From a virus: a stretch of DNA of 64,000 nucleotides. Below are positions 1-64,000 of this stretch, piece after piece. The translations under genes and the position numbers were made by a program. The DNA lies in the IMG/VR virus record IMGVR_UViG_3300024262_000018, positions 32,001 through 96,000 of that record. One strand, written 5' to 3'. The notes below the pieces were generated by a model. That model was not told the DNA's origin. It saw only the letters and a list, made by a program, of their open reading frames with translations, and did no database searches. The number at the start of each line of letters is the position of its first letter. The first letter of the stretch is position 1.

Positions 1-146
1 AGCCATGCATGGGACTGCTCTGGGTCGTTTAATAATTTAATATTATCAGGAACTTGAATGCCTTGAGCGGCCAAATCAAGAATCTCTGCTTGAATCGCCT
101 CCAACTGGTCTAGCGTTCCTTGATTTTGATTTTGTGCTTTTTTCAT
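1..146 (-). CDS. hypothetical protein, N-terminal part (continues beyond left edge)
   Basis: ATG at 146 abutting stop of upstream ORF; reads MKKAQNQNQGTLDQLEAIQAEIL, open to window edge. Confidence 0.7.
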   Translation of the reverse strand, partial: MKKAQNQNQGTLDQLEAIQAEILDLAAQGIQVPDNIKLLNDPEQSHAW

Positions 147-809
147 TTATTTACTATCTTTCATTAAATCATTAAATAGTCTGTTTACAACGTCTTTACT
201 CTTAAATGTTCCTTTGTTATTTCTCCAACTGGTATCCGCTTCTTTTTCTGCTCTGACATTATCTGCCATTATTTCGCCTGCCGTTTTTTCTGGCATATTA
301 TCAAAGACATTACTATCGAAAATACTTAAATTATTACTGACAGGTTTTCTATAATTTACAGATTCCCTCTCGCTAAGACTGCTTACATCTGAAGCCTTTC
401 TTGTATCTGTCTGCGATAAAGCTTCCGTCATATTGTCTAACGATTCTTGACGAACACTTTTTCTCATAGCCTGTCTATTTTCTTTCTCCGCATCTGTTTT
501 TTCTTTATTACTTAGTGTCCCTGACAATTTCTCTACGACATCTGTATCCCAAATGCTATTTTGAGTTTCTGATCCAATATATTTTCTAGGTCCACCTTCG
601 TCTCTAATAGACCCACCACCTGCATTTAATACAGAATTTGCCGACCTAACAGAATTAATAACTTCTGAATTATCCAATTTTTTAGATTTTTGGTCTTCAA
701 AAGTGTTTGTGTTTTTTGGTAAATTACCTTTAGCGGCTTCAACAGGAGCTACATCAGTTTCTTTTTTTGTAAACTGTATTTTTCCTTGATCTGACATTTT
801 TTGTATCAT
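147..809 (-). CDS. hypothetical protein (virion module)
   Basis: 220 aa ORF, tightly packed in minus-strand operon. Confidence 0.6.
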   Translation of the reverse strand: MIQKMSDQGKIQFTKKETDVAPVEAAKGNLPKNTNTFEDQKSKKLDNSEVINSVRSANSVLNAGGGSIRDEGGPRKYIGSETQNSIWDTDVVEKLSGTLSNKEKTDAEKENRQAMRKSVRQESLDNMTEALSQTDTRKASDVSSLSERESVNYRKPVSNNLSIFDSNVFDNMPEKTAGEIMADNVRAEKEADTSWRNNKGTFKSKDVVNRLFNDLMKDSK

Positions 810-814
810 TATTA

Positions 815-1465
815 TTATTTTCCCTTCAAAATAGAAAGCATTGTCTGAAAAAGATCTTCTTTATTATGCTTTAGAAGTTCATTTATCGTTGAGGCTTTCT
901 TATTCTTTTTTTGTTTGGATGGACCTTCTCCACCACCATATACATCGTCTAAAACATCTCCTGCCATAACCTCTTCTTCGTTCTCATCTTTTTGAGTTTG
1001 AGAAGTAAAATTCATTTTCAAATTTTTATCTTTTCTCTCGGCATCAACAAAATTTAGCTGGAACTGGTCTTGCATCTCTTTTACTATAGAAGCTACATCT
1101 TTATCTGCTAGTCTTTTTCTTTTTGCATAGTACCTATCAGGTAAAGTTATAGAAAGTTCGCGAATACCACCTGGATAAAGTTTTTCATCCACAAACTTAT
1201 TCTCAAACTGTTCTAGACGACGAGGTGGATACCCAAAGCTCTCTAATTTCTTAAAGATATATTCGGTGATATCTGGTGAAGAACCCCCATCGTTGTCCTC
1301 TTTATTATCAAAAAGACCTTTAGGTAGAAAAGAACCGGACGCATCATCTGTCGATGACATCGGCTTATCCATGTTCATATTCTCTAATTGGGGATTAAAT
1401 GCTGGTTGCTGACCGAAAGCCTGAGCAACCATCAATTTTCTTGTCCCGCTAGGTACAATAGCCAT
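815..1465 (-). CDS. hypothetical protein (virion module)
   Basis: 216 aa ORF, AAGGAG SD upstream. Confidence 0.65.
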   Translation of the reverse strand: MAIVPSGTRKLMVAQAFGQQPAFNPQLENMNMDKPMSSTDDASGSFLPKGLFDNKEDNDGGSSPDITEYIFKKLESFGYPPRRLEQFENKFVDEKLYPGGIRELSITLPDRYYAKRKRLADKDVASIVKEMQDQFQLNFVDAERKDKNLKMNFTSQTQKDENEEEVMAGDVLDDVYGGGEGPSKQKKNKKASTINELLKHNKEDLFQTMLSILKGK

Positions 1466-1496
1466 ATCCAGCTCCTTATTATTCTATAAAATCAGC

Positions 1497-2009
1497 TTAC
1501 TGATCAGTCAACATAGCTTCAACGAACTCTGCCGGATACAGGTTGCTCCAGTAAGACTTCAACATCGTCCTTGTTTTGGCATCTAGCTTAGCGACCTTAA
1601 CATAGACTGGGGAAGTTTTAGCCTCTGTTTTCTTGTTCTCACAAGTAACAGCAGAAGGCTTTACACTTTCACCCTTCTGATGATTAGGCTCGCCCTTAAG
1701 CTGACCGCTTGTAGCAGCTTCGCCAGCCGAACCTTTTGCTTTAGTAGCAGTTGGTTTGGCCTTCTTTTCTTCTGCCTCTTCCTCTTCCGTCTCTTCTGCT
1801 ACTTTTACAGTCTTTTTGCCTGACGCCTCTACAGTTTCGTCTTCGACTTCTTCAACGTCATCGTCAGTTTCGTCGTCAGCATCTTCGATGGCGGCGGTTT
1901 TAACGACCTCATCTTTAGCAGCGGTTTTACTCATCTTCTCGTTAACGAGATCAGCAAAACTCTTTCCTTTTCCTACTTTAACTGTGTTTGTCATAAACTT
2001 AATAGCCAT
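1497..2009 (-). CDS. acidic low-complexity protein, possibly head/scaffold-associated
   Basis: 170 aa, D/E tracts, AAGGAG SD; C-terminal YWSNLYPAEFVEAML resembles YWTVLEPKSYVELMV in ORF 6413..6985. Confidence 0.6.
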   Translation of the reverse strand: MAIKFMTNTVKVGKGKSFADLVNEKMSKTAAKDEVVKTAAIEDADDETDDDVEEVEDETVEASGKKTVKVAEETEEEEAEEKKAKPTATKAKGSAGEAATSGQLKGEPNHQKGESVKPSAVTCENKKTEAKTSPVYVKVAKLDAKTRTMLKSYWSNLYPAEFVEAMLTDQ

Positions 2010-2107
2010 TCTTTAACTCCTTATGTATTTTTTGAAATACAGTCCTATTCTAAGTAATAATATATTCTTATCGAAAATCCTTTTATTTTTATTTATTTAT
2101 TCCGAAA

Positions 2108-3730
2108 TTATTGTGGGGTTCCTATTATTCCGCTGCCGGGAACCGCTTCTCCTGCCGCCCCTTGTTGATCATAATATCCCATCATTGGCTTTTTGCTCTG
2201 AACTTTTGCTTGAGCGGCCTCAATCTGAGCCATAACTCCTTCTATCGATTGGACCATTTGGTGAACTTTTCTAATAGCGTTGACTTTGCTCATAAATGAT
2301 TTTTTTAAGTTGTCAGGCAAACTATTAGACATTTTTAATGCTTTATTGGCAAAAGCGTCTAATAATTGTATAGCCTGGTCCATTCCCATTTGTTCCTCTG
2401 CTTGAGGGGCAGGTTGCGCTGCCGCTGGTTGTAAGCCTAGCACTGATTCGAAAGCAGTGCTAAACCATTGATTAAATTTGGGACCAAATTTATTCGCAAC
2501 AGCAGCCATAATTTGAGGAACCATCTGCGGGCTTATCTCAGGAAGAGTTTGTTGTGGAGTTTGTTGTGGATCTTGTTGGACTGCACCTACTTGAGACATT
2601 TTATAATTTTTAAGATTATAAGATGCTGATCTGGCTGGCTGTAGTGTACTTATGAACCACTGTCTTGCGGCTGCAAGGCCGTCAGGATTGCTCATAATAT
2701 TATTAACAATCTCAGATAGCTTAGACTCGTCAGCAGATTGGATTACTTCCATGATATCCTGCTGTTGCCCTTGTTGCCCAGGCTGTTGTTCTGTTTGCTG
2801 TTGAGTCTCTTCTTCTGCTTTTTGTTCAACCAAGCCTTCTTGCTGCAATAAGGCATCTAAAGCAGCCGTTGCTTGAGTAGCAATTTGAACTGCTTGATTC
2901 GCTTCCTTAACCGTTAAGAAAGCATTACGGAATGTAAGTAAAGATTTTTCGGCCTGCGTAACGAATGGTCTGATAGCCCGCGAGCCAAGACCGCTCCATT
3001 GCTGTAATTTATTTAGATTATTTACGATACTCTGAAAGAGATTTCCAATATTTCTGGTTTGCTTTAAGGCTTCTTGAGGATTGCTAATAACTTCTTGTAG
3101 ACGTTGTTTAATTAAATTTGCATCTTCCTTAAAGATATTTAAACTTTGCTTATAAAACTCATTTTTCCCCATAAGACCGCCCCAAAAACCAGCCTCTTTA
3201 ATAAGATTATGCGAAATAATCAGCAACTCATTAGATGCTTTTTTATCCATCTTTACTAATTTGGCGGATATTTTTAGAAGATCATCTGCTTTTTCGATCA
3301 AAGCGGTCGTTAACTTATAGCGTTCATTCGCGTCTATAGTAGAAAAAGCTTCAGTAACTGTCGCTCCAGATTTAACCAAATCAACTATTTTATCTGATAA
3401 TTCTTTATTTGCGGTTTTAACTATTGGAGTATCTATATCTGCGTATTTATCCCAACTGCTATCATTATCGTTAATAGACTTATTATACTCTTCCCAGCAA
3501 GAAAGAACGATATCTTGAGCAGACGTACCAGGCTTTTTAACCCTATTTTCACGGTAACATTTTTCCCAACAACGGGAGTTACGAATAGCGTACCCAAGCC
3601 CGCCTTCAAATTGGGCTTTGACAATTTTGTTTATAGACTTAGCAGTCTTATCTATCTGATCTGCATATGATTCCAGGCCAGACTTGTCTAATCTTTCAGA
3701 TAAATTAGCTAGAGCTTTAATTGTTTCCAT
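2108..3730 (-). CDS. large Gln-rich helical protein, putative internal head protein
   Basis: 540 aa, Q-rich linkers, position in packaging module; function inferred. Confidence 0.5.
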   Translation of the reverse strand: METIKALANLSERLDKSGLESYADQIDKTAKSINKIVKAQFEGGLGYAIRNSRCWEKCYRENRVKKPGTSAQDIVLSCWEEYNKSINDNDSSWDKYADIDTPIVKTANKELSDKIVDLVKSGATVTEAFSTIDANERYKLTTALIEKADDLLKISAKLVKMDKKASNELLIISHNLIKEAGFWGGLMGKNEFYKQSLNIFKEDANLIKQRLQEVISNPQEALKQTRNIGNLFQSIVNNLNKLQQWSGLGSRAIRPFVTQAEKSLLTFRNAFLTVKEANQAVQIATQATAALDALLQQEGLVEQKAEEETQQQTEQQPGQQGQQQDIMEVIQSADESKLSEIVNNIMSNPDGLAAARQWFISTLQPARSASYNLKNYKMSQVGAVQQDPQQTPQQTLPEISPQMVPQIMAAVANKFGPKFNQWFSTAFESVLGLQPAAAQPAPQAEEQMGMDQAIQLLDAFANKALKMSNSLPDNLKKSFMSKVNAIRKVHQMVQSIEGVMAQIEAAQAKVQSKKPMMGYYDQQGAAGEAVPGSGIIGTPQ

Positions 3731-3743
3731 TGGACAGTCCTTA

Positions 3744-4337
3744 TTAAATATATTTATTTCTTAACTTTCTATTTTTTCTACGTCTTAACCTTCTTTTCAA
3801 ATTTTTTCTTCCTTTAGAAAAATTAAATTTGGGCGAAAATTTTTCACCAGTGAACTTATATCCATCCGGAAAATTAGCATCGTGTGTTATATTTTCTAAG
3901 ATATATGTTCTTATTCCTCCAATAGTTTGATCCCAAACTGCAATATTTCTTCTATGGGTAGTCTTCGCATAAAAATCTCCATGTGGCTCGACATCTCTTA
4001 TAATATTAGTTCCATGTAATGTTCTATAATTAATTCTTATTGTTTCATTATTCTGTTTTGCCCAGCGTATTGCTTGGAACAGTGTTCCGAATTCAGGATA
4101 TCCTTCAGGTTCTATGGCGGTCGGATCTTCATTAAGAGTTTCATCTTCCTCTATTTCATTTTCCTGCATCTCCTCCAGATTCTCTGGAGTAATTGTCATT
4201 AATTCTTCATTCATTGTCTCATCTAATTCGTTATTGATATCTAACATATCATCATAAGTATCATCTAAATTAAAATAATTCTCTACCTGTTGAGAGATGA
4301 TAAATTTATTCAAATTTTTACTTATAATTTTTTTCAT
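3744..4337 (-). CDS. WYL-domain protein
   Basis: IRINYRTLHGTNIIRDVEPH...AVWDQTIGGIRTYILENI fits the WYL pattern; acidic N-terminus, basic tail. Confidence 0.75.
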   Translation of the reverse strand: MKKIISKNLNKFIISQQVENYFNLDDTYDDMLDINNELDETMNEELMTITPENLEEMQENEIEEDETLNEDPTAIEPEGYPEFGTLFQAIRWAKQNNETIRINYRTLHGTNIIRDVEPHGDFYAKTTHRRNIAVWDQTIGGIRTYILENITHDANFPDGYKFTGEKFSPKFNFSKGRKNLKRRLRRRKNRKLRNKYI

Positions 4338-4692
4338 TTTTTATAAACTTAACTGAAAAATTACCATCATCTTCCTTTAATTCTATGACATCTCCAACTT
4401 TTATTTCATTATCTCTGAAAAAACCATCATTAGCTTCAATTGCGATAACGGACTTATCATCGCTAGAAACTCCGGAGAAAGACATCTTTTTTATTCTATC
4501 AATTTTTATTATTCTATTATTTTCATTAACAAATGCTATATCTAAAGGAATATAAGTATTCATCCCCCAAAACTTTAAAACTTGAGGGTTATCAAATTTA
4601 AAAAGCATACCAGCATTCTTGGGCAAATGTTCTCTAAACATTAGCCCTTGTCGCCACAAATCAGGAGTATCCGCTATCTCTACATATAACAT
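4318..4692 (-). CDS. DUF192 family protein
   Basis: VEIADTP...QGLMFREHLPKNAGMLFKF...FWGMNTYIPLDIAFV signature. Confidence 0.9.
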   Translation of the reverse strand: MLYVEIADTPDLWRQGLMFREHLPKNAGMLFKFDNPQVLKFWGMNTYIPLDIAFVNENNRIIKIDRIKKMSFSGVSSDDKSVIAIEANDGFFRDNEIKVGDVIELKEDDGNFSVKFIKNEKNYK

Positions 4693-5198
4693 TATATTAT
4701 CTCATAAACCAAACGGTCATCATTTAACGAATCACAAAAACTCTGTATATCATTTCTTTTACCTTCAAAAATTATATTATCTTCAAAATCTTCTCTAATC
4801 TCTACTGATGAGTTATTATAATTTTTATAAGTGTCAAACCACTTATTAAGATTAATAATTGTCGGGTTATCGAACTTACCTCTCACCACTTCTGGATACA
4901 ATCTATATTTTGTTAAAACATTGCAATTATCATTTATTATTTTTTTAGATTGATAGTCAGAAATCCATTTTCTGTTTTTTGCGTTATGTTCTCGAACAAT
5001 TTTAACAGCATCATCTATAGATAGCGGGCCATCATCTGTCTCTATATACTCTTCTTTTCTAACAATAAATTTTAAGCCTATTCCCTCAAAAGTTAATAAA
5101 GATTTATAAAATGGATCATACCAAGTTATATCATCTTTATTCTTTTTGGGTTTTATAGGCTTTTGTTTATGTACTAAAATAAGAACCTTATTTTCCAT
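4692..5198 (-). CDS. hypothetical protein
   Basis: 168 aa ORF coupled to neighbours. Confidence 0.55.
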   Translation of the reverse strand: MENKVLILVHKQKPIKPKKNKDDITWYDPFYKSLLTFEGIGLKFIVRKEEYIETDDGPLSIDDAVKIVREHNAKNRKWISDYQSKKIINDNCNVLTKYRLYPEVVRGKFDNPTIINLNKWFDTYKNYNNSSVEIREDFEDNIIFEGKRNDIQSFCDSLNDDRLVYEII

Positions 5199-5613
5199 CT
5201 ATATTTTTCCACCACAGGTTGTCTGTTTTTTTATTTTTCTTTTTTAACCGTTTTGTATTCTTAGAAGCAGTTGTATAATCCAGATCTCTGCCGTCTTCAT
5301 ACGAAGACCGATCATCTCCCAATATCATAGTTTTTATGATATTAGAGCCCTTATTTGTTATTTTGAAGCCATTAGCAGCACGCTGCATGAGCCCATATGA
5401 AATGAGACTATCGAGGTCACCTTGAGAGATATTTTTTGGTTGTTTATAAACTTTATTACCAATTTTATTATTCGGATTTTTCCAAATATTATATAGAACC
5501 TGAACGGATTTCGGGTCTAGAATGTCGTTTCTGGGTTTAAAATCTTGAGGCAAGATTTTAGTTAAAAAATCTACTAATGAAAATTGTGTAAACTTGCGCA
5601 TGATTATCTCCAA
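5188..5613 (-). CDS. hypothetical protein, possible winged helix
   Basis: LDSLISYGLMQRAANGFKITNKG resembles a wHTH wing. Confidence 0.45.
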   Translation of the reverse strand: MEIIMRKFTQFSLVDFLTKILPQDFKPRNDILDPKSVQVLYNIWKNPNNKIGNKVYKQPKNISQGDLDSLISYGLMQRAANGFKITNKGSNIIKTMILGDDRSSYEDGRDLDYTTASKNTKRLKKKNKKTDNLWWKNIDGK

Positions 5614-6416
5614 GTCCCAGGATTTAATTGAGGATACGGACTATCCTCATACCTATCCTTCCAAGAAAAAGGTTCATTTCTTAATTCTCTCCAATAAAAG
5701 CCTTCTCCGACTTTACCGGATTTGTTATAAGTATCATACCCCATCAAATATCTCTGTTGCATCCTCTTATCTCTGTCTCTTCCATAAGTTTCTCCAGAAA
5801 CCTCATCCCAATTAAAAACGCGTTCTTCCATAGGGAGGTCTAAGTTCCCCCACGGCCCCTGAATTCCCTTTGCAACTTTAATTACAACATTATCAATCTT
5901 ATCTTTTCCATCTAATAGTAGAGAGAGAAGAGACGCAATATATTCTATTTTTTTATTTGATCTATAAATCCAATCTAGAGCTATTCTATAATTCGATATA
6001 CAATTCATTATCTCATACGAAAAATGTAATATATCTTTGTCAAAAACTTTTCTAAAGATAGAGCAGATATCGTGTTTCTTTATAAATTCCTTATAATCTT
6101 GACAATAATCCAATAATTTTATAAGATCCCAAATGCCGTATAATGCATCTATGGCGATGTTCAAGTTTTTATCGTTGATAACTACGCTATTCCCCATCGA
6201 CACGGGTTTATTAAAGTTTAATAAGTTTGCTACTTCTAGGAGTAGATGTCTAATTATTTTAGTATTAGAGATATGATCTTTTTTTAATAGATATATCTTG
6301 CTGGTTATCTTAGACTTGAATTTCCGATTGCCAATAGAAAAAGAGCACTCGGTGTCGCCCATAACAGCAATACCATACTTATCAAGTTCTTTTATTAGCA
6401 ATTCCCTATTATTCAT
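5604..6416 (-). CDS. hypothetical protein
   Basis: 270 aa ORF overlapping neighbours. Confidence 0.6.
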   Translation of the reverse strand: MNNRELLIKELDKYGIAVMGDTECSFSIGNRKFKSKITSKIYLLKKDHISNTKIIRHLLLEVANLLNFNKPVSMGNSVVINDKNLNIAIDALYGIWDLIKLLDYCQDYKEFIKKHDICSIFRKVFDKDILHFSYEIMNCISNYRIALDWIYRSNKKIEYIASLLSLLLDGKDKIDNVVIKVAKGIQGPWGNLDLPMEERVFNWDEVSGETYGRDRDKRMQQRYLMGYDTYNKSGKVGEGFYWRELRNEPFSWKDRYEDSPYPQLNPGTWR

Positions 6417-6985
6417 TTGCTCTCTCTCACAGCCACAGTAATATGAAACTCATGCCCCTTATCCTCATATGTTTCGGGTAATCCGTAATTTTTTCTAATT
6501 TTGACTAATTCGGGAATATCTACTGCAACGAACCAGACCCGGCTCATTTCGTCCCATCCTTGAGGATTGGTAGAGTATACCTCTTTAAAAGTAAAAGGTA
6601 TTTCTCTGCCAATTTCTTTTATTTTTTTTATCTTGTTATCCTCTATTTCGTCTTTCGTTATTGCGCTTATATGAGCCCCTATTCCATCTTTATCAAAATA
6701 GGGAGGCTTTTTTATATTAGCATCATCTAGCAAAGGAAATATTCCATCGATAAAATCATCATCGATTTTAACATAGACAAATCCATCGTCTTGTTGTTTT
6801 AAAACTCCAAACAGCTTGACCTCTTTATTCTGTTTACTAGCTTTTTTGATCTGCTCTTTTATTGACTGGGCCACCATCAGCTCAACGTAGCTTTTTGGTT
6901 CCAAGACCGTCCAATATCTTTTAAGAAACTTTTTATTTTTTGTTTCTTTTTTCTTTTTTTTATTTTTAGAAAATATTATTTTCAT
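6413..6985 (-). CDS. 2H phosphoesterase family protein
   Basis: two Hx(S/T) motifs: GAHISAI and FHITVAV. Confidence 0.8.
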   Translation of the reverse strand: MKIIFSKNKKKKKETKNKKFLKRYWTVLEPKSYVELMVAQSIKEQIKKASKQNKEVKLFGVLKQQDDGFVYVKIDDDFIDGIFPLLDDANIKKPPYFDKDGIGAHISAITKDEIEDNKIKKIKEIGREIPFTFKEVYSTNPQGWDEMSRVWFVAVDIPELVKIRKNYGLPETYEDKGHEFHITVAVRESK

Positions 6986-7783
6986 TTACTGTGTTTCTTT
7001 TAAGGGTAAACGTGACGATGCTCTTTCTCTATCTTGTTCCACATCTACAAATGAAAGATCTCCTTCATCAACTAGGCTTCCCTCATTAGATAAAAATTCA
7101 TCTCCGATCATATTAGATAAATCTCTCTTTTTCCCAATAGGTTTAAGCCTTTTAGACTTGCTGAATTTCTTTGTTGTAGGGCTATTTATCGTAGGTATTT
7201 TCTTTTTAAAACTCTTTTTTAAAGCATCAGTAGTTTTGTCAATTTCCTTTTCAAAATCCACGGCCTCATCTTTTGACGATGATTGGACGGTCATATCTAC
7301 ACCGTTTAGATCTGACAAAACCTTTTTCATACTATCTTCTTTATTAATCATCTCTCCGCTTTCGGGATTCCATGCAGACATATTAGTCTTTGGTTCATTT
7401 AGACGATTTTCTTCCAAATCTATAGCTATTTCCGCCTCGTCTACTTCTTCAGCCTCTGGCTCAACTTCTGTTATTTTTTCTACAACATCTTCTTCTTTTG
7501 CTATCTTTTTCTTTCTTCCGCGCTTTTTTTTAACAGTTTCTTTTACTTCTACTACTTTTTCCGCCATCTCTTCTTTTTCCATTTCTACTACTTCCTCTAC
7601 GACTTCCTCTACCGGGCTATCGATTATTAGCGTTCCAGACCGAATAGCCATTCTGATATGCGGATTTTTTAACTGGTCATCACTTAAATGAATTACACTG
7701 TTGCTTGTTAACATTTTATGCTCAAGCGTTGGTAGAGTAAGTTCGCCTCTTAAATCCCTGTTAACTTTAAATTTCGTAGACAT
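6986..7783 (-). CDS. hypothetical charged protein
   Basis: 265 aa, E/K-rich, KKKRGRKKK, GGAG SD. Confidence 0.6.
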   Translation of the reverse strand: MSTKFKVNRDLRGELTLPTLEHKMLTSNSVIHLSDDQLKNPHIRMAIRSGTLIIDSPVEEVVEEVVEMEKEEMAEKVVEVKETVKKKRGRKKKIAKEEDVVEKITEVEPEAEEVDEAEIAIDLEENRLNEPKTNMSAWNPESGEMINKEDSMKKVLSDLNGVDMTVQSSSKDEAVDFEKEIDKTTDALKKSFKKKIPTINSPTTKKFSKSKRLKPIGKKRDLSNMIGDEFLSNEGSLVDEGDLSFVDVEQDRERASSRLPLKETQ

Positions 7784-7792
7784 ATTTTCTCC

Positions 7793-8251
7793 TTAATTTC
7801 TAAGCCTTCTTCTTATCTTATCGAAAAAATCAACAGTTTTGTTTACAGTAGATTGATTAAAAGGACCGATTGCCGTATTATCTCTATCATCTTGAATTTG
7901 TCTTTGAGTCTCTTGTGGCCTACCGATTGGGCTATCCGTGTCATACAGTCCGTCTCCAGACTGCATAGCAGGCTTCTCGTCATTTTGATCTGGATCTTCG
8001 CCATCAAAATCACCATTCCATTTATTACGAGTCGCATATTCTGGTTTAATAGATGATGTGGGAGGTTGACTAGTAGTATAATAGTCTACACCATAACCGC
8101 TTGTAGAATTATCTCCGGGCTTATTTAACTCCAAATCTATTCCACCGTCATGCAAACGATATGGATCTTTAAGAGCCTCATCTAAATCGTTCATCATGGG
8201 AATATTTCCGCGAAAAGATAATTTTATTTTTTTATAAAAATTAGCCATCAC
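7793..8251 (-). CDS. hypothetical protein
   Basis: 152 aa ORF in operon. Confidence 0.55.
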   Translation of the reverse strand: MMANFYKKIKLSFRGNIPMMNDLDEALKDPYRLHDGGIDLELNKPGDNSTSGYGVDYYTTSQPPTSSIKPEYATRNKWNGDFDGEDPDQNDEKPAMQSGDGLYDTDSPIGRPQETQRQIQDDRDNTAIGPFNQSTVNKTVDFFDKIRRRLRN

Positions 8252-8263
8252 TAGCCTTTATGA

Positions 8264-9067
8264 TTAGAATTTGTCGCCCAGAGCCTTATCTATAGCCCGA
8301 AGCTCCTCTAATTCTTCCTCTTTATCTTCCGCTGATAATTCATCCTGTTCAGATTTTAAATCCTGGTCTAGTCTCTGTGGATCGAAATCTTTAGTAGGAT
8401 CAAATTGTCCTAATATTCTTATTTTTCCAGAGTTGATGTCTAAAACTATCTGCTCCTCTTTCTTCGTTAATTCGCGGCGTTGATCAGAAGCCTTTCTAAA
8501 AATCGAATATAATAAGGCGTCAGCATCTTTTAATTGAGACAGAGTAGATGCTGCCATTTTATTAACTTTCTCAAACTCTTCTCTAGTCTTATAATTAGAT
8601 ACAAGTTGACTTTTACTATCATTGCTGACGATAACTGTCTTTTCTCCCAGCATTTGAGAACCAACTCCCTTATCCCAAAAACTAGTATCTCTTTCTTCCT
8701 TGTTATTCTCTGATTTAATTTTTTCTGCTAATTTATTATCATTTTCTATACTATAGTCCATTAGTGGGGTTTTATTCATCTTATCACTTCTAACATCCAT
8801 GCCATTAATAGGTTTAATGTCGCTTTTATTCATTTCTGCTTCAGTTATTCCCACATCATCCTTAGAAGTGCGAACATCTGCTAGTATAGACTCATAAAGA
8901 GCATCTCCGGCAGGATCTTTGTGACCGGCCTTAAGACGATAAGCATAACTACCAGAATCATCAATTGACTCTGTTCCAAATTCTTTATTTTTGTTAATAA
9001 TCTGTTTTTCTAAAGCGACAAGATCTTTCGAACTAGACATTTTTTTTAGATTAAATTTTTGAACCAT
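8264..9067 (-). CDS. hypothetical virion-module protein
   Basis: 267 aa, AGGAG SD, directly downstream of terminase. Confidence 0.6.
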   Translation of the reverse strand: MVQKFNLKKMSSSKDLVALEKQIINKNKEFGTESIDDSGSYAYRLKAGHKDPAGDALYESILADVRTSKDDVGITEAEMNKSDIKPINGMDVRSDKMNKTPLMDYSIENDNKLAEKIKSENNKEERDTSFWDKGVGSQMLGEKTVIVSNDSKSQLVSNYKTREEFEKVNKMAASTLSQLKDADALLYSIFRKASDQRRELTKKEEQIVLDINSGKIRILGQFDPTKDFDPQRLDQDLKSEQDELSAEDKEEELEELRAIDKALGDKF

Positions 9068-9142
9068 TACAATTCTCCTGCATTTAGTTAATTTAACTTA
9101 TACCATTCTCGCCAATTACCTTTTATTTTTTCATTTTAAAAT

Positions 9143-11050
9143 CTATCTTCTTCTACTATTGGGCCAGGAATTGAGTCTTTCTAGATTTTGGGATACTTGT
9201 TGTCCTGTGCCATAGCCTATAGGCCCGCTCATAGAGTTCCACATTCTACTATTAACGCTACCCGCTGTTCCCATATCTATAACTTGACCATTCGGTAGTC
9301 TTTTAACAGCAAAAGAAATCGAGTTATAACAGGCACCGGCGAGACTGTCAACTACATCGTCCGTCGAGACTTCTCCTTCCCTTTTCGGGAAAACAGAATA
9401 ACCAGAAGGAGGCATAAACTTTCTTTGAAGATTAAACATCTCATCTCTCAATAACGCATAAGGAGGGATTTTTAATCTCCCAGAAATGACCAAATTATAT
9501 AATTCATCATATATAGTCATTTTATATTTTTTGCTATAATGAGTGCATTTTGCGGGAATACCAAATTTTCTCAGTTTATTAATGCTGGCTGTACTATTCC
9601 AGATATCATAAGTAATAACCCCAAAATAGAATTTCTTGCGTAACCCAATAACATAATCATCAATAACCTCAGTGTTAATGGGCTGATCCGGCGTAGGATG
9701 CCAATGTTTAATATGGTCAACTACAATGTTAAAATCATTTTTAGATGTTTTTTTATTAAAAAACACTTCTCTATGAACTACAACCAAGGAGTAGTTGTGG
9801 CTGGAAGTCGCGGGGTCTAAATGGGCAAAATAAACGACTCCCGCTTTCCCCATTTTCTCTATCTTGTGGCCAGGCTTAAAACAGTCTTCCACACAATGCC
9901 TTGGGAAGAAGTTCTCTCCACCCATTCCAGAGAATTCAGCCCCGAATTCCATCATAAACTGAACCTCTGTCATATGGCTATTAGTCTCTCTTAAAGATTC
10001 CTCTGTTAGTTCTGGAACAACAGCCCATGTCGGCAATCTACAGGCTAAACGAGATTCTACTTTTGGGGCTTCTTTATAAATTTCATAAAAAATACCGTCC
10101 TCACCTCTGGGAGAAGAGATACTAATAATCTTACTATCATATACTATTCTAGTTTTAGGCTCACCATCATCACCCAAGACTTCAACGCCATTTGCGTCTA
10201 AAACCTTTACAACTCTTTTATATGTGTTAAGAGAGGGAGACATGCTCGTATAAATACGCTCGCCAGATGAAGATCCGCCAGTTTTTTTATAAGATGCAAC
10301 TTCGTCAAGAATCAAAACAAATACACCCTTACCCAAAAGTGAGTCAGAGTTGCTATGCCCAACCTCTATCAATATAGATCCCTTTTTAGGCATTAATTTT
10401 CGTTCGAGTAAATCTTTATTTTCTATTCTATCACTTTGAGTCAAAAGATATATTTTAGATGTTTCCAAACCTTCTGGCATCATCTTATCTTTAAAATATC
10501 TGCTTCCTAATATTCTATCTTTAATTTCTTTAAATGCTGTATCCGCCTGGTCTTTTGCTGTTGCGACTGTTAGAATATTAATTGTAGCGGCAGAAGAAAT
10601 ACCATAAACGGCATATGGATCACCACCGGGACATTCTAACAACTTCATTGCTTCATATGTCGCAATTAGAGACCCGACGAAGTCTTTTCCAGCTCGTCTT
10701 CCCCAAACCAGAACAAGTTCTCTAAAAATATTGTTATCATAATATTTATTTAATGCATCCCCTCGATCACCATCAAATAAACCGTGATCCTTACACAGTT
10801 TAATCTCTTCTTTTGTTAATGATATATGTTCATTGCCAACAGACCCTCTATAGAATATCTTTAAAATTATTTCTTGAAATGGTCGTAATATTATACCTCG
10901 CTCTAATAAATTAAGATAATCAGGGCTATTGCAAAAAGTTATTATATCTGGAATATATTTTTTTTTACCTATATCGGTAGTCTCATTTTCCATGTCACTT
11001 TTCATCTGAGAGATGATATCAGAGATATTTGTATATTTTTTTCTCGGCAT
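9143..11050 (-). CDS. terL: terminase large subunit
   Basis: LRPFQ Q-motif, Walker A WGRRAGKD, Walker B VLILDEVA, coupling motif SISSP, RNase H-like FAHLDPA...TDDVVDSLAGA. Confidence 0.92.
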   Translation of the reverse strand: MPRKKYTNISDIISQMKSDMENETTDIGKKKYIPDIITFCNSPDYLNLLERGIILRPFQEIILKIFYRGSVGNEHISLTKEEIKLCKDHGLFDGDRGDALNKYYDNNIFRELVLVWGRRAGKDFVGSLIATYEAMKLLECPGGDPYAVYGISSAATINILTVATAKDQADTAFKEIKDRILGSRYFKDKMMPEGLETSKIYLLTQSDRIENKDLLERKLMPKKGSILIEVGHSNSDSLLGKGVFVLILDEVASYKKTGGSSSGERIYTSMSPSLNTYKRVVKVLDANGVEVLGDDGEPKTRIVYDSKIISISSPRGEDGIFYEIYKEAPKVESRLACRLPTWAVVPELTEESLRETNSHMTEVQFMMEFGAEFSGMGGENFFPRHCVEDCFKPGHKIEKMGKAGVVYFAHLDPATSSHNYSLVVVHREVFFNKKTSKNDFNIVVDHIKHWHPTPDQPINTEVIDDYVIGLRKKFYFGVITYDIWNSTASINKLRKFGIPAKCTHYSKKYKMTIYDELYNLVISGRLKIPPYALLRDEMFNLQRKFMPPSGYSVFPKREGEVSTDDVVDSLAGACYNSISFAVKRLPNGQVIDMGTAGSVNSRMWNSMSGPIGYGTGQQVSQNLERLNSWPNSRRR

Positions 11051-11080
11051 TGTTGTCCTTTCGTTAGACCCCGAAACAAA

Positions 11081-13333
11081 TTATGCCTCTTCTTTTCTTA
11101 CGGCATTTAAATAGGCAACCAGTTGTGTATAATCTTTTGGGAGAAATGTCGAATACATCGCCCCATCATAGTTATAAGGTTGTGCGTAAGCCACCCATTC
11201 CTCCTCAAAATCAGTATCAAGCGAGTCATAAAAACCTGCTAATATTTGCCTGTGACCAATACCTCGGAAAAACTGAATAGCACGCTCCCATCGAGGTAAA
11301 CCTCCAGCGTCTAGATTATCATCCTCATCCACAACTTGTTTTTGTCTGTTCCAGTTTATTATTTTCATAGATGCATCAAGACCGAGCCAAGAACCATAAA
11401 ACGAACCAGGATTCATGTACCACGCACCAACCGCTCTCGCGTTATGGTACGGATCGAAAGAGTCGCTCCATGTGGAAACAGTTTTAGATGGATCAGACAA
11501 TTGTATAATATTAAAAATACTAGCAATAAAATCAGCCAATTGCTGTCCCTGTGTCCCAAGGCTCGTACAGGCTGGATCCCAGCCGGACAAACGGATCTCA
11601 TCTGCCATGATAGAGTACTCATCCGGATCCCATTGATTACGCAGCTCTGTCATAATGGTTGACAGCCTAGCTCTATAAACTGTATCACTATAGCAGGGTC
11701 GCCAAGCCCCCCTGTAAAAACCGATATGATAGTAGGAACAAAGAACGACATCATCTGTGCTTAAAGCTGAGCCAACCTTGTTCATTTCAGGGACAGGAGT
11801 ATGCCATATCGAGCCATAGGGCATTGCGGTTCGAATGTTAATATCTTCTGCATTCTCAAAATCAACACCTTCCGTATACGTCGTGAGCCCATCTTCTGAG
11901 GTCATTATAAAAGGTGTATTATCTCGCCGGAGAACGTTCATTATGCCGGCGGGGGCAAATACTAATGTATCGAAGTCAATCGAACCAACCGTGGCGGAGG
12001 TTGATGGAGAAATATAAAAATAAATCTTCTCCGATTCCTGAGTATTAAATGTGAGGTTAATTTCTGTCCAATCCGCGTTAACGCTCTGTTGATAGTTTTG
12101 GAAGGTATATGTGGGGTATTCAACGCCGTCTACCGTACGCCACCCAATAGTAGTAACGCGAATAGTAGAATCATCATAATCTACACTGGCTTTTACGCGA
12201 AATGATACATGAACATAAGTGTGTTCTGTAGGGTCTAACACGCCAACATACCAGGGTGAATCGCCTACAGCGATATTCGTGTTTCCGGCTGGAACGACTG
12301 CATTAAAACGAATATCCAAATCATTCGGATCTGGTACGATAGAACCATCACCTTGCACGATAAACCGCATCTCAGTCGCAGGCATCCCCTCCGCTATAAC
12401 CTCCGCAGACTCGCCATCGGTGTAATAGTTGTCAGTGTAATTACTTGGATTCATACATCCTAACACGAACGTCATGCCAATTTCCCGTGCGTGTTCGCGT
12501 ATCGCAGTCATGCGAGCCAAACTAGCCTCCGACCACTGCTCAATAAACGCCCACCAACTAAATGCGAAAAACACACCTGTGTAACCAGCAGCCAACGCTG
12601 CATCCATAATAGCTATCTGCTCAGTATCATCCCCTTCGTCCTGGCACGAACTACCAGCGAACACCCAATGATTATAATTCCTTAAAATAGGAGAAAGATA
12701 TATATTAAATATAAAAGAAGAAAAACCCATCCATGTTATATAAAAAGTATATGCTCCCACAGTTCTTGTTATAGAATCTCCAATATTTAAAAATGTATAT
12801 TCTCCCGATCCACCAAAATCCCAAACAAACTGATCGTCAGATATCGCTACAGTAAAAGAATTACCATAAACTATAACAGTAGCCGTTGTAAGACCACCGA
12901 TTAAATTAAATTTAATACTTACGTCACTCTCAACAGTATAAGTAGATCCAGCATCTAATATAACATATTCTATATTTTCATCATCTATGGTAAAACCCAA
13001 TCTGTCAGAGAATAAAGCGAAATAATATCCAACCCGGATATCGTTATCTTTGAGATAGGCGTTTAAGTCCCCGTAGCTATTAATAATCCTCTGCTGCAAT
13101 GCTGTGATTACTCTATCTACGGTAGCATATCTATTGATAAAAACAGCGTCATTATTATTGATAGACCTCGAAATCTCATTTTTTAGACTTATAACGGTTG
13201 GGTCATTAACGGGGGCTGCTAAATAAGAAGACGTATTATACATTAACGACTCTATATCATTAATTATATATTCGGACTCTATAATAGAGGATAAGTAGTC
13301 GCTATAATCTTGGTATATCTCTGGAGTAATCAT
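11081..13333 (-). CDS. putative glycoside hydrolase (GH20-like TIM barrel with carbohydrate-binding insert) fused to phage N-terminal domain
   Basis: IMADEIR (DE pair), WSDSFDPYHNA, IINWN; galactose-binding-like segment; GC visibly higher than flanks. Confidence 0.55.
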   Translation of the reverse strand: MITPEIYQDYSDYLSSIIESEYIINDIESLMYNTSSYLAAPVNDPTVISLKNEISRSINNNDAVFINRYATVDRVITALQQRIINSYGDLNAYLKDNDIRVGYYFALFSDRLGFTIDDENIEYVILDAGSTYTVESDVSIKFNLIGGLTTATVIVYGNSFTVAISDDQFVWDFGGSGEYTFLNIGDSITRTVGAYTFYITWMGFSSFIFNIYLSPILRNYNHWVFAGSSCQDEGDDTEQIAIMDAALAAGYTGVFFAFSWWAFIEQWSEASLARMTAIREHAREIGMTFVLGCMNPSNYTDNYYTDGESAEVIAEGMPATEMRFIVQGDGSIVPDPNDLDIRFNAVVPAGNTNIAVGDSPWYVGVLDPTEHTYVHVSFRVKASVDYDDSTIRVTTIGWRTVDGVEYPTYTFQNYQQSVNADWTEINLTFNTQESEKIYFYISPSTSATVGSIDFDTLVFAPAGIMNVLRRDNTPFIMTSEDGLTTYTEGVDFENAEDINIRTAMPYGSIWHTPVPEMNKVGSALSTDDVVLCSYYHIGFYRGAWRPCYSDTVYRARLSTIMTELRNQWDPDEYSIMADEIRLSGWDPACTSLGTQGQQLADFIASIFNIIQLSDPSKTVSTWSDSFDPYHNARAVGAWYMNPGSFYGSWLGLDASMKIINWNRQKQVVDEDDNLDAGGLPRWERAIQFFRGIGHRQILAGFYDSLDTDFEEEWVAYAQPYNYDGAMYSTFLPKDYTQLVAYLNAVRKEEA

Positions 13334-14118
13334 GTATATATTATATCCGAAAAACGGCTGTAGTTATAATCTATCAAATCAGCCTTTTGCCTAATTCTAA
13401 AATAATATTCTTCTCCGCGAGTTAAATATTGCAGAGCGGAACTTTCATATTTTATCCTATATCCCGCAAAGACTGAACTAACACCGGCGGCCGGGACAGA
13501 CACAAATATGTTATCGGCATTTAGGTACTCCCATCCAGTCTGACTAGATTCTGAATCTAAAGAATATAGAATATTAGTAAAATTAACATCAGTAGCGACA
13601 TCTAATTCAAAATGATAAGAAACAGGTGACGAAATTTCATCAAGTATGTCCGTCTCAAAAGTCCAAAACCCTTCTGTATATAGATTATCCGAACTAACAT
13701 CAGTTAATAACTCCGACATGCCAACAAAAAAACTGCTAACCTTAAAGCCCGTATAATCTAGAAAATCTTCTAAATCAACAAGCCTCTCTTCATCATCCTG
13801 ATTTATTCTGGGGATTATTGTCCTAATGGCGTGTCGTAATAATAACTCAACATGTTTTGAGAATCTAGCAATTCGTCTTGCTTCTGAAGAGTCTAATGCC
13901 AAATCGTATGTTCCATATAATAAGGTTGTGGCAGAATCAATTTCGCTATCTGCGATGATTACATTTGTTACTGCGGAAGCGAAAAATTCTTTTCGCCAAT
14001 GATAAACTATATTCCTTGAGAGATAGTTATTTAAATAATTCCACAAAAGAAGTGTTTCCTGCAAAGTAGCAGGCGATGTAAAACTTTCAAAAATATCAGG
14101 TATCTCTGGAGCATTCAT
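13330..14118 (-). CDS. hypothetical structural protein with Fn3-like C-terminus
   Basis: YHFELDVATDVNF...LTRGEEYYFRIRQ. Confidence 0.45.
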   Translation of the reverse strand: MNAPEIPDIFESFTSPATLQETLLLWNYLNNYLSRNIVYHWRKEFFASAVTNVIIADSEIDSATTLLYGTYDLALDSSEARRIARFSKHVELLLRHAIRTIIPRINQDDEERLVDLEDFLDYTGFKVSSFFVGMSELLTDVSSDNLYTEGFWTFETDILDEISSPVSYHFELDVATDVNFTNILYSLDSESSQTGWEYLNADNIFVSVPAAGVSSVFAGYRIKYESSALQYLTRGEEYYFRIRQKADLIDYNYSRFSDIIYT

Positions 14119-14120
14119 AA

Positions 14121-14735
14121 CTAAATCTCTATTATATCGTTTTTAATATCTTTAATATTGTGAGTTGAGACATACCATCCTAATGGTATATTCGACAATA
14201 TCTTATTAAAATAATGATCATAAGCATTACACCATCTGTATTTCTTTTCTTCGTCTACCCGCGCTATTTTTTTTCTTAAGATGCCGGTCTCTTGTAGAGC
14301 GTATCTTTCTGCCTCTTCTTTTATCTCTTTCCACTCTTTTTCATCTTCTAGCAATGCTCCCCAATGAACTATTTCTCCTTTTTTTGCCGAAGCCCAATGA
14401 TCGATATTATAAGACGATATTTTTATAAACTCTTTAGTAAATTGGAAAGCGTCTGGATTGAACCCCTCTTCTTCTAATTGCGCTTTTTTAAGATTAAAAG
14501 GTAACGTAGATGGATCGGTTATAGATAGTAAATCTTCGTATTCGAAATCAGTTTGTGCTATTATGTCTAGATCTCGTATAGCACAATTAGGTTTATCTTT
14601 ATTTTTAGCATATGATCCCCAGATATAAAACTTATTGATTCCGCTTATATTATATAGGTCACTAGCCAAAGAAGATAAATTACTTTTAATATCTTTTACC
14701 TTTGGCATCGCTTTCTTATACCAGGAGTTGAACAT
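14121..14735 (-). CDS. Pol-beta superfamily nucleotidyltransferase
   Basis: IWGSYAK...RDLDII (hG[GS]..DxD) motif. Confidence 0.75.
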   Translation of the reverse strand: MFNSWYKKAMPKVKDIKSNLSSLASDLYNISGINKFYIWGSYAKNKDKPNCAIRDLDIIAQTDFEYEDLLSITDPSTLPFNLKKAQLEEEGFNPDAFQFTKEFIKISSYNIDHWASAKKGEIVHWGALLEDEKEWKEIKEEAERYALQETGILRKKIARVDEEKKYRWCNAYDHYFNKILSNIPLGWYVSTHNIKDIKNDIIEI

Positions 14736-14777
14736 ATTTATCCTTTTTATCTTATTTCTTCCAAATATAATTGGGTA

Positions 14778-15170
14778 TTATACCCCGGCACGCCAATTTA
14801 GATTCAAATTTCCTCCATCAAAGAATACGATTATAAAATCTGTTGTTTGAGCCAATTGAATCGTTACTCTACCCGCTGCTGGCCAATATTTAGGAGATCC
14901 GGCATTGGCGACTCCGCTAGAAGAAACTTGAACATTTGAAGCCCCAGTATCTAACCAAAATTCAAAATAATCGCATCCATCATTAAAATCGATTTGTACG
15001 GCCCCAGCCACACATGGCGTTACACCCTCATCCACCATCGTAAAGCTTCCTTGAGTTGCCGCCTGCCCAGCCAATAGCTGCCTAAGAGCATATGTCATCT
15101 GATCTTGCTTTCCAATCGTCGCGGGCGAATTTGAATATAAATCTAAATCTGTATAATTAGTATCTACCAT
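14778..15170 (-). CDS. hypothetical beta-rich protein
   Basis: likely start MVDTNY at 15170 after AGGAG SD. Confidence 0.55.
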   Translation of the reverse strand: MVDTNYTDLDLYSNSPATIGKQDQMTYALRQLLAGQAATQGSFTMVDEGVTPCVAGAVQIDFNDGCDYFEFWLDTGASNVQVSSSGVANAGSPKYWPAAGRVTIQLAQTTDFIIVFFDGGNLNLNWRAGV

Positions 15171-15284
15171 AATTTTTCTCCTGTATCTATTTATATTCGT
15201 TTTTTTTAACAAAAACCTTTTTACAAAAAAAATATTAAAATTTTCCTAAATGGCTAAACCGAAAAAAATAATTTTATTTTTTTA

Positions 15285-15313
15285 TTGCTTTTTTTAAGCA
15301 TCATGACTATAAT
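15285..15313 (+). promoter_or_regulatory. sigma70-type promoter of tRNA array 1
   Basis: TTGCTT-17 bp-TATAAT with AT-rich UP region; same hexamers as 60957..60985. Confidence 0.75.
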
Positions 15314-15318
15314 GTTAT

Positions 15319-15392
15319 AGCGGTTGGGTGAAACAGATAATCATGCGAGCCTCATAAGTTCGAGATAGCAGGTGCAACTCCTGTAGCCGCAA
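15319..15392 (+). tRNA. tRNA-Met(CAT), possibly initiator
   Basis: cloverleaf, loop CTCATAA, 1:72 mismatch; CCA not encoded. Confidence 0.85.
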
Positions 15393-15416
15393 TTTTACAA
15401 GGTTTGGAAATTTGCC

Positions 15417-15482
15417 ATGAATAATAACATTATATTCTTCGACGCCCCAGCAAATGCCCAACCTGATCCCGCGCAGATATAA
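15417..15482 (+). CDS. putative attenuator leader peptide MNNNIIFFDAPANAQPDPAQI
   Basis: 21 aa ORF; 11 of residues 9-20 are D/A/P/Q, matching downstream tRNAs; overlaps alternative hairpins. Confidence 0.7.
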   Translation: MNNNIIFFDAPANAQPDPAQI

Positions 15483-15537
15483 TCTATATCTTGCGGGATT
15501 CATTTCTTTTCTTTCCTTAAAATGTTTTCCCGCGAGA
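15465..15537 (+). promoter_or_regulatory. mutually exclusive hairpins (putative attenuator)
   Basis: 15465-15481 pairs with 15485-15500; alternatively 15489-15498 pairs with 15528-15537 (10 bp). Confidence 0.65.
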
Positions 15538-15578
15538 ATTCCCTGCGTTGTTTGAAAAGTTAATAAGAGTTTATATTA

Positions 15579-15652
15579 CGGAGTGTGGGCTAACGGCTGG
15601 CCGCCAGTTTTGGGAACTGGACATCGTGGAGGTTCGAATCCTCTCACTCCGA
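15579..15652 (+). tRNA. tRNA-Pro(TGG)
   Basis: CGGAGTG/CACTCCG acceptor, CCAGT-TTTGGGA-ACTGG, GGTTCGAATCC. Confidence 0.93.
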
Positions 15653-15758
15653 TTATAATGCAGTTCACGCCTCTTTTGGGTGAAAGTTCAAATACCCCAA
15701 AGGAATGTGTGAAAAATATACGAATATACTATAGAAACTTTTTATAAAGGAATATGGT

Positions 15759-16541
15759 ATGAAAGTGACATGTGACCAATGTAAAAAAGAATTTGAAAGA
15801 ACTGAAAGAAAAATAAGGATATATAAAACGCATTTTTGTAGTAGAAAATGCCATACTGATTATGTAAAACAGCACAGTACATATACTGAAGAAAAGTGTT
15901 CACATTGTGGAGAAAGTGTTTTCAGGAATAACGGCCAAAAAAAGAATAGTAAAACTGGCATTTATTTTTGTGGCAAGTTATGCCAAAATAGATATTTGGC
16001 AAAAAAATCAAAACTACACATAAATCCCTTTAGCCACCAAAGACGCAAAAAAAGAGTTCTTGAAAAGGCGAATTATACTTGTCAAAAATGCGGATACAAC
16101 AAAGACAAAAAAATGCTAGACATACACCATGCAGACAAAAATCATCACAACAATGCTTGGGACAATTTAAGATGTATATGTTCATGGTGTCATACCAAAC
16201 ATCATAGAAATGTTGAAGAAATAATCGGTCTTTTATCATTATTTGAAAGCACAATAGAACAAGAAAAAATTTTTACCAAAGAGAACAAAAGATATAGAAT
16301 ACCAGATGGACCCAAAAAGTCTGAACTAAATCCAAATTGGAGAAATTCTATTCGACCTAACCAAAGAAAAGTAGAACGTCCCTCTAAAGAAGAATTAGAG
16401 AAATTGGTTTGGGAAAAATCTACAGAAAAAATAGCAAAAGATTTGGGAGTTAGTGGAGTAGCAATAGCAAAATGGTGCAAAATATATGGAATAACAAAAC
16501 CGCCTAGAGGTTATTGGGCGAAAAGATACGCAGGAAAATAG
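15759..16541 (+). CDS. HNH homing endonuclease with Zn ribbons and C-terminal HTH
   Basis: CxxC repeats, LDIHHADKNHHNNAWDNLRCICSWCHTKHH, C-terminal KPPRGYWAK. Confidence 0.88.
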   Translation: MKVTCDQCKKEFERTERKIRIYKTHFCSRKCHTDYVKQHSTYTEEKCSHCGESVFRNNGQKKNSKTGIYFCGKLCQNRYLAKKSKLHINPFSHQRRKKRVLEKANYTCQKCGYNKDKKMLDIHHADKNHHNNAWDNLRCICSWCHTKHHRNVEEIIGLLSLFESTIEQEKIFTKENKRYRIPDGPKKSELNPNWRNSIRPNQRKVERPSKEELEKLVWEKSTEKIAKDLGVSGVAIAKWCKIYGITKPPRGYWAKRYAGK

Positions 16542-16546
16542 CATTC

Positions 16547-16617
16547 GGGGCCGTATTTCAACGGGAGAATATTTGTTTTGCACGCAGAAGATGTCAGTTC
16601 GATTCTGACCGGCTCCA
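16547..16617 (+). tRNA. tRNA-Ala(TGC)
   Basis: GGGGCCG/CGGCTCC with G3:U70, loop TTTGCAC. Confidence 0.92.
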
Positions 16618-16620
16618 TAA

Positions 16621-16693
16621 GGTCTTATAGTGTAATGGTTTATCACGCAAGATTGTCGATCTTGAGATCGGAGTTCAATTCTCCGTAAGACCG
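16621..16693 (+). tRNA. tRNA-Asp(GTC)
   Basis: GGTCTTA/TAAGACC, CAAGA-TTGTCGA-TCTTG, G73. Confidence 0.93.
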
Positions 16694-16777
16694 TTTAACA
16701 AAGTGCATCTATTTCGCATATCGTGTAGAGGCGAAACTTAATTGGCAAGGTTGCCTCCGTTAAAAAGGAAGAACAAA

Positions 16778-17772
16778 ATGACTAGATACAAAGAAATTGA
16801 AGAAGCAATCAAAACAACAGAGAAAATGATATCAAGCATTGAATGTGATCGTAATTTCGATGGACCTGCGACTATTAAACAAATTTTAGAAAATCAAATA
16901 ATAATTATAAAATTACTTTATTATTCTAAAAACCAATCAACAACAACTATAGAGATGGAGGCATAATATGAAACTTTATTTTTTAGATAAGTGGGGATGG
17001 CCTGTTGAAAGAATTAAAGGAAGATATGTTGTTAATTTTTTACGTCTTTTAATTTATACGCGAAAAATAGCAACAAAAAAGCAATGGGAGACGCGACTTA
17101 GTAAGCATATGAAAAGGATAAAAGCAGGCGAAGGAGGTTCATGCTCACAACAGGTAATAGAAACAGATAGTAAAAAAACGGAGGAGAAGCTCAATGGTTG
17201 ATTTAGGACCAGTAGAAGAAGGATATCTAACTGAAAATGAAGCAAAAGCCCGTGCGCAGATTGATATTAAATATTATAAATTATATTGCATAAAAGAAAA
17301 AATAGTAAAAGATCTTCTGCTTAAAGTCGCATTAGAAAAAATGTTTAACGAAATAGAAACAAGTAACGAAGGGCGGCGATGGACGGAAGCAGAAATTAAA
17401 GAAAAATTAGATCAATTCGTCGGAGTAGAACTTTTATATTATTGGGAGAACAAATACGATGAAAGAGACTACATCGCTATCCATTGAAGAAATGGAAAAT
17501 ATAAAATGAAAATTAGCGGTCCCATACAAATATTTGAAACATATGACGAAGCCATTGATTTTTTATATAAACATATTAAAACATATGACTTATCTTATAT
17601 TTCAGAAGATATAAAAAAAGATATTTTACATGATGCGTCTGGACCTGTTCACTTTAATATTCTGCTTAGGCACACAGAGTGGGCATCAAGCGATATAAAA
17701 AATGAATGTGATAGACAAGTAGGCTGGAACCTCTTAAGATATTTAGAATGGAAAGCAAAAAATGAAAAATGA
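16778..17772 (+). CDS. run of four small hypothetical proteins (16778-16966, 16968-17201, 17194-17487, 17506-17772)
   Basis: contiguous short ORFs with SD-like sequences. Confidence 0.5.
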
Positions 17773-18112
17773 CGAATCAATGACGCTTAAAAAACTAAAA
17801 GAAATTATAAAATGGGAAACTGATCGACTTACTAAGGCTCGTCCTGGCTCAAAACGAGATCATATTTTTTGGGCAACATTAAAAATTTCAGAAGAAGTTG
17901 GAGAAGTTGTCGAGCAGGTTTTAGCCTCAGAAGGTTTTCAAAGACAACCCAAATTAGATGCTTACAAAAAGGAACATCTTAAACACGAAATTGCTGATGT
18001 TCTTTTAGTCACAATGATTTTAGCAGAACGCTTGGGAATCGATATAGAAGAAGCATTAAAAGAGAAGATAGAGATAGTAGAAAAAAGGACATACGAAGAA
18101 TATAATACATAG
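17762..18112 (+). CDS. mazG: MazG-like nucleotide pyrophosphohydrolase
   Basis: KISEEVGEV...HEIADVL motif. Confidence 0.85.
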   Translation: MKNDESMTLKKLKEIIKWETDRLTKARPGSKRDHIFWATLKISEEVGEVVEQVLASEGFQRQPKLDAYKKEHLKHEIADVLLVTMILAERLGIDIEEALKEKIEIVEKRTYEEYNT

Positions 18113-18143
18113 GATCAACACTATTTTTACAGAATATTAAATT

Positions 18144-18201
18144 ATGAATATATACATAAAACACATTCTCCCCTTCCTTTGAGTTAGTTCAACTTAAAGG
18201 A
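18144..18201 (+). promoter_or_regulatory. uORF MNIYIKHILPFL with SD-sequestering hairpin
   Basis: uORF 18144-18182; 11-bp stem 18175-18185/18191-18201 covers the AAGGA SD of the gene at 18210. Confidence 0.55.
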
Positions 18202-18209
18202 GACACAAT

Positions 18210-18650
18210 ATGGGAAGTTTTAGGCACCCAAGGACTCAACAAGAAAAAAGGCAGAATCAGAATTGCGAATATTGTCGTCCTGCACGAAGACCTCATAATC
18301 TGATAGACGCTTGGGATGATGATCGTAAACATACTGACAAATGTTGGAAGAACTACAGAAAAACTCAATATAAAGTAAAAGCCCTTCCTAAAAAGAAAAA
18401 GAATAGTTCTTCTTTCGCAAAATCTATGGAGAATAAAGATCATTGGCATTTAAATCACAGATGCCAATATTGGTGTCATCGTCGTTTTTACGAAAATAAA
18501 TGCAAAGGCTGTGAAGATAGAGAATTGAATAGAAAAGAATATGAGCAAAGAGAGTTTAAAAAATTGCAGGCTCAATATGCGTTAGAACAAAAAGAGCGTC
18601 AACGAGAATGGAATAAAGAGTGTTACGAGTATTATTGGCATGGAAACTAA
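18210..18650 (+). CDS. basic Cys/His-rich hypothetical protein
   Basis: 146 aa, AAGGAG SD. Confidence 0.65.
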   Translation: MGSFRHPRTQQEKRQNQNCEYCRPARRPHNLIDAWDDDRKHTDKCWKNYRKTQYKVKALPKKKKNSSSFAKSMENKDHWHLNHRCQYWCHRRFYENKCKGCEDRELNRKEYEQREFKKLQAQYALEQKERQREWNKECYEYYWHGN

Positions 18651-18978
18651 AAAACAAAAACTGAAAGAATTAAGAAGATTATTTAGAGAACAAGTTCTTA
18701 AAAGGGACAATAACCAATGCGCATTTTGCGATTGCAAAGAAGATCTTGATGCTCATCATATAACAAATAGAAATTATATGCCCATGTATGGATATGTAAT
18801 CTCAAATGGGATAACATTGTGTAATGCTCATCATGCGTTAGCAGAACATTATTCTAGAGCAATTCTTAAAGAAAGTATGGAAGAGTTTTCGCCAGAGAAC
18901 TTATATAAAATAATTGATTCCTCGTATGACAAAGCATTATCAGATTGCGTAAAATTAGAAGAAGGAATTATAGGGTAA
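18640..18978 (+). CDS. small HNH endonuclease
   Basis: RDNNQCAFC...LDAHHI...NGITLCNAHH. Confidence 0.85.
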   Translation: METKKQKLKELRRLFREQVLKRDNNQCAFCDCKEDLDAHHITNRNYMPMYGYVISNGITLCNAHHALAEHYSRAILKESMEEFSPENLYKIIDSSYDKALSDCVKLEEGIIG

Positions 18979-18984
18979 TAAATT

Positions 18985-19055
18985 GGGCTCATAGTGTAGC
19001 AGTAGCACGAAACACTTTGAATGTTTTAGCTCCGGTGCAAATCCGGGTGAGCCTG
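18985..19055 (+). tRNA. tRNA-Gln(TTG)
   Basis: GGGCTCA/TGAGCCT, AAACA-CTTTGAA-TGTTT, G73. Confidence 0.88.
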
Positions 19056-19066
19056 TTAATGTGACT

Positions 19067-19105
19067 AGGGCAGTAGCTTAGTTGGTGGTAGAACACGGCT
19101 TTGAA
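19067..19105 (+). pseudogene. 5' half of a disrupted tRNA (Gln-like)
   Basis: AGGGCAG + D-arm + CGGCTTTGAA; complementary acceptor strand CTGCCCT at 20533-20539. Confidence 0.65.
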
Positions 19106-19114
19106 TATATAAAA

Positions 19115-19486
19115 ATGAAAATACATCCAACTAAAATAACTGAATATCCATATTGGCAGGAAGACTCACCAGAAAAAACGATGAGTGCTTCATACTCAGG
19201 ATACTATAGCATTTGGCCCGACAATGAATATAACGACTGTTCGTTTATTTCTAGTGGATTCAATTTCTCTGGTAATATTGTTATAGCCCTTCGACCAGGT
19301 GGGAATCAAACAGACGGTGATGTTTTTGTAATTTGTAATGGTGACAAATGGGAATCCCCCTCTGGCTATCATCTATCTCATTTTAAGATTTCTGGGGAAA
19401 GATTAAATGCAGACATGTTAGCTCAAAATAGCGGATGTACATATGAATATATACGAAAGACAATAGAAAAAATAATCTGCAAATAA
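19115..19486 (+). CDS. hypothetical protein
   Basis: likely start MKIHPTK; the track's GTG start lies inside the tRNA fragment. Confidence 0.5.
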   Translation: MKIHPTKITEYPYWQEDSPEKTMSASYSGYYSIWPDNEYNDCSFISSGFNFSGNIVIALRPGGNQTDGDVFVICNGDKWESPSGYHLSHFKISGERLNADMLAQNSGCTYEYIRKTIEKIICK

Positions 19487-19490
19487 ATAT

Positions 19491-19573
19491 AGAGTGGTAG
19501 AATAATTGGTAATTCACTGGACTTTGAATCCAGGTCCGAAAGGATAATGAAGGTTCAAATCCTTCCCACTCTA
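19491..19573 (+). tRNA. tRNA-Gln(TTG) with long variable arm
   Basis: AGAGTGG/CCACTCT, CTGGA-CTTTGAA-TCCAG, V-arm GTCCGAAAGGAT. Confidence 0.85.
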
Positions 19574-19586
19574 TTATAATATTTAT

Positions 19587-19669
19587 AGAGCGATAGAGTA
19601 ATTGGCAACTCACCGGACTCTGACTCCGGACTCGTAAGGGTATTGAAGGTTCAAATCCTTCTCGCTCTG
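19587..19669 (+). tRNA. tRNA-Gln(CTG) with long variable arm
   Basis: AGAGCGA/TCGCTCT, CCGGA-CTCTGAC-TCCGG, V-arm ACTCGTAAGGGT. Confidence 0.85.
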
Positions 19670-19756
19670 TTAAACAAATATTTAGTTTCTTGAAGGAAAT
19701 AGCGTAAAGAGTTAGTATGTATTATCACGCTACGTTATTTGCTAAGGAATTATAAA

Positions 19757-20551
19757 ATGAGAAAAAGAACAAATCCCATCTGGAAAGTAGATATAAAAAA
19801 TTTTGTTAAAATAATTGACGAATCTAATACTATATCAGAAGTTGTAGACAAGATAGGAATAAAAGGTAGATATAGACAAACCTGTTGCAAAACGGTTGTC
19901 CGAAGAGCAGAAGTTGAAAAAATATCTTTAGACGGTTTACGAAAACGTTTTAAAAAATATAATAAGAACTTTTTAGCAAACATTAATAAAGAAAAAACGA
20001 TACCGCTTAAAAAAATACTTATTAATAATTCACACTACAACCGTGGGCATCTAAAAGACAGGCTAATAAAAAATAAAATACTTAAAAACGAATGTGCTAT
20101 TTGTAAACAAAAACCGAAATGGAACAATCAAATCCTCGTAATGGTTCTAGATCACATTAATGGCGTAAAAAATGACAATAGGTTAAACAACCTTAGACTA
20201 TTATGTCCCAATTGCAATAGTCAACAATCTACATTTGCAGGACGAAATATTAAAAAACAACGAAAATTAAAAAAGTCAGAAATAAACCCAGAATGGAGAA
20301 ACGCATGCCGCCCAAAAACCCGAAAAGTTAAAAGACCAGATAAAGAAGAATTACTTAAATTACTATGGGAAATACCAACCGCTCAACTCGCTAAAAGATA
20401 TGGAGTAACAGACAAGGCTATAGAAAAGTGGTCAAAAGCCTATGGTATAACAAAACCAGCAAGAGGTTATTGGGCGAAAAAAAGTAAAAGTGACAAAAAA
20501 TACAATAAGCTTACAATAGGTTCAAATCCTTCCTGCCCTGTTACAAAGTGA
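19757..20551 (+). CDS. HNH homing endonuclease with C-terminal HTH
   Basis: LDHINGVKNDNRLNNLRLLCPNCNSQ; C-terminal module homologous to 15759..16541; likely start MRKRTNP. Confidence 0.88.
   Translation: MRKRTNPIWKVDIKNFVKIIDESNTISEVVDKIGIKGRYRQTCCKTVVRRAEVEKISLDGLRKRFKKYNKNFLANINKEKTIPLKKILINNSHYNRGHLKDRLIKNKILKNECAICKQKPKWNNQILVMVLDHINGVKNDNRLNNLRLLCPNCNSQQSTFAGRNIKKQRKLKKSEINPEWRNACRPKTRKVKRPDKEELLKLLWEIPTAQLAKRYGVTDKAIEKWSKAYGITKPARGYWAKKSKSDKKYNKLTIGSNPSCPVTK
20518..20540 (+). pseudogene. 3' half of disrupted tRNA (T-arm + acceptor strand)
   Basis: AGGTTCAAATCCTTC-CTGCCCT-G; T-arm core as in the neighbouring Gln tRNAs. Confidence 0.65.
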
Positions 20552-20602
20552 AGCATTTTGATCTATAATATGATAACTAGCGTATCGAAGAAGGGAAAAA
20601 CT

Positions 20603-20986
20603 ATGAATAAAGATTACGTTGCTAAAGCTAAACACCTTGCTCAGAAGATCCAGGACGACAAACAAAAAATGCGTGAGGATAGTATTAAAGACACCAAAAA
20701 GTTTGTCGCAGCTACGACTAAAATGAGGGACAAAGTGAAAGCAGCCCTGATGCCATTTGACAATCTCCCATTAAATAGCGGAAAATTGCATATCGTATCG
20801 GATGAGATATTGAATATTCAACTTATCCAACGTAAACCGAATGAGAAAGACATAGAACTGCTCAGTCTTGGTATATATCCTAATGAAATCGTATTTGCCT
20901 ATCCGGCACATTGGAATTATAACACGTACAGGTCTATAAATGAGTTGTTAGACTTTATAGCGAAGTTCGTTTCCAAACGCTTATAA
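20603..20986 (+). CDS. hypothetical protein
   Basis: likely start MNKDYV after AAGGG SD. Confidence 0.55.
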   Translation: MNKDYVAKAKHLAQKIQDDKQKMREDSIKDTKKFVAATTKMRDKVKAALMPFDNLPLNSGKLHIVSDEILNIQLIQRKPNEKDIELLSLGIYPNEIVFAYPAHWNYNTYRSINELLDFIAKFVSKRL

Positions 20987-21016
20987 AACCCTATACCACC
21001 ATATTAGGAGAAATGA

Positions 21017-21553
21017 ATGTTGAAGATCAACGCTTGTAGTACAACTGATGAATTTGTTTTCTTTTGGGACAGTCTTTTCAGCCAGTGGTATTCTTGTGAA
21101 TTTACAGATTATACCGACAAGACAGAATATGTCTCGGCAGAACAATATATGATGCGACAAAAAGCCCTTTTATTCGGAGATGAAGAAATAGCAGAAAAAA
21201 TCATGTCTGCTAAGTCTCCCTATATATGCAAGTCTTTAGGCAAACAAGTCAAAAACTTTTCTAATGAAAAATGGATTGCAAATAGGATGTCAATCGTAAC
21301 ACAAGGTAATTATCTAAAATTTTCTCAGGATTTAGATCTTAAGAATACTTTAACGTCTACCGGAGATAGAATTCTTGTTGAGGCTAGCCCTAAAGATAAA
21401 ATATGGGGAATAGGACTAGATCGAAACGATTCTGCCGATACCATAGAAGATGTCTCAAGTTGGCAAGGATTAAATCTTTTAGGAATATGCCTCATGAACG
21501 TAAGAAGTCATTTCAAACTTATAGATAACGTTTTTGATGCCTGGAGAAATTAA
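21017..21553 (+). CDS. NADAR family protein (YbiA-like)
   Basis: FSQWY...SAEQYMM..KALLFGD...LVEASPKDKIWGIG...GLNLLGICLM. Confidence 0.93.
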   Translation: MLKINACSTTDEFVFFWDSLFSQWYSCEFTDYTDKTEYVSAEQYMMRQKALLFGDEEIAEKIMSAKSPYICKSLGKQVKNFSNEKWIANRMSIVTQGNYLKFSQDLDLKNTLTSTGDRILVEASPKDKIWGIGLDRNDSADTIEDVSSWQGLNLLGICLMNVRSHFKLIDNVFDAWRN

Positions 21554-21556
21554 TAA

Positions 21557-22093
21557 ATGAGAGATAGTTGTCTTAATTGCGTAAGAAAACATTTATCAGT
21601 GGCTCATGTTTTGACGTTTGAAAAAACATTTCAAGGAATAGATCTATTAACCCATATCGGTCAAGCAGAAGTTCTGTTTGACGAATTTCTGACAGGCGAT
21701 TATGATGTCCATTTTTGGCTATCCGTTGGTCATCTTGCGCGAATTGAAAATTATTTATATAGTAATCATAAAATTAAAAACTTTATACAATTAGCAGACA
21801 CTATTCGTAAAGAAAGGGTTATGGCTATTGAGAATGCAGATTACAGACCTGATTTTTTATTATTAGGCAAGAATATCAGGAAACTCGTTAAAAATCTAAA
21901 TATCCAGGATATTGACTACGAATGCGGAATTAAAGGTAATATTCTTGAGGCCGTTGAGGAGACTATAAAAGAGTATCCTAAATTATCAAAGAAAATATTC
22001 GCGGAGTATTCAAAAGCGATGGAACAGAAGCAAGGTTGGGAACAAATAGATTTTCTAGAACTGATAGAAATAGCTACAGTGTTAGAAGAATAA
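21557..22093 (+). CDS. hypothetical protein
   Basis: 178 aa ORF. Confidence 0.55.
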   Translation: MRDSCLNCVRKHLSVAHVLTFEKTFQGIDLLTHIGQAEVLFDEFLTGDYDVHFWLSVGHLARIENYLYSNHKIKNFIQLADTIRKERVMAIENADYRPDFLLLGKNIRKLVKNLNIQDIDYECGIKGNILEAVEETIKEYPKLSKKIFAEYSKAMEQKQGWEQIDFLELIEIATVLEE

Positions 22094-22211
22094 GTATTTA
22101 ATCCGCATAATCTGGTATTCTCTTCAAACTCACCATTTTGCCCTTTTTAATTTATAAAGGTTAAAGAGAGGGATTGTATAATTAATAGTGAGTTTATACT
22201 GGAGTTATAAA

Positions 22212-22664
22212 ATGGATAAAAGCGTTTGGAAAATAACAGTTCAGAAATGCGATCTATTATTAGAGAACACTGAAGGGAACCAGATAGTTTCTATTGGTAT
22301 TATTAACCGCCTAGAATCATCGATGGTGAATAAGGGGTTTGTTCGTTTAGATAGATTGCCGGAAGAATGGTGCGAGATTTATGGAATGACAAGATTTGAA
22401 GGACAGATCACGACGCTCAGAAATGTTAAGGACTTTTGGGGAAAAGTATTTCCAATATTATTTTCACTAGCAGATGGACACCCTTTACTATGGCAGTGTT
22501 CAGCCAAACACGCTAGATTTTATAAACTTTCCTTTAGCAGGCAAAATGTATATAAATTCTCTTTTGTGGCCGGAAGTCTAGCCGGTCAAGATCCGATTGA
22601 CGATTATAATAGCCTTACAGGCGGCAGCATTGACGAACAAATAGTTATGCTGGAATTAGCATAA
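22212..22664 (+). CDS. hypothetical protein
   Basis: likely start MDKSVW after GGAG. Confidence 0.55.
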   Translation: MDKSVWKITVQKCDLLLENTEGNQIVSIGIINRLESSMVNKGFVRLDRLPEEWCEIYGMTRFEGQITTLRNVKDFWGKVFPILFSLADGHPLLWQCSAKHARFYKLSFSRQNVYKFSFVAGSLAGQDPIDDYNSLTGGSIDEQIVMLELA

Positions 22665-22726
22665 TCTAAATAAAATCTATAACTTTGTGGCATCATTTCT
22701 CGATAATCTGTATATAACTCTTATAT

Positions 22727-23485
22727 ATGGAGATTAACATGCAGAATAATAGCTCTTTAGTGAGTACTTTAACCCTTGAAAATGCAAAACTTGCCACAAA
22801 AGAAATTATAGATACCTTTATTAATGAAGGTACTGAAGAGAATATAGAAATAGATTATAAGATAACCTTTGGTGTAGCTTCGAGTTGCGAAACGAATACT
22901 GCATTTAAATTCAATTTTAAAGAGAATAGTTTTTTATTCCAACTTGCTTCTTTAGCCTCGACAATCGAGGAATTATCTAGCGAAGAGCATGACGCCCTTT
23001 TAGCATTTGAGAAAATGGTAATTAAAGAAATTGAAGATCATCATTTTAATACAATAAAAGCCAAACTGAGGGAATTCACTCCCTTGGATCATGAGAAGAT
23101 GTCAAAAATAAACCCTTTTACTAGGCAAAAAATATTAGAAACGATTTTTCCAATGACGAATTCTAAAGTCATCTCTTGTCTTTTTAATTTACTATTTGTT
23201 CCTGATGGTGACGATGGTTACATTTTAATGGTAAATAAAAATTCTCCCAAGCCAGGACTCTCTACGACTTCCGTATCTAATGATTTAATTAAAAGGCACT
23301 CTGAAACTGGAAAGAATTTCGATGAAATCATTAAAGACAGAAAAGCGGCTGAGGACGATCAATATAAATATGTAGTAAGTGTAACAAAAAAATATTATGA
23401 ATACCAATGTCAATTATCGCTGCATGTGGACTATTCTCCAGCTCCAAAAGAAGAAGTAGACGCAAAAATGAAAGACATTATTTGA
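22727..23485 (+). CDS. hypothetical protein
   Basis: 252 aa ORF. Confidence 0.55.
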   Translation: MEINMQNNSSLVSTLTLENAKLATKEIIDTFINEGTEENIEIDYKITFGVASSCETNTAFKFNFKENSFLFQLASLASTIEELSSEEHDALLAFEKMVIKEIEDHHFNTIKAKLREFTPLDHEKMSKINPFTRQKILETIFPMTNSKVISCLFNLLFVPDGDDGYILMVNKNSPKPGLSTTSVSNDLIKRHSETGKNFDEIIKDRKAAEDDQYKYVVSVTKKYYEYQCQLSLHVDYSPAPKEEVDAKMKDII

Positions 23486-23500
23486 GGATGAAAGAAAAAA

Positions 23501-24121
23501 ATGGTTGAACCAACAATATGCACCGATTACCGTCGAACGACTGCCGAATTAGAAGAGTTTTTATTATTTAGTATCTCTGTAGCTGGAAAAACCGCGAGCC
23601 AGATATCTACAGCACTAGAGCGTTTTTTTAATTTTGCAGATCAAATTATAATGCAACAGGTAAAAACTTATGATGTAAAAATCCTCATGACAGAAAAAAA
23701 CAAATATAATACACCTTTTAAGGCTATAAAAAGATTGATAGAAATTGAGGAATTAGAAAATACAATTAAAATAAGTAGTCTTGGGCAGCACAATAAATTA
23801 AAAAAATCTTTTACTGAGTTGGTTAAAAGTAACTTGGACTTGAAGAATTGCACAGTAGATGAATTAGAAAAGATCCACGGCATTGGTCCTAAAACATCTA
23901 GATTTTTCATATTACACACAAGACCTAAGCAAAAATTAGCGGTTCTAGATACTCATATTCTAAAATATATTAAACAATACATTGCAGATACCCCAAAAAC
24001 AACACCTTCGAAAAAAAGATATAATGAATTAGAACAATGGTTTATTAAACACTGTGAAACTTTAAAAGTGGATATTGCAGAATATGACTTACAAATATGG
24101 AATAGTTATGCCAGAAAATAA
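23501..24121 (+). CDS. HhH-GPD superfamily DNA glycosylase
   Basis: LEKIHGIGPKTSRFF hairpin motif followed by AVLDTHIL. Confidence 0.8.
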   Translation: MVEPTICTDYRRTTAELEEFLLFSISVAGKTASQISTALERFFNFADQIIMQQVKTYDVKILMTEKNKYNTPFKAIKRLIEIEELENTIKISSLGQHNKLKKSFTELVKSNLDLKNCTVDELEKIHGIGPKTSRFFILHTRPKQKLAVLDTHILKYIKQYIADTPKTTPSKKRYNELEQWFIKHCETLKVDIAEYDLQIWNSYARK

Positions 24122-25466
24122 CACAAAATTGAACAGATCTAGGGGAGCTTTTCTCGGTCCAAAAGTTTTAGACACGGCAGGAATAATGAAAAAACAAAAA
24201 AAATCACCAGAAAAAGAAACAGAAATTAAAAAAGTCGAGCCAAAACCGATAGCGGAATTAGCTTCTAAAGAGGCTACTGAGCCAATACCTAAGAAAATAG
24301 GTAGACAGACGCCTTCCATAGACAAACTACCCAACGATACCTATCCAGAGGCTCCTGGTGGCGGTGTAAGAGATGGAGCGGATCAAAGTGCTTTTAGACA
24401 TAACAGAATGCGTGATGTCGGATTTAAAATCGGGAAATACATACAAACGCCACCATTATTATTTACTAGAGACGGCCACTCTCTTTATCTAGGAGATATA
24501 TTCCGTGGGGCGTCTGCCTTCCTAATTGCAGGAGGGCCATCTTTTAAAAATATAGATGTTGAGAAATTATCTTCTGCAGGATTTCTTACTTTCGGTCTAA
24601 ATAATTCTGCAAAAAGTTTTAGACCTAACTTGTGGACATGTGTTGACGATCCAACCCACTTTATCAAATCTGTTTGGTTAGACCCTAAGATTATGAAATT
24701 TGCTCCAATGGCCCACGCTGATAAAAAAATATTTGATAATGAAGCATGGAAAGAAATGGATATGACTGTTGGAGATTGTCCTAATGTGCTTTATTACAGA
24801 CGTAATGAAGACTTTAAGGCCGACCAATATCTCTTCGAAGATACTGTTAATTGGGGAAACCATACCAAACTTGGTGGAGGAAGGTCTGTGATGCTTGCGG
24901 CATTACGCTTATCTTTCTATCTTGGCATTAGAAAAGTTTTCTTGTTGGGAGTAGATTTCGACATGAACGAGAATAATAAATATCATTTTGAACAGGAAAG
25001 AACAGATAAATCTATAAAAAATAATAACGATACATATGATCTGCTAAAATCGAGATTTAAACAACTAAAACCGATATTCGAAGAAAATGATTTTCAGGTG
25101 TTTAATTGCAATCCGGAATCAGGATTAAAAGTTTTTGATTTTATATCTTTTGAAGACGCAATTAAATCGGCCACAAAGATGATGCCAAAAAATTTGGAAA
25201 CAGAAAGAACAGCCGGGTTATATGATCGAGGAGCCTCTAGTAAAAAAGAAAAAGAAAAAAACAAAATCAAAAAAGAGCTAGACATCGCTAGAGAAATATT
25301 AAATAAAGCAAAAGAAAAACTACAAAATACAGACGTGGATAAAATATCCGCCGAAGAACATAAAAAATTAGAACAAGAGATTGTAGATAAAAGACGCGTT
25401 TTTAGAACAATAGAAAGAAAAAAGAATAAAATTTGGTATGGATCTCCAGAAAGGCCAACAGATTAA
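24108..25466 (+). CDS. Maf/DUF115 (MptE-like) glycosyltransferase-like protein
   Basis: FLIAGGPSF...TFGLNN...VFLLGVDF...VFNCN. Confidence 0.75.
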   Translation: MPENNTKLNRSRGAFLGPKVLDTAGIMKKQKKSPEKETEIKKVEPKPIAELASKEATEPIPKKIGRQTPSIDKLPNDTYPEAPGGGVRDGADQSAFRHNRMRDVGFKIGKYIQTPPLLFTRDGHSLYLGDIFRGASAFLIAGGPSFKNIDVEKLSSAGFLTFGLNNSAKSFRPNLWTCVDDPTHFIKSVWLDPKIMKFAPMAHADKKIFDNEAWKEMDMTVGDCPNVLYYRRNEDFKADQYLFEDTVNWGNHTKLGGGRSVMLAALRLSFYLGIRKVFLLGVDFDMNENNKYHFEQERTDKSIKNNNDTYDLLKSRFKQLKPIFEENDFQVFNCNPESGLKVFDFISFEDAIKSATKMMPKNLETERTAGLYDRGASSKKEKEKNKIKKELDIAREILNKAKEKLQNTDVDKISAEEHKKLEQEIVDKRRVFRTIERKKNKIWYGSPERPTD

Positions 25467-25469
25467 AAC

Positions 25470-26396
25470 ATGAATAAACAAATAAATTTGAATAAAAAAA
25501 ACACAGGAGTACTTTTCTTTAATTTCGGATCTAGTTGCGCTATGCGTTTAACTATATGCATGTATACTTTAAGAAAATACTATAATGGAAATGCTGTACT
25601 TCTATTACAGCAAAATGAAGAGCATACAGACAGAATTAAAGAAAAGGCAGAACAAATAGGTATAGATGTTGAACTTGTAAATCTGGACAGGATTTGTGAT
25701 AGAAACTTTAAAAGTGTTCTAGCTCCAAAGGTTCTAAAAATCAGCCCCTACGAAGCGTCTGTTCAAATAGATGCCGATGCTTCATTCCGAGCGAGTCCAC
25801 GACCTATATTAGATAGATGTTATGACTATGGCGTTCTAGTCTCACATTTCTGTGATTGGATGTCGAATGGAAGTATAATGAAGAATAGAATATCGAGTTT
25901 TGCAGACGTTATCTCTCAAGAAGATCTATTTGGGTCGTTAAATCGTCGTCCTGCTATAAATTGTGGCGTTGTGGGTTATAGACATGGAATTGGAGATGAT
26001 TTCCAAAAAGAATGGGACGACTTAACTAATAAAACAGCAGGAAGATTTATTGCAGAAGAAATAGCATGTCAATGTGTTTTTTGGAAACATCCCCACTACC
26101 TAGCTCCATCAGAGTGGAATGCTTCAGTTGTGTGGGGGGATTTAGATTCTGCTAAAATTATTCATTATCATGGTCACAAACACACATCCCTTAAAAGACG
26201 GAATAGCCGATATTGGTGGGCCGAAGTAGGTTGGGCAATAGAAGATGGAATTTTAGATTTTGAAGAAGTTAAGTTCTGGTCACAATTTGATAAAAATGCA
26301 AAAAAAGTTATAGCAGAACAGGATTTTGCTCATATAGAGAAAGCAAAAATAGAATTCGGTCATCTCAGAAAACAAAAGGAACTAACATATGGATAA
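25470..26396 (+). CDS. GT-A glycosyltransferase (GT8-like)
   Basis: SPYEASVQIDAD, INCGVV, WNAS...IIHYHG. Confidence 0.75.
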   Translation: MNKQINLNKKNTGVLFFNFGSSCAMRLTICMYTLRKYYNGNAVLLLQQNEEHTDRIKEKAEQIGIDVELVNLDRICDRNFKSVLAPKVLKISPYEASVQIDADASFRASPRPILDRCYDYGVLVSHFCDWMSNGSIMKNRISSFADVISQEDLFGSLNRRPAINCGVVGYRHGIGDDFQKEWDDLTNKTAGRFIAEEIACQCVFWKHPHYLAPSEWNASVVWGDLDSAKIIHYHGHKHTSLKRRNSRYWWAEVGWAIEDGILDFEEVKFWSQFDKNAKKVIAEQDFAHIEKAKIEFGHLRKQKELTYG

Positions 26397-27141
26397 AATA
26401 ACTGTTGTAACCGCCGTAGATGACCAACATTTAAATGAGCTATGTTGCTCCTTTAAAACTTGGCTTAAATTTTTTCCAGATTTTTTCAAGAATAATCCTT
26501 ATGTTATAATGTATGATACTTCACAGGTTAAAGATACCGATCCTAGATTTAATATACTTTCTAGCTTAGATGTCACACTTATTCCCTGGGAAGATTCTAA
26601 AAATATATACGCAAATCAAAGAGAAAAGATGCTAACCTCTTTAGTTGTCTGTCCAGGACAACATGTAAAAACTAAGTGGTATCTTAAATTGGATACAGAC
26701 ACCCTAGCTGTAGAGACAAAAGACTGGATTAAACAGGAATGGTTTACCGATGATATAAAAATAATAGGAAGCCCCTGGGGTTACACAAAACCCCCCGATG
26801 CAATAGATATACTAGACGAATGGGGAGATAGCATTCCTGAGATTAGTGAGCATCCTAGGCTAAACTTGCATCCGAATCCAGGATCTAGTTTAGTTAGTCA
26901 TTCAAGACTAGTAACGTGGGTGTCTTTTTGTCAAACCGAATGGACAAAGTACATATCATCTTTTGTAGAAAGAGAAGATGGAGAATATAAGTTACCAGTA
27001 GCATCGCAAGATACCTATTTGATTTATATTGCCCAAAGAATGAAGTATGAATATTTAAAAATTAAATTTAAACGTCTAGGATGGAGTCATATTTCTAGAT
27101 ATCGTAAACTAAAAAGGACATGCGAAGAACTATGTCGATAA
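26389..27141 (+). CDS. GT-A fold glycosyltransferase
   Basis: VVTAVD, WYLKLDTD DxD motif, SQDT. Confidence 0.65.
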   Translation: MDKITVVTAVDDQHLNELCCSFKTWLKFFPDFFKNNPYVIMYDTSQVKDTDPRFNILSSLDVTLIPWEDSKNIYANQREKMLTSLVVCPGQHVKTKWYLKLDTDTLAVETKDWIKQEWFTDDIKIIGSPWGYTKPPDAIDILDEWGDSIPEISEHPRLNLHPNPGSSLVSHSRLVTWVSFCQTEWTKYISSFVEREDGEYKLPVASQDTYLIYIAQRMKYEYLKIKFKRLGWSHISRYRKLKRTCEELCR

Positions 27142-27938
27142 ATCCTACAATCGAAATTTCTGTTCAAATGTTTGAATTCCAAAAGCGTTTTTGGTGGATG
27201 CTGTCATCTTTAATACAGCAAAAATCTTGGTTAGGTTTTTCAGTGCCAAAAATAAATGTCAAGATTTCGGCAATGTCTTTAAAAGATAGATTCGCCCCAT
27301 TAACACAAAAAATGATAAAAACTTTTGAGGGACTAATTGATATTTCTGTTAAAGAATATACAGATCCAGAGATTTTCGGAAATCGAGGACTGACCAGAAG
27401 TTATGATATTCAAGAGACAAAATCAGATTGGTTATTCTTTACAGACGCAGACATGATCTTTCATCCAGAATTCTTTTCTGAAATCGCTGCCGATTATTTG
27501 GAGCAGTGGCAAGGAACAGGCAAGATAATTACATCACCGAGGATAAATGTTCCAGCAGAAACGGCTTATAGGTTGGCGAATGATTTTAATTATGACTGCT
27601 CGGCTCCAGTTCCAGGGGCGTTTAAAACCTGTTGGGATTTAAAAGGAGATTATTCATGCAAGGGTAGAGCTCCAGGAGCGGGCTATTTTCAACTAATAGA
27701 AGTAAAATATTTGAAAGATAACAAAATAACTTATTGTGATAGAAAAAGAGACAGGAACTTGTTCCATCAGAACGGTAATAAGTTTATCTCTGATAAAGTG
27801 TTCAGGAGAAAATTAAACGGAACGATTGTCATGAAAAAGCCTAAAGATGAACTAGGTAGTCGAGATATACTAAAACCACTGTTGCATTTAAACCATTGGA
27901 GAAAATGCGATTTGGAATGGACTGATGAGGGACGGTAA
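27132..27938 (+). CDS. GT2-like glycosyltransferase
   Basis: DWLFFTDADMIF, GAGYFQL, LLHLNH. Confidence 0.7.
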   Translation: MSINPTIEISVQMFEFQKRFWWMLSSLIQQKSWLGFSVPKINVKISAMSLKDRFAPLTQKMIKTFEGLIDISVKEYTDPEIFGNRGLTRSYDIQETKSDWLFFTDADMIFHPEFFSEIAADYLEQWQGTGKIITSPRINVPAETAYRLANDFNYDCSAPVPGAFKTCWDLKGDYSCKGRAPGAGYFQLIEVKYLKDNKITYCDRKRDRNLFHQNGNKFISDKVFRRKLNGTIVMKKPKDELGSRDILKPLLHLNHWRKCDLEWTDEGR

Positions 27939-28329
27939 TATTATGATATTCACCGTAGGATATCACAATATAAGCCGTAAAGATTTAAAAGATAAGGTAA
28001 ACGAAAAAGATGCCGCTATTATCGATATTCGATATATCCCATTCTCTAGAAATCTTTTCTGGACACAAGATCAATTGCAGGAAGTCTTTGGGTCGAGGTA
28101 TTATCATATTAAGCAGCTAGGAAATGTTAATTATAAGATTAAAAATTCATTCAAAATATCAGACATAAATGCCGGTCTAGAATCCTTATCTCCAATATTA
28201 GAAAAATATAAAAATATCTTTCTATTGTGTGCCTGTAAGGATTTAAAAACTTGTCATCGCCTCATAATCGCTGAAGAAATAAAAAATAAATTAAACATCG
28301 AATACGAAGAATTTGATATGGACTCATGA
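27925..28329 (+). CDS. DUF488 family protein
   Basis: IFTVGY...IDIRYIPFSR...LLCAC...CHRLIIA. Confidence 0.85.
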   Translation: MRDGNIMIFTVGYHNISRKDLKDKVNEKDAAIIDIRYIPFSRNLFWTQDQLQEVFGSRYYHIKQLGNVNYKIKNSFKISDINAGLESLSPILEKYKNIFLLCACKDLKTCHRLIIAEEIKNKLNIEYEEFDMDS

Positions 28330-29297
28330 TCCTAAAAAATAACAAATCTATAAGTCAAAAGATAGACAAGAAACACAGGCGAGATAGGAGTACTCAAAAC
28401 TCTCTTGTTTTGCCCTCGACTTATCGAAAAAATCCTAATTTTGAATTCATTAAGAATAATTTAGTAAATAGCAAATTGTTCTCAGAAATAAGTTACCAAA
28501 AGCTACTAACGGCAAAGCATAGACAGACAATTAAAGTTAATGATGTGACTTGCGTTATAGACGGCATAGATAGCCCGAGTATAGAACTAGAAGATCTGCG
28601 AACAGATAAGATTTTTGAAAACGTAAATTTCATTTTTGTTTTGCAGTTCTGTGCAGCTAAGGCTGAACATTACGCATATCTAAGTAAGAAATCTGGCATC
28701 AATATACTCCCATTAATATATGGTACAAGTGGTCGTTTTTCTATAAGACAATTCAATTGGAGAAAAACTAATCATAAGTATTTGGCCCATTTCGGATTTG
28801 GAGTTTCGGTCCAAAAACATAGAAAAAAATGGATAGCAAAAGCTAAACAAAACGGTAATTTTCTAGTTAGTTACACTAGCGGAAAGATTTTCGCAGAAGC
28901 TCTTAAGGATTGCAAATGGGGAGTTTCTTTAAAGGGCTCTGGAGTCCGACATGATGGCAAATGTTATAGAGAAGCCGAATTTTTATCATGCGGAATGCCC
29001 TTAGCCCTAGACTATCAGCCTAGCTATTCTTTTCCGTTTCTTCCTAATGTTCACTATTTATACTTAGATAGCCCGTCAATGCTAGATGACCTAGACAAAA
29101 TAGATCCAGAACCTTTTGCGAAGCGGTCAAAAGCGCTTTGGAGGAACTATTACTGTCCGTCAACATTTACTAATTTATTTTTATCTATTCTTTATGATGA
29201 AGATTATAGGGCTTCAATACCGAATTTCTGGCCTGGTAGCAAAAAAACAAGATCTACGATCAAATTAGAAAAAATAAGGTTTAAGAAAAATGGATAA
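28326..29297 (+). CDS. GT-B-like glycosyltransferase
   Basis: WGVSLKGSG...CYREAEFLSCG...PFLPNVHY resembles the GT-B C-terminal motif. Confidence 0.55.
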   Translation: MILKNNKSISQKIDKKHRRDRSTQNSLVLPSTYRKNPNFEFIKNNLVNSKLFSEISYQKLLTAKHRQTIKVNDVTCVIDGIDSPSIELEDLRTDKIFENVNFIFVLQFCAAKAEHYAYLSKKSGINILPLIYGTSGRFSIRQFNWRKTNHKYLAHFGFGVSVQKHRKKWIAKAKQNGNFLVSYTSGKIFAEALKDCKWGVSLKGSGVRHDGKCYREAEFLSCGMPLALDYQPSYSFPFLPNVHYLYLDSPSMLDDLDKIDPEPFAKRSKALWRNYYCPSTFTNLFLSILYDEDYRASIPNFWPGSKKTRSTIKLEKIRFKKNG

Positions 29298-30354
29298 AAA
29301 AAACAGTGATATCGGACAAAAACTTATCGCTCTCAACTTTAGACCACCAGAAGATGGAAATATAGAATATAATATAAGTAGGACATTCACTAAAGATAAA
29401 TTTGTTATTATCCAGGTTGCAGATACTGGTAATAAATTTTCAGAGATCTTACTATATAAAAATATATCTTTAGCGGATATAGCTTCTAAAAATACTTTAT
29501 CATCATTATATGGAAAAAATTTGATAGCTAGGTTTGTGAATAGCGAAGAAGGATGGTTATTGGCTATTCATTGTTGTAATAAACTACCAGAAGACGATAA
29601 AGCGAATAATATTTATACAAACGGCATTATGCTGGCTCCAAACGGTGATGTGATGTGTAGATGCGGAAAAGATCGTATTAAATGGTATCTAAAAAAGGGA
29701 TTAGCTAAATTAGAAAGTGATGATCCCCCAACTATAAGATTAAACTTTGAGCCAGAAGCTCATGGAAAGAAAGATGATCCGTACTATTTACAAGAAATAA
29801 AAAATCAGTGCGTTATTTGTGGTGCTGTTCAAGACTTATCTAAACATCATGTAATTCCCTACTGTTTTCGCAAATTCTTTCCAAAAGAAGTAAAAGAAAA
29901 TAGCTCGCACGATGTCCTCTTACTTTGCAGAGATCATCATAATAAATATGAAAAAGAAGCTGATAAATTAAAAAAAGAATTAGCAAAAAAGTATAAATGT
30001 AATTTCTCCGGCACAATAAAAATTGATTTAAATTTAAAAAAAATAAAAGACGCCGCAATCGCGTTACTAAAAAGAGACAACGAGATGTCGGCATCTACAA
30101 TAAGGAAACTCAAACAAAAAATTAAAAAGCACTATAAAAGACAAAAATTTTCCGCGAAAGATCTAGAGAGTGCCGCCAAAATAAAGTATAGAATTAAAAG
30201 CGAAGATCGTCTTGCCTACGGAGAGCATGTAATTCGTTCTATTGGCTCTCTAGACGATTTTATGATTATGTGGAGAAAACACTTCGTAGAGTTAATGAGC
30301 CCAAAATTCTTACCAGAATATTGGGATATCAATAAAAAAATAACCAGAAACTGA
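29290..30354 (+). CDS. HNH-like Zn protein resembling EXD2 C-terminal domain
   Basis: APNG..MCRC..KWYLKKGLA, NQCVICG..LSKHHVIPYCFRK..SHDVLLLCRDHH, WRKHF..PKFLP..W. Confidence 0.7.
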   Translation: MDKKNSDIGQKLIALNFRPPEDGNIEYNISRTFTKDKFVIIQVADTGNKFSEILLYKNISLADIASKNTLSSLYGKNLIARFVNSEEGWLLAIHCCNKLPEDDKANNIYTNGIMLAPNGDVMCRCGKDRIKWYLKKGLAKLESDDPPTIRLNFEPEAHGKKDDPYYLQEIKNQCVICGAVQDLSKHHVIPYCFRKFFPKEVKENSSHDVLLLCRDHHNKYEKEADKLKKELAKKYKCNFSGTIKIDLNLKKIKDAAIALLKRDNEMSASTIRKLKQKIKKHYKRQKFSAKDLESAAKIKYRIKSEDRLAYGEHVIRSIGSLDDFMIMWRKHFVELMSPKFLPEYWDINKKITRN

Positions 30355-30372
30355 ATAAAAAAGGAGAAAACA

Positions 30373-30780
30373 ATGGTTCCATTACGCCGCAAAGAAATTT
30401 ATCAATCAGATGACGGACGCTATGTCGAGGTCTTTACGAAAATTAATGAAATCGGCGAAACAAAAGAGCCAGGAGAAGTCGGTGATAACGAGCAACCCGA
30501 GTATTCTCCTGCTGAACAAGTTTTTGTTGGTGTTGCCCACATTCCTGTCGGTCCAACCGTAAAAGAAATTAAATTTGAGATCCCCGAGGCCACGACAATA
30601 GAAGATGCTTTTGATAAGTATCACGATATAGCATACGGTGCTGCTCAAGAATTTATGAAGATGTTGCAAGAGAATATGTCAAAGCAACAATCAAAAATTG
30701 TAACCGCAGACGCCACCGCGTTAGCGGGGATAGATCAACTTTCTAAACAAAATAACGGAAAGCCAACCATAATCGTTTAA
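30373..30780 (+). CDS. hypothetical protein
   Basis: 135 aa, AAGGAG SD. Confidence 0.6.
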   Translation: MVPLRRKEIYQSDDGRYVEVFTKINEIGETKEPGEVGDNEQPEYSPAEQVFVGVAHIPVGPTVKEIKFEIPEATTIEDAFDKYHDIAYGAAQEFMKMLQENMSKQQSKIVTADATALAGIDQLSKQNNGKPTIIV

Positions 30781-30794
30781 AAGGAATCCCCAAA

Positions 30795-31142
30795 ATGAAA
30801 ATAAGAAACGGATTTGTCTCAAATAGTAGTAGCGCAAGCTTTTGTATTGTAAAAAGCGACCTAACACCTCTACAGCTTGATATGATCCGTAATGGGGAGA
30901 AATACTTAAATATTATGACAGATGCTCGATATCTTGATTTTTATAATAAAGATGATTATTGGGATATCTGTGAAGATCTTGAAGAAATCAAGGGGCATAC
31001 CACAATAGATAATTTTGATATGCGTAGCTATTTAACCTATATCGGCGTTGAAAGTTCTTATATCAAATGGTTTGATGTTATAGGCACAAATAGATATGGA
31101 GAAGATGCTCTATATAAAAAGGATAATGAAAATGAAGATTAG
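30795..31142 (+). CDS. MKIRNGFVSNSSS-motif protein 1
   Basis: N-terminus MKIRNGFVSNSSSASF. Confidence 0.75.
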   Translation: MKIRNGFVSNSSSASFCIVKSDLTPLQLDMIRNGEKYLNIMTDARYLDFYNKDDYWDICEDLEEIKGHTTIDNFDMRSYLTYIGVESSYIKWFDVIGTNRYGEDALYKKDNENED

Positions 31143-31668
31143 GAACGGTTTCGTAAGTAATTCCAGTAGTTCTAGTTTTATTATATCTAGGGATGCGTAT
31201 GATGACATTTTTGAAGTCGCCATAGAAATGATAGGCCAAAGAGAGTGGGCGGGTGACGAAGAATTGATAAAAAAAATAAAAATGGCTAAAGAATCCGGAG
31301 AATATGCTCTTAATGCTCCTTTAGCTTTTGACTCGTGTAATTATAATACTTTTATAATTCAAGAACATGACATAGAGAGCGGAAAAGAAGTTTATCATAT
31401 TACCACTTGTCACAACCATCCATTCGAACTTAGGGGCGAAGTTGGCGGTGGAGGCGGTGAAGATGATGGAGATAATATCTGTGAAAAATATTATTTCTGG
31501 TGGCCAGAATATGATATACTAGCCAAGACCGCTACTCCTAAAGAAATAGAGAATGCTAAAATTTCTAAAGAAAACTACCATTTTTGCGAAAAACATTATT
31601 ATGATTATCTAATGTTAAGAAATAAAAAAATTATTTGCCCCAAATGCGAGCAGGAGAAGAAAAAATGA
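31132..31668 (+). CDS. MKIRNGFVSNSSS-motif protein 2
   Basis: start reassigned to MKIRNGFVSNSSSSSF; C-terminal Zn ribbon. Confidence 0.75.
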   Translation: MKIRNGFVSNSSSSSFIISRDAYDDIFEVAIEMIGQREWAGDEELIKKIKMAKESGEYALNAPLAFDSCNYNTFIIQEHDIESGKEVYHITTCHNHPFELRGEVGGGGGEDDGDNICEKYYFWWPEYDILAKTATPKEIENAKISKENYHFCEKHYYDYLMLRNKKIICPKCEQEKKK

Positions 31669-32060
31669 AAATTAGAAATGGTTTCGTGTCGAACTCAAGC
31701 AGTTCAAGCTTTTGCCTCTATGGAGCTTGCCTCGATAAAGGAGAAATGCTTGAAATTAAATTTAAAGATACAAAAAATAAAGAAGATTACGACGAGTATG
31801 ATGACGACGAAGAGTTCGGTGACAATTGGGAAAGGCTAGAAAAAGCCCTCCATGAATTTAATTTGTCTGGGGAGGGGGACTATGACTGGACGGATATATA
31901 CATAGGAAGAAGTTGGACTAAAATAAAAGATGAAGAAACTGCCAGACAATTTAAAGATAATATAGAAAAAGATATAAAAGCCTTCTTTCACACATATCTA
32001 CCAAACTCTGAACAAATAATAGAATATGGAACATATGAAGAAGCATGGTATCCTAGTTAA
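31665..32060 (+). CDS. MKIRNGFVSNSSS-motif protein 3
   Basis: start reassigned; ATGA overlap with previous gene. Confidence 0.75.
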   Translation: MKIRNGFVSNSSSSSFCLYGACLDKGEMLEIKFKDTKNKEDYDEYDDDEEFGDNWERLEKALHEFNLSGEGDYDWTDIYIGRSWTKIKDEETARQFKDNIEKDIKAFFHTYLPNSEQIIEYGTYEEAWYPS

Positions 32061-32081
32061 AAAATATAGGAGAATTTAAAA

Positions 32082-32882
32082 ATGAGTAAAATTGACCTTT
32101 TGCTGATTGACCCTCAGGTTTCTTTCTGCGATCCCCAAAAAGGGGAACTTTATGTTAAAGGAGCAGATAAGGATATGGAACGCTTGGCAACGATGATCAA
32201 GCGAGTTAAATCCAAGATTGATGATATCCACGTAACGGTAGACTCTCACCACTATGTAGATGTCGCCCATCCTGTCTTTTGGAAAAATAGTGCTGGACAG
32301 AATCCAAGCCCATTCACCATCATAACATCGGATGATGTCAGAAATGGGGTTTGGAATCCAACTAATTTAAGTTGGAGAGCCAGAATGATCAGCTATGTCG
32401 AATCTCTAGAGAAGGGCGGAAAGTATCCGCTATGTATCTGGCCTCCTCACTGTATGATAGGCAGCGAAGGACACAATATATATCCAGTACTGTTCGATGC
32501 ACTGCTTGAATGGGAAAAAGATTTTGCTATGGTAGATTATGTTACCAAGGGAAGTAATGTTTTTACAGAGCATTATTCAATTTTTAGAGCAGAAGTTGTA
32601 GATCCTTCTGACGCAACAACCCAAATAAATACAAGACTGGTTAACACTCTTATGGAGTCAGATATCATAGTTATTGCCGGGGAAGCCAGTTCCCACTGTT
32701 TAAGAAATTCTGGTCTAGATCTTGTTGATCTATTTAATGATGATTCTTATGTTAGCAAAATTATTTTACTAACTGATGCCTGTAGTCCAGTCCCCGGATT
32801 TGAACAACAAGAAAAAGATTTTATCAAAGTTATGACAGATAGGGGAATGAAAACATCGACAACCACTGAGTTCTTATCTTAA
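32082..32882 (+). CDS. pncA: nicotinamidase / isochorismatase-family cysteine hydrolase
   Basis: LLLIDPQVSFC, DSH, WPPHC, KG, GEASSHC. Confidence 0.85.
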   Translation: MSKIDLLLIDPQVSFCDPQKGELYVKGADKDMERLATMIKRVKSKIDDIHVTVDSHHYVDVAHPVFWKNSAGQNPSPFTIITSDDVRNGVWNPTNLSWRARMISYVESLEKGGKYPLCIWPPHCMIGSEGHNIYPVLFDALLEWEKDFAMVDYVTKGSNVFTEHYSIFRAEVVDPSDATTQINTRLVNTLMESDIIVIAGEASSHCLRNSGLDLVDLFNDDSYVSKIILLTDACSPVPGFEQQEKDFIKVMTDRGMKTSTTTEFLS

Positions 32883-33613
32883 TTAGGCAATTTAATAGCA
32901 GCCCACCCCTGGCAACTTTTTCTATATCCCTTTGCCACACGGCACAAGTTGCTATAGTGTATGGAGTTATCTCTACAAAATTGTTTTAAATTGTGCACTA
33001 TAAAAATTTTTCCGACAACAGAAGTAAGTTTCCATAATTGAGATTTGGTATTCGCCATTTTTGTTATAGTTTCTTTTTTATGTTTTTTACCCTTCCAAGA
33101 TGGAGGAACTCTTCCAGATCTTTTCATTAACTCAGACATGTTCTTTTTCCATTCTTGTGTGCGAGGGGGCTTTTTAACTCCAGTGCGTATTCTACTCAAT
33201 TTATTTTTTGTTTCTTCTGTGTGGCGTTTTCCGGTAAAATTATTTGGATGCGTTTCTAGCCATTTTCTTCTGCCAATTGAAACCTTTTTCTTTGATTCTT
33301 CACTCATTTTTCCACCAAGACCGCCCAAACGGCAATTATACCCATTTTTTATGCTATTTATTTTTTTTATATAATAAATTTCTTTTTTATCTAATTCTTC
33401 TTGATTTTTACAAATGCAAATAATCTTATATAAAAAATTATTTGATCCGTATTTATTAAAAGCTCTTTCTAACTTTGGTTGATGCTTAACCCAATTATTT
33501 TTATAGCAATTCCATCGATGCTTGTAATTCCAACTTTGTCCGATATAACACTTTCCGCTCGGGCTTACCAATTTATATATAACTCCGATATCCTTCGACT
33601 TATATGACATCAT
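32879..33613 (-). CDS. GIY-YIG homing endonuclease with NUMOD3-like repeats
   Basis: GVIYKL..SGKCYIGQS..R, NGYN, GKRHTEETKNKLS / GKKHKKETITKMA. Confidence 0.9.
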   Translation of the reverse strand: MMSYKSKDIGVIYKLVSPSGKCYIGQSWNYKHRWNCYKNNWVKHQPKLERAFNKYGSNNFLYKIICICKNQEELDKKEIYYIKKINSIKNGYNCRLGGLGGKMSEESKKKVSIGRRKWLETHPNNFTGKRHTEETKNKLSRIRTGVKKPPRTQEWKKNMSELMKRSGRVPPSWKGKKHKKETITKMANTKSQLWKLTSVVGKIFIVHNLKQFCRDNSIHYSNLCRVAKGYRKSCQGWAAIKLPN

Positions 33614-33791
33614 TTTCTCCTCTAAGCATTTTTTCTAATTCTGTTTCGCTGAAAATAAACTTATGTGAACTGATCTTATTTCCCTTTAATTTTCCTTCTT
33701 GTCTCCATCTGGCTACAGTCCCGATTGCGACATCAAATTTTAATGCAATTTCTTTTGGCGAATAATATTTTTCATTTCTAATTTCTATCAT
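33600..33791 (-). CDS. MerR/excisionase-like HTH protein
   Basis: YYSPKEIALKFDVAIGTVARWRQEGKL. Confidence 0.8.
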   Translation of the reverse strand: MIEIRNEKYYSPKEIALKFDVAIGTVARWRQEGKLKGNKISSHKFIFSETELEKMLRGENDVI

Positions 33792-33914
33792 TTTCTATCT
33801 CCCCGTACATCTCTCTATATTCATCTACCGTGTACCAGCACGTTTTCCTCTTTAAAAAAAATAAAAAACAAAAAGTGGTAAAAAAATATACTATAAAAGC
33901 ATATTCAATAATCC

Positions 33915-33944
33915 ATTTCAACGACAACTACGTTTATGAATTAA
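33915..33944 (+). pseudogene. displaced 3' end of nicotinamidase gene
   Basis: encodes ISTTTTFMN* vs TSTTTEFLS* at the end of 32082..32882. Confidence 0.5.
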
Positions 33945-33955
33945 AGGAGAAATAA

Positions 33956-34708
33956 ATGCCGAAACTAAATGACCCGTCTTTAGATGCTAAAAACCTTACT
34001 GGTTCTCATTATGGATATTCCGCTACTACATTAGAAAATCTAGGAGCGACAGAATATACTCTAGCGACGATCCTTGTTGATGTTAGTGGGAGCGTAGGCG
34101 GTTTTAAGGGTGAACTAGAGAAGTGTATACAGAGTATTATAGAAGCTTGCAAATCAAGTCCAAGAGCTAATAATTTACTTGTTAGACTAATCTCTTTTGA
34201 TGATATCATCGAAGAGATACACGGCTTTAAGATGCTGGACAATTGCAAACCAAATGATTATACTGGGATTCTGACTATTCGCGGATCAACTGCATTATTT
34301 GATGCGAGTAAAAATGCTATTTTAGCATCGAATGACTATGCCAAAACCTTATACGATAATGACTTTTCTGTCAATGGCATTATGTTCATTATTACAGATG
34401 GCGGCGATAACGCCTCCACGGCATCGGCTAAAGATGTTGGAAACGCTATTAAACAATGTGAGTTAGACGAGAAATTAGAGTCATTTATCACGGTTCTGGT
34501 TGGCGTTGGAATTAACAAATATTCTACGACATCGGCTTATCTGTCTAATTTTCAAAAAGACGCTGGCTTAAGTCAATATGAGCAAATCGACAAGACAGAC
34601 CCAGATACGTTCGCCAAATTAGCTGGATTCGTATCCAAGAGTATTAGCCTACAATCCAAATCTCTTGGAGGATTAAGTTCATCACAACCATGTTTGTTGG
34701 ATATTTAA
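33956..34708 (+). CDS. vWA domain protein (TerY-like)
   Basis: MIDAS DVSGSV...GSTALFDA...ITDGGDN. Confidence 0.88.
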   Translation: MPKLNDPSLDAKNLTGSHYGYSATTLENLGATEYTLATILVDVSGSVGGFKGELEKCIQSIIEACKSSPRANNLLVRLISFDDIIEEIHGFKMLDNCKPNDYTGILTIRGSTALFDASKNAILASNDYAKTLYDNDFSVNGIMFIITDGGDNASTASAKDVGNAIKQCELDEKLESFITVLVGVGINKYSTTSAYLSNFQKDAGLSQYEQIDKTDPDTFAKLAGFVSKSISLQSKSLGGLSSSQPCLLDI

Positions 34709-34709
34709 T

Positions 34710-35507
34710 ATGGTAATTGATTTTTATCGAACGACTGGCGATGCCCACCAGTTCTGTGAAGATTACGTCTGCTCCTCAGATAATGGGATCTTTCTAAGTG
34801 ACGGGTGCTCATCTGCTAAAAATAGCGAGATAGGCTCAAAGATCTTGGCTCTAACAGCTAGAAAGTATTTCTATGGATATGATGTTAAGTCTATATATTC
34901 CATTGATGATATGTTAAATAGAATAATTATAAATTCTGAAAAAATAATACATGATTTAGATGTTGATATAGAAGCTTTATTCGCCACTTTAATAACATTA
35001 ATAAAGAGAGGCAATACTTTAACACTCAATATAACAGGAGATGGAGGAGCGGCGGTTATTAAAAATGACGATACCATCGAGATCTTTGATATAGAATTCT
35101 CTGAAAATGCACCAAGATATTTAGCATATCGTTTATCTAGCGAATTTAGAGACAGATATAGCGATATAAAATATAATTCTCGCATTTGCAGAAAGATAAT
35201 CGTACAAGAAGGTAGAGATCCTGTTGTGGAAGTTCTACCGTCATATAACGATGGCGACAGTAAAACTTTTTGTATAGATACAAAAGACGTTAAAACTTGT
35301 GTTATTTTCTCCGATGGCGTAAAGTCTTTTCTTTCCCCATCTGGTAATAATATACCAATGCTTGATATAGTTTTAGAATTAGTCAAGTTCAAAAACACAA
35401 CTCAAGGTTTTGTTCAGCGACGAGTTTCCAGATTCCTACAAGAAAAAACGCAAGACGGAATAAGCCACTACGATGATTTATCAGTAGCTGCAATTCATTT
35501 AGGATAA
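34710..35507 (+). CDS. PP2C-like phosphatase
   Basis: HQFCED, LSDGCSSA, FSDGV, DDLS. Confidence 0.88.
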   Translation: MVIDFYRTTGDAHQFCEDYVCSSDNGIFLSDGCSSAKNSEIGSKILALTARKYFYGYDVKSIYSIDDMLNRIIINSEKIIHDLDVDIEALFATLITLIKRGNTLTLNITGDGGAAVIKNDDTIEIFDIEFSENAPRYLAYRLSSEFRDRYSDIKYNSRICRKIIVQEGRDPVVEVLPSYNDGDSKTFCIDTKDVKTCVIFSDGVKSFLSPSGNNIPMLDIVLELVKFKNTTQGFVQRRVSRFLQEKTQDGISHYDDLSVAAIHLG

Positions 35508-35511
35508 TATC

Positions 35512-37221
35512 ATGAATGTCTTTGAAGTAAATGTCGGCAAAGTGACTCTAACTAAAAACGACTTCGTAAGAAGTGGTGGACAAGCCGATGTCTATGCCAA
35601 AAAAGATAAGGCTTATAAAATATATAGTGACAAAAATTATGTTATCCAGCAAGCTAAAATACAAGAACTATCTCTGATATCGAATAGTGACATTATTAAA
35701 CCATTAAATCTCTTATTAGATAAGCAAGATAATCCTGTTGGATACTCTATGAGATTCATTGACAAAAATGTGGTTTTGTGTCAACTTTTTACAAAGATAT
35801 TTAAAAACCAAAACGGAATTACAGCTCAAAATATTTGCAATTTAATAACAGATATTAAAAATAAAATACAAGAAGTTCATAATAATAAAATACTCATTGT
35901 CGATCTAAATGAAATGAATATCTTAGTACAGCAGTGCAATTTCGAAAAATCTTTTTTAATTGATGTAGATAGCTATCAAACTCCTAGTTTTTCAGCAACA
36001 GCCCTTATGGAGAATATACGAGATAGACACAATAAAAACTTTAGCGAAAATACCGATTGGTTTTCCTTCGCCATTTTAAGCTGCTATCTATTAGTCGGCA
36101 TACACCCGTACAAGGGCAAGCACCCAGATTTTGTTGGAAATTCGTCTAACATTCTTGATAAACGAATGAAATTGAACGTGTCTATTTTTAATAAAGATAC
36201 GACTATACCTATAACATGTGCTCCAATTAAAGATATACCCGGCAGTTATAAATCCTGGTACATCGATGTTTTTGAAAATGGAAGAAGGTGCCCGCCACCA
36301 GAGATAACGCCTGCCACTATTATCGCCATACCGCAATATGCAGGTATAGATATTAATACTAATCTCGTTATAACCAAATTGTTTGAATATAATAGCGAGA
36401 TATTGAAGTATAAGACTATTAACGGGTATAGGTTCTGCGTAAATAAATCTGGCGGCTTTATAAATGATAAAAAAGAAAATAATCTAAAATTACTATCTGA
36501 AATCGCCATAACCCCGAAATTCAACAGGACTATAATCGCAATTCTTGAAAACGATAAGTTGAAATTATATGATGCTTTTTTTGGAAAAGAAATTGAAACG
36601 GATATCACTGGCCAAACGATATTGTCATATGACGGAAGACTATATATAAAAAATAATGAAAGTTTATACGAACTAGAGTTTATGGAATTGCCGACAAAAA
36701 CACTAGCCGCGATGACATTGGTTGGTAATATTTTAGAAAATGCCACGCAGATTTTTGATGGGGTTCTTTTTCAAAACCTATTAGAATCCACTTTCTGTTC
36801 CATATTCCCGCAAAAACAAAAACATGTACAACTACAGATAAAAGAGCTAAATGGATACTCCATTATTAATGCTAAATTCGAAAATGATATTTTAATGATA
36901 GTCGGGAGAAAAACAAGTTCTCAAAACTCCCAAACAGATAAGTTTATTATACACATAAAAGATGAGGAGTATACATATAGAAAAATAGAAAATACGCAAG
37001 ATTCCGATATAAATTTCGCGGTTCTTGATAATGGTATTTGCTCTAATTACGTTGAAGAAGGCGAAATAGAATTATTCCACAAAAGTGATATAAATGGAGC
37101 AATAAGACGAATTAAAGATAATGCGATTAAAGATGTGAGACTGCACAAAAATGGGACAAAAGTTCTATTTGTGCAGGATAAAAGGGTATATTTGGTAGAA
37201 ACTCAGAAAAAAGGAAAATAG
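35512..37221 (+). CDS. Ser/Thr protein kinase-like protein
   Basis: SGGQADVY, AYKIY, IVDLNEMNILV, IDVDSY, TDWFSF, GIHPYKG. Confidence 0.88.
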   Translation: MNVFEVNVGKVTLTKNDFVRSGGQADVYAKKDKAYKIYSDKNYVIQQAKIQELSLISNSDIIKPLNLLLDKQDNPVGYSMRFIDKNVVLCQLFTKIFKNQNGITAQNICNLITDIKNKIQEVHNNKILIVDLNEMNILVQQCNFEKSFLIDVDSYQTPSFSATALMENIRDRHNKNFSENTDWFSFAILSCYLLVGIHPYKGKHPDFVGNSSNILDKRMKLNVSIFNKDTTIPITCAPIKDIPGSYKSWYIDVFENGRRCPPPEITPATIIAIPQYAGIDINTNLVITKLFEYNSEILKYKTINGYRFCVNKSGGFINDKKENNLKLLSEIAITPKFNRTIIAILENDKLKLYDAFFGKEIETDITGQTILSYDGRLYIKNNESLYELEFMELPTKTLAAMTLVGNILENATQIFDGVLFQNLLESTFCSIFPQKQKHVQLQIKELNGYSIINAKFENDILMIVGRKTSSQNSQTDKFIIHIKDEEYTYRKIENTQDSDINFAVLDNGICSNYVEEGEIELFHKSDINGAIRRIKDNAIKDVRLHKNGTKVLFVQDKRVYLVETQKKGK

Positions 37222-37224
37222 ATA

Positions 37225-37409
37225 TCAAATACCCCAGGCTAAAGCGTCGAATTTTTATGAAGTTCGACACCATTTGAGATTTTATTAGAAAACCCGTATG
37301 AAAGTGGCAGAGAAATAGCGTATTTATATTCTTGAAGGGTATCAAGGAGTATAGATTTTTGTTCTTGAGTGGGAACGAGTTTTAGTTTTCTACTTATTAT
37401 CGTGTTCAT
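37225..37409 (-). mobile_element. tnpB: internally deleted IS200/IS605-family (tnpB) remnant
   Basis: 56-aa ORF 37409-37239 MNTIISRKLKLVPTQEQKSILLDTLQEY (TnpB N-terminus) running into a right-end-like motif GCTTTAGCCTGGGGTATTTGA. Confidence 0.65.
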
Positions 37410-37483
37410 ATATTAAATGTTATAGAAGAAATTCCTTTATTTATTTTAGAAAAATTTTACAAAAGAAAGGAGCATTGATTCTT

Positions 37484-37750
37484 ATGAAATTCAAAGCAGA
37501 AAAACTAATTGGGTCAGTAGCGATATGTAATCTGGGAAGGATCGGTATTATTCAAAAAGTCAGATGTCTTAATGACGGATACCTTTGGGAAGGTGTGGGA
37601 ATATATGATAAAAAGAGATGGAGAAGTAAATGCCCTCTCCCTATTGCCTGGTCTATGGAAGATTACACTAAACATCAAAAAAGTTGGAAAGAACTACGAA
37701 CTGATATAAAAAGAGAGGCAATTGAAAATGGCAAAAATAACAAAAGATAA
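37484..37750 (+). CDS. hypothetical protein
   Basis: short ORF with GGAG SD. Confidence 0.5.
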   Translation: MKFKAEKLIGSVAICNLGRIGIIQKVRCLNDGYLWEGVGIYDKKRWRSKCPLPIAWSMEDYTKHQKSWKELRTDIKREAIENGKNNKR

Positions 37751-38471
37751 TAAAGCTGAATTAATAGATTTGGAAGACGATAAAACCGTAAGTCCAAAGG
37801 CTAAAATTACAACCCATTATCTATTAATCCTTGATAAGAGTTCATCTATGATGGTGGCTCAAGAAAACACGATTAAAGGGTTCAATGAAAATATCAAAAC
37901 AATAAAAGAATTAGCAACAAAGCATCCTAATCAAGAATTTTATATTTCTTTGGTTATGTTTAATCATGAAGTCGAAACTGTTCTTTGGGAACGTCCGCTA
38001 ACAGATATAAATTATATTGACAACACAGTATATTCTCCTTCCGGCCTGACCGCTCTACACGATGCTCTTGGTTCTAGTATGGACAGACTTGAAAAAGAAT
38101 TAAAAGATGAGTTGGATAAAAATAAAGATTCAAAAATTGTCGTAACCATATTCACTGATGGAGCAGAGAACGCTTCTAAGGACTATGCTCATGCCCAGAT
38201 AGCCGATAAGTCTGAAGTCCTACAAAAAACAGAACAATGGCTTTTTAGCTATATCGGAGCGAATCATGATGTTGCCTATGTCGCTAAATCATTAAATATC
38301 CCATTAAGTAATACAATGAAGTATTCAAGTTCTATGGTCGGGACCGCACAAGCGTTTGACAATCAGACAAAAGGACTACACAAATATGTATCTGATCGCT
38401 CGCTAGGCATCACGGATAATCATTTGTACACTGAAAAAGAAGATCTATTAGATATCAGTGATGATGAATAG
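37728..38471 (+). CDS. vWA domain protein
   Basis: ILDKSSSM, GLTALHDA, IFTDGAENAS, FSYIGAN. Confidence 0.88.
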   Translation: MAKITKDNKAELIDLEDDKTVSPKAKITTHYLLILDKSSSMMVAQENTIKGFNENIKTIKELATKHPNQEFYISLVMFNHEVETVLWERPLTDINYIDNTVYSPSGLTALHDALGSSMDRLEKELKDELDKNKDSKIVVTIFTDGAENASKDYAHAQIADKSEVLQKTEQWLFSYIGANHDVAYVAKSLNIPLSNTMKYSSSMVGTAQAFDNQTKGLHKYVSDRSLGITDNHLYTEKEDLLDISDDE

Positions 38472-38480
38472 CGGCTAAAA

Positions 38481-38552
38481 GCTCATATCCGCTAACTGGT
38501 AAGCGAAAAGACTCTAAATTTTTTAATCGAGGTTCGAGTCCTCGTATGGGCG
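38481..38552 (+). tRNA. amber suppressor tRNA (anticodon CTA)
   Basis: GCTCATA/TATGGGC, D-stem CGCT/AGCG, AAAGA-CTCTAAA-TTTTT, CGAGG-TTCGAGT-CCTCG, G73. Confidence 0.85.
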
Positions 38553-38607
38553 ATTTCAATAAAGGAATTATAAAAATTTTCGATAATAGAATAACAAGGA
38601 GACAATT

Positions 38608-38937
38608 ATGACTTAGCTTAACAATAACACGCCGTATATTTATATTATCACTCGAAAAGACTTAACATTCCCACAGAAGGCTGTACAATCTTCTCATGCC
38701 GCAATTGAAGCCGCAAAAGCTTTTTATGACCCATCGGTTATAGATCATCCACATCTGGTTCTATCTGAACTCCCCTCTGAATTACATTTGCTCAAATTTA
38801 TTAATAAATTATCTGCGGAGAGCTTGCGCTTTATTATCTGGAGAGAACCAGATCTAAATGAGGTCACAGCGATTGCAACAGAACCGATTTTTGGAGCAAA
38901 AAGAAAACTTTTTAAGAAACTTCAACTTTTAAAATAA
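38608..38937 (+). CDS. pth2: peptidyl-tRNA hydrolase type 2 with in-frame TAG at codon 3
   Basis: AAGGAG SD, ATG ACT TAG then open frame YIYIITRKDLTFPQKAVQSSHAAIEA...WREPDLNEVTAIATEP; not in ORF track. Confidence 0.8.
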
Positions 38938-38948
38938 GGAGATTTAAA

Positions 38949-39422
38949 ATGGAAATAACACAACAGTATTATAAAACAAGATTTAACTATTTCGCCCCTT
39001 TTGATTTCGAAACTTATAAAAAAATAAAAAAAATTAAAGCTGTGCTTAATATCTCCGGAATACAAGCTATTCGCTATGGAAAATGGGCAAGAAAACTGCC
39101 CAAGAATAGGAGAACAAAAAAACCGATCTTCTGTGAATTATTCTATATTGCGACATCTTATATGGACTATTATATTAATTGGGATGATGAAAAAGGCAAA
39201 TACGTTGAGACAAATGTTGAAATTGAATTTGCGAAAAAAACCGAATTAAATGCGTTAATTGTAGATCTTTGGCAATATGCTACAGCGAAACCACTAGAAA
39301 CAGATATAGGACCAGAACCAGAATTTATTAAAACAATAGATATAGATCAGATATATGTAGAATGCAAAGAGTTCTATAGGAGCTTCATAGATCATAACAT
39401 GCGAGATAATATTGGCTTATGA
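38949..39422 (+). CDS. hypothetical protein
   Basis: 157 aa, AAGGAG SD overlapping pth2 stop. Confidence 0.6.
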   Translation: MEITQQYYKTRFNYFAPFDFETYKKIKKIKAVLNISGIQAIRYGKWARKLPKNRRTKKPIFCELFYIATSYMDYYINWDDEKGKYVETNVEIEFAKKTELNALIVDLWQYATAKPLETDIGPEPEFIKTIDIDQIYVECKEFYRSFIDHNMRDNIGL

Positions 39423-39511
39423 GTATTTTTAACAAACATTAAAGGAAAATGCTCTATTACGCGACATTATAGTATAGAAGTTTTTGTCATTTTTACTTAT
39501 TGGAGTATTCT

Positions 39512-39769
39512 ATGAAACGAGTCGGCAAGAAATGGATAGGACACCCTGTAAAGGTTGAAATTCTTGATCACGCCGAAAATGTTGGGAATGTCGTGCCAAT
39601 AAATGTATATGGAATATTACAAAAAGTCTCCAAAACTCAAATACTAGTTCGTTCTTGGGATGCTGGAGAAGAATTGTCTAAAGAGATATCCAATTGCAAT
39701 ACTGACTTTTCTATAGTCCGATCAGCAATAATTCGATTTACCCCGTTAAAACCTTTTTATAATAAATAG
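39512..39769 (+). CDS. hypothetical protein
   Basis: likely start MKRVGK after GGAG. Confidence 0.5.
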   Translation: MKRVGKKWIGHPVKVEILDHAENVGNVVPINVYGILQKVSKTQILVRSWDAGEELSKEISNCNTDFSIVRSAIIRFTPLKPFYNK

Positions 39770-39854
39770 GGATAATATGTCTCTATTCTTTATTTTTAAA
39801 AGGACAATATATTTATATTTAGAAAATAAATAATAACTTTTTTGGATTAAAATA

Positions 39855-42800
39855 ATGAGATACAAAATATCACAAGCAAATATGAGTATACAAGGACCAG
39901 CAGTTGTATCACTAATACAGATAGTACAACAAATGTATGGATTAGGGGCTCCAACGACTTTTGACGATCAAGGATTCAACAAAACAGACTATGTAAACTC
40001 TAATTTTCAGTATATTGCTCGGCTCCCAGTAAGTGATAGAACTCAACTGCCTATACAACAAGCTGTTGCGGCTGTTCAGTCTTTAGGGAAATATAAAAAA
40101 ACACAACTGGCGGGAACGTGGGAACAACTATATGCAGATATACAAAAAGCGATCAATGAAGCTCAAGGGCAATCGGAAGTTCCAAATACTACTCCTGTAG
40201 AGCAGAACAAAGTTTTATATAAAGGAAGAAACCGATGGGGGAATGATAGTTATTACATCTTCAGTTTAACACCGCAGAAATATAATAGTATGTTGCGTCT
40301 TGTCGGGGCAAAGCTAGGAGAGATGGGACAAAACGCATCGAACGCTTGGAAGGCTTTTTATAAAGACAAAAAAGGAGGATTAGACCTCTACCAGATAGAC
40401 CCACGATTTACTGTTTTCCTTAAAGATTTACTTGCAGGCTATGGCTACGATACGTCTGAAATGTTCATCCGCGATGAAAAAGCTGACGAAATAAAAAAAC
40501 CTACAGAAGAAGATAGTGAATATAGTAAAGATGACATACAGAAATTTCAAATTAAAAAGGTAGAATTAGCGAACGGGAAATTAACAGTAATTCTAGGAAG
40601 ATGGTCAACTCTCTGGAATGAGACTATACGAAATCTAAAAGAAAATTATACTATAGGCTATAGTAAGCATGATCATGCCAGGATATTTACAAATCCAGAT
40701 AAGGTTTTGATAACAACATTAATAAACGCATTAAAAAATGAATTTGACGTAGCCCCGTTAGAAGCATTATTAGAACAGGTCCCTGATAAAATTGATCAGC
40801 CAAAACCGGCTAGCCAAGTTATTATTACAGATAAGGGGATACAGTTAAATGTCGTAAATGTTTTGGAGAACACTAAAGGAAAGTGGCATATTGCTATTTC
40901 ATACTTAAAAAAAGGCACTAAAGAGGGCAAGACTTTATTAGATATTATAAAATTTATTTGTCCCGCTTTTGGAAAAGACGAAAGTAGATTTTCAGGGGTT
41001 ATTCCAGACATCTCTAATCCATACGATCCAGCGGATAAAAAAGATCCTGATTATCCCGGCGATGGTGGCGGATATAACTATGCATATTTGATTAAAGGTG
41101 ATTATAACCAATATAGACAGTTGAGTATGATATTCAAAAAATATGGATTTGACACCAGGAATCTTAATAAAATTATAGCAGGCTTAGTTTCCGAAGGTGT
41201 AGTAGAAACTACAAGAGTAGAAGGGGATCTGGATGGCTATCAAAAAGAAGTCGGCTTTACTGACGCCGCCGGAAACAGAAGGACAACTAAAGTTAATGAT
41301 CATGATAAGTTTATAAAAGAATTAGATACTTATAATAAAAAAATAGTTAAAGACGGCAAAGAATTTGATTTTGCTCTTTATCCTCTTCAACGCGAAGGCG
41401 TGGCCTTCCTTTACGGTAGAAACTCTGCCCTTTTAGGCGATGCAACCGGCGTGGGAAAATGCAAAATTGGAACATCACATGTCCAAACAAATTTAGGAGA
41501 CTTTGAAATCCAAGACATATGGAATAAATTTGCAAAAAAAATATCTTCCGTAAAAGAAAATGAAGAATGGGGAGATCTAAATGTAGATTTATGCGTCCAT
41601 AGTATTAATAACGACGGGAAGGTTGTTAGAGGAAAAGTAAATAAGTTGTATAGGGAAAGATTTAAAGGAAAACTGATTAAATACAAAACAGATAATGGCA
41701 AAGAAACAGTTGTAACAAGAGCACACAAATTCTTAACTGAAAACGGATGGAAAAATGACCTGTCTGTCGGAGATCGGATTTGTTCATCTTCAAATCAATT
41801 TTCTATACATGAGCCAAATAATACAAAAAAAGATCTTGCCTATTTAATTGCCTGGCAAATAGCAGAAGGGTGTGAACTTGATAATAAAATACATTCTCAA
41901 ACGAGCTTAAGTATAAACCAAAAAGATAAAAATATTTTAGAAAATTTATCAAAAATTATCAAAAGCCTTAATATAACAAAATACAGATCAATAAAAAAGA
42001 TAGAACCTAGAATTAAAAAAATAATAAGACATGGAAATCAGATTAATCGTATGGAACTAACATCTGTTAATTATAAAAAATATCTTGAAAGTCTAGGATA
42101 TGCATGGGGGCTAAAATCTAAAGACAGAGTTGTTCCAGAGTTTATTATGAATTCTTCGGATGAGGTTGTGAAATATTTCTTACAAGCATTCTTTGACGCT
42201 GAAGGATACACTAGTAATCAAGCTAGAGGAATTGCCGTAACCTCAGCTAGTCAAAAACTCATTTATCAAATTTCATTATTATTACAAAGATTTAACATCT
42301 TTTGCACCTATAGAAAAATGATGAAGTGTTCCACAAACGGGACAAAAATAAAACGTCCATATTATGAATTAAAAATTGTAGGAAGTGGCATGGATATTTT
42401 TATGCGAGAAATAAAATTTTCATATGTTTATAAAACTAAAAAATATAATAAATTTACTGACGTAAAATATAACTATAATAAAGAAGGAAAACCCATCTAT
42501 TTGGCGTTAGAACCGTTTTTTAAAAAATACAAATTGCCACCCAAAATAATAGGGCTTAATGACGACGCCTATATTTCCGGAGACAAATGGATGAACGATG
42601 ATAGTATAGAAAATGTTATTAATAAATTGAAAAAGTTTAGAAATTCTAAAATAATAAATGAATATGCCCAATTAAAAAGATCAAAATGGACAAATTCGAC
42701 AACTGCCGTTTTAGAGCATATAGAAATAAAAGATGTAGAAAACTGTATCCAATCACTAGAAAAATTAAAAAATAATGATCTTCAATATGAGAAAATAATT

Positions 42801-44408
42801 TCCGTAGAAGAGATCTCCCACGATGGATATATTTATGATTTAAGTATCGAAGAAAACCACAACTATATTTCTGATAATTTAATTTGCCATAACACAATAG
42901 AGACTATCATAGCTGCCGATATGAGAATGAAAAATTCTGGCGGAAGCTGTTTAATAATTACGCTTACCGTTGCTCAAGAACAATGGGCTAGTGAGATAGA
43001 AAAGTTTGCGAAGCATAACCCCGAAGACATATCTCTCAGTCCAGACGAATTAAAAACATGGAATGTTTTAACATATCCTATGTTCCAAACCAAAAGTACT
43101 AGAGAAGCAACTGTTAAAAAATTACAAGATTATGTTAGAAGCGGAAAAATTACTTGCCTAATACTGGACGAATGCCATAGTGTTAAAAACAGTGGAGCAT
43201 CTAGAACGGAAAATATACAAAATATATCTGACGTTATTGACGTAGATAAAGACAAGGTTAAATTAGCAGAATATCAAATTCCTTTTGTTTGGGGAGCGAG
43301 TGCAACTGTTGTTGCGAATAGGCCCGTTGACGTATATAACCAACTGAAGGCTATAAACCATCCATTAGGTAAATTGAGCTTTGCTAATTTTGCCAAAGAG
43401 TTCGGAGGAATGAAACCTGGGCGTTATGGCTGGGAAGACACTAGTATAGAGGAACAGATAAAAGCCGCGAATAAACTAAAAGAATGGTTGATAAATTTTG
43501 GGGTATATATAGCTAGAACCAAAAAAGATATTAGAGAAGATATGCCAGAACTTTATGTCGATGACGAATTTGCTCAAGTTGACCAGGCCAATTTATACAA
43601 GTGTGTAAGTTCAAAAGTCTCTGGATATAAAAAACCAGAATTGCCAATTTCTGTTATGATGGCTACAAGAGACTGTTTAGCTCTTGCCAAAACTCCACAT
43701 TCATTATCACTCGCAGAACCGATATTAAAAAGTGGAAAGAAAATAATGATTTTCACTGCTTTCAAAGCTGCTGCTAAGTATTTGGAATATGGACTGCAAA
43801 GAATACTAGATTCTATAGGAGAAGGGGGCCAAGTAGGAATTATAATAGGAGGGATGCATAAAAAGACCAGGTCTGAAAATATAACTAATTTTAAAGATCC
43901 AAATAGCGACATAAAAGCTATGGTATTAATGATACAGGCGGGCGGAACGGGCTTAGATTTTCCAAATGTTGTTGAAGATGTTATAGAAAATGACTTTGAT
44001 TGGACTCCGGCCTCTAACGAACAGATGAAAGGTAGAGGTTACAGAATAACAAGCAAATTGCCAGTTAGAATTAAATCTGTTATTGCGGAAGGAACAGAAG
44101 ATGAAGACTTTAAACAAAGAGTTGATTCGAAAATAGAAGTTGCCGAAATCGTTATGAAATTAACAAAAGAGCAATTAGAACTTTTTTCTTTATCAGAATC
44201 AGAAAAAACACAAAGTGTAAAAAATAGATTGCAAGATATAGAACAACAACTGATAGAAGCGGTTAAGCGACAGATTGAGCAAGAAGAAACGGAAGCGGAA
44301 TTTGAAGAGCATATGGCTACTCAAATTAGAAATAAAATGGGAATGTCGGACAGAAGCACTTTTGCTAAAACTAATTGGTATAGGAAAACTTGTTTTGGGA
44401 GAAAATAA
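39855..44408 (+). CDS. SNF2-family helicase containing an intein
   Basis: LYPLQREG, GDATGVGK|T, LILDECH, SATVVAN, AGGTGLDF, QMKGRGYRI. Confidence 0.9.
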   Translation: MRYKISQANMSIQGPAVVSLIQIVQQMYGLGAPTTFDDQGFNKTDYVNSNFQYIARLPVSDRTQLPIQQAVAAVQSLGKYKKTQLAGTWEQLYADIQKAINEAQGQSEVPNTTPVEQNKVLYKGRNRWGNDSYYIFSLTPQKYNSMLRLVGAKLGEMGQNASNAWKAFYKDKKGGLDLYQIDPRFTVFLKDLLAGYGYDTSEMFIRDEKADEIKKPTEEDSEYSKDDIQKFQIKKVELANGKLTVILGRWSTLWNETIRNLKENYTIGYSKHDHARIFTNPDKVLITTLINALKNEFDVAPLEALLEQVPDKIDQPKPASQVIITDKGIQLNVVNVLENTKGKWHIAISYLKKGTKEGKTLLDIIKFICPAFGKDESRFSGVIPDISNPYDPADKKDPDYPGDGGGYNYAYLIKGDYNQYRQLSMIFKKYGFDTRNLNKIIAGLVSEGVVETTRVEGDLDGYQKEVGFTDAAGNRRTTKVNDHDKFIKELDTYNKKIVKDGKEFDFALYPLQREGVAFLYGRNSALLGDATGVGKCKIGTSHVQTNLGDFEIQDIWNKFAKKISSVKENEEWGDLNVDLCVHSINNDGKVVRGKVNKLYRERFKGKLIKYKTDNGKETVVTRAHKFLTENGWKNDLSVGDRICSSSNQFSIHEPNNTKKDLAYLIAWQIAEGCELDNKIHSQTSLSINQKDKNILENLSKIIKSLNITKYRSIKKIEPRIKKIIRHGNQINRMELTSVNYKKYLESLGYAWGLKSKDRVVPEFIMNSSDEVVKYFLQAFFDAEGYTSNQARGIAVTSASQKLIYQISLLLQRFNIFCTYRKMMKCSTNGTKIKRPYYELKIVGSGMDIFMREIKFSYVYKTKKYNKFTDVKYNYNKEGKPIYLALEPFFKKYKLPPKIIGLNDDAYISGDKWMNDDSIENVINKLKKFRNSKIINEYAQLKRSKWTNSTTAVLEHIEIKDVENCIQSLEKLKNNDLQYEKIISVEEISHDGYIYDLSIEENHNYISDNLICHNTIETIIAADMRMKNSGGSCLIITLTVAQEQWASEIEKFAKHNPEDISLSPDELKTWNVLTYPMFQTKSTREATVKKLQDYVRSGKITCLILDECHSVKNSGASRTENIQNISDVIDVDKDKVKLAEYQIPFVWGASATVVANRPVDVYNQLKAINHPLGKLSFANFAKEFGGMKPGRYGWEDTSIEEQIKAANKLKEWLINFGVYIARTKKDIREDMPELYVDDEFAQVDQANLYKCVSSKVSGYKKPELPISVMMATRDCLALAKTPHSLSLAEPILKSGKKIMIFTAFKAAAKYLEYGLQRILDSIGEGGQVGIIIGGMHKKTRSENITNFKDPNSDIKAMVLMIQAGGTGLDFPNVVEDVIENDFDWTPASNEQMKGRGYRITSKLPVRIKSVIAEGTEDEDFKQRVDSKIEVAEIVMKLTKEQLELFSLSESEKTQSVKNRLQDIEQQLIEAVKRQIEQEETEAEFEEHMATQIRNKMGMSDRSTFAKTNWYRKTCFGRK
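41460..42893 (+). mobile_element. intein with LAGLIDADG endonuclease in helicase Walker A
   Basis: CKIGTSHV start, TRAHKF block B, AWQIAEG / AFFDAEG, ICHN|T end; 478 aa. Confidence 0.9.
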
Positions 44409-44729
44409 ATGAGCGAAAATGAGAAATACAAATTGGACCAAGAGATAAAAGACTTAGCTATAGATTGGGCAGAAAAAATCTATAATAATATATACAGAGC
44501 CCTAACCGATCCGGTTCAGGGAATGACTCCTGATACAGTAAAATTATACAATGATCTCTGTGCTTGGGGCTGGTTTGATATTATAAACATTGATGACGAC
44601 AATGCTCACCATCTTTTAATCAAACTTCTAGCTATGCCAAGGTATAAACAGCTATTAGATCAAAAAAAGAATCCCCCATTATCTAAATGGCAAAAAGTGG
44701 CTGGACGTGGCTTAACTTCCAAACGCTAA
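44409..44729 (+). CDS. hypothetical protein
   Basis: 106 aa coupled to helicase. Confidence 0.55.
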   Translation: MSENEKYKLDQEIKDLAIDWAEKIYNNIYRALTDPVQGMTPDTVKLYNDLCAWGWFDIINIDDDNAHHLLIKLLAMPRYKQLLDQKKNPPLSKWQKVAGRGLTSKR

Positions 44730-44800
44730 ACTCTCGAATTAAAAACAATATTTATCATCTTAAGGGCATATAATGTACATATTACATTATGGAGGAGTGA

Positions 44801-45607
44801 ATGACTAAAACCGAATTATCTATCTTGTGGAAAGTATTTAAAAAAACAAATAAACAAGAAAAAAGAAACGAACTCGTAAAACATTATTATAGCTTAGTAG
44901 AAAAAATAGCCAGAAACGTATCTAAAAAAATAAATTATAAAGTCTCTAGCGACGAATTAGCTTCGCATGGAGTCGATGGGCTATTTAAAGCTATCGAAAG
45001 TTTCGACCTCAATCGCGACATTAAATTCGAAACATATGCTTATTCGAGAATTAGAGGTTCTATGATCGATGGCTTACGCTCTAATGATTGGGTTCCTAGA
45101 AGCGTTAGAATCAGACAATCTAAAATAGAAAAAGCTATAGAAGAGTTAGAAGTAGAGACAGGAGAAAAGGCTGAATTTTTATCTGCCGTTAATAAAGCTG
45201 GAATAGATACTTTCGAGTATATAAAAAATCCTAAAAAATTTAAAGCAACTATGTGTTCTAGCTTAGACACATCATCCTGTTTGGGTGAAGATGAAGATGT
45301 AAAAAAAGATTTTAATCTTTACCTAAAATCCGATGTTCCTTCGCCAGATATTAAAATTATACGACGAGAGTTTCTGAGTAAATTTTTAGGAAAAGGATTA
45401 CGCTCTACCGAGCGTGTAATTGTTTATTTATATTATTATGAAAAACTAACAATGAGAGAAATAGCCATCCGACAGAATACAACCGAATCCCATATCAGTC
45501 AAATGCACAAAGCGATCTTAAAAAAAATAAAAACCAAGATATCGAAAAACCAACAGTATCTAAAAGAATTTACAGAGATTTTTTCTTGCAGGGATAAGAT
45601 AGTATGA
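44801..45607 (+). CDS. FliA/WhiG-family RNA polymerase sigma factor
   Basis: GLFKAIESFD..KFETYAYSRIRGSMIDGLRSNDWVPRSVR; YYYEKLTMREIA..TESHISQMH. Confidence 0.9.
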   Translation: MTKTELSILWKVFKKTNKQEKRNELVKHYYSLVEKIARNVSKKINYKVSSDELASHGVDGLFKAIESFDLNRDIKFETYAYSRIRGSMIDGLRSNDWVPRSVRIRQSKIEKAIEELEVETGEKAEFLSAVNKAGIDTFEYIKNPKKFKATMCSSLDTSSCLGEDEDVKKDFNLYLKSDVPSPDIKIIRREFLSKFLGKGLRSTERVIVYLYYYEKLTMREIAIRQNTTESHISQMHKAILKKIKTKISKNQQYLKEFTEIFSCRDKIV

Positions 45608-46113
45608 TAATCGTATCTCAAGCAAACATAATAAAGACAGATTCAGAAGCTATCGTTAGCCCGACTAATGGGCTATTTATAAATAACAAAGGAGCATCTG
45701 GCTCTATTCTATCTGCCGCAGGAAATATTACCAAAAATGAAATAGAAATATATAAAAAAAAACAATTGTCTATAAAAGAAGGTGATTTTTATAAAACTTC
45801 GGGAGGAAAACTAATCAAGAATGGCGTAAAAATCATTTATCATGCTGTTATAAACATGACTCCCAATAGCAATACGAGTATATATTCTATAAATATAGTT
45901 ATGAATAGAATTTTAGATTCTGCAATTAAAAATAAAATAAAATCTATTGCCTTTACTGGCTTAGGAACAGGATGTTGTTGCCTAAATAAAAAAATAGTTG
46001 CAACTAACATGGTTAGTATCGCCCAAAAATACTGTGGCTTATTGACGATAAATATGATAGATCTAGATAAACAGATGGTAAAAGATTTTAACGAATGTCT
46101 ATTTAAGGATTAA
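45604..46113 (+). CDS. macrodomain protein (divergent)
   Basis: EAIVSPTN...SAAG...IIYHAV...SIAFTGLGTG. Confidence 0.8.
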   Translation: MIIVSQANIIKTDSEAIVSPTNGLFINNKGASGSILSAAGNITKNEIEIYKKKQLSIKEGDFYKTSGGKLIKNGVKIIYHAVINMTPNSNTSIYSINIVMNRILDSAIKNKIKSIAFTGLGTGCCCLNKKIVATNMVSIAQKYCGLLTINMIDLDKQMVKDFNECLFKD

Positions 46114-46116
46114 AAA

Positions 46117-46752
46117 ATGGAAAACGACGTATTAAATAGCCCGGTCTTGGTTTTAAACAAAAACTGGACAGCAGTTCGTGTCCAGACATTAAAGAAGGCG
46201 ATCACCAAAGTTACAAATGGTAGAGCAAAATTCTTAGATACTGAATCTTATTTACTATATACTTGGAGTGAATGGGTGGATGTCTTTGTTACCCCCCATG
46301 ACGAGATAGTCGATTACCCCGTTATCCGCTCCCAACATATAGCATTAAAAAGGCCAGAAATAATAGTATGCACAGATTATAGTAGAGTTCCACATTCTAG
46401 TTTAAAACTGTCACGACGCAATATCTTAATTCGAGATATGTTCCAGTGTCAATATACAGGAAAAAGAGTAACCTATAAAACTGCAACACTAGACCACATA
46501 TTACCTCGCTCAAAAGGAGGAAAAACCTCATGGAACAATCTTGTAACTTGTTCTCTTGAGGCAAATGCAAAGAAAGCAAATAGAACTCCAGCAGAAGCAG
46601 GAATGAGATTACTACATCCTCCAAAGAAACCCAAATGGAGCCCTATTTACGCAATTAGTTTAAAAAGAAGACCAAAATCTTGGGCCAAATTTATTAAACA
46701 AGAAAATTTAGAAGCGATAGAGGATTACGAGGCTGAAATTCTAAATGATTAA
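46117..46752 (+). CDS. HNH endonuclease
   Basis: VLVLN, SRRNILIRD..CQY, TLDHILPRSKGGKTSWNNLVTC..NAKKANRTP. Confidence 0.9.
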   Translation: MENDVLNSPVLVLNKNWTAVRVQTLKKAITKVTNGRAKFLDTESYLLYTWSEWVDVFVTPHDEIVDYPVIRSQHIALKRPEIIVCTDYSRVPHSSLKLSRRNILIRDMFQCQYTGKRVTYKTATLDHILPRSKGGKTSWNNLVTCSLEANAKKANRTPAEAGMRLLHPPKKPKWSPIYAISLKRRPKSWAKFIKQENLEAIEDYEAEILND

Positions 46753-47440
46753 ACGTAAATTGCAGATAAAATATTCTTTATGGAATAAACATAAACAAGT
46801 AGCGGCATGGAAAAATAAACTGATAGGTGTTCCGTGTTTTATTATAGGGAATTCTCCCAGCTTAAACGACTATCCAACCCATTTGCTAAATGGACTTTTT
46901 ACAATCGGTATTAACAGGGCTTTTAAAAAATTAGAAACAACTATACTTCTATGGCAAGATATCGAACTGTACTTAAGCTGTCAAAAAGAACTTAAAAATA
47001 TTAAATCTATTCTCTATTCACGAGACGCCGCAGACCCTAAAGGCATAGCTTATCATTTTAAATTATTACATACTCCATATAATTTGACAAATAGTCCTTT
47101 AAGACTCTCTGGGCGCGGAAGTTCTGGTCCGTTAGCCTTTCAACTGGCCCACTCTCTAGGCTGCGATCCAATTGTTTTTTTAGGTTATAATTGCAAGTAT
47201 AGAGGAGAGCAAACAGATTTTTGGGGAATAAATAAAGACCATAAACCTCATACGCTGGTCGCTTGCTCTCGCGGATTGAATTGGATTAAAAAATGTGATC
47301 ACAAAAGAAAACTTGTTTTTTGTGATGACAGTGATAGCAAAAACAATAAAATATCATTAGAAAAAGCGTTAGAAATTTGCAAAATAACAAAAGATAGTTA
47401 TAAAAATAAGGATTATTTCGAAAATAGACTTTTTGAATAG
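46745..47440 (+). CDS. Maf/DUF115 (MptE-like) protein
   Basis: CFIIGNSPSL..TIGINR..LGCDPIVFLG. Confidence 0.7.
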   Translation: MIKRKLQIKYSLWNKHKQVAAWKNKLIGVPCFIIGNSPSLNDYPTHLLNGLFTIGINRAFKKLETTILLWQDIELYLSCQKELKNIKSILYSRDAADPKGIAYHFKLLHTPYNLTNSPLRLSGRGSSGPLAFQLAHSLGCDPIVFLGYNCKYRGEQTDFWGINKDHKPHTLVACSRGLNWIKKCDHKRKLVFCDDSDSKNNKISLEKALEICKITKDSYKNKDYFENRLFE

Positions 47441-47448
47441 GAGTACAC

Positions 47449-48819
47449 ATGCAAAAAAATATGTTTTATAATAAAGATCATAATACCGGATTATCTGAAA
47501 CTGAAAAAAATATATTACTTAAAAATTGTAATTTAGAAGAATATAGAAAAGCAAATGGTCGAAGCTATTTAGAGACAAACGTATTAAAATCTTTTTTTAA
47601 AGACAAGAGTATATTCATTATAGCCTCAGATTGCCCCGCATACTCCCATAATCTACTGCAATTTAATATGAATGGTTTCTTCACATCCGAAGGTTTTTCT
47701 AAAGAGTGCGATTTTTCCATAAGAGATGAAGAGTTTATAACCCAATCAAGAAAATCTCAAGTTCAATATGATAATGAAAAATTCTTTGATGCATATTTCG
47801 AGGCATATCTATTCTATAAAAATAAAAAAGACAAGAAGATATGCGTAAAAATAGACAAAAGATATTCTTCAAATACATTCTATTATGAATTTTTCTCGAC
47901 AGAAGAAAATTGCGATCTTTTTCTTAAGTGGAAAGACTATAGCAAAGAAAATAATTTTTATAAGGGCAAAAAGCTCAATGCCGATTGTTCTTTCTTGCAA
48001 TTAAACAATGATATTGAGTGGGATGATATAATATTAGAACCAGCTATAAAAACAGTTATCCAAAATAATATCGAAAAACTATTCAGCGTATCCGATATTC
48101 TTAAAAAGAATGCTATCCAATTAAAAAGAGGTATAATATTATCTGGATGTCCAGGGACTGGAAAAACGCTTGTATGCAAAGTTTTATCTAAAGAACTTAA
48201 AACAACGGTTCTCTATGTGCTACCAACCCATATTCAAAGCAGAAATGATATAGCGACTATATGCGATATGGCTAAAGATCTAGCCCCAACACTTTTGATA
48301 TTAGAAGACATAGACTACATCGCCGAAGATAGAGAATCCCAGAATGGCTGGGCTGTTATTGATTTAATGAATAAAATGGATGGGTTGGAAGGTTTTGACA
48401 ATGTTATAACACTGGCAACAACGAACTTAATAACTAAAGTCGAAAATGCTATCAAAAACAGACCTGGCCGATTTGATAGGGTAATAACTCTAGATGTTCC
48501 TTCCCACGAATTAAAACTTAAAATGTTTAAAAAATTCACAGAAAATCTTATTCTGGACAAGACTGTAGACTTTAGCAAGATAGTCAAGAAAACCGAGAAA
48601 CTAAGCGGAGCCTATATAAAAGATCTTTGCATTACAGCAGCTCTAATCGCCCTTTATGATAATAGTATGTCAAAAGCTCAGATTATAATTGTGAAACAAA
48701 AACATTTTATAGAAGCATTAACAGAGATTAATAATAAAGATTTCTCCCAAGCAGTATCAAATAGGCCCAGTAGAGTTATGGGTTTTGGAGTAGAACCGGG
48801 AGATGATTGCTCGGGATAA
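47449..48819 (+). CDS. AAA+ ATPase
   Basis: GCPGTGKT, LILEDID, ATTN, RPGRFDR. Confidence 0.92.
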   Translation: MQKNMFYNKDHNTGLSETEKNILLKNCNLEEYRKANGRSYLETNVLKSFFKDKSIFIIASDCPAYSHNLLQFNMNGFFTSEGFSKECDFSIRDEEFITQSRKSQVQYDNEKFFDAYFEAYLFYKNKKDKKICVKIDKRYSSNTFYYEFFSTEENCDLFLKWKDYSKENNFYKGKKLNADCSFLQLNNDIEWDDIILEPAIKTVIQNNIEKLFSVSDILKKNAIQLKRGIILSGCPGTGKTLVCKVLSKELKTTVLYVLPTHIQSRNDIATICDMAKDLAPTLLILEDIDYIAEDRESQNGWAVIDLMNKMDGLEGFDNVITLATTNLITKVENAIKNRPGRFDRVITLDVPSHELKLKMFKKFTENLILDKTVDFSKIVKKTEKLSGAYIKDLCITAALIALYDNSMSKAQIIIVKQKHFIEALTEINNKDFSQAVSNRPSRVMGFGVEPGDDCSG

Positions 48820-48973
48820 TAAACAAAAATCTTTTTTTTAAAATCTTCAATTCTTCGTCCTACAAGTGCTTATAATAACTCCTATTTTTTCTAAGAGATT
48901 GAAAGAAAGGAATGATTTTACACTGTTTGTAAGTTCAAAATAACATATATTTTTAATAAACTTTGGAGAAAAA

Positions 48974-51900
48974 ATGACAGAAACGATCAGCGATAATAAA
49001 ACAAATCAATTTATAAACATGCCCGAGGTAGAAATAACTACAAGATTTGAAGATGTAAAAACCCAAACGACTGAAGATTATTTCCAAAATAATCAATTTT
49101 CTATTGACGCTTTTAATAAAAAATATACGCTATTCGATGGCGAGACATACGTTATGGCAATAAAAAGAGTATGTGATTTTATCGCTTCAGCAGAAAAGAC
49201 TAATAAACTAAAAACATATTGGTCAAACCGATGGTTTGATGAAATATATAATGACTGGTGGCACCCGGCAGGAAGCATAATGCAGGGAGCCGGATCAGAA
49301 AAAAAAATAAGCTTATCAAATTGTACGTGCATCTCCTTGGGTAATGAAAGACCAGATGAAGAGTGGGATAATCTAGAGTCTATTATTAAAAATTCGTCTT
49401 ATGCTATAGCTAAAACCGCTGCTTATCGGCAAGGTTTAGGCATAGACTTCTCTCGCCTCAGGCCCAACAAAGCAAAAATAATGAACTCAGCAAACGAAGG
49501 GCAGGGCTGCACTCATTGGATGAAGTTTGCCGATTCTATTGGATATTATGTGGGACAAAAAGGAAGAATTCCTGCATTTTTATTTTCACTAAAATGCTCC
49601 CACCCAGATGTAGAAGAGTTTATAAAAATAAAATCCGATTATACAAAAATTCAAAATGCTAATATATCAGTACAATGCACAGATGATTTCTATAAGGCTA
49701 TAGAAACTAATTCAGACTGGGATCTATCTTTTGAAATCCCAGAAGTTAAAATAGGACAAAAAGTTTATATTGACATTCATAGTACAGACATGGATAGTCA
49801 GTATGATAAAAAGAAAAAGAGATGGTATTATATCGCAAAAAAACATCGTCCTTTCGAAAAAATTTCCAAGAAGGTTAATGCTAAAGAACTTATGGAGCTT
49901 ATCGCAAAATGCATGCATGCTAATGCTGAGCCAGGAATACAAAATATAGATATAGCAAGAAAATATTCAAACTCAGATTATGTTTATAATCCGGAAGATA
50001 TATATGATAGTAGAATAGTAGGAACAAATGCCCCTCTTATCGGCTCTACAAAAATTCCTACTAAAAACAAAATCACTACCATTAAAGAATTGTATGAAAA
50101 GTATGAGCAAGGAAATAATATTGAGTTAATATCTGACACTATTTCGTCTTTGCCCAAAGGGCATATTGATTGGCTGCAAAACAAAAATCAGAGAGGAATA
50201 AATTATTTCCCAACACAAACATTCCCCGTCCCAGCAAAAATTAAAAAATTCCCAAACCAAAAAGTTTGGAAAATTGTTTTGTCTAATCAAAAAGAGTTGT
50301 TCTGCAACGGAGAGCATTCATGGTTGGTTAATGGGGAAATGACACCAACTAAGAATATCAAAGCTGGAGATAAGATGTTCTCTCCCAACGGCGGGGTAGT
50401 TGATGCTTATGGTATTGAACCCAATTTTGAGTCTCAACCTTTTAAAGATGGCGAATTAATTGGGTATATTGTTGGTGACGGCTGGATAGGAAAGAAAAGC
50501 AATATACATAATGAATCTATTGGTATTGTTTATGACGAAGATTGTGAATATTACAGTAAATTATTCAGAAAGAAATTTTTTGAAATAACCGGAACATCTT
50601 TAAATTACGAAAGAGATAGAGGGAAGATTAAAGAAGTTAGAACAGAAAGCACTAAGTTTGTACAATGGGTAAAGTCATTTGGTTTTGATAAAAACAAAAA
50701 CCATACTCCTGCACGATGCTTTGAAGATATTGATTTTTGCAGAGGTTTTCTTAGAGGCTTGTTCCAAGCAGATTCTCATGTAGAGCTTAGTAAACGTCAA
50801 AGTCGCGTAACCTTAACATCTGTTTCTAAATCATTAATTTTAGATGTAGAATCGTTGTTGTCTAATTGGTTTGGTATTTATCCTACGATTAAGGAATCAG
50901 AGTGTAGAGGAGTCCCATACGGAGATGGGAAAATCAGTAATGCAAAAAATAGATTCGATTTACGTTTCGGAAGATATGATTTTATTGATAAATTTACAAA
51001 AAATGTAGGATTGATAGGTAAAAAGGGCGAGAAGTTATTTGCTGCATTAAAAAATAATAATCAAAGAAATATTCGTAATTTCAAATTAGTCACTTCAGTA
51101 GAAGAAACAGATGATGTCCAAGATATGTACTGTGCTGTTGTTGATGGCATTCATTCCTTTGTTGCAAATGGATGTTTGTCCTCAAATTGTTCCGAGCAGT
51201 ATCTTTCGCGCGATGGGCTTTGCGTTCTATCTTCTGAAAATATGGGGAGATTCGATACGGATCCGGAGATCTATGAAAAGCAACAGGAACGAATTTCCTA
51301 TTCAATGAATAGATTTCTTGATGATGTTAATACAATGGAAATAAAGAGCGGGACTTATGCAACGCCATTTCAAAAAATAGGTATAGAAAAACTTAGAAGA
51401 ACAGGAGCGGGGGTTACTAACATAGATGGGTGGCTGTTTAAAAAGGGATTACAATATGGAACACCTGAAGCTAATGAGGCCGTGGCTAAATTAATAGAAA
51501 CGTTTAACTATTACCTTTATAAGTCTTCGATAGAAATTGGAAAAGAAAAAGGTAGTTTCGGGTTATTTGATAGGTCTAAATTCGAAAAATCTCCATTTAT
51601 AAAAAGAATGATTGAAAAAGGTTTAATTTTTGAAACTATAAGAAATTGCACGTGCTCAAGCATCGCTCCAACAGGTACGATCTCTCTTATGTTTCGAGGG
51701 CTTGTTTACTCGTATGGAATAGAGCCGTCTTTTGGTGTCTATTTCTGGAAACGAACGAGGATGTCTGGCAACTATGAATATTATTTTTATGTTCCATATG
51801 TTGTAAGAGAACTATTAAAGAAATCAGGAATAAACCTCCCGATGGAAGGAGACTGCATAAAGGACACTATCGACGGGAAATACGGAAAACCAATTGCTAA

Positions 51901-52816
51901 AATAATAGACGAGGAGCTAAAAAATATAAATTTTAACTTTAAAGAATCTACCGAAATAAAAGCAATGGACAAATTAGATCTCATGGCAAAGGTTATGAAA
52001 TGGATAGATTCATCTATCTCTGTCACTTATATGTTGCCAGAAAATTCAAAATGGCAAGATGTATATGATTTTATTATAGAAGCCCATAAAAAAGAAGTTA
52101 AAAGTATTGCGTGTTTTCCTGATAAAAAAATGTATGGTATAGTCTCACTAATTCCATTTTTAGATTTAGCAGTAAATCTTACGAACGAAGGTGTAGAAAT
52201 ATCAGATCAAAATTTCTCCGAAGATGAGATAGATTTGTTAAAAAAACTGACAAATAGATATCAAGAGGAAAATGTCGAAAATAAAATAATAAAAACAACC
52301 GCTCCGAAACGCCCAAAATTACTTCCCTGCGATATGCATCACATTAAAGTTACAAAGAAATTAGACAAAATAAGAACTTTTGATTATATTGTGTTCGTAG
52401 GTCTATTACACAACAATCCATACGAAGTTTTTGTTATGGAAAATGGACATATTAATAAAAAACACAAACAAGGAACAATAACTAAAAAGAAAAGAGGAGT
52501 TTATGGTGCGAATTTTGATGAGGAATCGATTGAAGATATAACATCTAATTCTTCCGAAACAGAAGATATTTTAACCCGCCTTGTCTCTACAAGTCTTAGG
52601 CATGGGGCAGATATAGCCTTTATTGTAGAACAACTTGAAAAATCAGAAGGAGATCTATTCTGTTTTTCAAAAGCGATAAGTAGAGTACTAAAAAAATATA
52701 TAAAAGACGGATCTGTTGTAAACGGAATAAGTTGTCAAAAGTGTGGGGGTAAAAATATGATTAGACAATGTGGGTGTGCTGTCTGTGGAGATTGTGGATA
52801 TAGCAAATGCGAATAA
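48974..52816 (+). CDS. nrdJ: class II (adenosylcobalamin-dependent) ribonucleotide reductase with intein and C-terminal Zn ribbon
   Basis: SLSNCT, GIDFSRLRP, ANISV, AEPG, TNA|CSE, IAPTGTIS, DSSISVT, terminal CxxC..CxxCGYSKC. Confidence 0.9.
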   Translation: MTETISDNKTNQFINMPEVEITTRFEDVKTQTTEDYFQNNQFSIDAFNKKYTLFDGETYVMAIKRVCDFIASAEKTNKLKTYWSNRWFDEIYNDWWHPAGSIMQGAGSEKKISLSNCTCISLGNERPDEEWDNLESIIKNSSYAIAKTAAYRQGLGIDFSRLRPNKAKIMNSANEGQGCTHWMKFADSIGYYVGQKGRIPAFLFSLKCSHPDVEEFIKIKSDYTKIQNANISVQCTDDFYKAIETNSDWDLSFEIPEVKIGQKVYIDIHSTDMDSQYDKKKKRWYYIAKKHRPFEKISKKVNAKELMELIAKCMHANAEPGIQNIDIARKYSNSDYVYNPEDIYDSRIVGTNAPLIGSTKIPTKNKITTIKELYEKYEQGNNIELISDTISSLPKGHIDWLQNKNQRGINYFPTQTFPVPAKIKKFPNQKVWKIVLSNQKELFCNGEHSWLVNGEMTPTKNIKAGDKMFSPNGGVVDAYGIEPNFESQPFKDGELIGYIVGDGWIGKKSNIHNESIGIVYDEDCEYYSKLFRKKFFEITGTSLNYERDRGKIKEVRTESTKFVQWVKSFGFDKNKNHTPARCFEDIDFCRGFLRGLFQADSHVELSKRQSRVTLTSVSKSLILDVESLLSNWFGIYPTIKESECRGVPYGDGKISNAKNRFDLRFGRYDFIDKFTKNVGLIGKKGEKLFAALKNNNQRNIRNFKLVTSVEETDDVQDMYCAVVDGIHSFVANGCLSSNCSEQYLSRDGLCVLSSENMGRFDTDPEIYEKQQERISYSMNRFLDDVNTMEIKSGTYATPFQKIGIEKLRRTGAGVTNIDGWLFKKGLQYGTPEANEAVAKLIETFNYYLYKSSIEIGKEKGSFGLFDRSKFEKSPFIKRMIEKGLIFETIRNCTCSSIAPTGTISLMFRGLVYSYGIEPSFGVYFWKRTRMSGNYEYYFYVPYVVRELLKKSGINLPMEGDCIKDTIDGKYGKPIAKIIDEELKNINFNFKESTEIKAMDKLDLMAKVMKWIDSSISVTYMLPENSKWQDVYDFIIEAHKKEVKSIACFPDKKMYGIVSLIPFLDLAVNLTNEGVEISDQNFSEDEIDLLKKLTNRYQEENVENKIIKTTAPKRPKLLPCDMHHIKVTKKLDKIRTFDYIVFVGLLHNNPYEVFVMENGHINKKHKQGTITKKKRGVYGANFDEESIEDITSNSSETEDILTRLVSTSLRHGADIAFIVEQLEKSEGDLFCFSKAISRVLKKYIKDGSVVNGISCQKCGGKNMIRQCGCAVCGDCGYSKCE
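50033..51187 (+). mobile_element. class 3-type intein with LAGLIDADG endonuclease
   Basis: starts PLIGST, block B CNGEHSW, block F MYCAV, ends LSSN|C; removal restores TNACSE; 385 aa. Confidence 0.8.
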
Positions 52817-52829
52817 AAGGAGATTGGTA

Positions 52830-53339
52830 GTGAAAAACTTAGATAAACAAACAAATATTATTAAATTTAAAAAGTTAGATAAAAAGGCAATTATTCCAAA
52901 GTATCAAACTGCGGGATCGGCGGGATTCGATTTTCATGCCGTTATAGATAAGATAAGATATCACGGAGAATTACCCGAAGAGGGCAAAAATGACATTGAA
53001 ATCAAACCGGGACAGCAAGCTATTATAAAAACAGGGTTATCGGTAGAAATACCTCAAGGTTGGCAGATGGAGATAAGACCACGATCTGGCCTAGCCTTCA
53101 AGCATAGTATCACTATTACAAATGCCCCCGGCACAATCGATTCAGACTATGTTGATAGCGAAATAAAAATTATCCTTTATAACCTTGGAACTGAAGATTT
53201 TATTGTTAAACAAGGAGATAGAATTGCTCAAGGAGTAGTTATGCCAGCCCCGCAATTCAAAATAGAAGAAATTCAAGACTTTTCAGAAGAAGCATTAAAA
53301 AGAAATCGTAATGGTGGTTTTGGCTCAACCGGAAAATAG
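52830..53339 (+). CDS. dut: trimeric dUTPase
   Basis: GSAGFD, RPRSGLA, GTIDSDY, GDRIAQ, RNGGFGSTG; GTG start after AAGGAG. Confidence 0.95.
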   Translation: MKNLDKQTNIIKFKKLDKKAIIPKYQTAGSAGFDFHAVIDKIRYHGELPEEGKNDIEIKPGQQAIIKTGLSVEIPQGWQMEIRPRSGLAFKHSITITNAPGTIDSDYVDSEIKIILYNLGTEDFIVKQGDRIAQGVVMPAPQFKIEEIQDFSEEALKRNRNGGFGSTGK

Positions 53340-53412
53340 TTAAATTTCCCAAAGGAAATCTATTGTCTCTAGAGTATCAGATATAATGGTCTAATATTTT
53401 GGAGATAAATTT

Positions 53413-54339
53413 ATGAATAATGTAAATTGCACAACTTGTAATAAAGAGTTTAATGTATATCCATCCCGTTTCGCTTCTAGAAAAAATTTCTTTTGTTGTA
53501 AAAAATGTGAAGCTATATATACCAGCGAAACACGATCTCAAAAAATAAAATGTAATTGTATTATATGTAAAAAAGAGATAAAAATAAAACTTTCTCAATT
53601 CAACCGCAGGAACAGAAACCAAGAAATAACATGTTCTACAAAATGTATGGGTATACATCGACAAAATAAATATACAGGAAGAAATAATCCTAATTGCAGA
53701 TATAATTTAGACGATAATTTTTTCAACAAAATAGATTGCCAGAAAAAAGCCTATATTTTGGGATTTATTGCAAGTGACGGAACTGTTGCTAAAAATAATG
53801 CTATAACAATTTCAATAAAAAAAATAGATATAGATATCCTTGAAAAAATGCGAGATTTTATTTTAAAAGACCTACCTATAGCCTATGGCAGTGCTTCAAA
53901 AAAAGATTTTGTTACTTTAAGACTCTGCTCAAAACAGATGTCAAAAGACATATGTAAATGGCTAAAAATACATCCTGGTAAAAAAGACTTTATAGTACAA
54001 CTGCCAAACTTAGATAAGGAAATGCAATGGCATTTTTTAAGAGGGTATTTTGATGGAGATGGGAGTGTCGGTATAAAAAAACGACGATACAAAGATAAAA
54101 TGCATTTATATTTAACTTCTAACATCGCATCAACCTCAATAGAAATTAAACAACAAATTAAAGAACTAGTAGGATTCGGGGGAGTTTATGCTATGGCAAT
54201 ATACTGGTCGCATAGTCAATCTATGAACTTTTTAAGTAGATTATATAAAAACTCTTCTATTCAAATGAACAGAAAATATAACAGATATCAAGAATGTCTA
54301 AAAATTACAGATAAAAGGTTAAAAGAAAGCATAATATAA
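53413..54339 (+). CDS. free-standing LAGLIDADG homing endonuclease with N-terminal Zn ribbons
   Basis: AYILGFIASDG and HFLRGYFDGDG motifs. Confidence 0.88.
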   Translation: MNNVNCTTCNKEFNVYPSRFASRKNFFCCKKCEAIYTSETRSQKIKCNCIICKKEIKIKLSQFNRRNRNQEITCSTKCMGIHRQNKYTGRNNPNCRYNLDDNFFNKIDCQKKAYILGFIASDGTVAKNNAITISIKKIDIDILEKMRDFILKDLPIAYGSASKKDFVTLRLCSKQMSKDICKWLKIHPGKKDFIVQLPNLDKEMQWHFLRGYFDGDGSVGIKKRRYKDKMHLYLTSNIASTSIEIKQQIKELVGFGGVYAMAIYWSHSQSMNFLSRLYKNSSIQMNRKYNRYQECLKITDKRLKESII

Positions 54340-54428
54340 TGCCAGCTCCTATTTTCTCTATAATAGAAGTTGATGAATTAACAGAAACCGAAAGAGGAAC
54401 AGTAGGCTTTGGATCTACTAGAAAATAA
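54339..54428 (+). pseudogene. displaced duplicate 3' end of dut
   Basis: MPAPIFSIIEVDELTETERGTVGFGSTRK* vs MPAPQFKIEEIQDFSEEALKRNRNGGFGSTGK*. Confidence 0.85.
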
Positions 54429-54453
54429 TAACTAAATAATAATGATTTATACT

Positions 54454-54480
54454 AAAAAGCCCCTTTTGGGGCTTTTTATT
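54454..54480 (+). terminator. intrinsic terminator
   Basis: AAAAAGCCCC-TTTT-GGGGCTTTTT. Confidence 0.85.
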
Positions 54481-54664
54481 TATCAGCAATTTTTAATTCC
54501 ATTTATAGAGGATTTTCTTATTTTTTAACGAACTATTATAGCAATAGTATACTGTCCTCTAATCAAAAGTCTAACATAGAGCGTACGTAGTATAAGTCTC
54601 TTAGCGGTCAGAAACACTATATTTATATTTTTAATAAACCCGAACCGATTACGGAACCATAACG

Positions 54665-56857
54665 ATGGCAGATAACTCTTCAAGTTCAAGCTCTTTAGGA
54701 GTTTCTAGTTCTTCTAGTTCTTCTAGTTCTTCTAGTTCTTTAGGAATTTCAAGTTCTTCAAGTTCTTCGAGTTCTTTGGGCGTTTCTAGTTCAAGTTCAT
54801 TTGGAGTTTCAAGCTCTTCAAGTTCTTCTTCAAATTCTTCAAGCTCAGGATTGGTAGATTTAAGGATTCATGCGACTCGTTCTATTGATTCTAAATTATC
54901 TTTATCTAAAGAGAAGCCTATATTTTTACAAGAGCCCATAGCAACTATAAGATCCCTTTTTTATGGCGATATGAAATCTTTCAGAAATGCAAATTGCGAA
55001 GACAATACTCCAGTTAAATTTATTGCTGTGTATGGAGCATCTTTACCAGCCCCGCTCGTGGAAAGCACAATATACTATACAACTGAGCTCGTGGACACCT
55101 CCTCTATATATGTAAGATATATTCCGGACGGACCAACAGTTGCATTTTCAGCAGATCCACCGTCGCAAACACTAGCTCCCCCGGGGGCTATAGAAATGTA
55201 TCCTGCTAGCGGGGAATATGCTTATAATACAGATTGCTGGTTAAATGGATTAGATATTTCGAGTATTAGCCCCTGGAATAGTAATGAAACATATTCTTAT
55301 CGCGGGGCAGGAACACTAATAAGCCCAAGACATGTTCTTTTTTCTCAACACGTCTTAAATCCTATTGTCGGTGATTATATGCATTTTGTATCTCAAGACG
55401 GAACTGTAACTAGACGGCAATTGACTGGTTTTCTGTCGCACCCAGATTATGTAGCTTATTATCCTGATATTAAAATTGGATTACTTGAATCAGACGTGCC
55501 TTCAACAATTTCTTTTGCGAAAATATTACCGGATAACTGGCAAAATTATTTTATCCCTGATGTCAGAGGAGATAAATATTTACTATCTGATCTTCCGATC
55601 CTATTGACCGATCAAACCAACAAAGCACTAGTTTGGGATATAGACTATATGGGTTCGTGGTACGGAATGTATCAAAACGAGCTAAAAACGAAAGTCCCAA
55701 CAGATCCTTTGCGATATTTTTTCTGCGAAGATAGCATTCCTGGCGACTCTGGCGAGCCATTGAGTCTAATAATAAATAGCGAGGTAGTGATTTTAAGCAC
55801 AATAACATTTGGAACGACTGGAATTCTCGGAGACACGCCAGCAGATGAGCAAATTTATGGAACAGATATCACTCATTTTAAAGATGATATAAATACAATG
55901 ATGGATACTCTTGGTGGAGGATATCAACTTACTGAAATAGATTTAAGTGATTTTTTTGATTATACTACAATGTCTTCCAGTTCAAGCTCTTTAGGAGTTT
56001 CTAGTTCTTCAAGTTCATTAGGAGTTTCCAGCTCAAGTTCATTAGGAGTTTCTAGTTCAAGTTCATTAGGAGTTTCCAGTTCAAGTTCATTAGGAGTTTC
56101 TAGTTCTTCAAGTTCATTAGGAGTTTCTAGTTCTTCAAGTTCATTAGGAGTTTCAAGTTCAAGTTCATTAGGAGTTTCAAGTTCTTCAAGCTCTTTGGGC
56201 ATTTCAAGTTCTAGTTCATTAGGGGTTTCCAGTTCAAGCTCTTTAGGAGTTTCTAGTTCTTCGAGTTCTGTAGAGGTCTCCAGTTCTAGCTCATTAGGAG
56301 TTTCCAGCTCAAGTTCATTGGGAGTTTCCAGTTCTTCCAGCTCATCAAGTTCATCTGGAGATGACGATATACTGGTTTTTCCACTAGAATTGTATACAAC
56401 TATAAACACAGATATTATGAGGCTAATTGGAGAAGACAACGATGAATTTTTGATTCGTTTAAATTCCAGAACTACCATAATAATAATTGACGGAGATACG
56501 CTAGAATGGTATAATCCGGTAACAGGTTATACTATTATATTGTCTTTAGAAAACGATACAGATTTTATGCATATTATAGATAGAAATTGTTATATGCAAC
56601 TTTTATCAATTAACCCATTTAGAATAATATTTTATTTACAGGGAATAAATTGCAATAATGAGCATCTAACGCAAGATTTAACAGCAGATTTGACGGATGA
56701 CTTAAATGGAATAAATGAAGAAAGCCCACCCAAATTGTGGAGTTCTTATAATGAAGACTATAAAAATTGGTTACATTTTAAGATTCTTGCTAAACAAGGG
56801 GTTATTTGTACTAGCGAGATTCCAAACGAACCAAAAATAGAAGAATATACCGGATAA
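54665..56857 (+). CDS. Ser-rich repeat protein with trypsin-like protease domain
   Basis: SSSS(S)LGV repeats flanking GTLISPRHVLFSQH / PDIKIG / GDSGEP triad motifs. Confidence 0.75.
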   Translation: MADNSSSSSSLGVSSSSSSSSSSSSLGISSSSSSSSSLGVSSSSSFGVSSSSSSSSNSSSSGLVDLRIHATRSIDSKLSLSKEKPIFLQEPIATIRSLFYGDMKSFRNANCEDNTPVKFIAVYGASLPAPLVESTIYYTTELVDTSSIYVRYIPDGPTVAFSADPPSQTLAPPGAIEMYPASGEYAYNTDCWLNGLDISSISPWNSNETYSYRGAGTLISPRHVLFSQHVLNPIVGDYMHFVSQDGTVTRRQLTGFLSHPDYVAYYPDIKIGLLESDVPSTISFAKILPDNWQNYFIPDVRGDKYLLSDLPILLTDQTNKALVWDIDYMGSWYGMYQNELKTKVPTDPLRYFFCEDSIPGDSGEPLSLIINSEVVILSTITFGTTGILGDTPADEQIYGTDITHFKDDINTMMDTLGGGYQLTEIDLSDFFDYTTMSSSSSSLGVSSSSSSLGVSSSSSLGVSSSSSLGVSSSSSLGVSSSSSSLGVSSSSSSLGVSSSSSLGVSSSSSSLGISSSSSLGVSSSSSLGVSSSSSSVEVSSSSSLGVSSSSSLGVSSSSSSSSSSGDDDILVFPLELYTTINTDIMRLIGEDNDEFLIRLNSRTTIIIIDGDTLEWYNPVTGYTIILSLENDTDFMHIIDRNCYMQLLSINPFRIIFYLQGINCNNEHLTQDLTADLTDDLNGINEESPPKLWSSYNEDYKNWLHFKILAKQGVICTSEIPNEPKIEEYTG
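55970..56355 (+). repeat. coding tandem repeat (SSSS/SSSSSS-LGV); shorter copy at about 54677-54848
   Basis: imperfect 24/27-nt units such as TTAGGAGTTTCTAGTTCTTCAAGTTCA. Confidence 0.85.
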
Positions 56858-57233
56858 GAAAATATTTATTTTTCTTTAAGCTTTGAATTGTTTATGCCGA
56901 AGTACATATTAACAAAGCAGATTGTTCTTACTTATTCGGGTTTTACTTGTACTGTAAGGCATAGCCGAAAGTGAAAATCCAGTTGCCGTTAATGTTATAA
57001 TACAAAGACGACTATAAAAGTATTATAATGAAGATTTCTGATAAATTGGGCGAGTTTCCAACAGGAATCCTACTTTGAACGGTGTCGTCAAGACCTAATA
57101 AGTATGCATTCGATTATATTCTTATTTTTCCACTTCCTATAAGGGGATTTTCTACCTATTTTTTTCTCCGGTGTACACTGAGTACATAGAGTACATAAAA
57201 AAATATTTAAAAAATAATAAAAAAGAAACTACT

Positions 57234-57259
57234 AACCGTTCTTGAAAAGAACGGTTTTT
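57234..57259. terminator. hairpin terminator between convergent genes
   Basis: AACCGTTCTT-GAA-AAGAACGGTT followed by TTT. Confidence 0.65.
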
Positions 57260-57276
57260 GCGAGCGAAGCGAGCTT

Positions 57277-57642
57277 TTAAACGATAGGAAGTTCTACATT
57301 TCCAGATAAAACTTTATTTAATTGATATAATGAATAAATTTCAGCATCAAAACACCCGAAAACAATTAAAGTTTTATTTGATGTTTCAAAGAAATCTTTA
57401 ATAATATCTTTTTGTGTTTTATTTGCTGGTTTTGTTAGTTGTATATTTAATTCTGAATCTTTTGTTTTAATGATGCGAATATAATTATTTTCAAAAGCAA
57501 TTCTATAATACAGGATGGTTTTATCTTCTACAAACGGTATGTTAAATATTTTTGCAATACTGTGAGCATGATCCTGCGCTGGAGATGTTATAAGCTGTCC
57601 ATCAGGAGATAACCAATAACCAATATCTACATTATCTTTCAT
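57277..57642 (-). CDS. hypothetical protein
   Basis: GYWLSPDG..H motif, 121 aa. Confidence 0.55.
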   Translation of the reverse strand: MKDNVDIGYWLSPDGQLITSPAQDHAHSIAKIFNIPFVEDKTILYYRIAFENNYIRIIKTKDSELNIQLTKPANKTQKDIIKDFFETSNKTLIVFGCFDAEIYSLYQLNKVLSGNVELPIV

Positions 57643-57715
57643 ATTTTCTATTTCCTATTATCTTAGTGTTCTATTTGCTTCAATAAATACCTTTTGATTT
57701 TTTTAAAAATAAATA

Positions 57716-58015
57716 TTATAATCCGAGATTCTCATATTCCCATATAACTGAAGAAAGTTTATTATATGCTTTATGAGGACTTAATACTTCTGATAACAAT
57801 AGACTTTTAGCTCGCTGTACGAAATTATTTATTTTTTCAGAAACAGACAGGCTTTCATCATATTTTGATAAATAATTTTTAAGAACAGGAAGTAGTGAAT
57901 CAATAGTCCCCATATCTCCTTTGTCAGAAGCTTTTGTTATACTCTCCATTACACTGCAAATCCAGCGTTCTTGCGATGAAAGTGTTTCTTTGTTTTTTGT
58001 ATACCAATTTGTCAT
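57716..58015 (-). CDS. hypothetical protein
   Basis: 99 aa, starts MTNWYTK. Confidence 0.55.
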   Translation of the reverse strand: MTNWYTKNKETLSSQERWICSVMESITKASDKGDMGTIDSLLPVLKNYLSKYDESLSVSEKINNFVQRAKSLLLSEVLSPHKAYNKLSSVIWEYENLGL

Positions 58016-58058
58016 TATATACCTATACTAAAACGGTCTAATATATCCTATAATAAAA

Positions 58059-59087
58059 TTAGATATCTAAACAAAAACAAGAGACATCGAATTTATTTTC
58101 TAATATCTCTATAATTTCAAGTTGAGAATTTTTATTCCTTGTTAAAATTTGAGCAGAACCATCTCCTTGACTGCCTACTCCTTTTGCTCCATACATTAAA
58201 TCTTGTATTGAAGACTCATATAAAATAGAATGCAATTTAGGGGCTATAAGTTCTTTTGGACAATAAGAAGTTAAATATTGATCAAAATTATATTGAGATT
58301 GTTTCATTAAACTTCCTAATGTTTTAAAATCTCCGATTTTCAGGCATTTTACCGCAGACATTACGATTTTTTTATTTTCTATTCCTAAAACGCTTTGTTT
58401 TTTATAATCTTCATTTTCGATAGCAAATGGATATCCTTTATTGAGAGCAGACAGGATTCTGGGAGTGTTCTTTGACGCGTGCAAATCTACGATTATTATA
58501 AATAAATTATTTTTAATTTGTAGCGGTACGCTTTTTAATTCGTCCCCATCAAAAATCAGCAAAGTTGGTTTATTATAGGCGCACGACTGATCCATTTTTC
58601 CGCATCTAGAAGGCGTTGTGATTTCTCCTAAATAAGCCATTTCCATTTCTTGAGGAATCGTCCATCCTAAATTAAATAATGCGTTGTACGCCCTTGTGAC
58701 AAGCACACAAATAGAAGCAGAGCTAGAGAGTCCCTTTTTAATAGGAAGTGTAGAATTATAATTATCAATTTCTATTCCTGGCATATCTTTTTGGGTAAGA
58801 GATATTTGATATAGAGTTCCAGCAATATAATTATAAAAATCAGTAGATTTGGCTAGTTCTAGCAACTTATGAGGATCTAAGTCTATTTCTTTTATTAAAT
58901 TATCTTTTAAAATGAATCTACAGACTTTTTTGCGGATTTTTTTTACTCTTGCATAATTGCCTTGATTTGTAGGGCAGACAATTGCATAGCCTTTTTCTAA
59001 TTTTGAATTTTGACGACGATAACCGCCAGCCCAATCGCTATGTTCACCTAATAGACATAATCTTCCGGGAACGAATAATTCAATCAT
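58059..59087 (-). CDS. GHMP-family sugar kinase
   Basis: PGRLCLLGEHSD, PIKKGLSSSAS, CGKMDQ, GAKGVGSQGDG. Confidence 0.9.
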   Translation of the reverse strand: MIELFVPGRLCLLGEHSDWAGGYRRQNSKLEKGYAIVCPTNQGNYARVKKIRKKVCRFILKDNLIKEIDLDPHKLLELAKSTDFYNYIAGTLYQISLTQKDMPGIEIDNYNSTLPIKKGLSSSASICVLVTRAYNALFNLGWTIPQEMEMAYLGEITTPSRCGKMDQSCAYNKPTLLIFDGDELKSVPLQIKNNLFIIIVDLHASKNTPRILSALNKGYPFAIENEDYKKQSVLGIENKKIVMSAVKCLKIGDFKTLGSLMKQSQYNFDQYLTSYCPKELIAPKLHSILYESSIQDLMYGAKGVGSQGDGSAQILTRNKNSQLEIIEILENKFDVSCFCLDI

Positions 59088-59163
59088 ATAATGCCTCTTT
59101 TATAAAGGATATCGCCAGACAAATAATAAACTATTAAATGTACACTTATTTATGGATTAAAAA

Positions 59164-59445
59164 ATGAACTGGTTTAATAAATTCTCACAACAACAATTCT
59201 CTCTTTTTGACGAGAAATCCTCTAAAGAAAAGCCAAAACCACAAGTTTCTATTTGGGGGCTAAGTCCGTCTGGAACTCTAACAGTAATAATAAACGGTAA
59301 GCAATACGAATATTATAATGTAACACCTCACGAAGAAAGTCAACTTAATAGTCTATTAAAACATAAAAATTATTCTAAGTTTTTTGCGATAATAAAACAA
59401 CTAAGTGGAAGAGACATGAAAGAACCTTTTAAAAGAACATTATAG
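59164..59445 (+). CDS. KTSC-like domain protein
   Basis: GTLTVIINGKQYEYYNVTP...SKFF..IK. Confidence 0.5.
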   Translation: MNWFNKFSQQQFSLFDEKSSKEKPKPQVSIWGLSPSGTLTVIINGKQYEYYNVTPHEESQLNSLLKHKNYSKFFAIIKQLSGRDMKEPFKRTL

Positions 59446-59461
59446 GACAAAAGAAAAAACT

Positions 59462-60181
59462 ATGATAAAGAATCTATTTCCATTATTAATTATTTTATTA
59501 ATGACTTGTTCACTTACGGTCCAAAAAGCGGGCGGTGCCTGAGCGGGTAGCGGCTGTGGACCCACGGGTGGTTCAACTCCAGTAAAACCGACTCCAGCTA
59601 GTTGTGCGGCCACATTCACAGGATGGAATATCGGTACTAATAATTCTGCTCCTACTGTTCTTCTAAATGCGGTTCCAAATAAAATGTCATCTATCGCAAG
59701 CTTTATAGCAAGCAATATTGACGATGAAAAAGCGAAGAAGGGAATACTTAATCCTATTCCGACTATTAATGAATTAGTCCCGATTTTAAAAATTGGCGAT
59801 AAAATTAAAATAGATTTTGTATATGTTGGAAAACGATACTGGATAAATAGAGTAACGCTTCTGAATAAAAAGTCTTCTATCTATGATGATGCAAATAGCA
59901 GCAGCATATCATTTAAAACAGATAGTATTAGATTAGTTAAAAATAATACAAGACATGCTTTAAGAGTTACAAGAGGCACGCTATCATGGATGTTTTTGGT
60001 TCCATCTATAACGAAAACCGATACTAAAACAGGAAAGACTACTGAGATAAGCGACCCTAATATCTTGGCTAAAATTAAACAATTTAAAACAGGAGAGAAT
60101 GTTTTTATCGATTACGAGACGGTAAAATATACTTTTATTTTAAAAGATATTCGTCCGGTAAAAACAAAATCAAAAAAATGA
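59462..60181 (+). CDS. secreted protein with in-frame TGA at codon 27 (candidate selenoprotein)
   Basis: signal peptide MIKNLFPLLIILLMTCSLTVQKAGGA, TGA 59540-59542, then open and in frame with track ORF 59684..60181. Confidence 0.6.
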
Positions 60182-60948
60182 AAATATTATTACTTATATT
60201 CGTTCTCTTGTTAGGTTGTGACAAAACAAATAATATGTTTTATTATTACAATGGAGAATCTCCATCATTACCAATAGTGAGGAAAATAAGTAATTCTACA
60301 GTAGACATATATGATTATAAGAACGCAGGAACAGGTACAATACTAAAAAAAACAAAAGAACATGCCTATATCCTTACTTGTGCTCATGTAATAGCAAACA
60401 GAAAGAGAAAACACACTCCTATATTCGATTTTAAGGCGTTAGGCCAATATAATATAACCCCGAAAACAACTTTTCTTGAATCCATTATTAAACCTCTTTT
60501 AGTAAAACAAACTAAATGGGTAGATGGACTGCCAATAACTTACTCACATAGTGCTGATATATTTTTTCTAGATAGGTCGGTCGATATCTGTATCCTCAGA
60601 ATAAATGGAAAAATTTATGGAGAAGAGATATCTCCATATAATAATAGTACAGTCGTTCCAACAGGAACAGAAGTTTATCATGTCGGTAATCTTTTTGGAA
60701 GTTTAAATTATTCTGTGACATCAGGGATTATTTCTCATAATTCTCGCGGATTATTTGGAGAAAGAATACAAGTAGATATAGATGTTACATTTGGTTCTAG
60801 TGGCGGCGGCATTTTTACAAAAGATAAAGGCGAATATGTCGGGATGGTGACCGAAAAAGCCACAAGGGATAGTAGTATTGCTATTATTATTCCTATTAAA
60901 AAGATAATAAAATGGCTCGAAGTTTACAGCGTCGAAAGAAATTTTTAA
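60178..60948 (+). CDS. trypsin-like serine protease, probable lipoprotein
   Basis: LLGC lipobox, ILTCAHV, DICIL, GSSGGG. Confidence 0.85.
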   Translation: MKILLLIFVLLLGCDKTNNMFYYYNGESPSLPIVRKISNSTVDIYDYKNAGTGTILKKTKEHAYILTCAHVIANRKRKHTPIFDFKALGQYNITPKTTFLESIIKPLLVKQTKWVDGLPITYSHSADIFFLDRSVDICILRINGKIYGEEISPYNNSTVVPTGTEVYHVGNLFGSLNYSVTSGIISHNSRGLFGERIQVDIDVTFGSSGGGIFTKDKGEYVGMVTEKATRDSSIAIIIPIKKIIKWLEVYSVERNF

Positions 60949-60956
60949 TTTTGTTG

Positions 60957-60985
60957 TTGCTTTTTTACGTTCTCCTGCCTATAAT
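60957..60985 (+). promoter_or_regulatory. sigma70-type promoter of tRNA array 2
   Basis: TTGCTT-17 bp-TATAAT. Confidence 0.75.
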
Positions 60986-61014
60986 CTTGTGAACAGCGAT
61001 AAAGGCTAAGTTTT

Positions 61015-61122
61015 ATGAATAACATTCAAAACAACTCAACTCAGAACAACGGGACTCTCGTCCTGTCGTCCCTTTATTGTTTATCTGGGCACTCTTTGTC
61101 CCTCGGCTATTATAGTCTATAA
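61015..61122 (+). CDS. putative attenuator leader peptide MNNIQNNSTQNNGTLVLSSLYCLSGHSLSLGYYSL
   Basis: 16 of last 21 residues are L/S/Y; all six Leu codons used; downstream tRNAs are Tyr, Leu x3, Ser x3. Confidence 0.75.
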   Translation: MNNIQNNSTQNNGTLVLSSLYCLSGHSLSLGYYSL

Positions 61123-61179
61123 GACTAGCTTGAGCCGGACACAAAACTCTCTTTTTATTCCCGGCTCGGGTCATTTTTT
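61102..61179 (+). terminator. attenuator: antiterminator/terminator pair
   Basis: 61102-61109 pairs with 61126-61134; alternatively 61128-61138 pairs with 61161-61171 (11 bp) followed by CATTTTTT. Confidence 0.7.
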
Positions 61180-61201
61180 GAAAAATTAATATGAGTTCTA
61201 T

Positions 61202-61285
61202 GGGTTGGTTGAGCAACTGGACGCTCTGGCGACTGTAACTCGTCCGTCCGAAAGGACATTGCAGGTTCGAGTCCTGTCCAACCCG
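61202..61285 (+). tRNA. tRNA-Tyr(GTA)
   Basis: GGGTTGG/CCAACCC, loop CTGTAAC, V-arm. Confidence 0.9.
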
Positions 61286-61292
61286 GTGATAT

Positions 61293-61382
61293 ACCCTTGT
61301 AGCAGAATTGGCTTATGCGATTGACTTAAAATCAATTGAGGAGTATAAACTCCTCGTGTGGGTTCGACCCCCGCCAAGGGTA
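61293..61382 (+). tRNA. tRNA-Leu(TAA)
   Basis: ACCCTTG/CAAGGGT, ATTGA-CTTAAAA-TCAAT, long V-arm, A73. Confidence 0.9.
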
Positions 61383-61388
61383 TTACTT

Positions 61389-61476
61389 GCTCCTGTGGCG
61401 TAATTAGCAGCCGCGCTAGGTTTAGACCCTAGTGGGAATATCAAATCCCGTGCTGGTGCAACTCCAGTCAGGAGTA
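61389..61476 (+). tRNA. tRNA-Leu(TAG)
   Basis: GCTCCTG/CAGGAGT, CTAGG-TTTAGAC-CCTAG. Confidence 0.9.
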
Positions 61477-61483
61477 CTTATCT

Positions 61484-61569
61484 GCCCCTTTGGTGTAATT
61501 GGAAGCCACGATAGTTTCAAGAACTATTGCACTTTAACGTGCGTCTCGGTTCGAGTCCGGGAAGGGGCA
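61484..61569 (+). tRNA. tRNA-Leu(CAA)
   Basis: GCCCCTT/AAGGGGC, ATAGT-TTCAAGA-ACTAT. Confidence 0.9.
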
Positions 61570-61613
61570 TTTATATATTTTTCGCGCAAAATTATTTTCA
61601 AAGTGTAAAACAG

Positions 61614-61698
61614 GGAAAGTAAAGTTCATAGGTTGAGCCACCGTCTGCTAAATGGTTGGAGTGAGAAATCGCTTGTGTTTCGATTACACTGCTTTCCG
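61614..61698 (+). tRNA. tRNA-Ser(GCT)
   Basis: GGAAAGT/GCTTTCC, loop CTGCTAA, V-arm, G73. Confidence 0.85.
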
Positions 61699-61714
61699 TT
61701 AATTAGGAAATAAA

Positions 61715-62296
61715 ATGAAAAAAGAACATTTTGATTATGGTTCCTATAAGAAATATATAAACCGCCAAACTAAGCTAGCCTCTCAAACAGTTTTCAAAAC
61801 TCTTAGAGATAAGAAGTTTATCGAAGAAAGAGTTAAAGATCTCCTATCTCTTTATCCTAATTATAAAAATGTTTTATGCTTAGGATCTAGACATCCAGTA
61901 GAAGTGGAAGCGTTTTTAACTGCTGGTTGTTCTGCTATAGGTATTGATCTTTTTGAAACGCTACCACATATTATAAAATGCGATATGGCGAAGATGTATG
62001 AAAACTCAATACTTCGAAAAAGAAAACCATTTGATATCATATATATGAGCCATTCTTTAGAACATTGTTTAAATATCGAAGGGCTATTACAAGGAATTCA
62101 ATGGAGTAATGCGACAGTCTTATATATAAGAGTTCCTATAAAGAATAAACCTGAAAAATGGGATTGCACATTATTAGAATTTATGCTTCCAGATGGTAAT
62201 CCCAATACGATAGAAGAATTATTTACCGGATGGACTCTTAAGGAGTTTACTCCGCTAAGTAATGAAAAGATTTTTATTTTAGAAAAGAGGAAATAA
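61715..62296 (+). CDS. class I SAM-dependent methyltransferase
   Basis: VLCLGSR..GIDL..CD..FDIIYMSHSLEH. Confidence 0.8.
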   Translation: MKKEHFDYGSYKKYINRQTKLASQTVFKTLRDKKFIEERVKDLLSLYPNYKNVLCLGSRHPVEVEAFLTAGCSAIGIDLFETLPHIIKCDMAKMYENSILRKRKPFDIIYMSHSLEHCLNIEGLLQGIQWSNATVLYIRVPIKNKPEKWDCTLLEFMLPDGNPNTIEELFTGWTLKEFTPLSNEKIFILEKRK

Positions 62297-62297
62297 A

Positions 62298-62609
62298 ATG
62301 TCAGCATATTTTGTAGATTTAGATGGAACATTGTTTGAGTTTGGCACAGATATCTTCTTGCCAGGGACTAAAGAGTTTTTAGAGTTTATTAAAGAAAACA
62401 ATCATCAACTTATACTAACAACTAGAAGGGGCGATTGGAGTGGGGTTTTTTCAAAAGAAAGCACTTTAAAAGCCCTTAAAGATCATGGTATAGAATATCA
62501 TAGTATTATTTTTGGAGTTGATAGTCCTAGAATTGTTGTGAATGACGACGGATGCTCAGCTATTAATGTTATAACTAATATTGGTATGGAGAAAAAAGAT
62601 TATGAATGA
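62298..62609 (+). CDS. small HAD-superfamily phosphatase
   Basis: FVDLDGTL, LTTRR, VNDD. Confidence 0.8.
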   Translation: MSAYFVDLDGTLFEFGTDIFLPGTKEFLEFIKENNHQLILTTRRGDWSGVFSKESTLKALKDHGIEYHSIIFGVDSPRIVVNDDGCSAINVITNIGMEKKDYE

Positions 62610-62817
62610 GATTAAAATTGAATTTAAATCAAAGAGATATGGAGATACATTAGATGTCGGATATGGATATTCCAATAGCGAGGTTTTTGAAGGAGAGTTA
62701 AAAGAAGTTATTCGCAGGCTAGTTGACATAGACAAAAAATGTTATAAATATAATAAAGTAAATGTTTCTGTTGACCTTGTGGACGGGTATATAGAATTTA
62801 TTGGAATTAAAAATTAA
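62602..62817 (+). CDS. hypothetical protein
   Basis: likely start MNEIK. Confidence 0.5.
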   Translation: MNEIKIEFKSKRYGDTLDVGYGYSNSEVFEGELKEVIRRLVDIDKKCYKYNKVNVSVDLVDGYIEFIGIKN

Positions 62818-62825
62818 TAATAACT

Positions 62826-62911
62826 GGATGAACTGGACATCGGTGAGTCCACTTGTTTTGAAAACAAGCAGGCCCGAAAAGGTCTTGGGGGTTCGAATCC
62901 CTCTTCATCCG
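62826..62911 (+). tRNA. tRNA-Ser(TGA)
   Basis: GGATGAA/TTCATCC, CTTGT-TTTGAAA-ACAAG, V-arm, G73. Confidence 0.9.
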
Positions 62912-62915
62912 GTAT

Positions 62916-63002
62916 GGAAGAACTGGGTATTTAGCGAACCCACTCGTCTCGAAAACGAGCAAGCCTGAAAGGGTTTTGAAAGTGCGAATCTTTCTTCTTC
63001 CG
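62916..63002 (+). tRNA. tRNA-Ser(CGA)
   Basis: GGAAGAA/TTCTTCC, CTCGT-CTCGAAA-ACGAG, V-arm, G73. Confidence 0.9.
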
Positions 63003-63087
63003 TTTAATTAATAAAATATAAAAATATTGAGTTGTGGCGTTTAAAAAGTTATAAAGAGGTATAAAACTTTGATGTAGGAGAAAAACT

Positions 63088-64000
63088 ATGACACCGCTTT
63101 TTGATCAATTAGAACCACGATTACTGTTGGATGGCACTTTTCCCGGCGACCTCAACCTTGATGGTTATGTCAATATGGAAGATCGTACTGAGGTTCATTC
63201 TGCTGCGGACTACATCGCGTGGAAGCGTAATATCGGCAAGACCGAGACAATCTCTCTGCTGGAAACGGTTCCCGGTGAGATACTTGTACAGGGGACGAAT
63301 CATGCCGATACGATTTTTATAACGAACATTGGTGGTCGTGTTCAGGTTAATGGACAAAACGCGGCAGGGGACGGAACCGTTGTTATCCTCGGCGGGAGTG
63401 GTGACGATATCATCTCGGTAGTCGGTCGTGATGCGATTGTAGATGCGGGTTCGGGTCGGGACATCGTTTGGTGTACTGACCCAGATACGGTTACAGATGC
63501 CGAAATCGTGCATGTATGCCCGAATTGGCTTCTTGACGGCACACCACTTCCTGAGATTGCTGGAGTAGAGTCAGGACAGAGTACTGATCTTTCGCATATA
63601 CCGCTGTTTCCGCATGCTCCAGTGTACACTGATGTACAGCAAGGCATGTTGAATACTGGTTGGTTATTAGCGGCCTGTTCCTCTATTACGAAACAGCATC
63701 CCACGTGGTTAAGAGACAACCTTGTCGCATTCGGCGACAGTACCTACGGTGTAGCTTTTGCAGACGAGATTGTCCGGGTTGATGCCTCGTTCTGGATTTA
63801 CCAGTCTGCTGTGGTTGAGGATAAAGGTCCACTGTGGCCCGTTGTTGTTGAAAAAGCCTATGCGAGTAGTTTGGTTGGGGGGTATGATGCTTTAGAAAAT
63901 TGTAAACCAGAAGATGCTATCGAGAAATTACTCGGCTGTAATTCCAGTCTTGTTGCGGGCGATTTCTTTGATTCAGCAGTAACTGCTTTGAAAGCAAAAA
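63088..64000 (+). CDS. LEPRxLL / dockerin-like / calpain(C2)-like protein, truncated by window edge
   Basis: AGGAG SD; FDQLEPRLLL, GDLNLDGYVNMED, GGSGDDII, DVQQGMLNTGWLLAA, LWPVVVEKAYA; open to end; not in ORF track. Confidence 0.8.
   Translation, partial: MTPLFDQLEPRLLLDGTFPGDLNLDGYVNMEDRTEVHSAADYIAWKRNIGKTETISLLETVPGEILVQGTNHADTIFITNIGGRVQVNGQNAAGDGTVVILGGSGDDIISVVGRDAIVDAGSGRDIVWCTDPDTVTDAEIVHVCPNWLLDGTPLPEIAGVESGQSTDLSHIPLFPHAPVYTDVQQGMLNTGWLLAACSSITKQHPTWLRDNLVAFGDSTYGVAFADEIVRVDASFWIYQSAVVEDKGPLWPVVVEKAYASSLVGGYDALENCKPEDAIEKLLGCNSSLVAGDFFDSAVTALKAK

Follow-up and report, generated by a model that had tools for sequence, protein, structure and literature searches.

A codon-matched leader ORF and two exclusive RNA folds suggest attenuation control of a tRNA array in a giant phage

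Among enterobacterial attenuators some are multivalent, that of thr covering Thr and Ile and those of ilvGMEDA and ilvBN covering Ile, Leu, and Val. The E. coli trp attenuator comprises a 1:2 pause hairpin, a 2:3 antiterminator, and a 3:4 terminator, and in E. coli pyrBI and pyrE the leader ORF overlaps or closely precedes the terminator, where the ribosome blocks the hairpin. T-box riboswitches, which lie upstream of aminoacyl-tRNA synthetase genes, sense uncharged tRNA directly, and Rho-dependent leader control is known from the tna operon and from the proline-codon leaders of Salmonella mgtA and mgtCBR. Discussion of phage tRNA genes usually centres on help with codon usage or on spare copies for when host defences cleave tRNAs; to our knowledge, the control of their expression remains largely unknown, and we found no published account of trp-operon-like attenuation control for tRNA genes. 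In Anabaena PCC 7120, a long tRNA array (the trn operon) is silent until translation is impaired (PMC8421152) and is controlled by a protein repressor, TrcR (PMC10272220).

Here, we describe a locus at positions 15285-15578 of a 64,000-nt window (the whole stretch of DNA analysed), which is part of a 114-kb giant-phage fragment. We propose, at a probability of roughly 0.6, that this locus is a ribosome-mediated leader-peptide attenuator heading a Pro-Ala-Asp-Gln tRNA block. Its anatomy, its codon match, and two mutually exclusive folds are shown by the analysis (Table 1), while translation of the leader, termination, and the direction of the response are inferred. The promoter lies where the original prediction had put it, and its hexamers and 17-nt spacing are identical to those of the promoter of a second leader in the same phage (at 60957); the promoter of a third leader, outside the window, is a close variant (TTGCAT-17-TATAAT). 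Starting only 6-7 nt past the -10 hexamer, upstream of the leader ORF, is a tRNA gene that was missed by default ARAGORN and by the Rfam gathering run, and that was recovered by a focused Rfam search (38.1 bits, E 1.7e-6, against a gathering score of 29) and by ARAGORN at a relaxed threshold. This gene had been predicted to be tRNA-Met; a tRNA with anticodon CAT is indeed present upstream of the switch, a placement that recurs in an unrelated 190-kb phage contig, but whether it is Met, initiator, or Ile2 is not settled.

Table 1. Features of the 15285 unit, its downstream array, and the second leader unit (window positions).
Feature	Position	Strand	Details
Sigma-70-type promoter	15285-15313	+	TTGCTT (15285-15290), 17 nt, TATAAT (15308-15313)
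tRNA, anticodon CAT	15319-15392	+	Met, initiator, or Ile2; Rfam, relaxed ARAGORN
Leader ORF	15417-15482	+	ATG start, 21 codons + TAA
Regulatory codons 9-20	15441-15476	+	Asp 2, Ala 4, Pro 3, Gln 2, one Asn (codon 13)
Hairpin 1:2	15465-15500	+	16 bp; 5' arm 15465-15481 (codons 17-22 including stop), 3' arm 15485-15500
Pyrimidine-rich, G-poor tract	15501-15527	+	
Strand 3	15528-15537	+	10-bp helix with 15489-15498 of strand 2
tRNA-Pro (TGG)	15579-15652	+	
HNH homing endonuclease gene	15759-16541	+	within array
tRNA-Ala (TGC)	16547-16617	+	
tRNA-Asp (GTC)	16621-16693	+	
tRNA-Gln (TTG)	18984-19056	+	
tRNA-Gln (TTG) and tRNA-Gln (CTG)	19490-19670	+	each ~85 nt, long variable arms
Second leader unit	60957-61181	+	promoter 60957-60985; 35-codon leader 61015-61122; terminator 61128-61171 + U6

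The leader ORF, whose translation is inferred, satisfies the attenuator criterion of a short ORF between a promoter and the regulated genes, with its ATG 104 nt past the -10 hexamer and 25 nt past tRNA(CAT). An SD-like GGA, a weak motif, is located 11-13 nt 5' of the ATG; weak and distant SD-like motifs are common among the genes of this phage, and the spacing of the leader GGA falls within their range. A second criterion, a codon cluster tied to the regulated genes, is also met. Both the ORF itself and the claim that 11 of residues 9-20 are Asp, Ala, Pro, or Gln, written with synonymous codons, hold on recounting, the only interruption being the Asn at codon 13. The predicted downstream genes, tRNA-Pro, tRNA-Ala, tRNA-Asp, and three tRNA-Gln, were all found, and all five anticodons of this array (5/5) are sampled in the leader. 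Of 20 residues, 11 belong to this amino acid set, whereas the composition of the phage proteome would give 3.9 (binomial p 4e-4). When all 685 ATG ORFs of 15-45 codons in the six frames of the 114-kb contig were ranked for the Asp/Ala/Pro/Gln set, the leader came first (p 1.4e-5; runner-up 1.1e-3), and an automatic pipeline, with no hand-picking, yielded 29 candidates, among which the three leaders of this phage took the first three places. The original claim that the leader codons match their own array is supported by these statistics. At codons 18-19, some of the Pro/Ala content is dictated by the GC-rich stem.

Folding of the region also bears out the predicted strand architecture, with strand 1 formed by the last six codons, strand 2 after the stop codon, then a pyrimidine-rich tract, and then strand 3. 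Hairpin 1:2 has a folding energy of -19.5 kcal/mol, which none of 500 dinucleotide shuffles equalled (0/500), and the 2:3 fold, which excludes it, reaches -18.5 kcal/mol (6/500 shuffles as good). The two are nearly isoenergetic. Their mutual exclusion, the strand they have in common, and the overlap of one of them with the end of the ORF satisfy a further criterion for an attenuator. The criterion of pyrBI-type control, a leader ORF overlapping the terminator hairpin, is met as well, the 5' arm of 1:2 lying within the ORF. The intervening tract serves as the U-rich tail of 1:2 and as the loop of the alternative 2:3 fold, and may be a Rho loading site, with 12 C and 5 G in the 45 nt from 15501 to 15545. 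It provides the sole U-rich tail at the locus, 3' of 1:2, and 2:3 lacks one; although interrupted, this tail resembles that of the terminator closing the last array. A caveat raised at the outset, that the U-rich run follows 1:2 and not 2:3, is therefore correct, and no convincing 3:4 terminator was found at this locus, the candidate amounting to only -3.3 kcal/mol. Because of this arrangement, neither the polarity of the switch nor its type of termination can be settled from sequence.

In a ribosome footprint model, strand 2 pairs with strand 1 when the A site is at codons 1-12 (P 0.82-0.87) and with strand 3 when it is at codons 14-22 (P 0.58-0.81), the flip occurring at codon 13/14. Stalls on codons 9-12 are thus modelled to leave 1:2 intact and those on codons 14-20 to favour 2:3, and the modelled probability of the 1:2 hairpin drops from 0.9 to 0 with the A site at codons 17-22.

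This locus had been put forward as a second, independent case beside the leader at 61 kb, with a disjoint amino acid set, and both the statistics and a third leader support that view. Leader 2 is rich in Leu, Ser, Tyr, Cys, and Gly, and the array behind it encodes tRNA-Tyr, three tRNA-Leu, four tRNA-Ser, tRNA-Cys, and tRNA-Gly. Leader 3, which lies just outside the window and was not visible to the original prediction, matches the remaining 11 amino acids with its own array, such that the disjoint sets of the three arrays (4 + 5 + 11) make up all 20. For the set of its own array, each leader ranks at or near the top among the small ORFs of the contig (1, 2, and 1 for the 15285, 60957, and third units), and anticodon sampling is complete in the first two (5/5 and 10/10) and 14/16 in the third. 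Of the 6 ways to assign the three leaders to the three arrays, the true one scores best, matching 52 of 77 residues where the mean is 25.7. The leaders are wholly different in sequence and have only an A-rich start in common; a pyrimidine-rich stretch follows the stop codon in all three (3/3). Leaders 2 and 3 have ordinary intrinsic terminators. In leader 3, the antiterminator holds the 5' arm of the terminator until the last regulatory codon and collapses right past it. The terminators of leaders 2 and 3 prevail at equilibrium wherever the ribosome stands, and hence their antiterminators would have to act kinetically.

The same design was found independently in the unrelated 190-kb contig, which contains seven leaders with matching tRNAs behind them and for which the true leader-array pairing is the unique best of 5040 permutations. 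Its leaders have canonical terminators (automatic terminator detection failed for leader d), and in five of them the antiterminator holds the terminator 5' arm for as long as the ribosome has not passed the last regulatory codon, and collapses right after it. The criterion that a stalled ribosome favours read-through is clearly met for these five and for leader 3 of the present phage. The promoters of that contig are of the TAnnTTTG type, a form that we take to be known from Bacteroidota. Its Asp/Pro/Gln leader lacks Ala and the corresponding array lacks tRNA-Ala, whereas here Ala is present in both. Run on two other tRNA-bearing contigs as negative controls, the same pipeline returned no leaders.

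Under the proposed attenuator mechanism, host RNA polymerase would start at the sigma-70-type promoter and make tRNA(CAT) first, outside control, and then the 21-codon leader, in which codons 9-20 would call for just those tRNA species that the downstream genes encode. The last six codons would double as the 5' arm of 1:2 with its U-rich tail, and the 3' arm could pair downstream instead, forming 2:3. If charged Asp, Ala, Pro, or Gln tRNA ran short, the ribosome would be held on codons 14-20 and cover strand 1, in which case 1:2 could not form, strand 3 would capture strand 2, and transcription would continue into the tRNA genes. With fast reading, the ribosome would be gone, 1:2 would form, and transcription would stop, either at the U-rich tail or through Rho, for which the pyrimidine tract would lie exposed. 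The predicted outcome is a feedback loop in which tRNAs are made if, and only if, their codons are decoded slowly. Several observations speak against this mechanism, besides the stem-dictated Pro/Ala content and the equilibrium result for leaders 2 and 3. No homolog of the leader was found in viral, metagenome, or genome collections, leaving it without covariation support, and the SD-like motif is weak. In addition, 2:3 cannot block termination at 1:2 for the same polymerase, because strand 3 is made only later; a 3:4 terminator is lacking, and stalls at codons 9-12 spare 1:2. On simple kinetics, when the 5' arm of a terminator is part of the ORF, any closely following ribosome blocks that terminator, and this would give the opposite polarity.

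That opposite polarity would make the locus a sensor of coupling as in pyrBI. Hairpin 1:2 would then be an intrinsic terminator, a ribosome keeping pace would cover its 5' arm and allow read-through, and delay on codons 2-12 would stop transcription, with the tRNAs expressed only while translation runs well. The hairpin is the only one with a U-rich tail, and stalls at codons 9-12 leave it intact; with the stop codon in its loop, it is invariably covered once a ribosome stands at codons 14-22. Yet this arrangement amounts to positive feedback without obvious use and assigns no role to the seven matching codons 14-20 or to 2:3, and leader 3 and five leaders from the other phage are built in the classical way, with a stall keeping the antiterminator in place; we regard this reading as improbable. 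Better placed, though still doubtful, is a variant of the starvation sensor that relies on Rho. Here, 1:2 would be, like its counterpart in the trp leader, a pause site synchronising polymerase and ribosome; once the ribosome had gone, 1:2 would re-form and leave the tract and strand 3 single-stranded for Rho to load, whereas a stall on codons 14-20 would tie up the tract in 2:3 and keep Rho from loading. The near-equal energies of the folds, the flip at codon 13/14, the excess of C over G, the lack of an intrinsic 3:4 terminator, and the pyrimidine-rich stretch past the stop in every leader of this phage fit such a scheme. Against it, the tract is short and its C-richness modest, the host and its possession of Rho are unknown, and leaders 2 and 3 have ordinary intrinsic terminators.

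The leader could also be a chance ORF and the hairpin an ordinary terminator or RNA-processing signal between the tRNA(CAT) gene and the next unit. Short ORFs are common at 35% G+C (the 685 of the ranking pool in 114 kb), a GC-rich stem is prone to specify Pro and Ala, and the locus offers no evidence of conservation. This explanation has to contend with the first rank of this ORF and the ranks of the other two promoter-proximal ORFs, with the anticodon coverage of all three leaders, and with the seven units of the other phage, their uniquely best pairing, and the empty controls, and we disfavour it as very improbable. Barely conceivable is that, as in a T-box, tRNAs are sensed with no ribosome involved, their anticodons pairing directly with the codons of the leader RNA, or that the peptide is itself the functional product. 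The codons are complementary to the array anticodons, but one specifier loop cannot read five to sixteen different tRNAs per leader, and an Rfam search of 15200-15760 (E up to 10) returned only tRNA and one chance snoRNA match (E 7.2), with no T-box and no leader family (His, Thr, Leu, Trp, Phe, etc.); leader sequences that differ completely apart from their A-rich start do not favour a functional peptide.

Returning to the attenuator, the phage probably tunes tRNA production to the speed at which ribosomes read Asp, Ala, Pro, and Gln codons. Through a leader that spells out the tRNAs of its own array, decoding speed would be sensed directly and linked to tRNA supply. This would put a classical mechanism to new use, and we could find no earlier case of attenuation controlling tRNA genes. 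We lean slightly towards a broader interpretation, in which the whole tRNA complement forms three regulons covering the 20 amino acids, each gated by a multivalent leader listing its own isoacceptors. The phage would then sense failure of the host charged-tRNA pool codon family by codon family, for example under tRNA-cleaving immunity or host shut-off, and replace exactly the missing set. Since this logic is shared by phages whose hosts differ markedly in promoter type, such leaders would represent a general, hitherto undescribed class of tRNA-gene regulation. The prediction follows that depleting one tRNA species induces only the array whose leader has its codons. Such leaders would also offer compact, programmable parts for synthetic biology and a simple annotation rule for locating transcription units in tRNA-rich giant phages.

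Compared with the E. coli trp attenuator, the phage unit likewise has its regulatory codons in or just before strand 1, its stop codon between strands 1 and 2, and exclusive 1:2 and 2:3 folds, but its U-rich run follows 1:2, 3:4 is negligible, and it would sense four amino acids, where trp senses one. As in pyrBI and pyrE, the only terminator-like hairpin has its 5' arm inside the leader ORF and is abolished by a ribosome at codons 14-22; those systems, however, sense UTP via polymerase pausing without matched codons, and their ribosome-speed polarity is the reverse of that of a starvation sensor. The tna, mgtA, and mgtCBR leaders, in which translation decides the exposure of a G-poor tract past the stop, provide one possible reading of the phage locus, where the tract is short and evidence for Rho is lacking. 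T-box control is similarly tied to the state of specific tRNAs and acts on a terminator, whereas the phage element has no T-box structure, would sense many tRNAs at once through translation, and would control tRNA genes, not synthetases. The Anabaena trn operon is also an accessory tRNA array induced by translational stress, and an HNH endonuclease gene adjoins it (PMC8421152), but no leader peptide, attenuator, or terminator is mentioned for it (PMC8421152, PMC10272220).

With the thr and ilv attenuators, the phage unit shares a promoter-proximal short ORF packed with codons for several amino acids, whose 3' end takes part in exclusive folds between which ribosome position would select. It differs in residing in a phage, in having neither an Rfam leader match nor a 3:4 terminator, and in having tRNA genes, in place of biosynthetic enzymes, under its proposed control, and the set it would sense is identical to the tRNA content of the array, isoacceptor anticodons included.

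The promoter, tRNA(CAT), ORF and downstream tRNAs claimed for leader 1, the short ORF preceding the Pro/Ala/Asp/Gln tRNA array, all lie where the original prediction had placed them (see table). The leader 1 unit sits at a point of divergence between leftward genes, up to 15212, and rightward genes, from 15285. The tRNA(CAT), not detected by default runs of ARAGORN or Rfam, scores 38.1 bits in the focused Rfam search, where the gathering score is 29; its pair 1:72 is a mismatch in the Rfam alignment. Because its 5' end falls 6-7 nt past the -10 hexamer, at the expected transcription start (region 15313-15320), it may be transcribed without a 5' leader and thus need no RNase P cut. HNH endonuclease genes, one MazG-like gene and small genes of unknown function are interspersed in the array. 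Two tRNA-Gln genes of ~85 nt (19490-19670) are unusual for Gln in having long variable arms. No clear terminator was found at the block end past 19670, leaving the 3' limit of the unit undefined. The source record, a single IMG/VR virus entry of 113,959 bp (35% G+C, about 36 tRNA genes) of which the window takes up bases 32001-96000, is 26% complete according to CheckV, and is hence a fragment of a very large phage. It also carries an isolated tRNA with the amber-suppressor-type anticodon CTA (38481-38552), without a preceding leader ORF; large ORFs read normally in table 11.

Coordinates of leaders and tRNA blocks on the phage contig, and leader sets of the unrelated giant-phage contig G001 (window positions unless marked contig)
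Feature	Position	Content	Remarks
Leader 1 promoter	15285-15313	TTGCTT-17-TATAAT	
tRNA(CAT)	15319-15392	anticodon CAT	focused Rfam search and relaxed ARAGORN
Leader 1 ORF	15417-15482	21 codons	
Array after leader 1		Pro(TGG), Ala(TGC), Asp(GTC), Gln(TTG), Gln(TTG), Gln(CTG)	
tRNA block 1	15319-19670		
Leader 2	61015-61122		
tRNA block 2	61201-63003		
Leader 3 unit	contig 98941-99138 (window 66941-67138)	promoter, 24-codon leader, strong bidirectional terminator	just outside the window; locus L006:6941-7138
tRNA block 3			beyond the window
G001 leader		His/Trp/Phe/Ser/Lys	
G001 leader		Ser/Arg	
G001 leader		Tyr/Glu/Gly/Ala	
G001 leader		Leu/Ile/Arg/Val/Asn/Thr/Cys	
G001 leader		Leu/Met	
G001 leader		Asp/Pro(/Gln)	
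G001 leader		run of five Gln codons	before three tRNA-Gln genes

The match between leader 1 and the array behind it was confirmed to be far beyond chance. Codons 9-20 comprise two Asp, four Ala, three Pro, two Gln and one Asn, and 11 of 20 residues belong to the Asp/Ala/Pro/Gln set, compared with 3.9 expected from the phage's own proteome (p 4e-4). The six frames of the contig contain 685 ORFs of 15-45 codons that start with ATG; among these, leader 1 comes first for this set (p 1.4e-5; runner-up 1.1e-3), and its codons sample all five distinct anticodons of its own array.

The same correspondence holds at the other arrays of this genome. Leader 2 takes second place among the 685 ORFs for Tyr, Leu, Ser, Cys and Gly, and covers 10/10 anticodons of an array of Tyr, three Leu, four Ser, Cys and Gly, in keeping with the claim that leaders 1 and 2 have disjoint amino-acid sets, each fitting its own array. 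A search for matching leaders elsewhere in the genome, proposed as a check, yielded leader 3, whose promoter (TTGCAT-17-TATAAT) starts at contig base 98941. Its first 19 residues draw on every one of the 11 amino acids of its array (His, Trp, Phe, Asn, Arg, Lys, Val, Glu, Ile, Thr and Met) and on no others; it ranks first of 685 for this set and samples 14 of 16 anticodons. Its last five codons fall outside the set and coincide with the zone in which a ribosome would melt the antiterminator. The sets of the three blocks (4 + 5 + 11) have no amino acid in common and between them account for all 20, the sole repeat being tRNA(CAT), found before leader 1 and as the last gene of block 3. With the true leader-array pairing, 52 of 77 residues are matched, against a mean of 25.7 over permutations. 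No further leader turned up within any of the three arrays, and the third has a terminator after its last tRNA.

Other genes accompany these tRNAs. Between blocks 2 and 3 (contig 96946-98926; L006:4946-6926) lie CoaB-like (DFP) and CoaC-like flavoprotein genes, the second fused to an M23 peptidase domain; the tRNAs are also interspersed with genes for a calpain-like protease, a radical SAM protein and a metallophosphatase. A 114-nt tRNA-like gene (contig 99665-99778; L006:7665-7778; Rfam 33 bits) has a long insertion in the anticodon region and no clear anticodon, and may be an intron-bearing or disrupted tRNA.

Relatives of the leader 1 locus were not found. The exact 24-mer of tRNA(CAT), the neighbouring 750-aa and 256-aa proteins and the regulatory peptide, as a back-translated pattern, had no match in viral contigs, the leader 1 hairpin sequence had none in genome contigs, and the GenBank phage collection matched the locus at single tRNAs only. 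On JGI contigs, no relative of the 750-aa protein (44-59% identity) had tRNAs nearby. The first HNH gene in the array has relatives too, on contigs that lack tRNAs. Yersinia phage fHe-Yen9-03, whose tRNAs are single and scattered, offered no useful comparison. For lack of relatives of the locus, the second HNH gene of the array was taken as bait; one match lies on the 190.6-kb IMG/VR contig G001 (IMGVR_UViG_3300027749_000039; 31% complete, 45 tRNA matches). The promoters of G001 are of the TAnnTTTG type, a form known from Bacteroidota, which points to a host quite different from that of the window phage.

Seven short ORFs (bases 129000-173000; loci L055-L057) were identified in 60 kb of G001, each followed by a canonical terminator (stem and U7-9) and then by tRNAs for its dominant amino acids; G001 leader d and leader 2 were missed by the automatic terminator finder, and both were inspected by eye. 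The true pairing of leaders with arrays is the unique best of 5040 permutations. The G001 Asp/Pro/Gln leader lacks Ala and its array lacks tRNA-Ala; leader 1 and its array both have Ala. Array content is thus tracked by leader content across the two genomes. Two CAT tRNAs lie between the promoter and the His/Trp/Phe/Ser/Lys leader, a placement like that at 15319. The automatic pipeline that tests leaders against arrays yielded nothing on two other tRNA-bearing contigs (best p 0.008 and 0.24). Five G001 leaders start with Met-Lys-Asn, resembling the Met-Asn-Asn of leaders 1 and 2, which suggests, from sequence alone, an A-rich start region aiding initiation.

Folding of the leader 1 region, as the original prediction proposed, gives two mutually exclusive structures. 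Hairpin 1:2 pairs the last six codons (strand 1, 15465-15481) with 15485-15500 (strand 2) over 16 bp at -19.5 kcal/mol, equalled in none of 500 shuffles; in fold 2:3, strand 2 pairs with 15528-15537 (strand 3) at -18.5 kcal/mol, and 6 of 500 shuffles are as good. The caveat that the U-rich run follows 1:2 rather than 2:3 is borne out: this run, broken by C, lies 3' of 1:2, the tail resembles that of the terminator closing the third array, and no credible 3:4 hairpin exists downstream (-3.3 kcal/mol). When ribosome footprints are modelled, A-site positions at codons 1-12 leave strand 2 paired with strand 1 (P 0.82-0.87) and those at codons 14-22 give pairing with strand 3 (P 0.58-0.81), the flip point being the Asn codon that splits the regulatory run; ribosome-free RNA prefers 1:2. 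In addition, the SD-like region of leader 1 is able to pair with codons 14-16 (the pairing spans 15399-15462), and the start regions of leaders 2 and 3 likewise pair with the 3' part of the ORF; such pairing would restrict translation to the nascent transcript.

In leader 3 and five G001 leaders, the modelled antiterminator keeps the 5' arm of the terminator, before the 3' arm is made, wherever the ribosome stands as far as the last regulatory codon, and collapses within one to three codons past that codon. As modelled, this is classical attenuator geometry, and it supports, at the level of the class, a reading in which ribosome stalling leads to read-through. Equilibrium folding of leaders 2 and 3 reveals no thermodynamic switch, the terminator winning at every ribosome position; antiterminators are visible only in a co-transcriptional view, and those of leader 3 and the five G001 leaders would hence be kinetic rather than thermodynamic.

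For leader 1, a switch that depends on the ribosome is clear from the model, whereas how transcription would terminate is not, since the U-rich tail follows 1:2 and strand 3 would be made too late to rescue that polymerase. Several schemes remain. A ribosome stalled on codons 14-20 could itself occlude the 1:2 terminator; alternatively, 1:2 could act as a pause in a trp-like scheme, with Rho acting on the exposed G-poor tract (12 C and 5 G in 45 nt); or the leader could sense coupling, with the polarity reversed. Like leader 1, leader 2 is peculiar in that its matching codons continue through the strand-1 region: its last nine codons (61093-61122) are all set-2 residues, a ribosome there would cover the antiterminator strand, and the classical model leaves them unexplained. 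Overall, given the chance statistics, leader 3 and the seven G001 leaders, there is good support for the class of codon-matched leader attenuators that was proposed. For the leader 1 locus itself this interpretation is probable, with its polarity and kind of terminator still open and its translation inferred.

No Rfam leader family or T-box matched at the leader 1 locus, and no paper on tRNA genes controlled by a leader peptide turned up in full-text searches. In Anabaena, the stress-induced tRNA operon is under the control of the repressor TrcR (PMC10272220), and neither paper on it mentions a leader or attenuator (PMC10272220, PMC8421152). A Phe-rich leader at E. coli pheU/pheV, considered as a possible precedent, was ruled out, as in the K-12 sequence a promoter directly precedes each tRNA, with no leader ORF. 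Among known systems, the multivalent leader-peptide attenuators of thr and ilv and the trp attenuator come closest.

What the first reader, a model, noticed from the sequence alone, without database searches (positions are those of the whole stretch)
38481..38937. Amber-suppressor tRNA next to a Pth2 gene gated by TAG at codon 3
Seen: a canonical cloverleaf with CTA anticodon (38481-38552). 55 nt downstream is AAGGAG-ATG ACT TAG followed by an otherwise intact Pth2-type frame (109 codons in total) with no alternative ATG near the start. Other genes in the window end normally at TAG, so the genome is not globally recoded. Established: two-codon minigenes such as lambda bar cause peptidyl-tRNA drop-off that Pth relieves. 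Inference: this is a readthrough-controlled switch. Pth2 is made only when the suppressor tRNA is charged or RF1 is limiting or inhibited; otherwise an MT minigene is translated. It would couple tRNA recycling to the state of termination.
Basis: partly seen in the sequence, partly recalled or inferred. Interest (0 to 1): 0.88.

Follow-up and report, generated by a model that had tools for sequence, protein, structure and literature searches.

The report
Suppressor-tRNA-gated phage Pth2-like gene
A large phage that otherwise uses the normal genetic code keeps a UAG stop as the third codon of a small tRNA-hydrolase-like gene, 55 bases downstream of its own UAG-reading tRNA; dozens of distant phages, some lab-grown, share this layout, so the enzyme is probably made only when that tRNA overrides the stop, which gives 'orphan' phage suppressor tRNAs a natural target.

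Summary
There is a canonical tRNA(CUA) at 38481-38552. It is followed by AAGGAG-N6-ATG ACT TAG and a 106-codon frame with a confident Pth2 fold.

The contig is a fragment (about 26%) of a huge phage. It is 89% coding in the standard code, and 19 of 128 genes end in TAG. This is the only gene in it with a Shine-Dalgarno site, a short leader and an early stop.

The early stop is conserved, not an error. Of 66 non-identical homologous loci in IMG/VR, 54 have a 2-7-codon leader ending in TAG. 43 of those have a tRNA(CUA) within 10 kb, usually just upstream on the same strand. The two TGA-gated loci, one of them this phage's closest syntenic relative, carry tRNA(UCA) instead.

Cultured phages show the same layout: Serratia BF, CBB, GAP32, ME3, RsoM2USA (TAG with CUA) and Atu_ph07 (TGA with UCA). 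The gene is unannotated or truncated in their records.

Best reading: translation of this Pth2-family protein is gated by the phage's own suppressor tRNA. Its purpose (clean-up or feedback on suppression) is inferred. I found no published description. Papers on XacN1, RsoM2USA and Atu_ph07 leave the suppressors' targets open. This scan has already noted the same module in at least 27 other genomes.

The parts
38481..38552 (+). Amber-suppressor tRNA, anticodon CUA. 72 nt, class I, no encoded CCA, loop C32-U33-CUA-A37-A38.
   Evidence: ARAGORN. Rfam RF00005 at 54.6 bits, E 6e-11. Amino-acid identity not resolvable by similarity.
38553..38595 (+). Spacer between the tRNA and the ribosome-binding site. 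No terminator-like site, so co-transcription is likely.
   Evidence: No + strand terminator between 38552 and 38608. No significant RNA structure, z -0.40.
38596..38601 (+). Shine-Dalgarno AAGGAG, 6 nt before the ATG.
   Evidence: Sequence. The same AAGGAG-N6-ATG is in the syntenic relative L045.
38608..38613 (+). Two-codon leader ATG ACT (Met-Thr).
   Evidence: Leaders of 2-7 sense codons occur in 57 loci, with 2 codons the commonest (34).
38614..38616 (+). Gating TAG (codon 3), cognate to the upstream tRNA(CUA).
   Evidence: Conserved early stop in homologs. TGA with tRNA(UCA) in L045, L075 and Atu_ph07.
38617..38937 (+). Body of the Pth2-fold protein (106 codons) plus the TAA terminator.
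   Evidence: PF01981 at 21.7 bits. Profile against PDB Pth2, E 6e-9. AF2 pLDDT 93.3. Foldseek hits 3erj, 2zv3, 1wn2 and 1q7s at TM 0.74-0.78.
37722..38471 (+). Upstream VWA-domain gene that ends in a genuine TAG 9 nt before the tRNA. It is a syntenic marker shared with L045.
   Evidence: Pfam VWA at 26.6 bits. phrog_7371. tblastn synteny with L045.

Best explanation
This is a suppression-gated gene.

The phage tRNA(CUA) is probably co-transcribed with the gene and cut out of the same transcript. Ribosomes start at the strong SD-ATG, make fMet-Thr, and meet UAG at codon 3. If the charged suppressor wins against RF1, they go on to make a 109-residue Pth2-family hydrolase. If not, only a dipeptide is released or dropped off. 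The amount of enzyme therefore reports how well the suppressor is working.

Shown by comparison: the gate is ancient, conserved, and matched to the linked tRNA's anticodon.

Inferred: the purpose. Ungated family members also sit beside suppressor tRNAs. I therefore think the enzyme works in the same process as the suppressor. It would either clear peptidyl- or acyl-tRNA by-products of suppression, or act back on the suppressor's own charged form.

Unknown: the residue inserted at the UAG.
For: (1) Anatomy: tRNA, SD, ATG ACT TAG, an open Pth2-fold frame, and no alternative start for 57 codons.

(2) The contig uses the standard code. It is 89% coding, stops are TAA 85 / TGA 24 / TAG 19, reading TAG as sense gives no gain in density, and this is the only SD+leader+stop gene.

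(3) Conservation: 54 TAG-gated and 2 TGA-gated of 66 unique IMG/VR loci at 30-53% identity. Leaders are 2-7 codons and always in frame. Relatives at 84-86% identity keep ATG ACT TAG. Cultured phages BF, pEa_SNUABM_19, CBB, GAP32, fHe-Yen9-04, ME3, Kaldavass, XbC2 and RsoM2USA have it too.

(4) Linkage: 43 of 54 TAG-gated loci have tRNA(CUA) within 10 kb. 44 of 45 cognate tRNAs are on the same strand, and 22 lie within 700 nt upstream. tRNA(CUA) was confirmed in BF, CBB, GAP32, ME3 and LR756511.

(5) Covariation: L045 is the closest syntenic relative (kinase, VWA, tRNA, gene). It has AAGGAG-N6-ATG AAG TGA with tRNA(UCA). L075 has TGA with UCA. Atu_ph07 has MIGEHF-TGA in a Pth2 gene and a tRNA(UCA). 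No TAG-gated locus has UCA alone.

(6) The base after the stop is a purine in 55 of 57 loci. From memory of Bossi 1983 and Miller & Albertini 1983, that context favours suppression in E. coli.

(7) Control: the same criteria hit about 2% of other open segments, equally for TAA, TGA and TAG.

(8) Ungated members (L056, L074, L076, L077, Xoo-sp13, XacN1, RAS14) still have tRNA(CUA) nearby or in the genome.
Against: There is no expression, proteomic or charging data for any member. Reads at the TAG could not be inspected.

The window's own base after the stop is C, one of only two pyrimidine exceptions.

11 of 54 TAG-gated loci show no tRNA(CUA) within 10 kb, although it may lie further away, as in Atu_ph07 and RsoM2USA.

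L045 and L075 group together on the tree (SH-aLRT 92). The TGA/UCA switch is therefore supported by only about two independent events (that clade and Atu_ph07), or three if L078 counts.

Hydrolase activity is not assured. The position of Pth2's catalytic Lys is K in the window but Q in 27 of 39 members, and the catalytic Asp position is an invariant Glu.

Only about 26% of the phage is in hand, so other TAG-bearing genes may exist.
Confidence: 0.8

Rival explanations
1. Phage-wide late code switch. The phage reassigns TAG to an amino acid late in infection, as crAss-like and Lak phages do. This gene would be just one of many TAG-bearing genes, the rest lying in the unsampled three quarters of the genome.
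For: Only about 26% of the genome is in hand. Close relatives L120 and L121 and several IMG/VR members have a second TAG near codon 40-43. LR756501 has two. Recoded phages with Sup-CTA tRNAs are well documented.
Against: 114 kb holds no other gated gene, including structural and packaging genes such as the large terminase, which itself ends in TAG. Coding density is 0.88 under both codes. Complete cultured carriers are annotated in code 11. The XacN1 authors read through all 18 amber stops and found nothing. The stop sits at codons 3-8 in nearly all members, which random recoding would not give.
Confidence: 0.08
2. Independent minigene plus separate initiation. The 2-codon ORF is a bar-like minigene or regulatory leader that always terminates. 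The Pth2-like frame is translated by re-initiation or from a non-canonical start just after the stop, without suppression.
For: Two- to seven-codon ORFs promote peptidyl-tRNA drop-off, and more so the shorter they are (PMC2490762; PMC10192219). The codon after the stop is often ATT or GTT, and ATT is a rare bacterial start (from memory: infC).
Against: The leader is always in frame with the body, which re-initiation does not require. The codon after the stop is not a start-like codon in many members: AAC, AAT, ACT, GAC, GGC, and CTT in the window. Stop type tracks the linked tRNA's anticodon. Dedicated cognate suppressor tRNAs sit next to the gene.
Confidence: 0.06
3. Broken gene or assembly error. 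The TAG is a nonsense mutation or a sequencing error in a decaying gene.
For: Reads could not be checked. Public records leave the gene unannotated or truncated.
Against: The stop is at the same place in 56 of 66 independent loci and in about ten cultured phages. The body is intact, with nine invariant residues and a pLDDT-93 fold.
Confidence: 0.01

Closest known systems
Stop-codon recoding in phages with phage-encoded suppressor tRNAs (TAG or TGA read as an amino acid: crAss-like, Lak and other gut phages; Borges et al., bioRxiv 10.1101/2021.08.26.457843; PMC13037316)
   Same: A phage-encoded Sup-CTA or Sup-TCA tRNA decodes in-frame stops in phage genes inside a standard-code host. Gene expression depends on the suppressor being active.
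   Different: In those phages, 26-71% of genes (mainly late and lysis genes) carry in-frame stops at scattered positions, and coding density collapses in code 11. Here there is one gene per genome, the stop lies at codons 3-8, the code is otherwise standard, and TAG still terminates 15% of genes.
Peptidyl-tRNA hydrolase 2 (Pth2, PF01981; PDB 3erj, 2zv3, 1wn2, 1xty, human Bit1 1q7s)
   Same: Same fold (TM 0.74-0.78) and full-length profile homology. It shares the R-x-D-L, Q-x-x-H-A and T-A motifs.
   Different: This is a phage-specific branch. The single sequence is under Pfam's cut-off. It has a four-residue deletion in the D-A-G-x-T-Q loop. Glu is invariant where Pth2 has the catalytic Asp, and the catalytic Lys position is mostly Gln. 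Cellular Pth2 genes are not known to be stop-gated.
Orphan suppressor tRNAs of standard-code jumbo phages (XacN1 PMC5852040; RsoM2USA PMC8504454; Atu_ph07 PMC6102473)
   Same: Same kind of tRNA in the same kind of phage. All three phages carry a family member.
   Different: Those papers found no target or only guessed at 'several potential genes'. Here a specific, conserved target is identified. RsoM2USA and Atu_ph07 have the gate, while XacN1 has an ungated fused form.
Lambda bar and other toxic minigenes (2-8-codon ORFs; PMC2490762)
   Same: An SD-ATG is followed by one to six sense codons and a stop. Peptidyl-tRNA drop-off relieved by Pth is expected when termination is slow.
   Different: bar minigenes stand alone. 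Here the minigene is in frame with, and continuous with, a conserved protein, and is paired with a cognate suppressor tRNA. Toxicity was not tested.
Synthetic amber-suppression gene switches (e.g. the suppressor-tRNA feed-forward 'leak dampener', PMC7969014)
   Same: The logic is identical: an early TAG in the target gene plus an inducible suppressor tRNA makes an AND gate.
   Different: That system is engineered. This one is natural, ancient and widespread.

Membership tests
Pth2 (PF01981) peptidyl-tRNA hydrolase | Sequence match above Pfam's gathering score | tested here: not met
   21.7 bits against a cut-off of 23 for the window protein. Fused relatives Xoo-sp13 (29.5) and XacN1 (25.3) pass.
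Pth2 (PF01981) peptidyl-tRNA hydrolase | Profile-level homology to solved Pth2 over the whole domain | tested here: met
   Profile of 39 members against PDB: 24bt_A at 6.1e-9, 2zv3_A at 6.8e-8, with 3erj, 1q7s, 1rlk and 1wn2 also hit. Positions 10-111 aligned.
Pth2 (PF01981) peptidyl-tRNA hydrolase | Pth2 alpha/beta fold | tested here: met
   AF2 pLDDT 93.3, pTM 0.85. The top 14 Foldseek hits are all Pth2 or Pth2-like, TM 0.57-0.78.
Pth2 (PF01981) peptidyl-tRNA hydrolase | Catalytic Lys and Asp (from memory: K18 and D86 of S. solfataricus Pth2) | tested here: inconclusive
   The Asp position is an invariant Glu (E80). The Lys position is K24 in the window but Q in 27 of 39 members.
Pth2 (PF01981) peptidyl-tRNA hydrolase | Hydrolysis of peptidyl-tRNA | not testable with these tools
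   Needs an enzyme assay.
Amber suppressor tRNA | Canonical cloverleaf with anticodon CUA, U33 and a purine at 37 | tested here: met
   The loop reads C-U-CUA-A-A.
Amber suppressor tRNA | Aminoacylated and active at UAG on the ribosome | not testable with these tools
   Indirect support only: the cognate early stop is conserved and covaries with the anticodon.
Stop-codon-recoded phage (code 15 type) | In-frame TAG in many genes, with low coding density in code 11 restored by reading TAG as sense | tested here: not met
   Density is 0.88 under both codes. One gated gene in 114 kb. 19 genes end in TAG. Caveat: the contig is about 26% of the genome.
Programmed stop-codon readthrough (Qbeta A1, MuLV gag-pol type) | A stop at the end of a complete ORF is read at low frequency by host near-cognate tRNA, giving a C-terminal extension | tested here: not met
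   The stop is at codon 3, nothing functional lies before it, and a dedicated cognate tRNA is encoded next to it.
bar-type toxic minigene | A stand-alone 2-8-codon ORF whose expression is toxic when Pth is limiting | not tested
   The length fits (2 sense codons). However, the ORF is in frame and continuous with a conserved protein in all 57 gated loci. Toxicity needs an experiment.

The most novel reading that the evidence does not exclude
The module is a self-setting homeostat for nonsense suppression. The Pth2-like enzyme acts on the suppressor tRNA's own acylated or peptidyl form, or on products that only suppression creates. Because its synthesis needs that same tRNA, suppression in the infected cell is held at a set level. 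A tRNA-plus-sensor pair of this kind would let a standard-code phage carry a suppressor safely, and it could be the seed from which full stop-codon reassignment in phages evolved. The protein-tRNA linkage persists even where the gate is absent (L056, L074, L076, L077, XacN1 group). That is what a functional partnership predicts, and a mere regulatory convenience would not predict it.
Probability: 0.2. Interest if true: 0.95.

Novelty: new variant of a known kind. Interest (0 to 1): 0.85.

Why it matters
Suppressor tRNAs in standard-code jumbo phages have been reported repeatedly with no known target (XacN1, RsoM2USA, Atu_ph07). This module supplies one. It is specific and conserved, and it is directly testable in phages that already grow in the laboratory.

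It would be a natural example of the amber-suppression AND gate that synthetic biologists build by hand. It would also be a new way for a virus to couple a translation-maintenance enzyme to the state of termination.

It may mark an intermediate step on the road to stop-codon reassignment.

Practically, gene callers miss or truncate this gene in public records. Recoding-aware callers silently write Q at the stop.

Tried and rejected
- **Nucleotide search:** blastn of the locus against cultured phages found no match.
- **Bad pattern:** a 7-base anticodon-loop pattern was uninformative. I replaced it with an anticodon-loop plus T-loop pattern. That pattern misses odd T-loops, for example the LR756500/L108 tRNA, which ARAGORN found.
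- **tRNA identity:** nearest-neighbour similarity gave no consistent isotype; the best hits were scattered over Met, Arg, Trp and others. The inserted residue is left open.
- **Second gated gene in this window:** the 39449 frame (MLYYATL-TAG, in frame with the ORF at 39512) has no good SD, and the ORF has its own GGAG-N6-ATG. I judged it chance.
- **Readthrough-stimulating RNA structure:** none found (z -0.40).
- **N-terminal domains of the fused forms:** no Pfam or NCBIfam family.
- **Release factor in the contig:** none found.
- **Tools unavailable:** I used a JGI metagenome scan instead to read codon 3 in close relatives.
- **Tree:** only the quick version finished, and Atu_ph07 dropped out of it through a slicing slip in my script.
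- **Fisher-type p-values:** I do not quote them as probabilities because the loci are related.

Full report
**1. What is in the window**

ARAGORN finds 13 tRNAs in the window. One of them, at 38481-38552 on the + strand, has anticodon CTA. Rfam's tRNA model matches it end to end at 54.6 bits, E 6e-11, with no non-canonical pair flagged. The anticodon loop reads C-U-CUA-A-A, and no CCA is encoded.

Fifty-five bases downstream lies AAGGAG (38596-38601). It is followed by six bases, ATG (38608), ACT and TAG (38614-38616), then 106 open codons to TAA at 38935-38937. The next in-frame ATG, GTG or TTG is 57 codons after the TAG. No terminator-like site separates the tRNA from the gene, and the mRNA around the stop has no unusual structure (z -0.40).

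**2. What the protein is**

The single sequence hits Pfam PTH2 at 21.7 bits, just below the 23-bit cut-off. It also hits a PHROG of unknown function. A profile built from 39 family members matches solved Pth2 enzymes over the whole domain, with 24bt_A at 6e-9 and 2zv3_A at 7e-8.

An AlphaFold model built on that alignment is confident (pLDDT 93.3). Its top Foldseek matches are all Pth2 structures (3erj, 2zv3, 1wn2, 1q7s, 1xty; TM 0.74-0.78).

The invariant residues are R16, D18, V26, Q27, H30, A31, L61, E80 and T87. Most of them coincide with Pth2's conserved R-x-D-L, Q-x-x-H-A and T-A motifs. Two positions differ. The position of Pth2's catalytic Asp is an invariant Glu, and the position of its catalytic Lys is Lys here but Gln in 27 of 39 members. 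The catalytic assignment is from my memory of the S. solfataricus work. The protein is therefore a divergent, phage-borne branch of the Pth2 fold, and its exact substrate is open.

**3. What the genome is**

The window lies in a 113,959-bp IMG/VR virus record with 30 tRNA genes. CheckV puts it at about 26% complete, so it is a piece of a huge phage. It encodes a large terminase and a ribonucleotide reductase.

With the standard code, a greedy gene call gives 128 genes covering 89% of the DNA. Their stops are TAA 85, TGA 24 and TAG 19. The TAG-terminated genes include the terminase and the VWA gene that ends 9 nt before the tRNA. Reading TAG as sense does not raise coding density (0.88 against 0.88).

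A scan of both strands for an ATG, one to seven codons, a stop and then at least 80 open codons finds 20 places. Only this gene combines a Shine-Dalgarno site with no nearby alternative start. TAG is therefore a working stop codon in this phage, and the early TAG is a local feature.

**4. The early stop is conserved**

tblastn against cultured and curated phage genomes finds homologs at 30-47% identity in jumbo phages. Reading their DNA gives the following starts:

| Phage | Start of the homolog |
|---|---|
| Serratia BF, Erwinia pEa_SNUABM_19 | MTH-TAG |
| Yersinia fHe-Yen9-04 | MSH-TAG |
| Pectobacterium CBB, Cronobacter GAP32 | MAQ-TAG |
| Kaldavass, XbC2 | MAH-TAG |
| Acinetobacter ME3 | MT-TAG (ATG ACT TAG, as in the window) |
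| Uncultured LR756511 (595 kb) | MTH-TAG |
| Uncultured LR756500 (462 kb) | MK-TAG |
| Uncultured LR756501 (735 kb) | MS-TAG |

The public records leave the gene unannotated or start it downstream. RaK2 has an ordinary start. Xoo-sp13, XacN1 and RAS14 carry the domain at the end of a protein of about 280 residues, without a stop.

A scan of IMG/VR with the family alignment returned 80 loci, 66 of them non-identical. In 54 of the 66, the first in-frame stop upstream of the conserved core is TAG, preceded by a leader of 2-7 sense codons that starts with ATG. Leader lengths across the 57 loci the script classed as gated are 2 codons in 34, 3 in 14, 4 in 7 and 7 in 2. Two further loci are clearly gated by TGA.

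As a control I applied strict criteria (leader of 7 codons or fewer, no canonical start within 15 codons after the stop) to about 2,650 other open segments of at least 90 codons in the same loci. They were met 21, 22 and 18 times for TAA, TGA and TAG, which is about 2% with no preference. The family gene met them in 35 of 66 loci, 34 of them with TAG.

Relatives at 84-86% identity from JGI metagenomes keep ATG ACT TAG and add a second TAG at codon 43, where the window has TCG. Database proteins that begin MTQ are very probably such genes translated by a recoding-aware caller. One of them has exactly the L120 sequence, so that case is confirmed.

**5. Linkage and covariation with the tRNA**

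ARAGORN on the flanks finds tRNA(CUA) within 10 kb in 43 of the 54 TAG-gated loci, and none of the 54 has tRNA(UCA) alone. Of the 45 cognate tRNAs found, 44 are on the gene's strand and 22 lie within 700 nt upstream. The cultured phages BF, CBB, GAP32 and ME3 and the uncultured LR756511 all carry tRNA(CUA).

The two TGA-gated loci carry tRNA(UCA) 329 and 112 nt upstream and have no CUA tRNA. One of them, L045, is the locus that shares the most neighbouring genes with this window: kinase-like gene, VWA gene, tRNA, then this gene. At 50% protein identity it reads AAGGAG-N6-ATG AAG TGA GTT AAC AAT, against the window's AAGGAG-N6-ATG ACT TAG CTT AAC AAT. That is a paired change of stop and anticodon within one genomic context.

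I then tested the idea on two cultured phages whose papers report an orphan suppressor.

- **RsoM2USA (CUA).** It has an unannotated homolog that begins AAGGAG-N7-ATG TTG TAG ATT.
- **Atu_ph07 (UCA).** It has a more canonical Pth2 gene that begins MIGEHF-TGA, followed by 28 codons with no canonical start up to and through the first strand. Its record starts the CDS at an internal Met that removes that strand.

On a quick tree, L045 and L075 group together (SH-aLRT 92). I therefore count about two independent TGA/UCA events (that clade and Atu_ph07), or three if the ambiguous L078 is included. I do not quote p-values, because the loci are related.

The base after the stop is a purine in 55 of 57 loci (A 36, G 19), against 53% purines overall. 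From memory of classical E. coli work, that context favours suppression. The window itself has C.

**6. How it most likely works**

*Shown by comparison:* an early stop, cognate to a linked phage tRNA, has been kept in this gene across very distant phages that otherwise use the standard code.

*Inferred:* the ribosome starts at the SD-ATG, and the suppressor competes with RF1 at codon 3. Full-length protein is then made in proportion to suppressor activity. Failure costs only a dipeptide. The dipeptide may drop off as peptidyl-tRNA, since drop-off is greatest for the shortest ORFs (PMC2490762; PMC10192219).

*Purpose:* ungated family members also sit beside suppressor tRNAs. L056, L074, L076 and L077 have one within 0.2-3.7 kb, and Xoo-sp13, XacN1 and RAS14 have one elsewhere in the genome. 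The protein and the tRNA therefore seem to belong to one process rather than being joined only for regulation.

I put about 0.8 on suppression-gated expression. Within that reading, I give roughly equal weight to two roles. One is a clean-up role that scales with suppression. The other is a feedback role on the suppressor itself, the homeostat reading, at 0.2 overall.

**7. Rivals**

- **Phage-wide late code switch.** It is not excluded, because three quarters of the genome is missing and some relatives have a second TAG. However, 114 kb including packaging genes shows no other case, and the stop's fixed early position argues against scattered recoding (0.08).
- **Stand-alone minigene with separate initiation.** It does not explain the invariable frame, the non-start codons after the stop, or the stop-anticodon match (0.06).
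- **Error or pseudogene.** Conservation excludes it (0.01).

**8. Relation to what is known**

The parts are known: phage suppressor tRNAs, stop-codon recoding in phages, the Pth2 fold, minigenes, and synthetic amber switches. The combination is what I could not find described. It is a single conserved target gene, gated at its third to eighth codon by a linked cognate suppressor, in standard-code phages.

I searched the full-text library for suppressor tRNA together with peptidyl-tRNA hydrolase, Pth2, jumbo phage and in-frame stops, and looked in the main recoding papers. Three genome papers state that the suppressors' targets are unknown or only guessed.

Earlier notes of this scan describe the same module in at least 27 other genomes. 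They agree with what I tested here independently. I rate the finding a new variant of a known kind, with high interest.

**9. Limits**

- There are no expression, proteomic, charging or enzymatic data.
- The inserted residue is unknown.
- The tree is the quick version only.
- The loci are not phylogenetically independent.

Noticed in passing
L120:1512-1841 and L121:3001-3294 (JGI metagenome contigs): Relatives at 84-86% identity carry a second in-frame TAG at codon 43, where the window has TCG (Ser). Several IMG/VR members (L040, L047, L058-L061, L065, L066, L099) and LR756501 also have a second TAG near codon 37-43. L120 has two tandem tRNA(CUA) genes.
   Followed up: partly
L048:~11230-11640 (+): A second candidate gated gene: SD-like GAGAGGAC, ATG, one codon, TAG, then 134 open codons with no start for 19 codons. 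It lies about 0.5 kb past that phage's tRNA(CUA) and 1.2 kb past its Pth2-like gene. Earlier scan notes also mention second gated ORFs in other genomes.
   Followed up: no
window 39449-39511: ATG plus six codons plus TAG (MLYYATL-stop) lies in frame with the 85-aa ORF that starts at 39512. There is no good SD, and the ORF has its own GGAG-N6-ATG, so this is probably chance.
   Followed up: partly
window 39855-44408 (+): A 1517-aa helicase-like ORF whose middle part looks like an inserted intein or homing-endonuclease block, ending in ...CHN followed by T. Seen only in the translation.
   Followed up: no
window 48974-52816 (+): The ribonucleotide reductase large subunit is 1280 aa. PHROG matches fall in two separated stretches (44-335 and 739-1279), which suggests a roughly 400-residue insertion such as an intein.
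   Followed up: no
window 19490-19574 and 19586-19670 (+): Two tRNA-Gln calls (UUG, CUG) are 85 nt long, which is unusually long for a class I tRNA. They may have an intron or an extra arm, or the isotype call may be wrong.
   Followed up: no
L030:1469-3043 (Xanthomonas phage XacN1): Two tandem tRNA(CUA) genes lie about 1 kb from a phage-encoded tmRNA (tag ANANTFDYALAA). So a ribosome-rescue RNA sits beside suppressor tRNAs.
   Followed up: no
L054 (IMG/VR 3300035698_008758): One locus carries both a tRNA(CUA), 245 nt upstream of its TAG-gated gene, and a tRNA(UCA) 2.6 kb downstream. On the tree it sits next to L078, which has TGA followed by ATG and a tRNA(UCA).
   Followed up: no
Public records NC_041917, MW879342, NC_042116, MG752970 (unannotated); NC_041878, NC_019401, NC_041884, PQ464595, OP292654, MF403008 (start placed downstream): The gene is missing or N-terminally truncated in the annotations of cultured phages, because gene callers stop at the early TAG or TGA. 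Some metagenome callers instead write Q at the stop (P0003 has the L120 sequence; P0002 and P0004 probably likewise).
   Followed up: yes
window 35512-37221 and 37722-38471 (+): A protein-kinase-like ORF (weak Pkinase hit, 19.6 bits) and a VWA-domain ORF lie directly upstream of the tRNA. Both are shared with L045, so the block kinase, VWA, tRNA, gated gene is syntenic in at least two phages.
   Followed up: partly

Follow-up and report, generated by a model that had tools for sequence, protein, structure and literature searches.

The plus-strand locus at 59462–60181 of the window—the whole 64-kb stretch of DNA analyzed here, part of a 113,959-bp contig from a huge uncultured phage—raises the question of whether a UGA inside a reading frame marks a stop or a selenocysteine (Sec). 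The ORF listing for this DNA begins only at ATG 59684 (59684–60181, 165 aa). As the original prediction stated, the same frame can be followed upstream to ATG 59462, with a hydrophobic N-terminus recognizable by inspection, and is interrupted by a single in-frame TGA (59540–59542), which follows AGGA and opens the context U-A-G-S-G-C (residues A-G-G-A-U-A-G-S-G-C around codon 27). Past this codon, the frame is open to a TGA stop at 60179–60181, giving a whole gene of 239 codons plus the stop, with one internal UGA as codon 27. The internal UGA is most likely kept as a Sec codon rather than being an accident. The gene probably encodes an exported 239-residue selenoprotein—a member of a previously undescribed multi-OB family of Planctomycetaceae—whose Sec27 would be decoded by the host.

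Gene layout and predicted fold

The gene starts 16 nt past the TAG stop of the upstream ORF, and its own stop shares the sequence ATGA with the ATG of the next gene (60178–60948, plus strand), which encodes an exported trypsin-like serine peptidase (Pfam Trypsin_2, E = 3e-17; phrog_11383) with an LLGC lipobox-like N-terminus. Both ends, as well as the overall length, agree with those of the 239-aa relatives P0001 and P0009. Downstream of the UGA, 212 codons remain open in DNA of 34% GC. No in-frame ATG, GTG or TTG occurs before codon 75, which lies inside the first predicted barrel; without decoding of the UGA, neither a complete barrel 1 nor export would therefore be possible. The GC-rich patch originally noted at this site is real, if modest: GC3 around the TGA is 0.50 versus a genome mean of 0.27, at about the 95th percentile among 12-codon windows.

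Structure prediction with AF2 returned a model of two OB barrels (pLDDT 84.6). Codons 1–26 (59462–59539) read, by inspection, as a signal peptide composed of MIKN, a 14-residue hydrophobic core, and TVQKAGGA; 18 of these 26 residues are identical in P0001, and AF2 places a helix at residues 7–15, with low confidence in the rest of the region. A lipoprotein reading of the stretch ‘LLMTC’ was rejected, as P0001 has Phe for that Cys. Codons 28–43 (59543–59590) form a Gly/Pro/Ser/Thr-rich flexible tether, with pLDDT < 55 up to about residue 43, which carries Cys32, and a conserved Cys48 opens barrel 1. The alignments revealed a U-x4-C spacing common to the phage protein, subgroup 1 of its bacterial homologs, and the homolog L048. 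In the translated product, a signal peptide would thus be followed by a flexible tether of ~17 residues with residue 27 (UGA), Cys32 and Cys48, and then by two OB barrels.

Barrel 1 (residues 44–133; 59591–59860), modeled at pLDDT > 90, aligned with OB folds at Z scores of 7–9 (VIA-align), including SSB/Rim1, Stn1/Ten1, SilF/CusF, and YgiW. Its first strands are encoded upstream of ATG 59684 and are hence missing from the 165-aa ORF alone. Barrel 2 (residues 150–232; 59909–60157) is likewise part of the AF2 model. Foldseek matches were tandem-OB proteins, such as HIN domains, Teb1 AB, and Deinococcus SSB, and ArtB aligned across model residues 136–237 with a Z score of 7.2. The phage protein has no Pfam match and no third barrel; within the family, the third barrel of 4 out of 39 members weakly matched CusF_Ec at 19–21 bits, below the cut-off of 27. 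The phage protein falls into none of the Pfam, PHROG or NCBIfam families, and neither viral-contig scans nor tblastn against GenBank phages returned relatives. A protein Atlas query with it yielded no reliable match, every score being < 0.9.

Bacterial homologs, the downstream hairpin and the Sec machinery

The homologous codon is TGA in 14 contigs (L001–L009 and L044–L048), comprising 12 distinct sequences from Planctomycetaceae MAGs and sediment metagenomes. L001–L009 share 44–59% identity with the phage protein, L044–L048 are more divergent, and the TGA forms fall into two clades, or subgroups, of the family. UGA doubles as an ordinary stop in subgroup-1 genes; the bacterial homologs have a GC content of 55–65%. 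A family search over 401 Planctomycetota genomes (E ≤ 1e-10) found it in G001 only, and among the genomes searched the family is confined to one bacterial family. Its members would be multi-OB proteins that Planctomycetaceae export or anchor in the membrane. The bacterial loci have no conserved gene neighborhood, and existing annotations wrongly shorten the products of family genes at the N-terminus (P0002–P0008, P0018, and P0021, among others).

Inspecting the Sec column in further relatives revealed Thr in the close, Sec-free P0035 and P0036, and Ala with an adjacent Cys in P0031. An Arg of P0012 adjoins the column in the MAFFT alignment and sits at the column in a by-eye register, and the closest relatives, P0001 and P0009 (76–77% identity, at least three contigs), have Trp there, as read from protein calls only. 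The original prediction had named Trp, Arg or Gly at this site as evidence against itself; Trp and Arg do occur at or beside the column, and no Cys-containing form was found among the homologs. Cys-containing homologs at the Sec column are usual for selenoproteins, though not obligatory. A selenoprotein with Gly-containing homologs is on record (PMC4807772), so the missing Cys form does not exclude membership among selenoproteins. Given that P0001 ends where the TGA stop of the window falls, either its Trp is real (a table 11 call) or it terminates at a codon other than TGA. The Trp and Arg codons of P0001/P0009 and P0012 are each one base off UGA, which is the step expected from a loss of Sec decoding in AT-rich carriers.

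The TGA form co-occurs with the machinery for Sec insertion. SelA was detected in each of the 8 MAGs that carry the TGA form versus 38 of 92 genomes of that bacterial family (hypergeometric p ~ 5e-4, with shared ancestry ignored), and all three MAGs checked for the remaining components (G001–G003) have SelB, SelD, and tRNA-Sec too, the last scoring 75.6 bits. G001–G003 possess no formate dehydrogenase, Rdx/SelW or GPx, and their SelD lacks an internal stop; SECIS calibration within these genomes drew on peroxiredoxin-like genes only. As to the phage itself, tRNA-Sec, already reported as missing from the window, was not found anywhere on the whole contig, nor were selA, selB or selD on this contig, which represents ~26% of a genome of roughly 440 kb. 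Terminase relatives sought for host inference reached at most 24% identity in GenBank phages, with none in IMG/VR. The phage has a GC content of 35%, in contrast to the 55–65% of Sec-using carriers.

Past the UGA lies a conserved SECIS-type hairpin (hairpin A; 59557–59575, plus strand), with a stem formed by 59557–59563 and 59569–59575 around an ACGGG loop (59564–59568). Its phage version pairs 59557 with 59575, 59558 with 59574, 59559 with 59573 (G-U), 59560 with 59572, 59561 with 59571, and 59562 with 59570, while 59563 and 59569 are mismatched; the TGA, the ACGG loop, and six of seven stem pairs are thus retained, and the closing pair is lost. The phage loop starts 21 nt after the UGA, which is exactly the spacing of subgroup 1. 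In that subgroup, RNAalifold consensus and pair counts gave a 7–8 bp stem, an ACGGC loop, and two compensatory pairs, and subgroup 2 has another stem sequence with the same A-N-G-G-Y loop 24–36 nt past the UGA. A motif scan detected the hairpin motif in 12 of 13 sequences, as compared to 0.28 per kb in background DNA; on the plus strand of the 114-kb contig, hairpin A is one of 20 such hairpins.

Across homologs, the loop codon specifies Thr (ACG), Lys (AAG) or Arg (AGG), or else Ala (GCG) in L005 and L006. As the amino acid differs, it is the bases that are held fixed, and not the residue. The Thr codon ACG in the phage loop is rare (13% usage). The phage hairpin contains one compensatory G-C to A-U change; both underlying G/C to A/T substitutions are synonymous and of the type that mutational bias would favor by itself. 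During translation, an in-frame hairpin would recruit host SelB with Sec-tRNA(Sec), and hairpin A, with its ACGGG loop 21 nt after the UGA, is the candidate recruiter.

The original prediction had pointed to a different hairpin, CTGTG-GACC-CACGG (hairpin B; 59554–59567, plus strand). This structure exists and begins 11 nt after the TGA, but it is not the conserved element. It overlaps hairpin A, and the two are mutually exclusive. Hairpin B has a UGA-to-loop distance of 16 nt and a folding energy of −3.7 kcal/mol in the phage (−9.5 kcal/mol with a lower-stem extension), as opposed to 0 to −1.6 kcal/mol in bacterial homologs, where there is no covariation and three of five pairs are broken in L007. 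Hairpin B is a phage-specific alternative to hairpin A. Separately, an intrinsic terminator at this position was considered and rejected: the hairpin is not followed by a T-run, and no terminator was detected.

The bSECIS model stipulates an apical loop of 3–9 nt on a 4–16 bp stem, 16–37 nt after the UGA, with a G required within the first two loop positions, and some bSECIS elements fall outside this model (PMC13188914). Hairpin A fits the geometry (5-nt loop; from six pairs in the phage to eight; spacing of 21 nt or 24–36 nt), and its loop G's are at positions 3–4 (A-N-G-G-N), with a G in the second position only in L047. The first G is likewise at position 3 in the loop of hairpin 1 in the peroxiredoxin-like gene L038 (AAGUUCC), while the GACC loop of hairpin B has its G first. 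Relative to a criterion of −7.5 kcal/mol or lower, the isolated hairpin A has −9.4 to −12.5 kcal/mol in bacteria versus −6.0 kcal/mol in the phage, and the extended phage hairpin B the −9.5 kcal/mol given above.

Origin of the phage copy and competing explanations

In the family tree, the phage pair nests inside the Sec-bearing clade, with a branch length of 0.15 for the copy in the window versus 0.13 for its sister. The signal peptide and residues 28–74 are conserved between the phage protein and P0001. This placement suggests that the phage pair inherited the UGA from its ancestor and that the Sec-bearing clade gave rise to the phage copy, which was probably captured from a Sec-using type of host. 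Since capture, it has drifted to the AT-rich composition of the phage and lost the third barrel.

The bacterial family might consist of true selenoproteins and its phage copy nonetheless go without Sec, the UGA either terminating translation—leaving a relic—or being decoded inefficiently by tRNA-Trp, yielding a Trp27 protein like P0001. Arguments for this come from the Trp of P0001/P0009 and the Arg of P0012 at or beside the column, the lack of Sec genes on the contig, the weakened phage hairpin with its lost closing pair, and the large GC gap to known Sec-using carriers. Yet the ancestral UGA outlasted a drift from ~60% to ~33% GC, the 212 codons behind it have stayed open and conserved, showing no acceleration in rate, the ACGG loop and six of seven pairs were kept even with rare codons, and no start codon would permit a complete barrel 1 or export. 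We regard an undecoded phage copy as rather unlikely. A division into two units, namely a 26-codon leader peptide and an independent 165-aa protein from ATG 59684, would agree with table-11 ORF finders, which call only 59684–60181 (and P0002 likewise), and with a weak promoter-like match at 59615–59644, of a kind no more numerous than by chance. However, protein-level conservation of residues 28–74, which supply the opening strands of barrel 1, is strong in every relative, no interruption occurs in the 239-aa relatives, and a start at 59684 would leave 238 nt ‘non-coding’ in a tightly packed genome and a product devoid of a signal peptide, making this division very improbable.

Slighter still is the chance of a sequencing or assembly error, or of a recent nonsense mutation, in a codon that is truly TGG as in P0001. 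A single transition, of a type favored in AT-biased genomes, converts TGG into TGA, and P0001 and P0009 do have Trp, but such an event would have had to strike precisely the third position of the very codon at which 14 homologous contigs have TGA, with the downstream hairpin also kept. The least credible explanation, and one largely refuted, is a general reassignment of TGA (to Trp or Gly; code 4 or 25) or a phage-driven recoding of stops. Pointing in its direction are an amber-suppressor tRNA(CTA) of the phage, indicative of stop-decoding manipulation, together with one gene that has TAG at codon 3 and seemingly needs read-through, as well as the Gly-rich context of the TGA and the Trp of P0001, which could be a code-4 call. 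Against it, 13 ORFs of the window end in TGA amid dense table 11 coding with ORFs of up to 1,524 aa, and no real gene on the contig other than 59462–60181 needs TGA read-through. The tRNA-Trp has anticodon CCA, no tRNA with the UGA-reading anticodon UCA was found on the contig, and the bacterial homologs, at 55–65% GC, stop normally at TGA.

Host-decoded Sec27 is therefore the reading we prefer. The originally proposed combination of Sec, an in-ORF SECIS, and host SelB is strongly supported at the level of the gene family; that Sec is really inserted, and in the phage's own host, we infer.

Possible link to flavinylation and relation to known selenoproteins

ApbE substrates, among them NqrC, RnfG, PplA, DUF2271, and DUF3570, carry the motif D-x-x-[S/T]-G-A-[S/T] (PMC8238504, PMC12052999); the substrates that PMC8238504 describes do not include the OB family. 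Distant members of the OB family contain this motif, either exactly (P0019, DAVTGAT) or with G changed to A (P0020, P0022, and P0027), and it sits just outside their membrane segment. MAFFT aligned the FMN-acceptor Thr of the motif with the Sec column. When Sec and flavinylation-motif groups were compared with hhalign, the barrels proved homologous and the alignment stopped short of the N-terminal motif, so that the equivalence of Sec and FMN-Thr is one that MAFFT alone supplies. The corresponding residues are Q-K-A-G-G-A-U in the phage and E-K-L-E-G-G-U in subgroup 2; lacking the motif, the phage and other Sec forms should not be ApbE substrates, and the link is positional only. ApbE itself was present in five of five genomes tested, on contigs other than those of the family genes.

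The Thr in close Sec-free relatives and the alignment with the FMN-acceptor Thr suggest that a tethered selenol could serve as the redox centre, lending some positional support to the redox half of the originally proposed redox or metal-binding function, which may be correct. Combining these strands, a tethered flavin may have been swapped for a selenol at the FMN-Thr position, with the phage carrying an auxiliary selenoprotein for which host SelB would read a SECIS preserved through complete compositional drift; we offer this as a tentative and somewhat doubtful proposal. If the flavinylation match holds, it would connect the chemistries of selenium and flavin within electron transfer outside the cytosol.

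The papers searchable report selenoproteins from cells and from a small number of eukaryotic viruses, and none from viruses of bacteria; a selenoproteome review, BSepDB, and the deep-Sep papers make no mention of phages or Planctomycetes. Should the assignment be true, a phage gene reliant on host Sec machinery would make the fitness of the phage depend on the supply of selenium and on SelB specificity, and such a gene would serve as a helpful marker when predicting hosts. The bacterial genes seem to constitute a novel selenoprotein family of unusual character: Sec lies in a disordered tether, no Cys form was found, and close relatives have Thr at the Sec column. Its lineage-specific SECIS loop, A-N-G-G-N, is one that standard bSECIS rules would miss.

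With bacterial in-ORF SECIS genes, whose prototype is E. coli fdhF, the OB family has in common a conserved in-frame UGA and a stem-loop 16–37 nt downstream, composed of a 5-nt loop with GG on a 6–8 bp stem; in its bacterial carriers, selA, selB, selD, and tRNA-Sec co-occur with the UGA form, as in known selenoprotein genes. It differs from these in lacking a Pfam or NCBIfam model, in having Thr, Trp or Arg rather than Cys at the column, in placing Sec within a disordered N-terminal tether instead of a folded active site, in the loop G's at positions 3–4 as opposed to the first two, and in that one copy resides on a phage. The peroxiredoxin-like (AhpC/TSA) genes L038–L040 of the same genomes also encode exported proteins and have one in-frame UGA and an 8-bp stem capped by an AAGGC loop; the motif scan described above found this loop type in both sets of genes, which are unrelated. 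Unlike the OB family, these genes specify a thioredoxin-like fold with Sec where the catalytic Cys of T-x-x-C is expected, and possess two consecutive hairpins, with the AAGGC loop 42 nt after the UGA.

The CusF/SilF metal chaperones and YgiW/BOF proteins are, like the phage protein, exported small beta-barrels. SilF aligned with the phage model at Z scores of 7.2–7.5 (rmsd 2.2–2.5 over 70–73 residues) and YgiW at 7.0, matches that are generic to the OB fold, as SSB and Stn1 scored equally well or better. A redox group tethered outside the cytoplasm is a concept common to ApbE-flavinylated proteins and the OB family, in whose motif-bearing members flavinylation is putative. Finally, the tRNA(CTA) and the TAG-containing gene are the common point with phages that recode stops (TAG to Gln, TGA to Trp, suppressor tRNAs); in contrast to those phages, the one described here has a single-site TGA accompanied by a SECIS-type hairpin, and TGA elsewhere terminates.

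A single in-frame TGA in the phage gene and its relatives

The candidate gene (59462-60181, plus strand) opens with an ATG at 59462 and extends to a TGA stop at 60179-60181, its 239 codons being interrupted solely by the TGA at 59540-59542 (codon 27), just as described in the original prediction of a phage selenoprotein decoded by host SelB. With the proposed selenocysteine (Sec, U) written into the frame, the surrounding residues read A-G-G-A-U-A-G-S-G-C. By inspection, codons 1-26 resemble a signal peptide, and 212 codons are open past the TGA in DNA of 34% GC. Ordinary ORF finding yields 59684-60181 only (a 165-aa product), and no in-frame ATG, GTG or TTG lies between the TGA and codon 75. 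As the first strands of barrel 1 in the predicted fold comprise residues 44-72, a product begun at 59684 would be expected to be neither complete nor exported.

A word-based protein search returned P0001, an uninterrupted 239-aa relative (77% identity) with Trp in the TGA column, whose conservation with the phage protein covers the signal peptide and residues 28-74, along with six relatives of ~280 aa, all called from one shared internal Met or Val. In the DNA of this ~280-aa group, taken from metagenome contigs and Planctomycetaceae MAGs (L001-L009; subgroup 1), the frame ahead of the called starts crosses a TGA at the phage's exact column and reaches a signal peptide. A survey of 92 genomes of the same bacterial family added five genomes with a more divergent form (L044-L048; subgroup 2), each interrupted in frame by a single TGA at the corresponding site, directly after a membrane segment. 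Since subgroup-1 genes themselves terminate in TGA, these organisms of 55-65% GC use UGA for regular termination. The expectation that homologs would align Cys or TGA with codon 27 was thus borne out for TGA, in both subgroups, but not for Cys: no Cys form occurred at the Sec column among the 46 matches of an exhaustive profile search, and P0001 and its variant P0009 carry Trp. One relative, P0031, has a Cys one residue ahead of the column.

P0002 and P0003-P0008 were verified as N-terminally truncated calls from an internal Met or Val past the TGA, and P0011, P0018 and P0021 appear to be likewise truncated database entries. The family is systematically mis-annotated in public protein sets, where it is invisible as a secreted protein. 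Two identical loci (L005:1318-1611 and L006) hold a 97-codon family gene with signal peptide, TGA and hairpin (loop GCGGG); here, an internal deletion fuses 'DDKKAM' to the C-terminal 'RASRN' and stop, so that this is probably a degraded copy.

Selenocysteine machinery in the bacterial carriers and the predicted protein fold

Three Planctomycetaceae MAGs (G001-G003) contain selA, selB and selD as well as a tRNA-Sec scoring 75.6 bits; in G002, all four lie on one contig. Planctomycetes are known Sec users (PMC4807772). SelA was present in 38 of the 92 surveyed genomes versus all eight genomes with the TGA form (hypergeometric p ~5e-4, by our own arithmetic and ignoring kinship), and three of the five genomes with stop-free forms only were devoid of it. 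That these bacterial genes form a genuine selenoprotein family not described before is, in our view, highly likely.

Selenoproteins of the peroxiredoxin-like type are known, and G001-G003 each carry one peroxiredoxin-like gene (L040 = G001:C79, L039 = G002:C127, L038 = G003:C221), encoding an exported protein with a single in-frame TGA at the site expected for the peroxidatic Cys ('SSSYT-U-PPFR'). These incomplete MAGs gave no match to a formate dehydrogenase-type molybdopterin enzyme, Rdx/SelW or GPx. Most of their selenoproteins may be exported, as in the OB family and the peroxiredoxin-like family.

AlphaFold2, supplied with a 39-sequence alignment, predicted residues 1-43 of the phage protein to be disordered and to be followed by two barrels (mean pLDDT 84.6). 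Both structural searches identified OB folds, with tandem-OB proteins as the best Foldseek matches and VIA-align Z-scores of 7-9 to SSB and Stn1/Ten1 and of ~7 to periplasmic SilF/CusF and YgiW; for the predicted model, these matches reflect the OB fold in general and do not assign a function. The bacterial homologs possess a third barrel, whereas the phage protein does not. The sole Pfam signal, CusF_Ec, falls below cut-off within this third barrel, and no model in Pfam, NCBIfam or PHROG covers the family.

Subgroup 2 and the Sec-free P0035/P0036 share an identical 12-residue membrane segment, followed by MDVEKLEGG-U and MDVDRLEAQ-T, respectively, implying that Sec and Thr occupy one position in close homologs. 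More distant members have 'VDAVTGAT' or 'VDAVTAAT' at this place. ApbE attaches FMN as an ester to the final residue of its flavinylation motif, D-x-x-[S/T]-G-A-[S/T], in which a G-to-A exchange at position 5 is tolerated at ~50% efficiency (PMC12052999; PMC8238504). In a MAFFT alignment without manual adjustment, the FMN-acceptor Thr falls in the Sec column; hhalign confirmed homology of the barrels (E = 4.5e-49), its local alignment stopping short of the motif. ApbE was found in five of five genomes tested, not adjacent to the family genes. This positional correspondence leads us to hypothesize that a tethered redox group outside the cytosol might be provided by Sec in place of the flavinylated Thr; we found no paper linking the two.

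The Thr group falls within subgroup 2 in a maximum-likelihood tree. Sec forms occupy two well-separated clades, one of which (L044-L048, P0035, P0036, P0031) includes the nested Thr/Ala group, implying either that Sec was lost repeatedly or that it arose twice at this position.

The phage contig and the probable decoding of its UGA

The window covers bases 32001-96000 of a single virus record of 113,959 bp (35% GC), estimated by CheckV at 26% of the genome, which would measure roughly 440 kb. Encoding a large terminase, ribonucleotide reductase, a helicase and 30 tRNAs, the record derives from a phage; its nearest GenBank phage terminases share ≤24% identity, the best belonging to a 485-kb uncultured phage. 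With table 11, coding in the window is dense (the longest ORF reaches 1,524 aa) and TGA ends 13 ORFs; in a contig-wide scan for frames running past a stop, the candidate was the only real gene to depend on TGA read-through. Among the phage tRNAs are a tRNA-Trp(CCA) and an amber suppressor tRNA(CTA), and neither a tRNA for UGA nor a tRNA-Sec exists on the contig, extending the earlier remark that the window has no tRNA-Sec; the best Rfam tRNA-Sec matches are below cut-off and correspond to phage Ser, Leu, Gln and Pro tRNAs. The dense table-11 coding, the TGA stops and the lack of both another TGA-interrupted gene and a UGA tRNA on this contig make a changed genetic code very unlikely.

The tRNA genes form several arrays (window positions 15579-19670, 61201-63003 and beyond) and include three for tRNA-Gln, two of them unusually long (85 nt). 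Downstream of the amber-suppressor tRNA gene (38481-38552), AAGGAG is followed after 7 nt by ATG ACT TAG CTT (38608-38619); as the TAG (38614-38616) is in frame with an ORF ending at 38937, this gene appears to require TAG read-through at codon 3. TAG is the stop of 12 other ORFs in the window. Neighbors of the candidate gene on its two sides are a GHMP-kinase/galactokinase-like gene, encoded on the opposite strand (58059-59087, minus), and a translationally coupled gene for an exported trypsin-like peptidase (60178-60948, plus); both seem auxiliary to the phage, not part of its core gene set.

The phage protein pairs with P0001 (100/100) inside the Sec-bearing subgroup-1 clade (100/100), indicating that UGA is ancestral for the phage lineage; its branch (0.15) is no longer than that of its sister (0.13). 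The main rival explanation is that the phage's host does not decode UGA as Sec. In its favor, P0001 and P0009, found on at least three contigs from three sources, have Trp in the Sec column, Arg lies adjacent to the column (MAFFT) or within it (by-eye register) in P0012, a basal, AT-rich relative, and Sec genes are absent from the 26% of the genome represented by the contig. Trp and Arg codons are both one base away from UGA, the pattern that would be expected if AT-rich carriers, no longer decoding Sec, had repaired the codon; the Trp of P0001 may also be a code-4 miscall of TGA. However, the phage UGA was carried through complete compositional drift without decay of the frame, which is hard to explain unless UGA is decoded. 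We regard a non-decoding host as rather unlikely, and lean towards Sec decoding of a phage copy that descends from the bacterial family and retains both the UGA and a SECIS-type hairpin.

Hairpins downstream of the UGA

For subgroup 1, RNAalifold and explicit pair counting on eight aligned sequences revealed one conserved hairpin of 7-8 pairs with an ACGGC loop, 21 nt past the UGA (hairpin A; 59557-59575 in the phage). Two pairs are compensatory (U-A to C-G in L007, G-C to A-U in the phage), and 89% of cells pair at the tested register versus 9-67% in slid registers. The hairpin originally proposed as the SECIS (hairpin B; 59554-59567) exists but is not conserved: it shows no covariation, three of its five pairs are broken in L007, and it overlaps and excludes hairpin A. 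In bacterial sequences, hairpin B reaches 0 to -1.6 kcal/mol versus -9.4 to -12.5 kcal/mol for hairpin A. The original Sec reading was right in substance, with decoding by the phage's own host as its putative step, but singled out the wrong hairpin as the conserved one.

In subgroup 2, the stem sequence is entirely different and contains a one-base bulge; the same A-N-G-G-Y loop is found 24-36 nt past the UGA. The loop codon specifies Thr (ACG), Lys (AAG) or Arg (AGG) and is followed by G, the sole exception being L005/L006 with Ala (GCG). Fixed loop bases with a variable amino acid point to selection on the RNA. Scanning for a 7-position stem with at least six pairs (or seven pairs plus one bulge) closing an A-N-G-G-N loop gave a background of 0.28 per kb over 418 kb of GC-rich loci (~0.006 expected per 22-nt SECIS window); 12 of 13 family sequences carry the motif there. 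Applied to the peroxiredoxin-like genes after the motif had been defined, the same scan picked out an AAGGC loop on an 8-bp stem 42 nt past the TGA; A-N-G-G-N is therefore the probable recognition element for SelB in these bacteria. Preceding the AAGGC hairpin, these genes hold another candidate SECIS at 16 nt, whose 11-bp stem closes an AGGUUCC or AAGUUCC loop.

The phage retains the TGA and an ACGGG loop, its Thr encoded by ACG (13% of phage Thr codons). Its hairpin A keeps six of seven stem pairs, the closing U-A being now a C/U mismatch (-6.0 kcal/mol in isolation), and is one of 20 motif matches on the plus strand of the contig (114 kb), with exactly the spacing of subgroup 1. The phage's compensatory change runs in the direction of its mutational bias, and the GC3 excess over the hairpin reaches the 95th percentile only. 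Hairpin B is strengthened in the phage alone by a G-U to G-C change (-3.7 kcal/mol alone, -9.5 extended), and its GACC loop and 16-nt spacing comply with the published bSECIS model (PMC13188914). The conserved hairpin satisfies the loop-size, stem-length and spacing rules of that model but fails the rule of a G within the first two loop positions; some bSECIS elements, according to the review itself, lie outside the model (PMC13188914).
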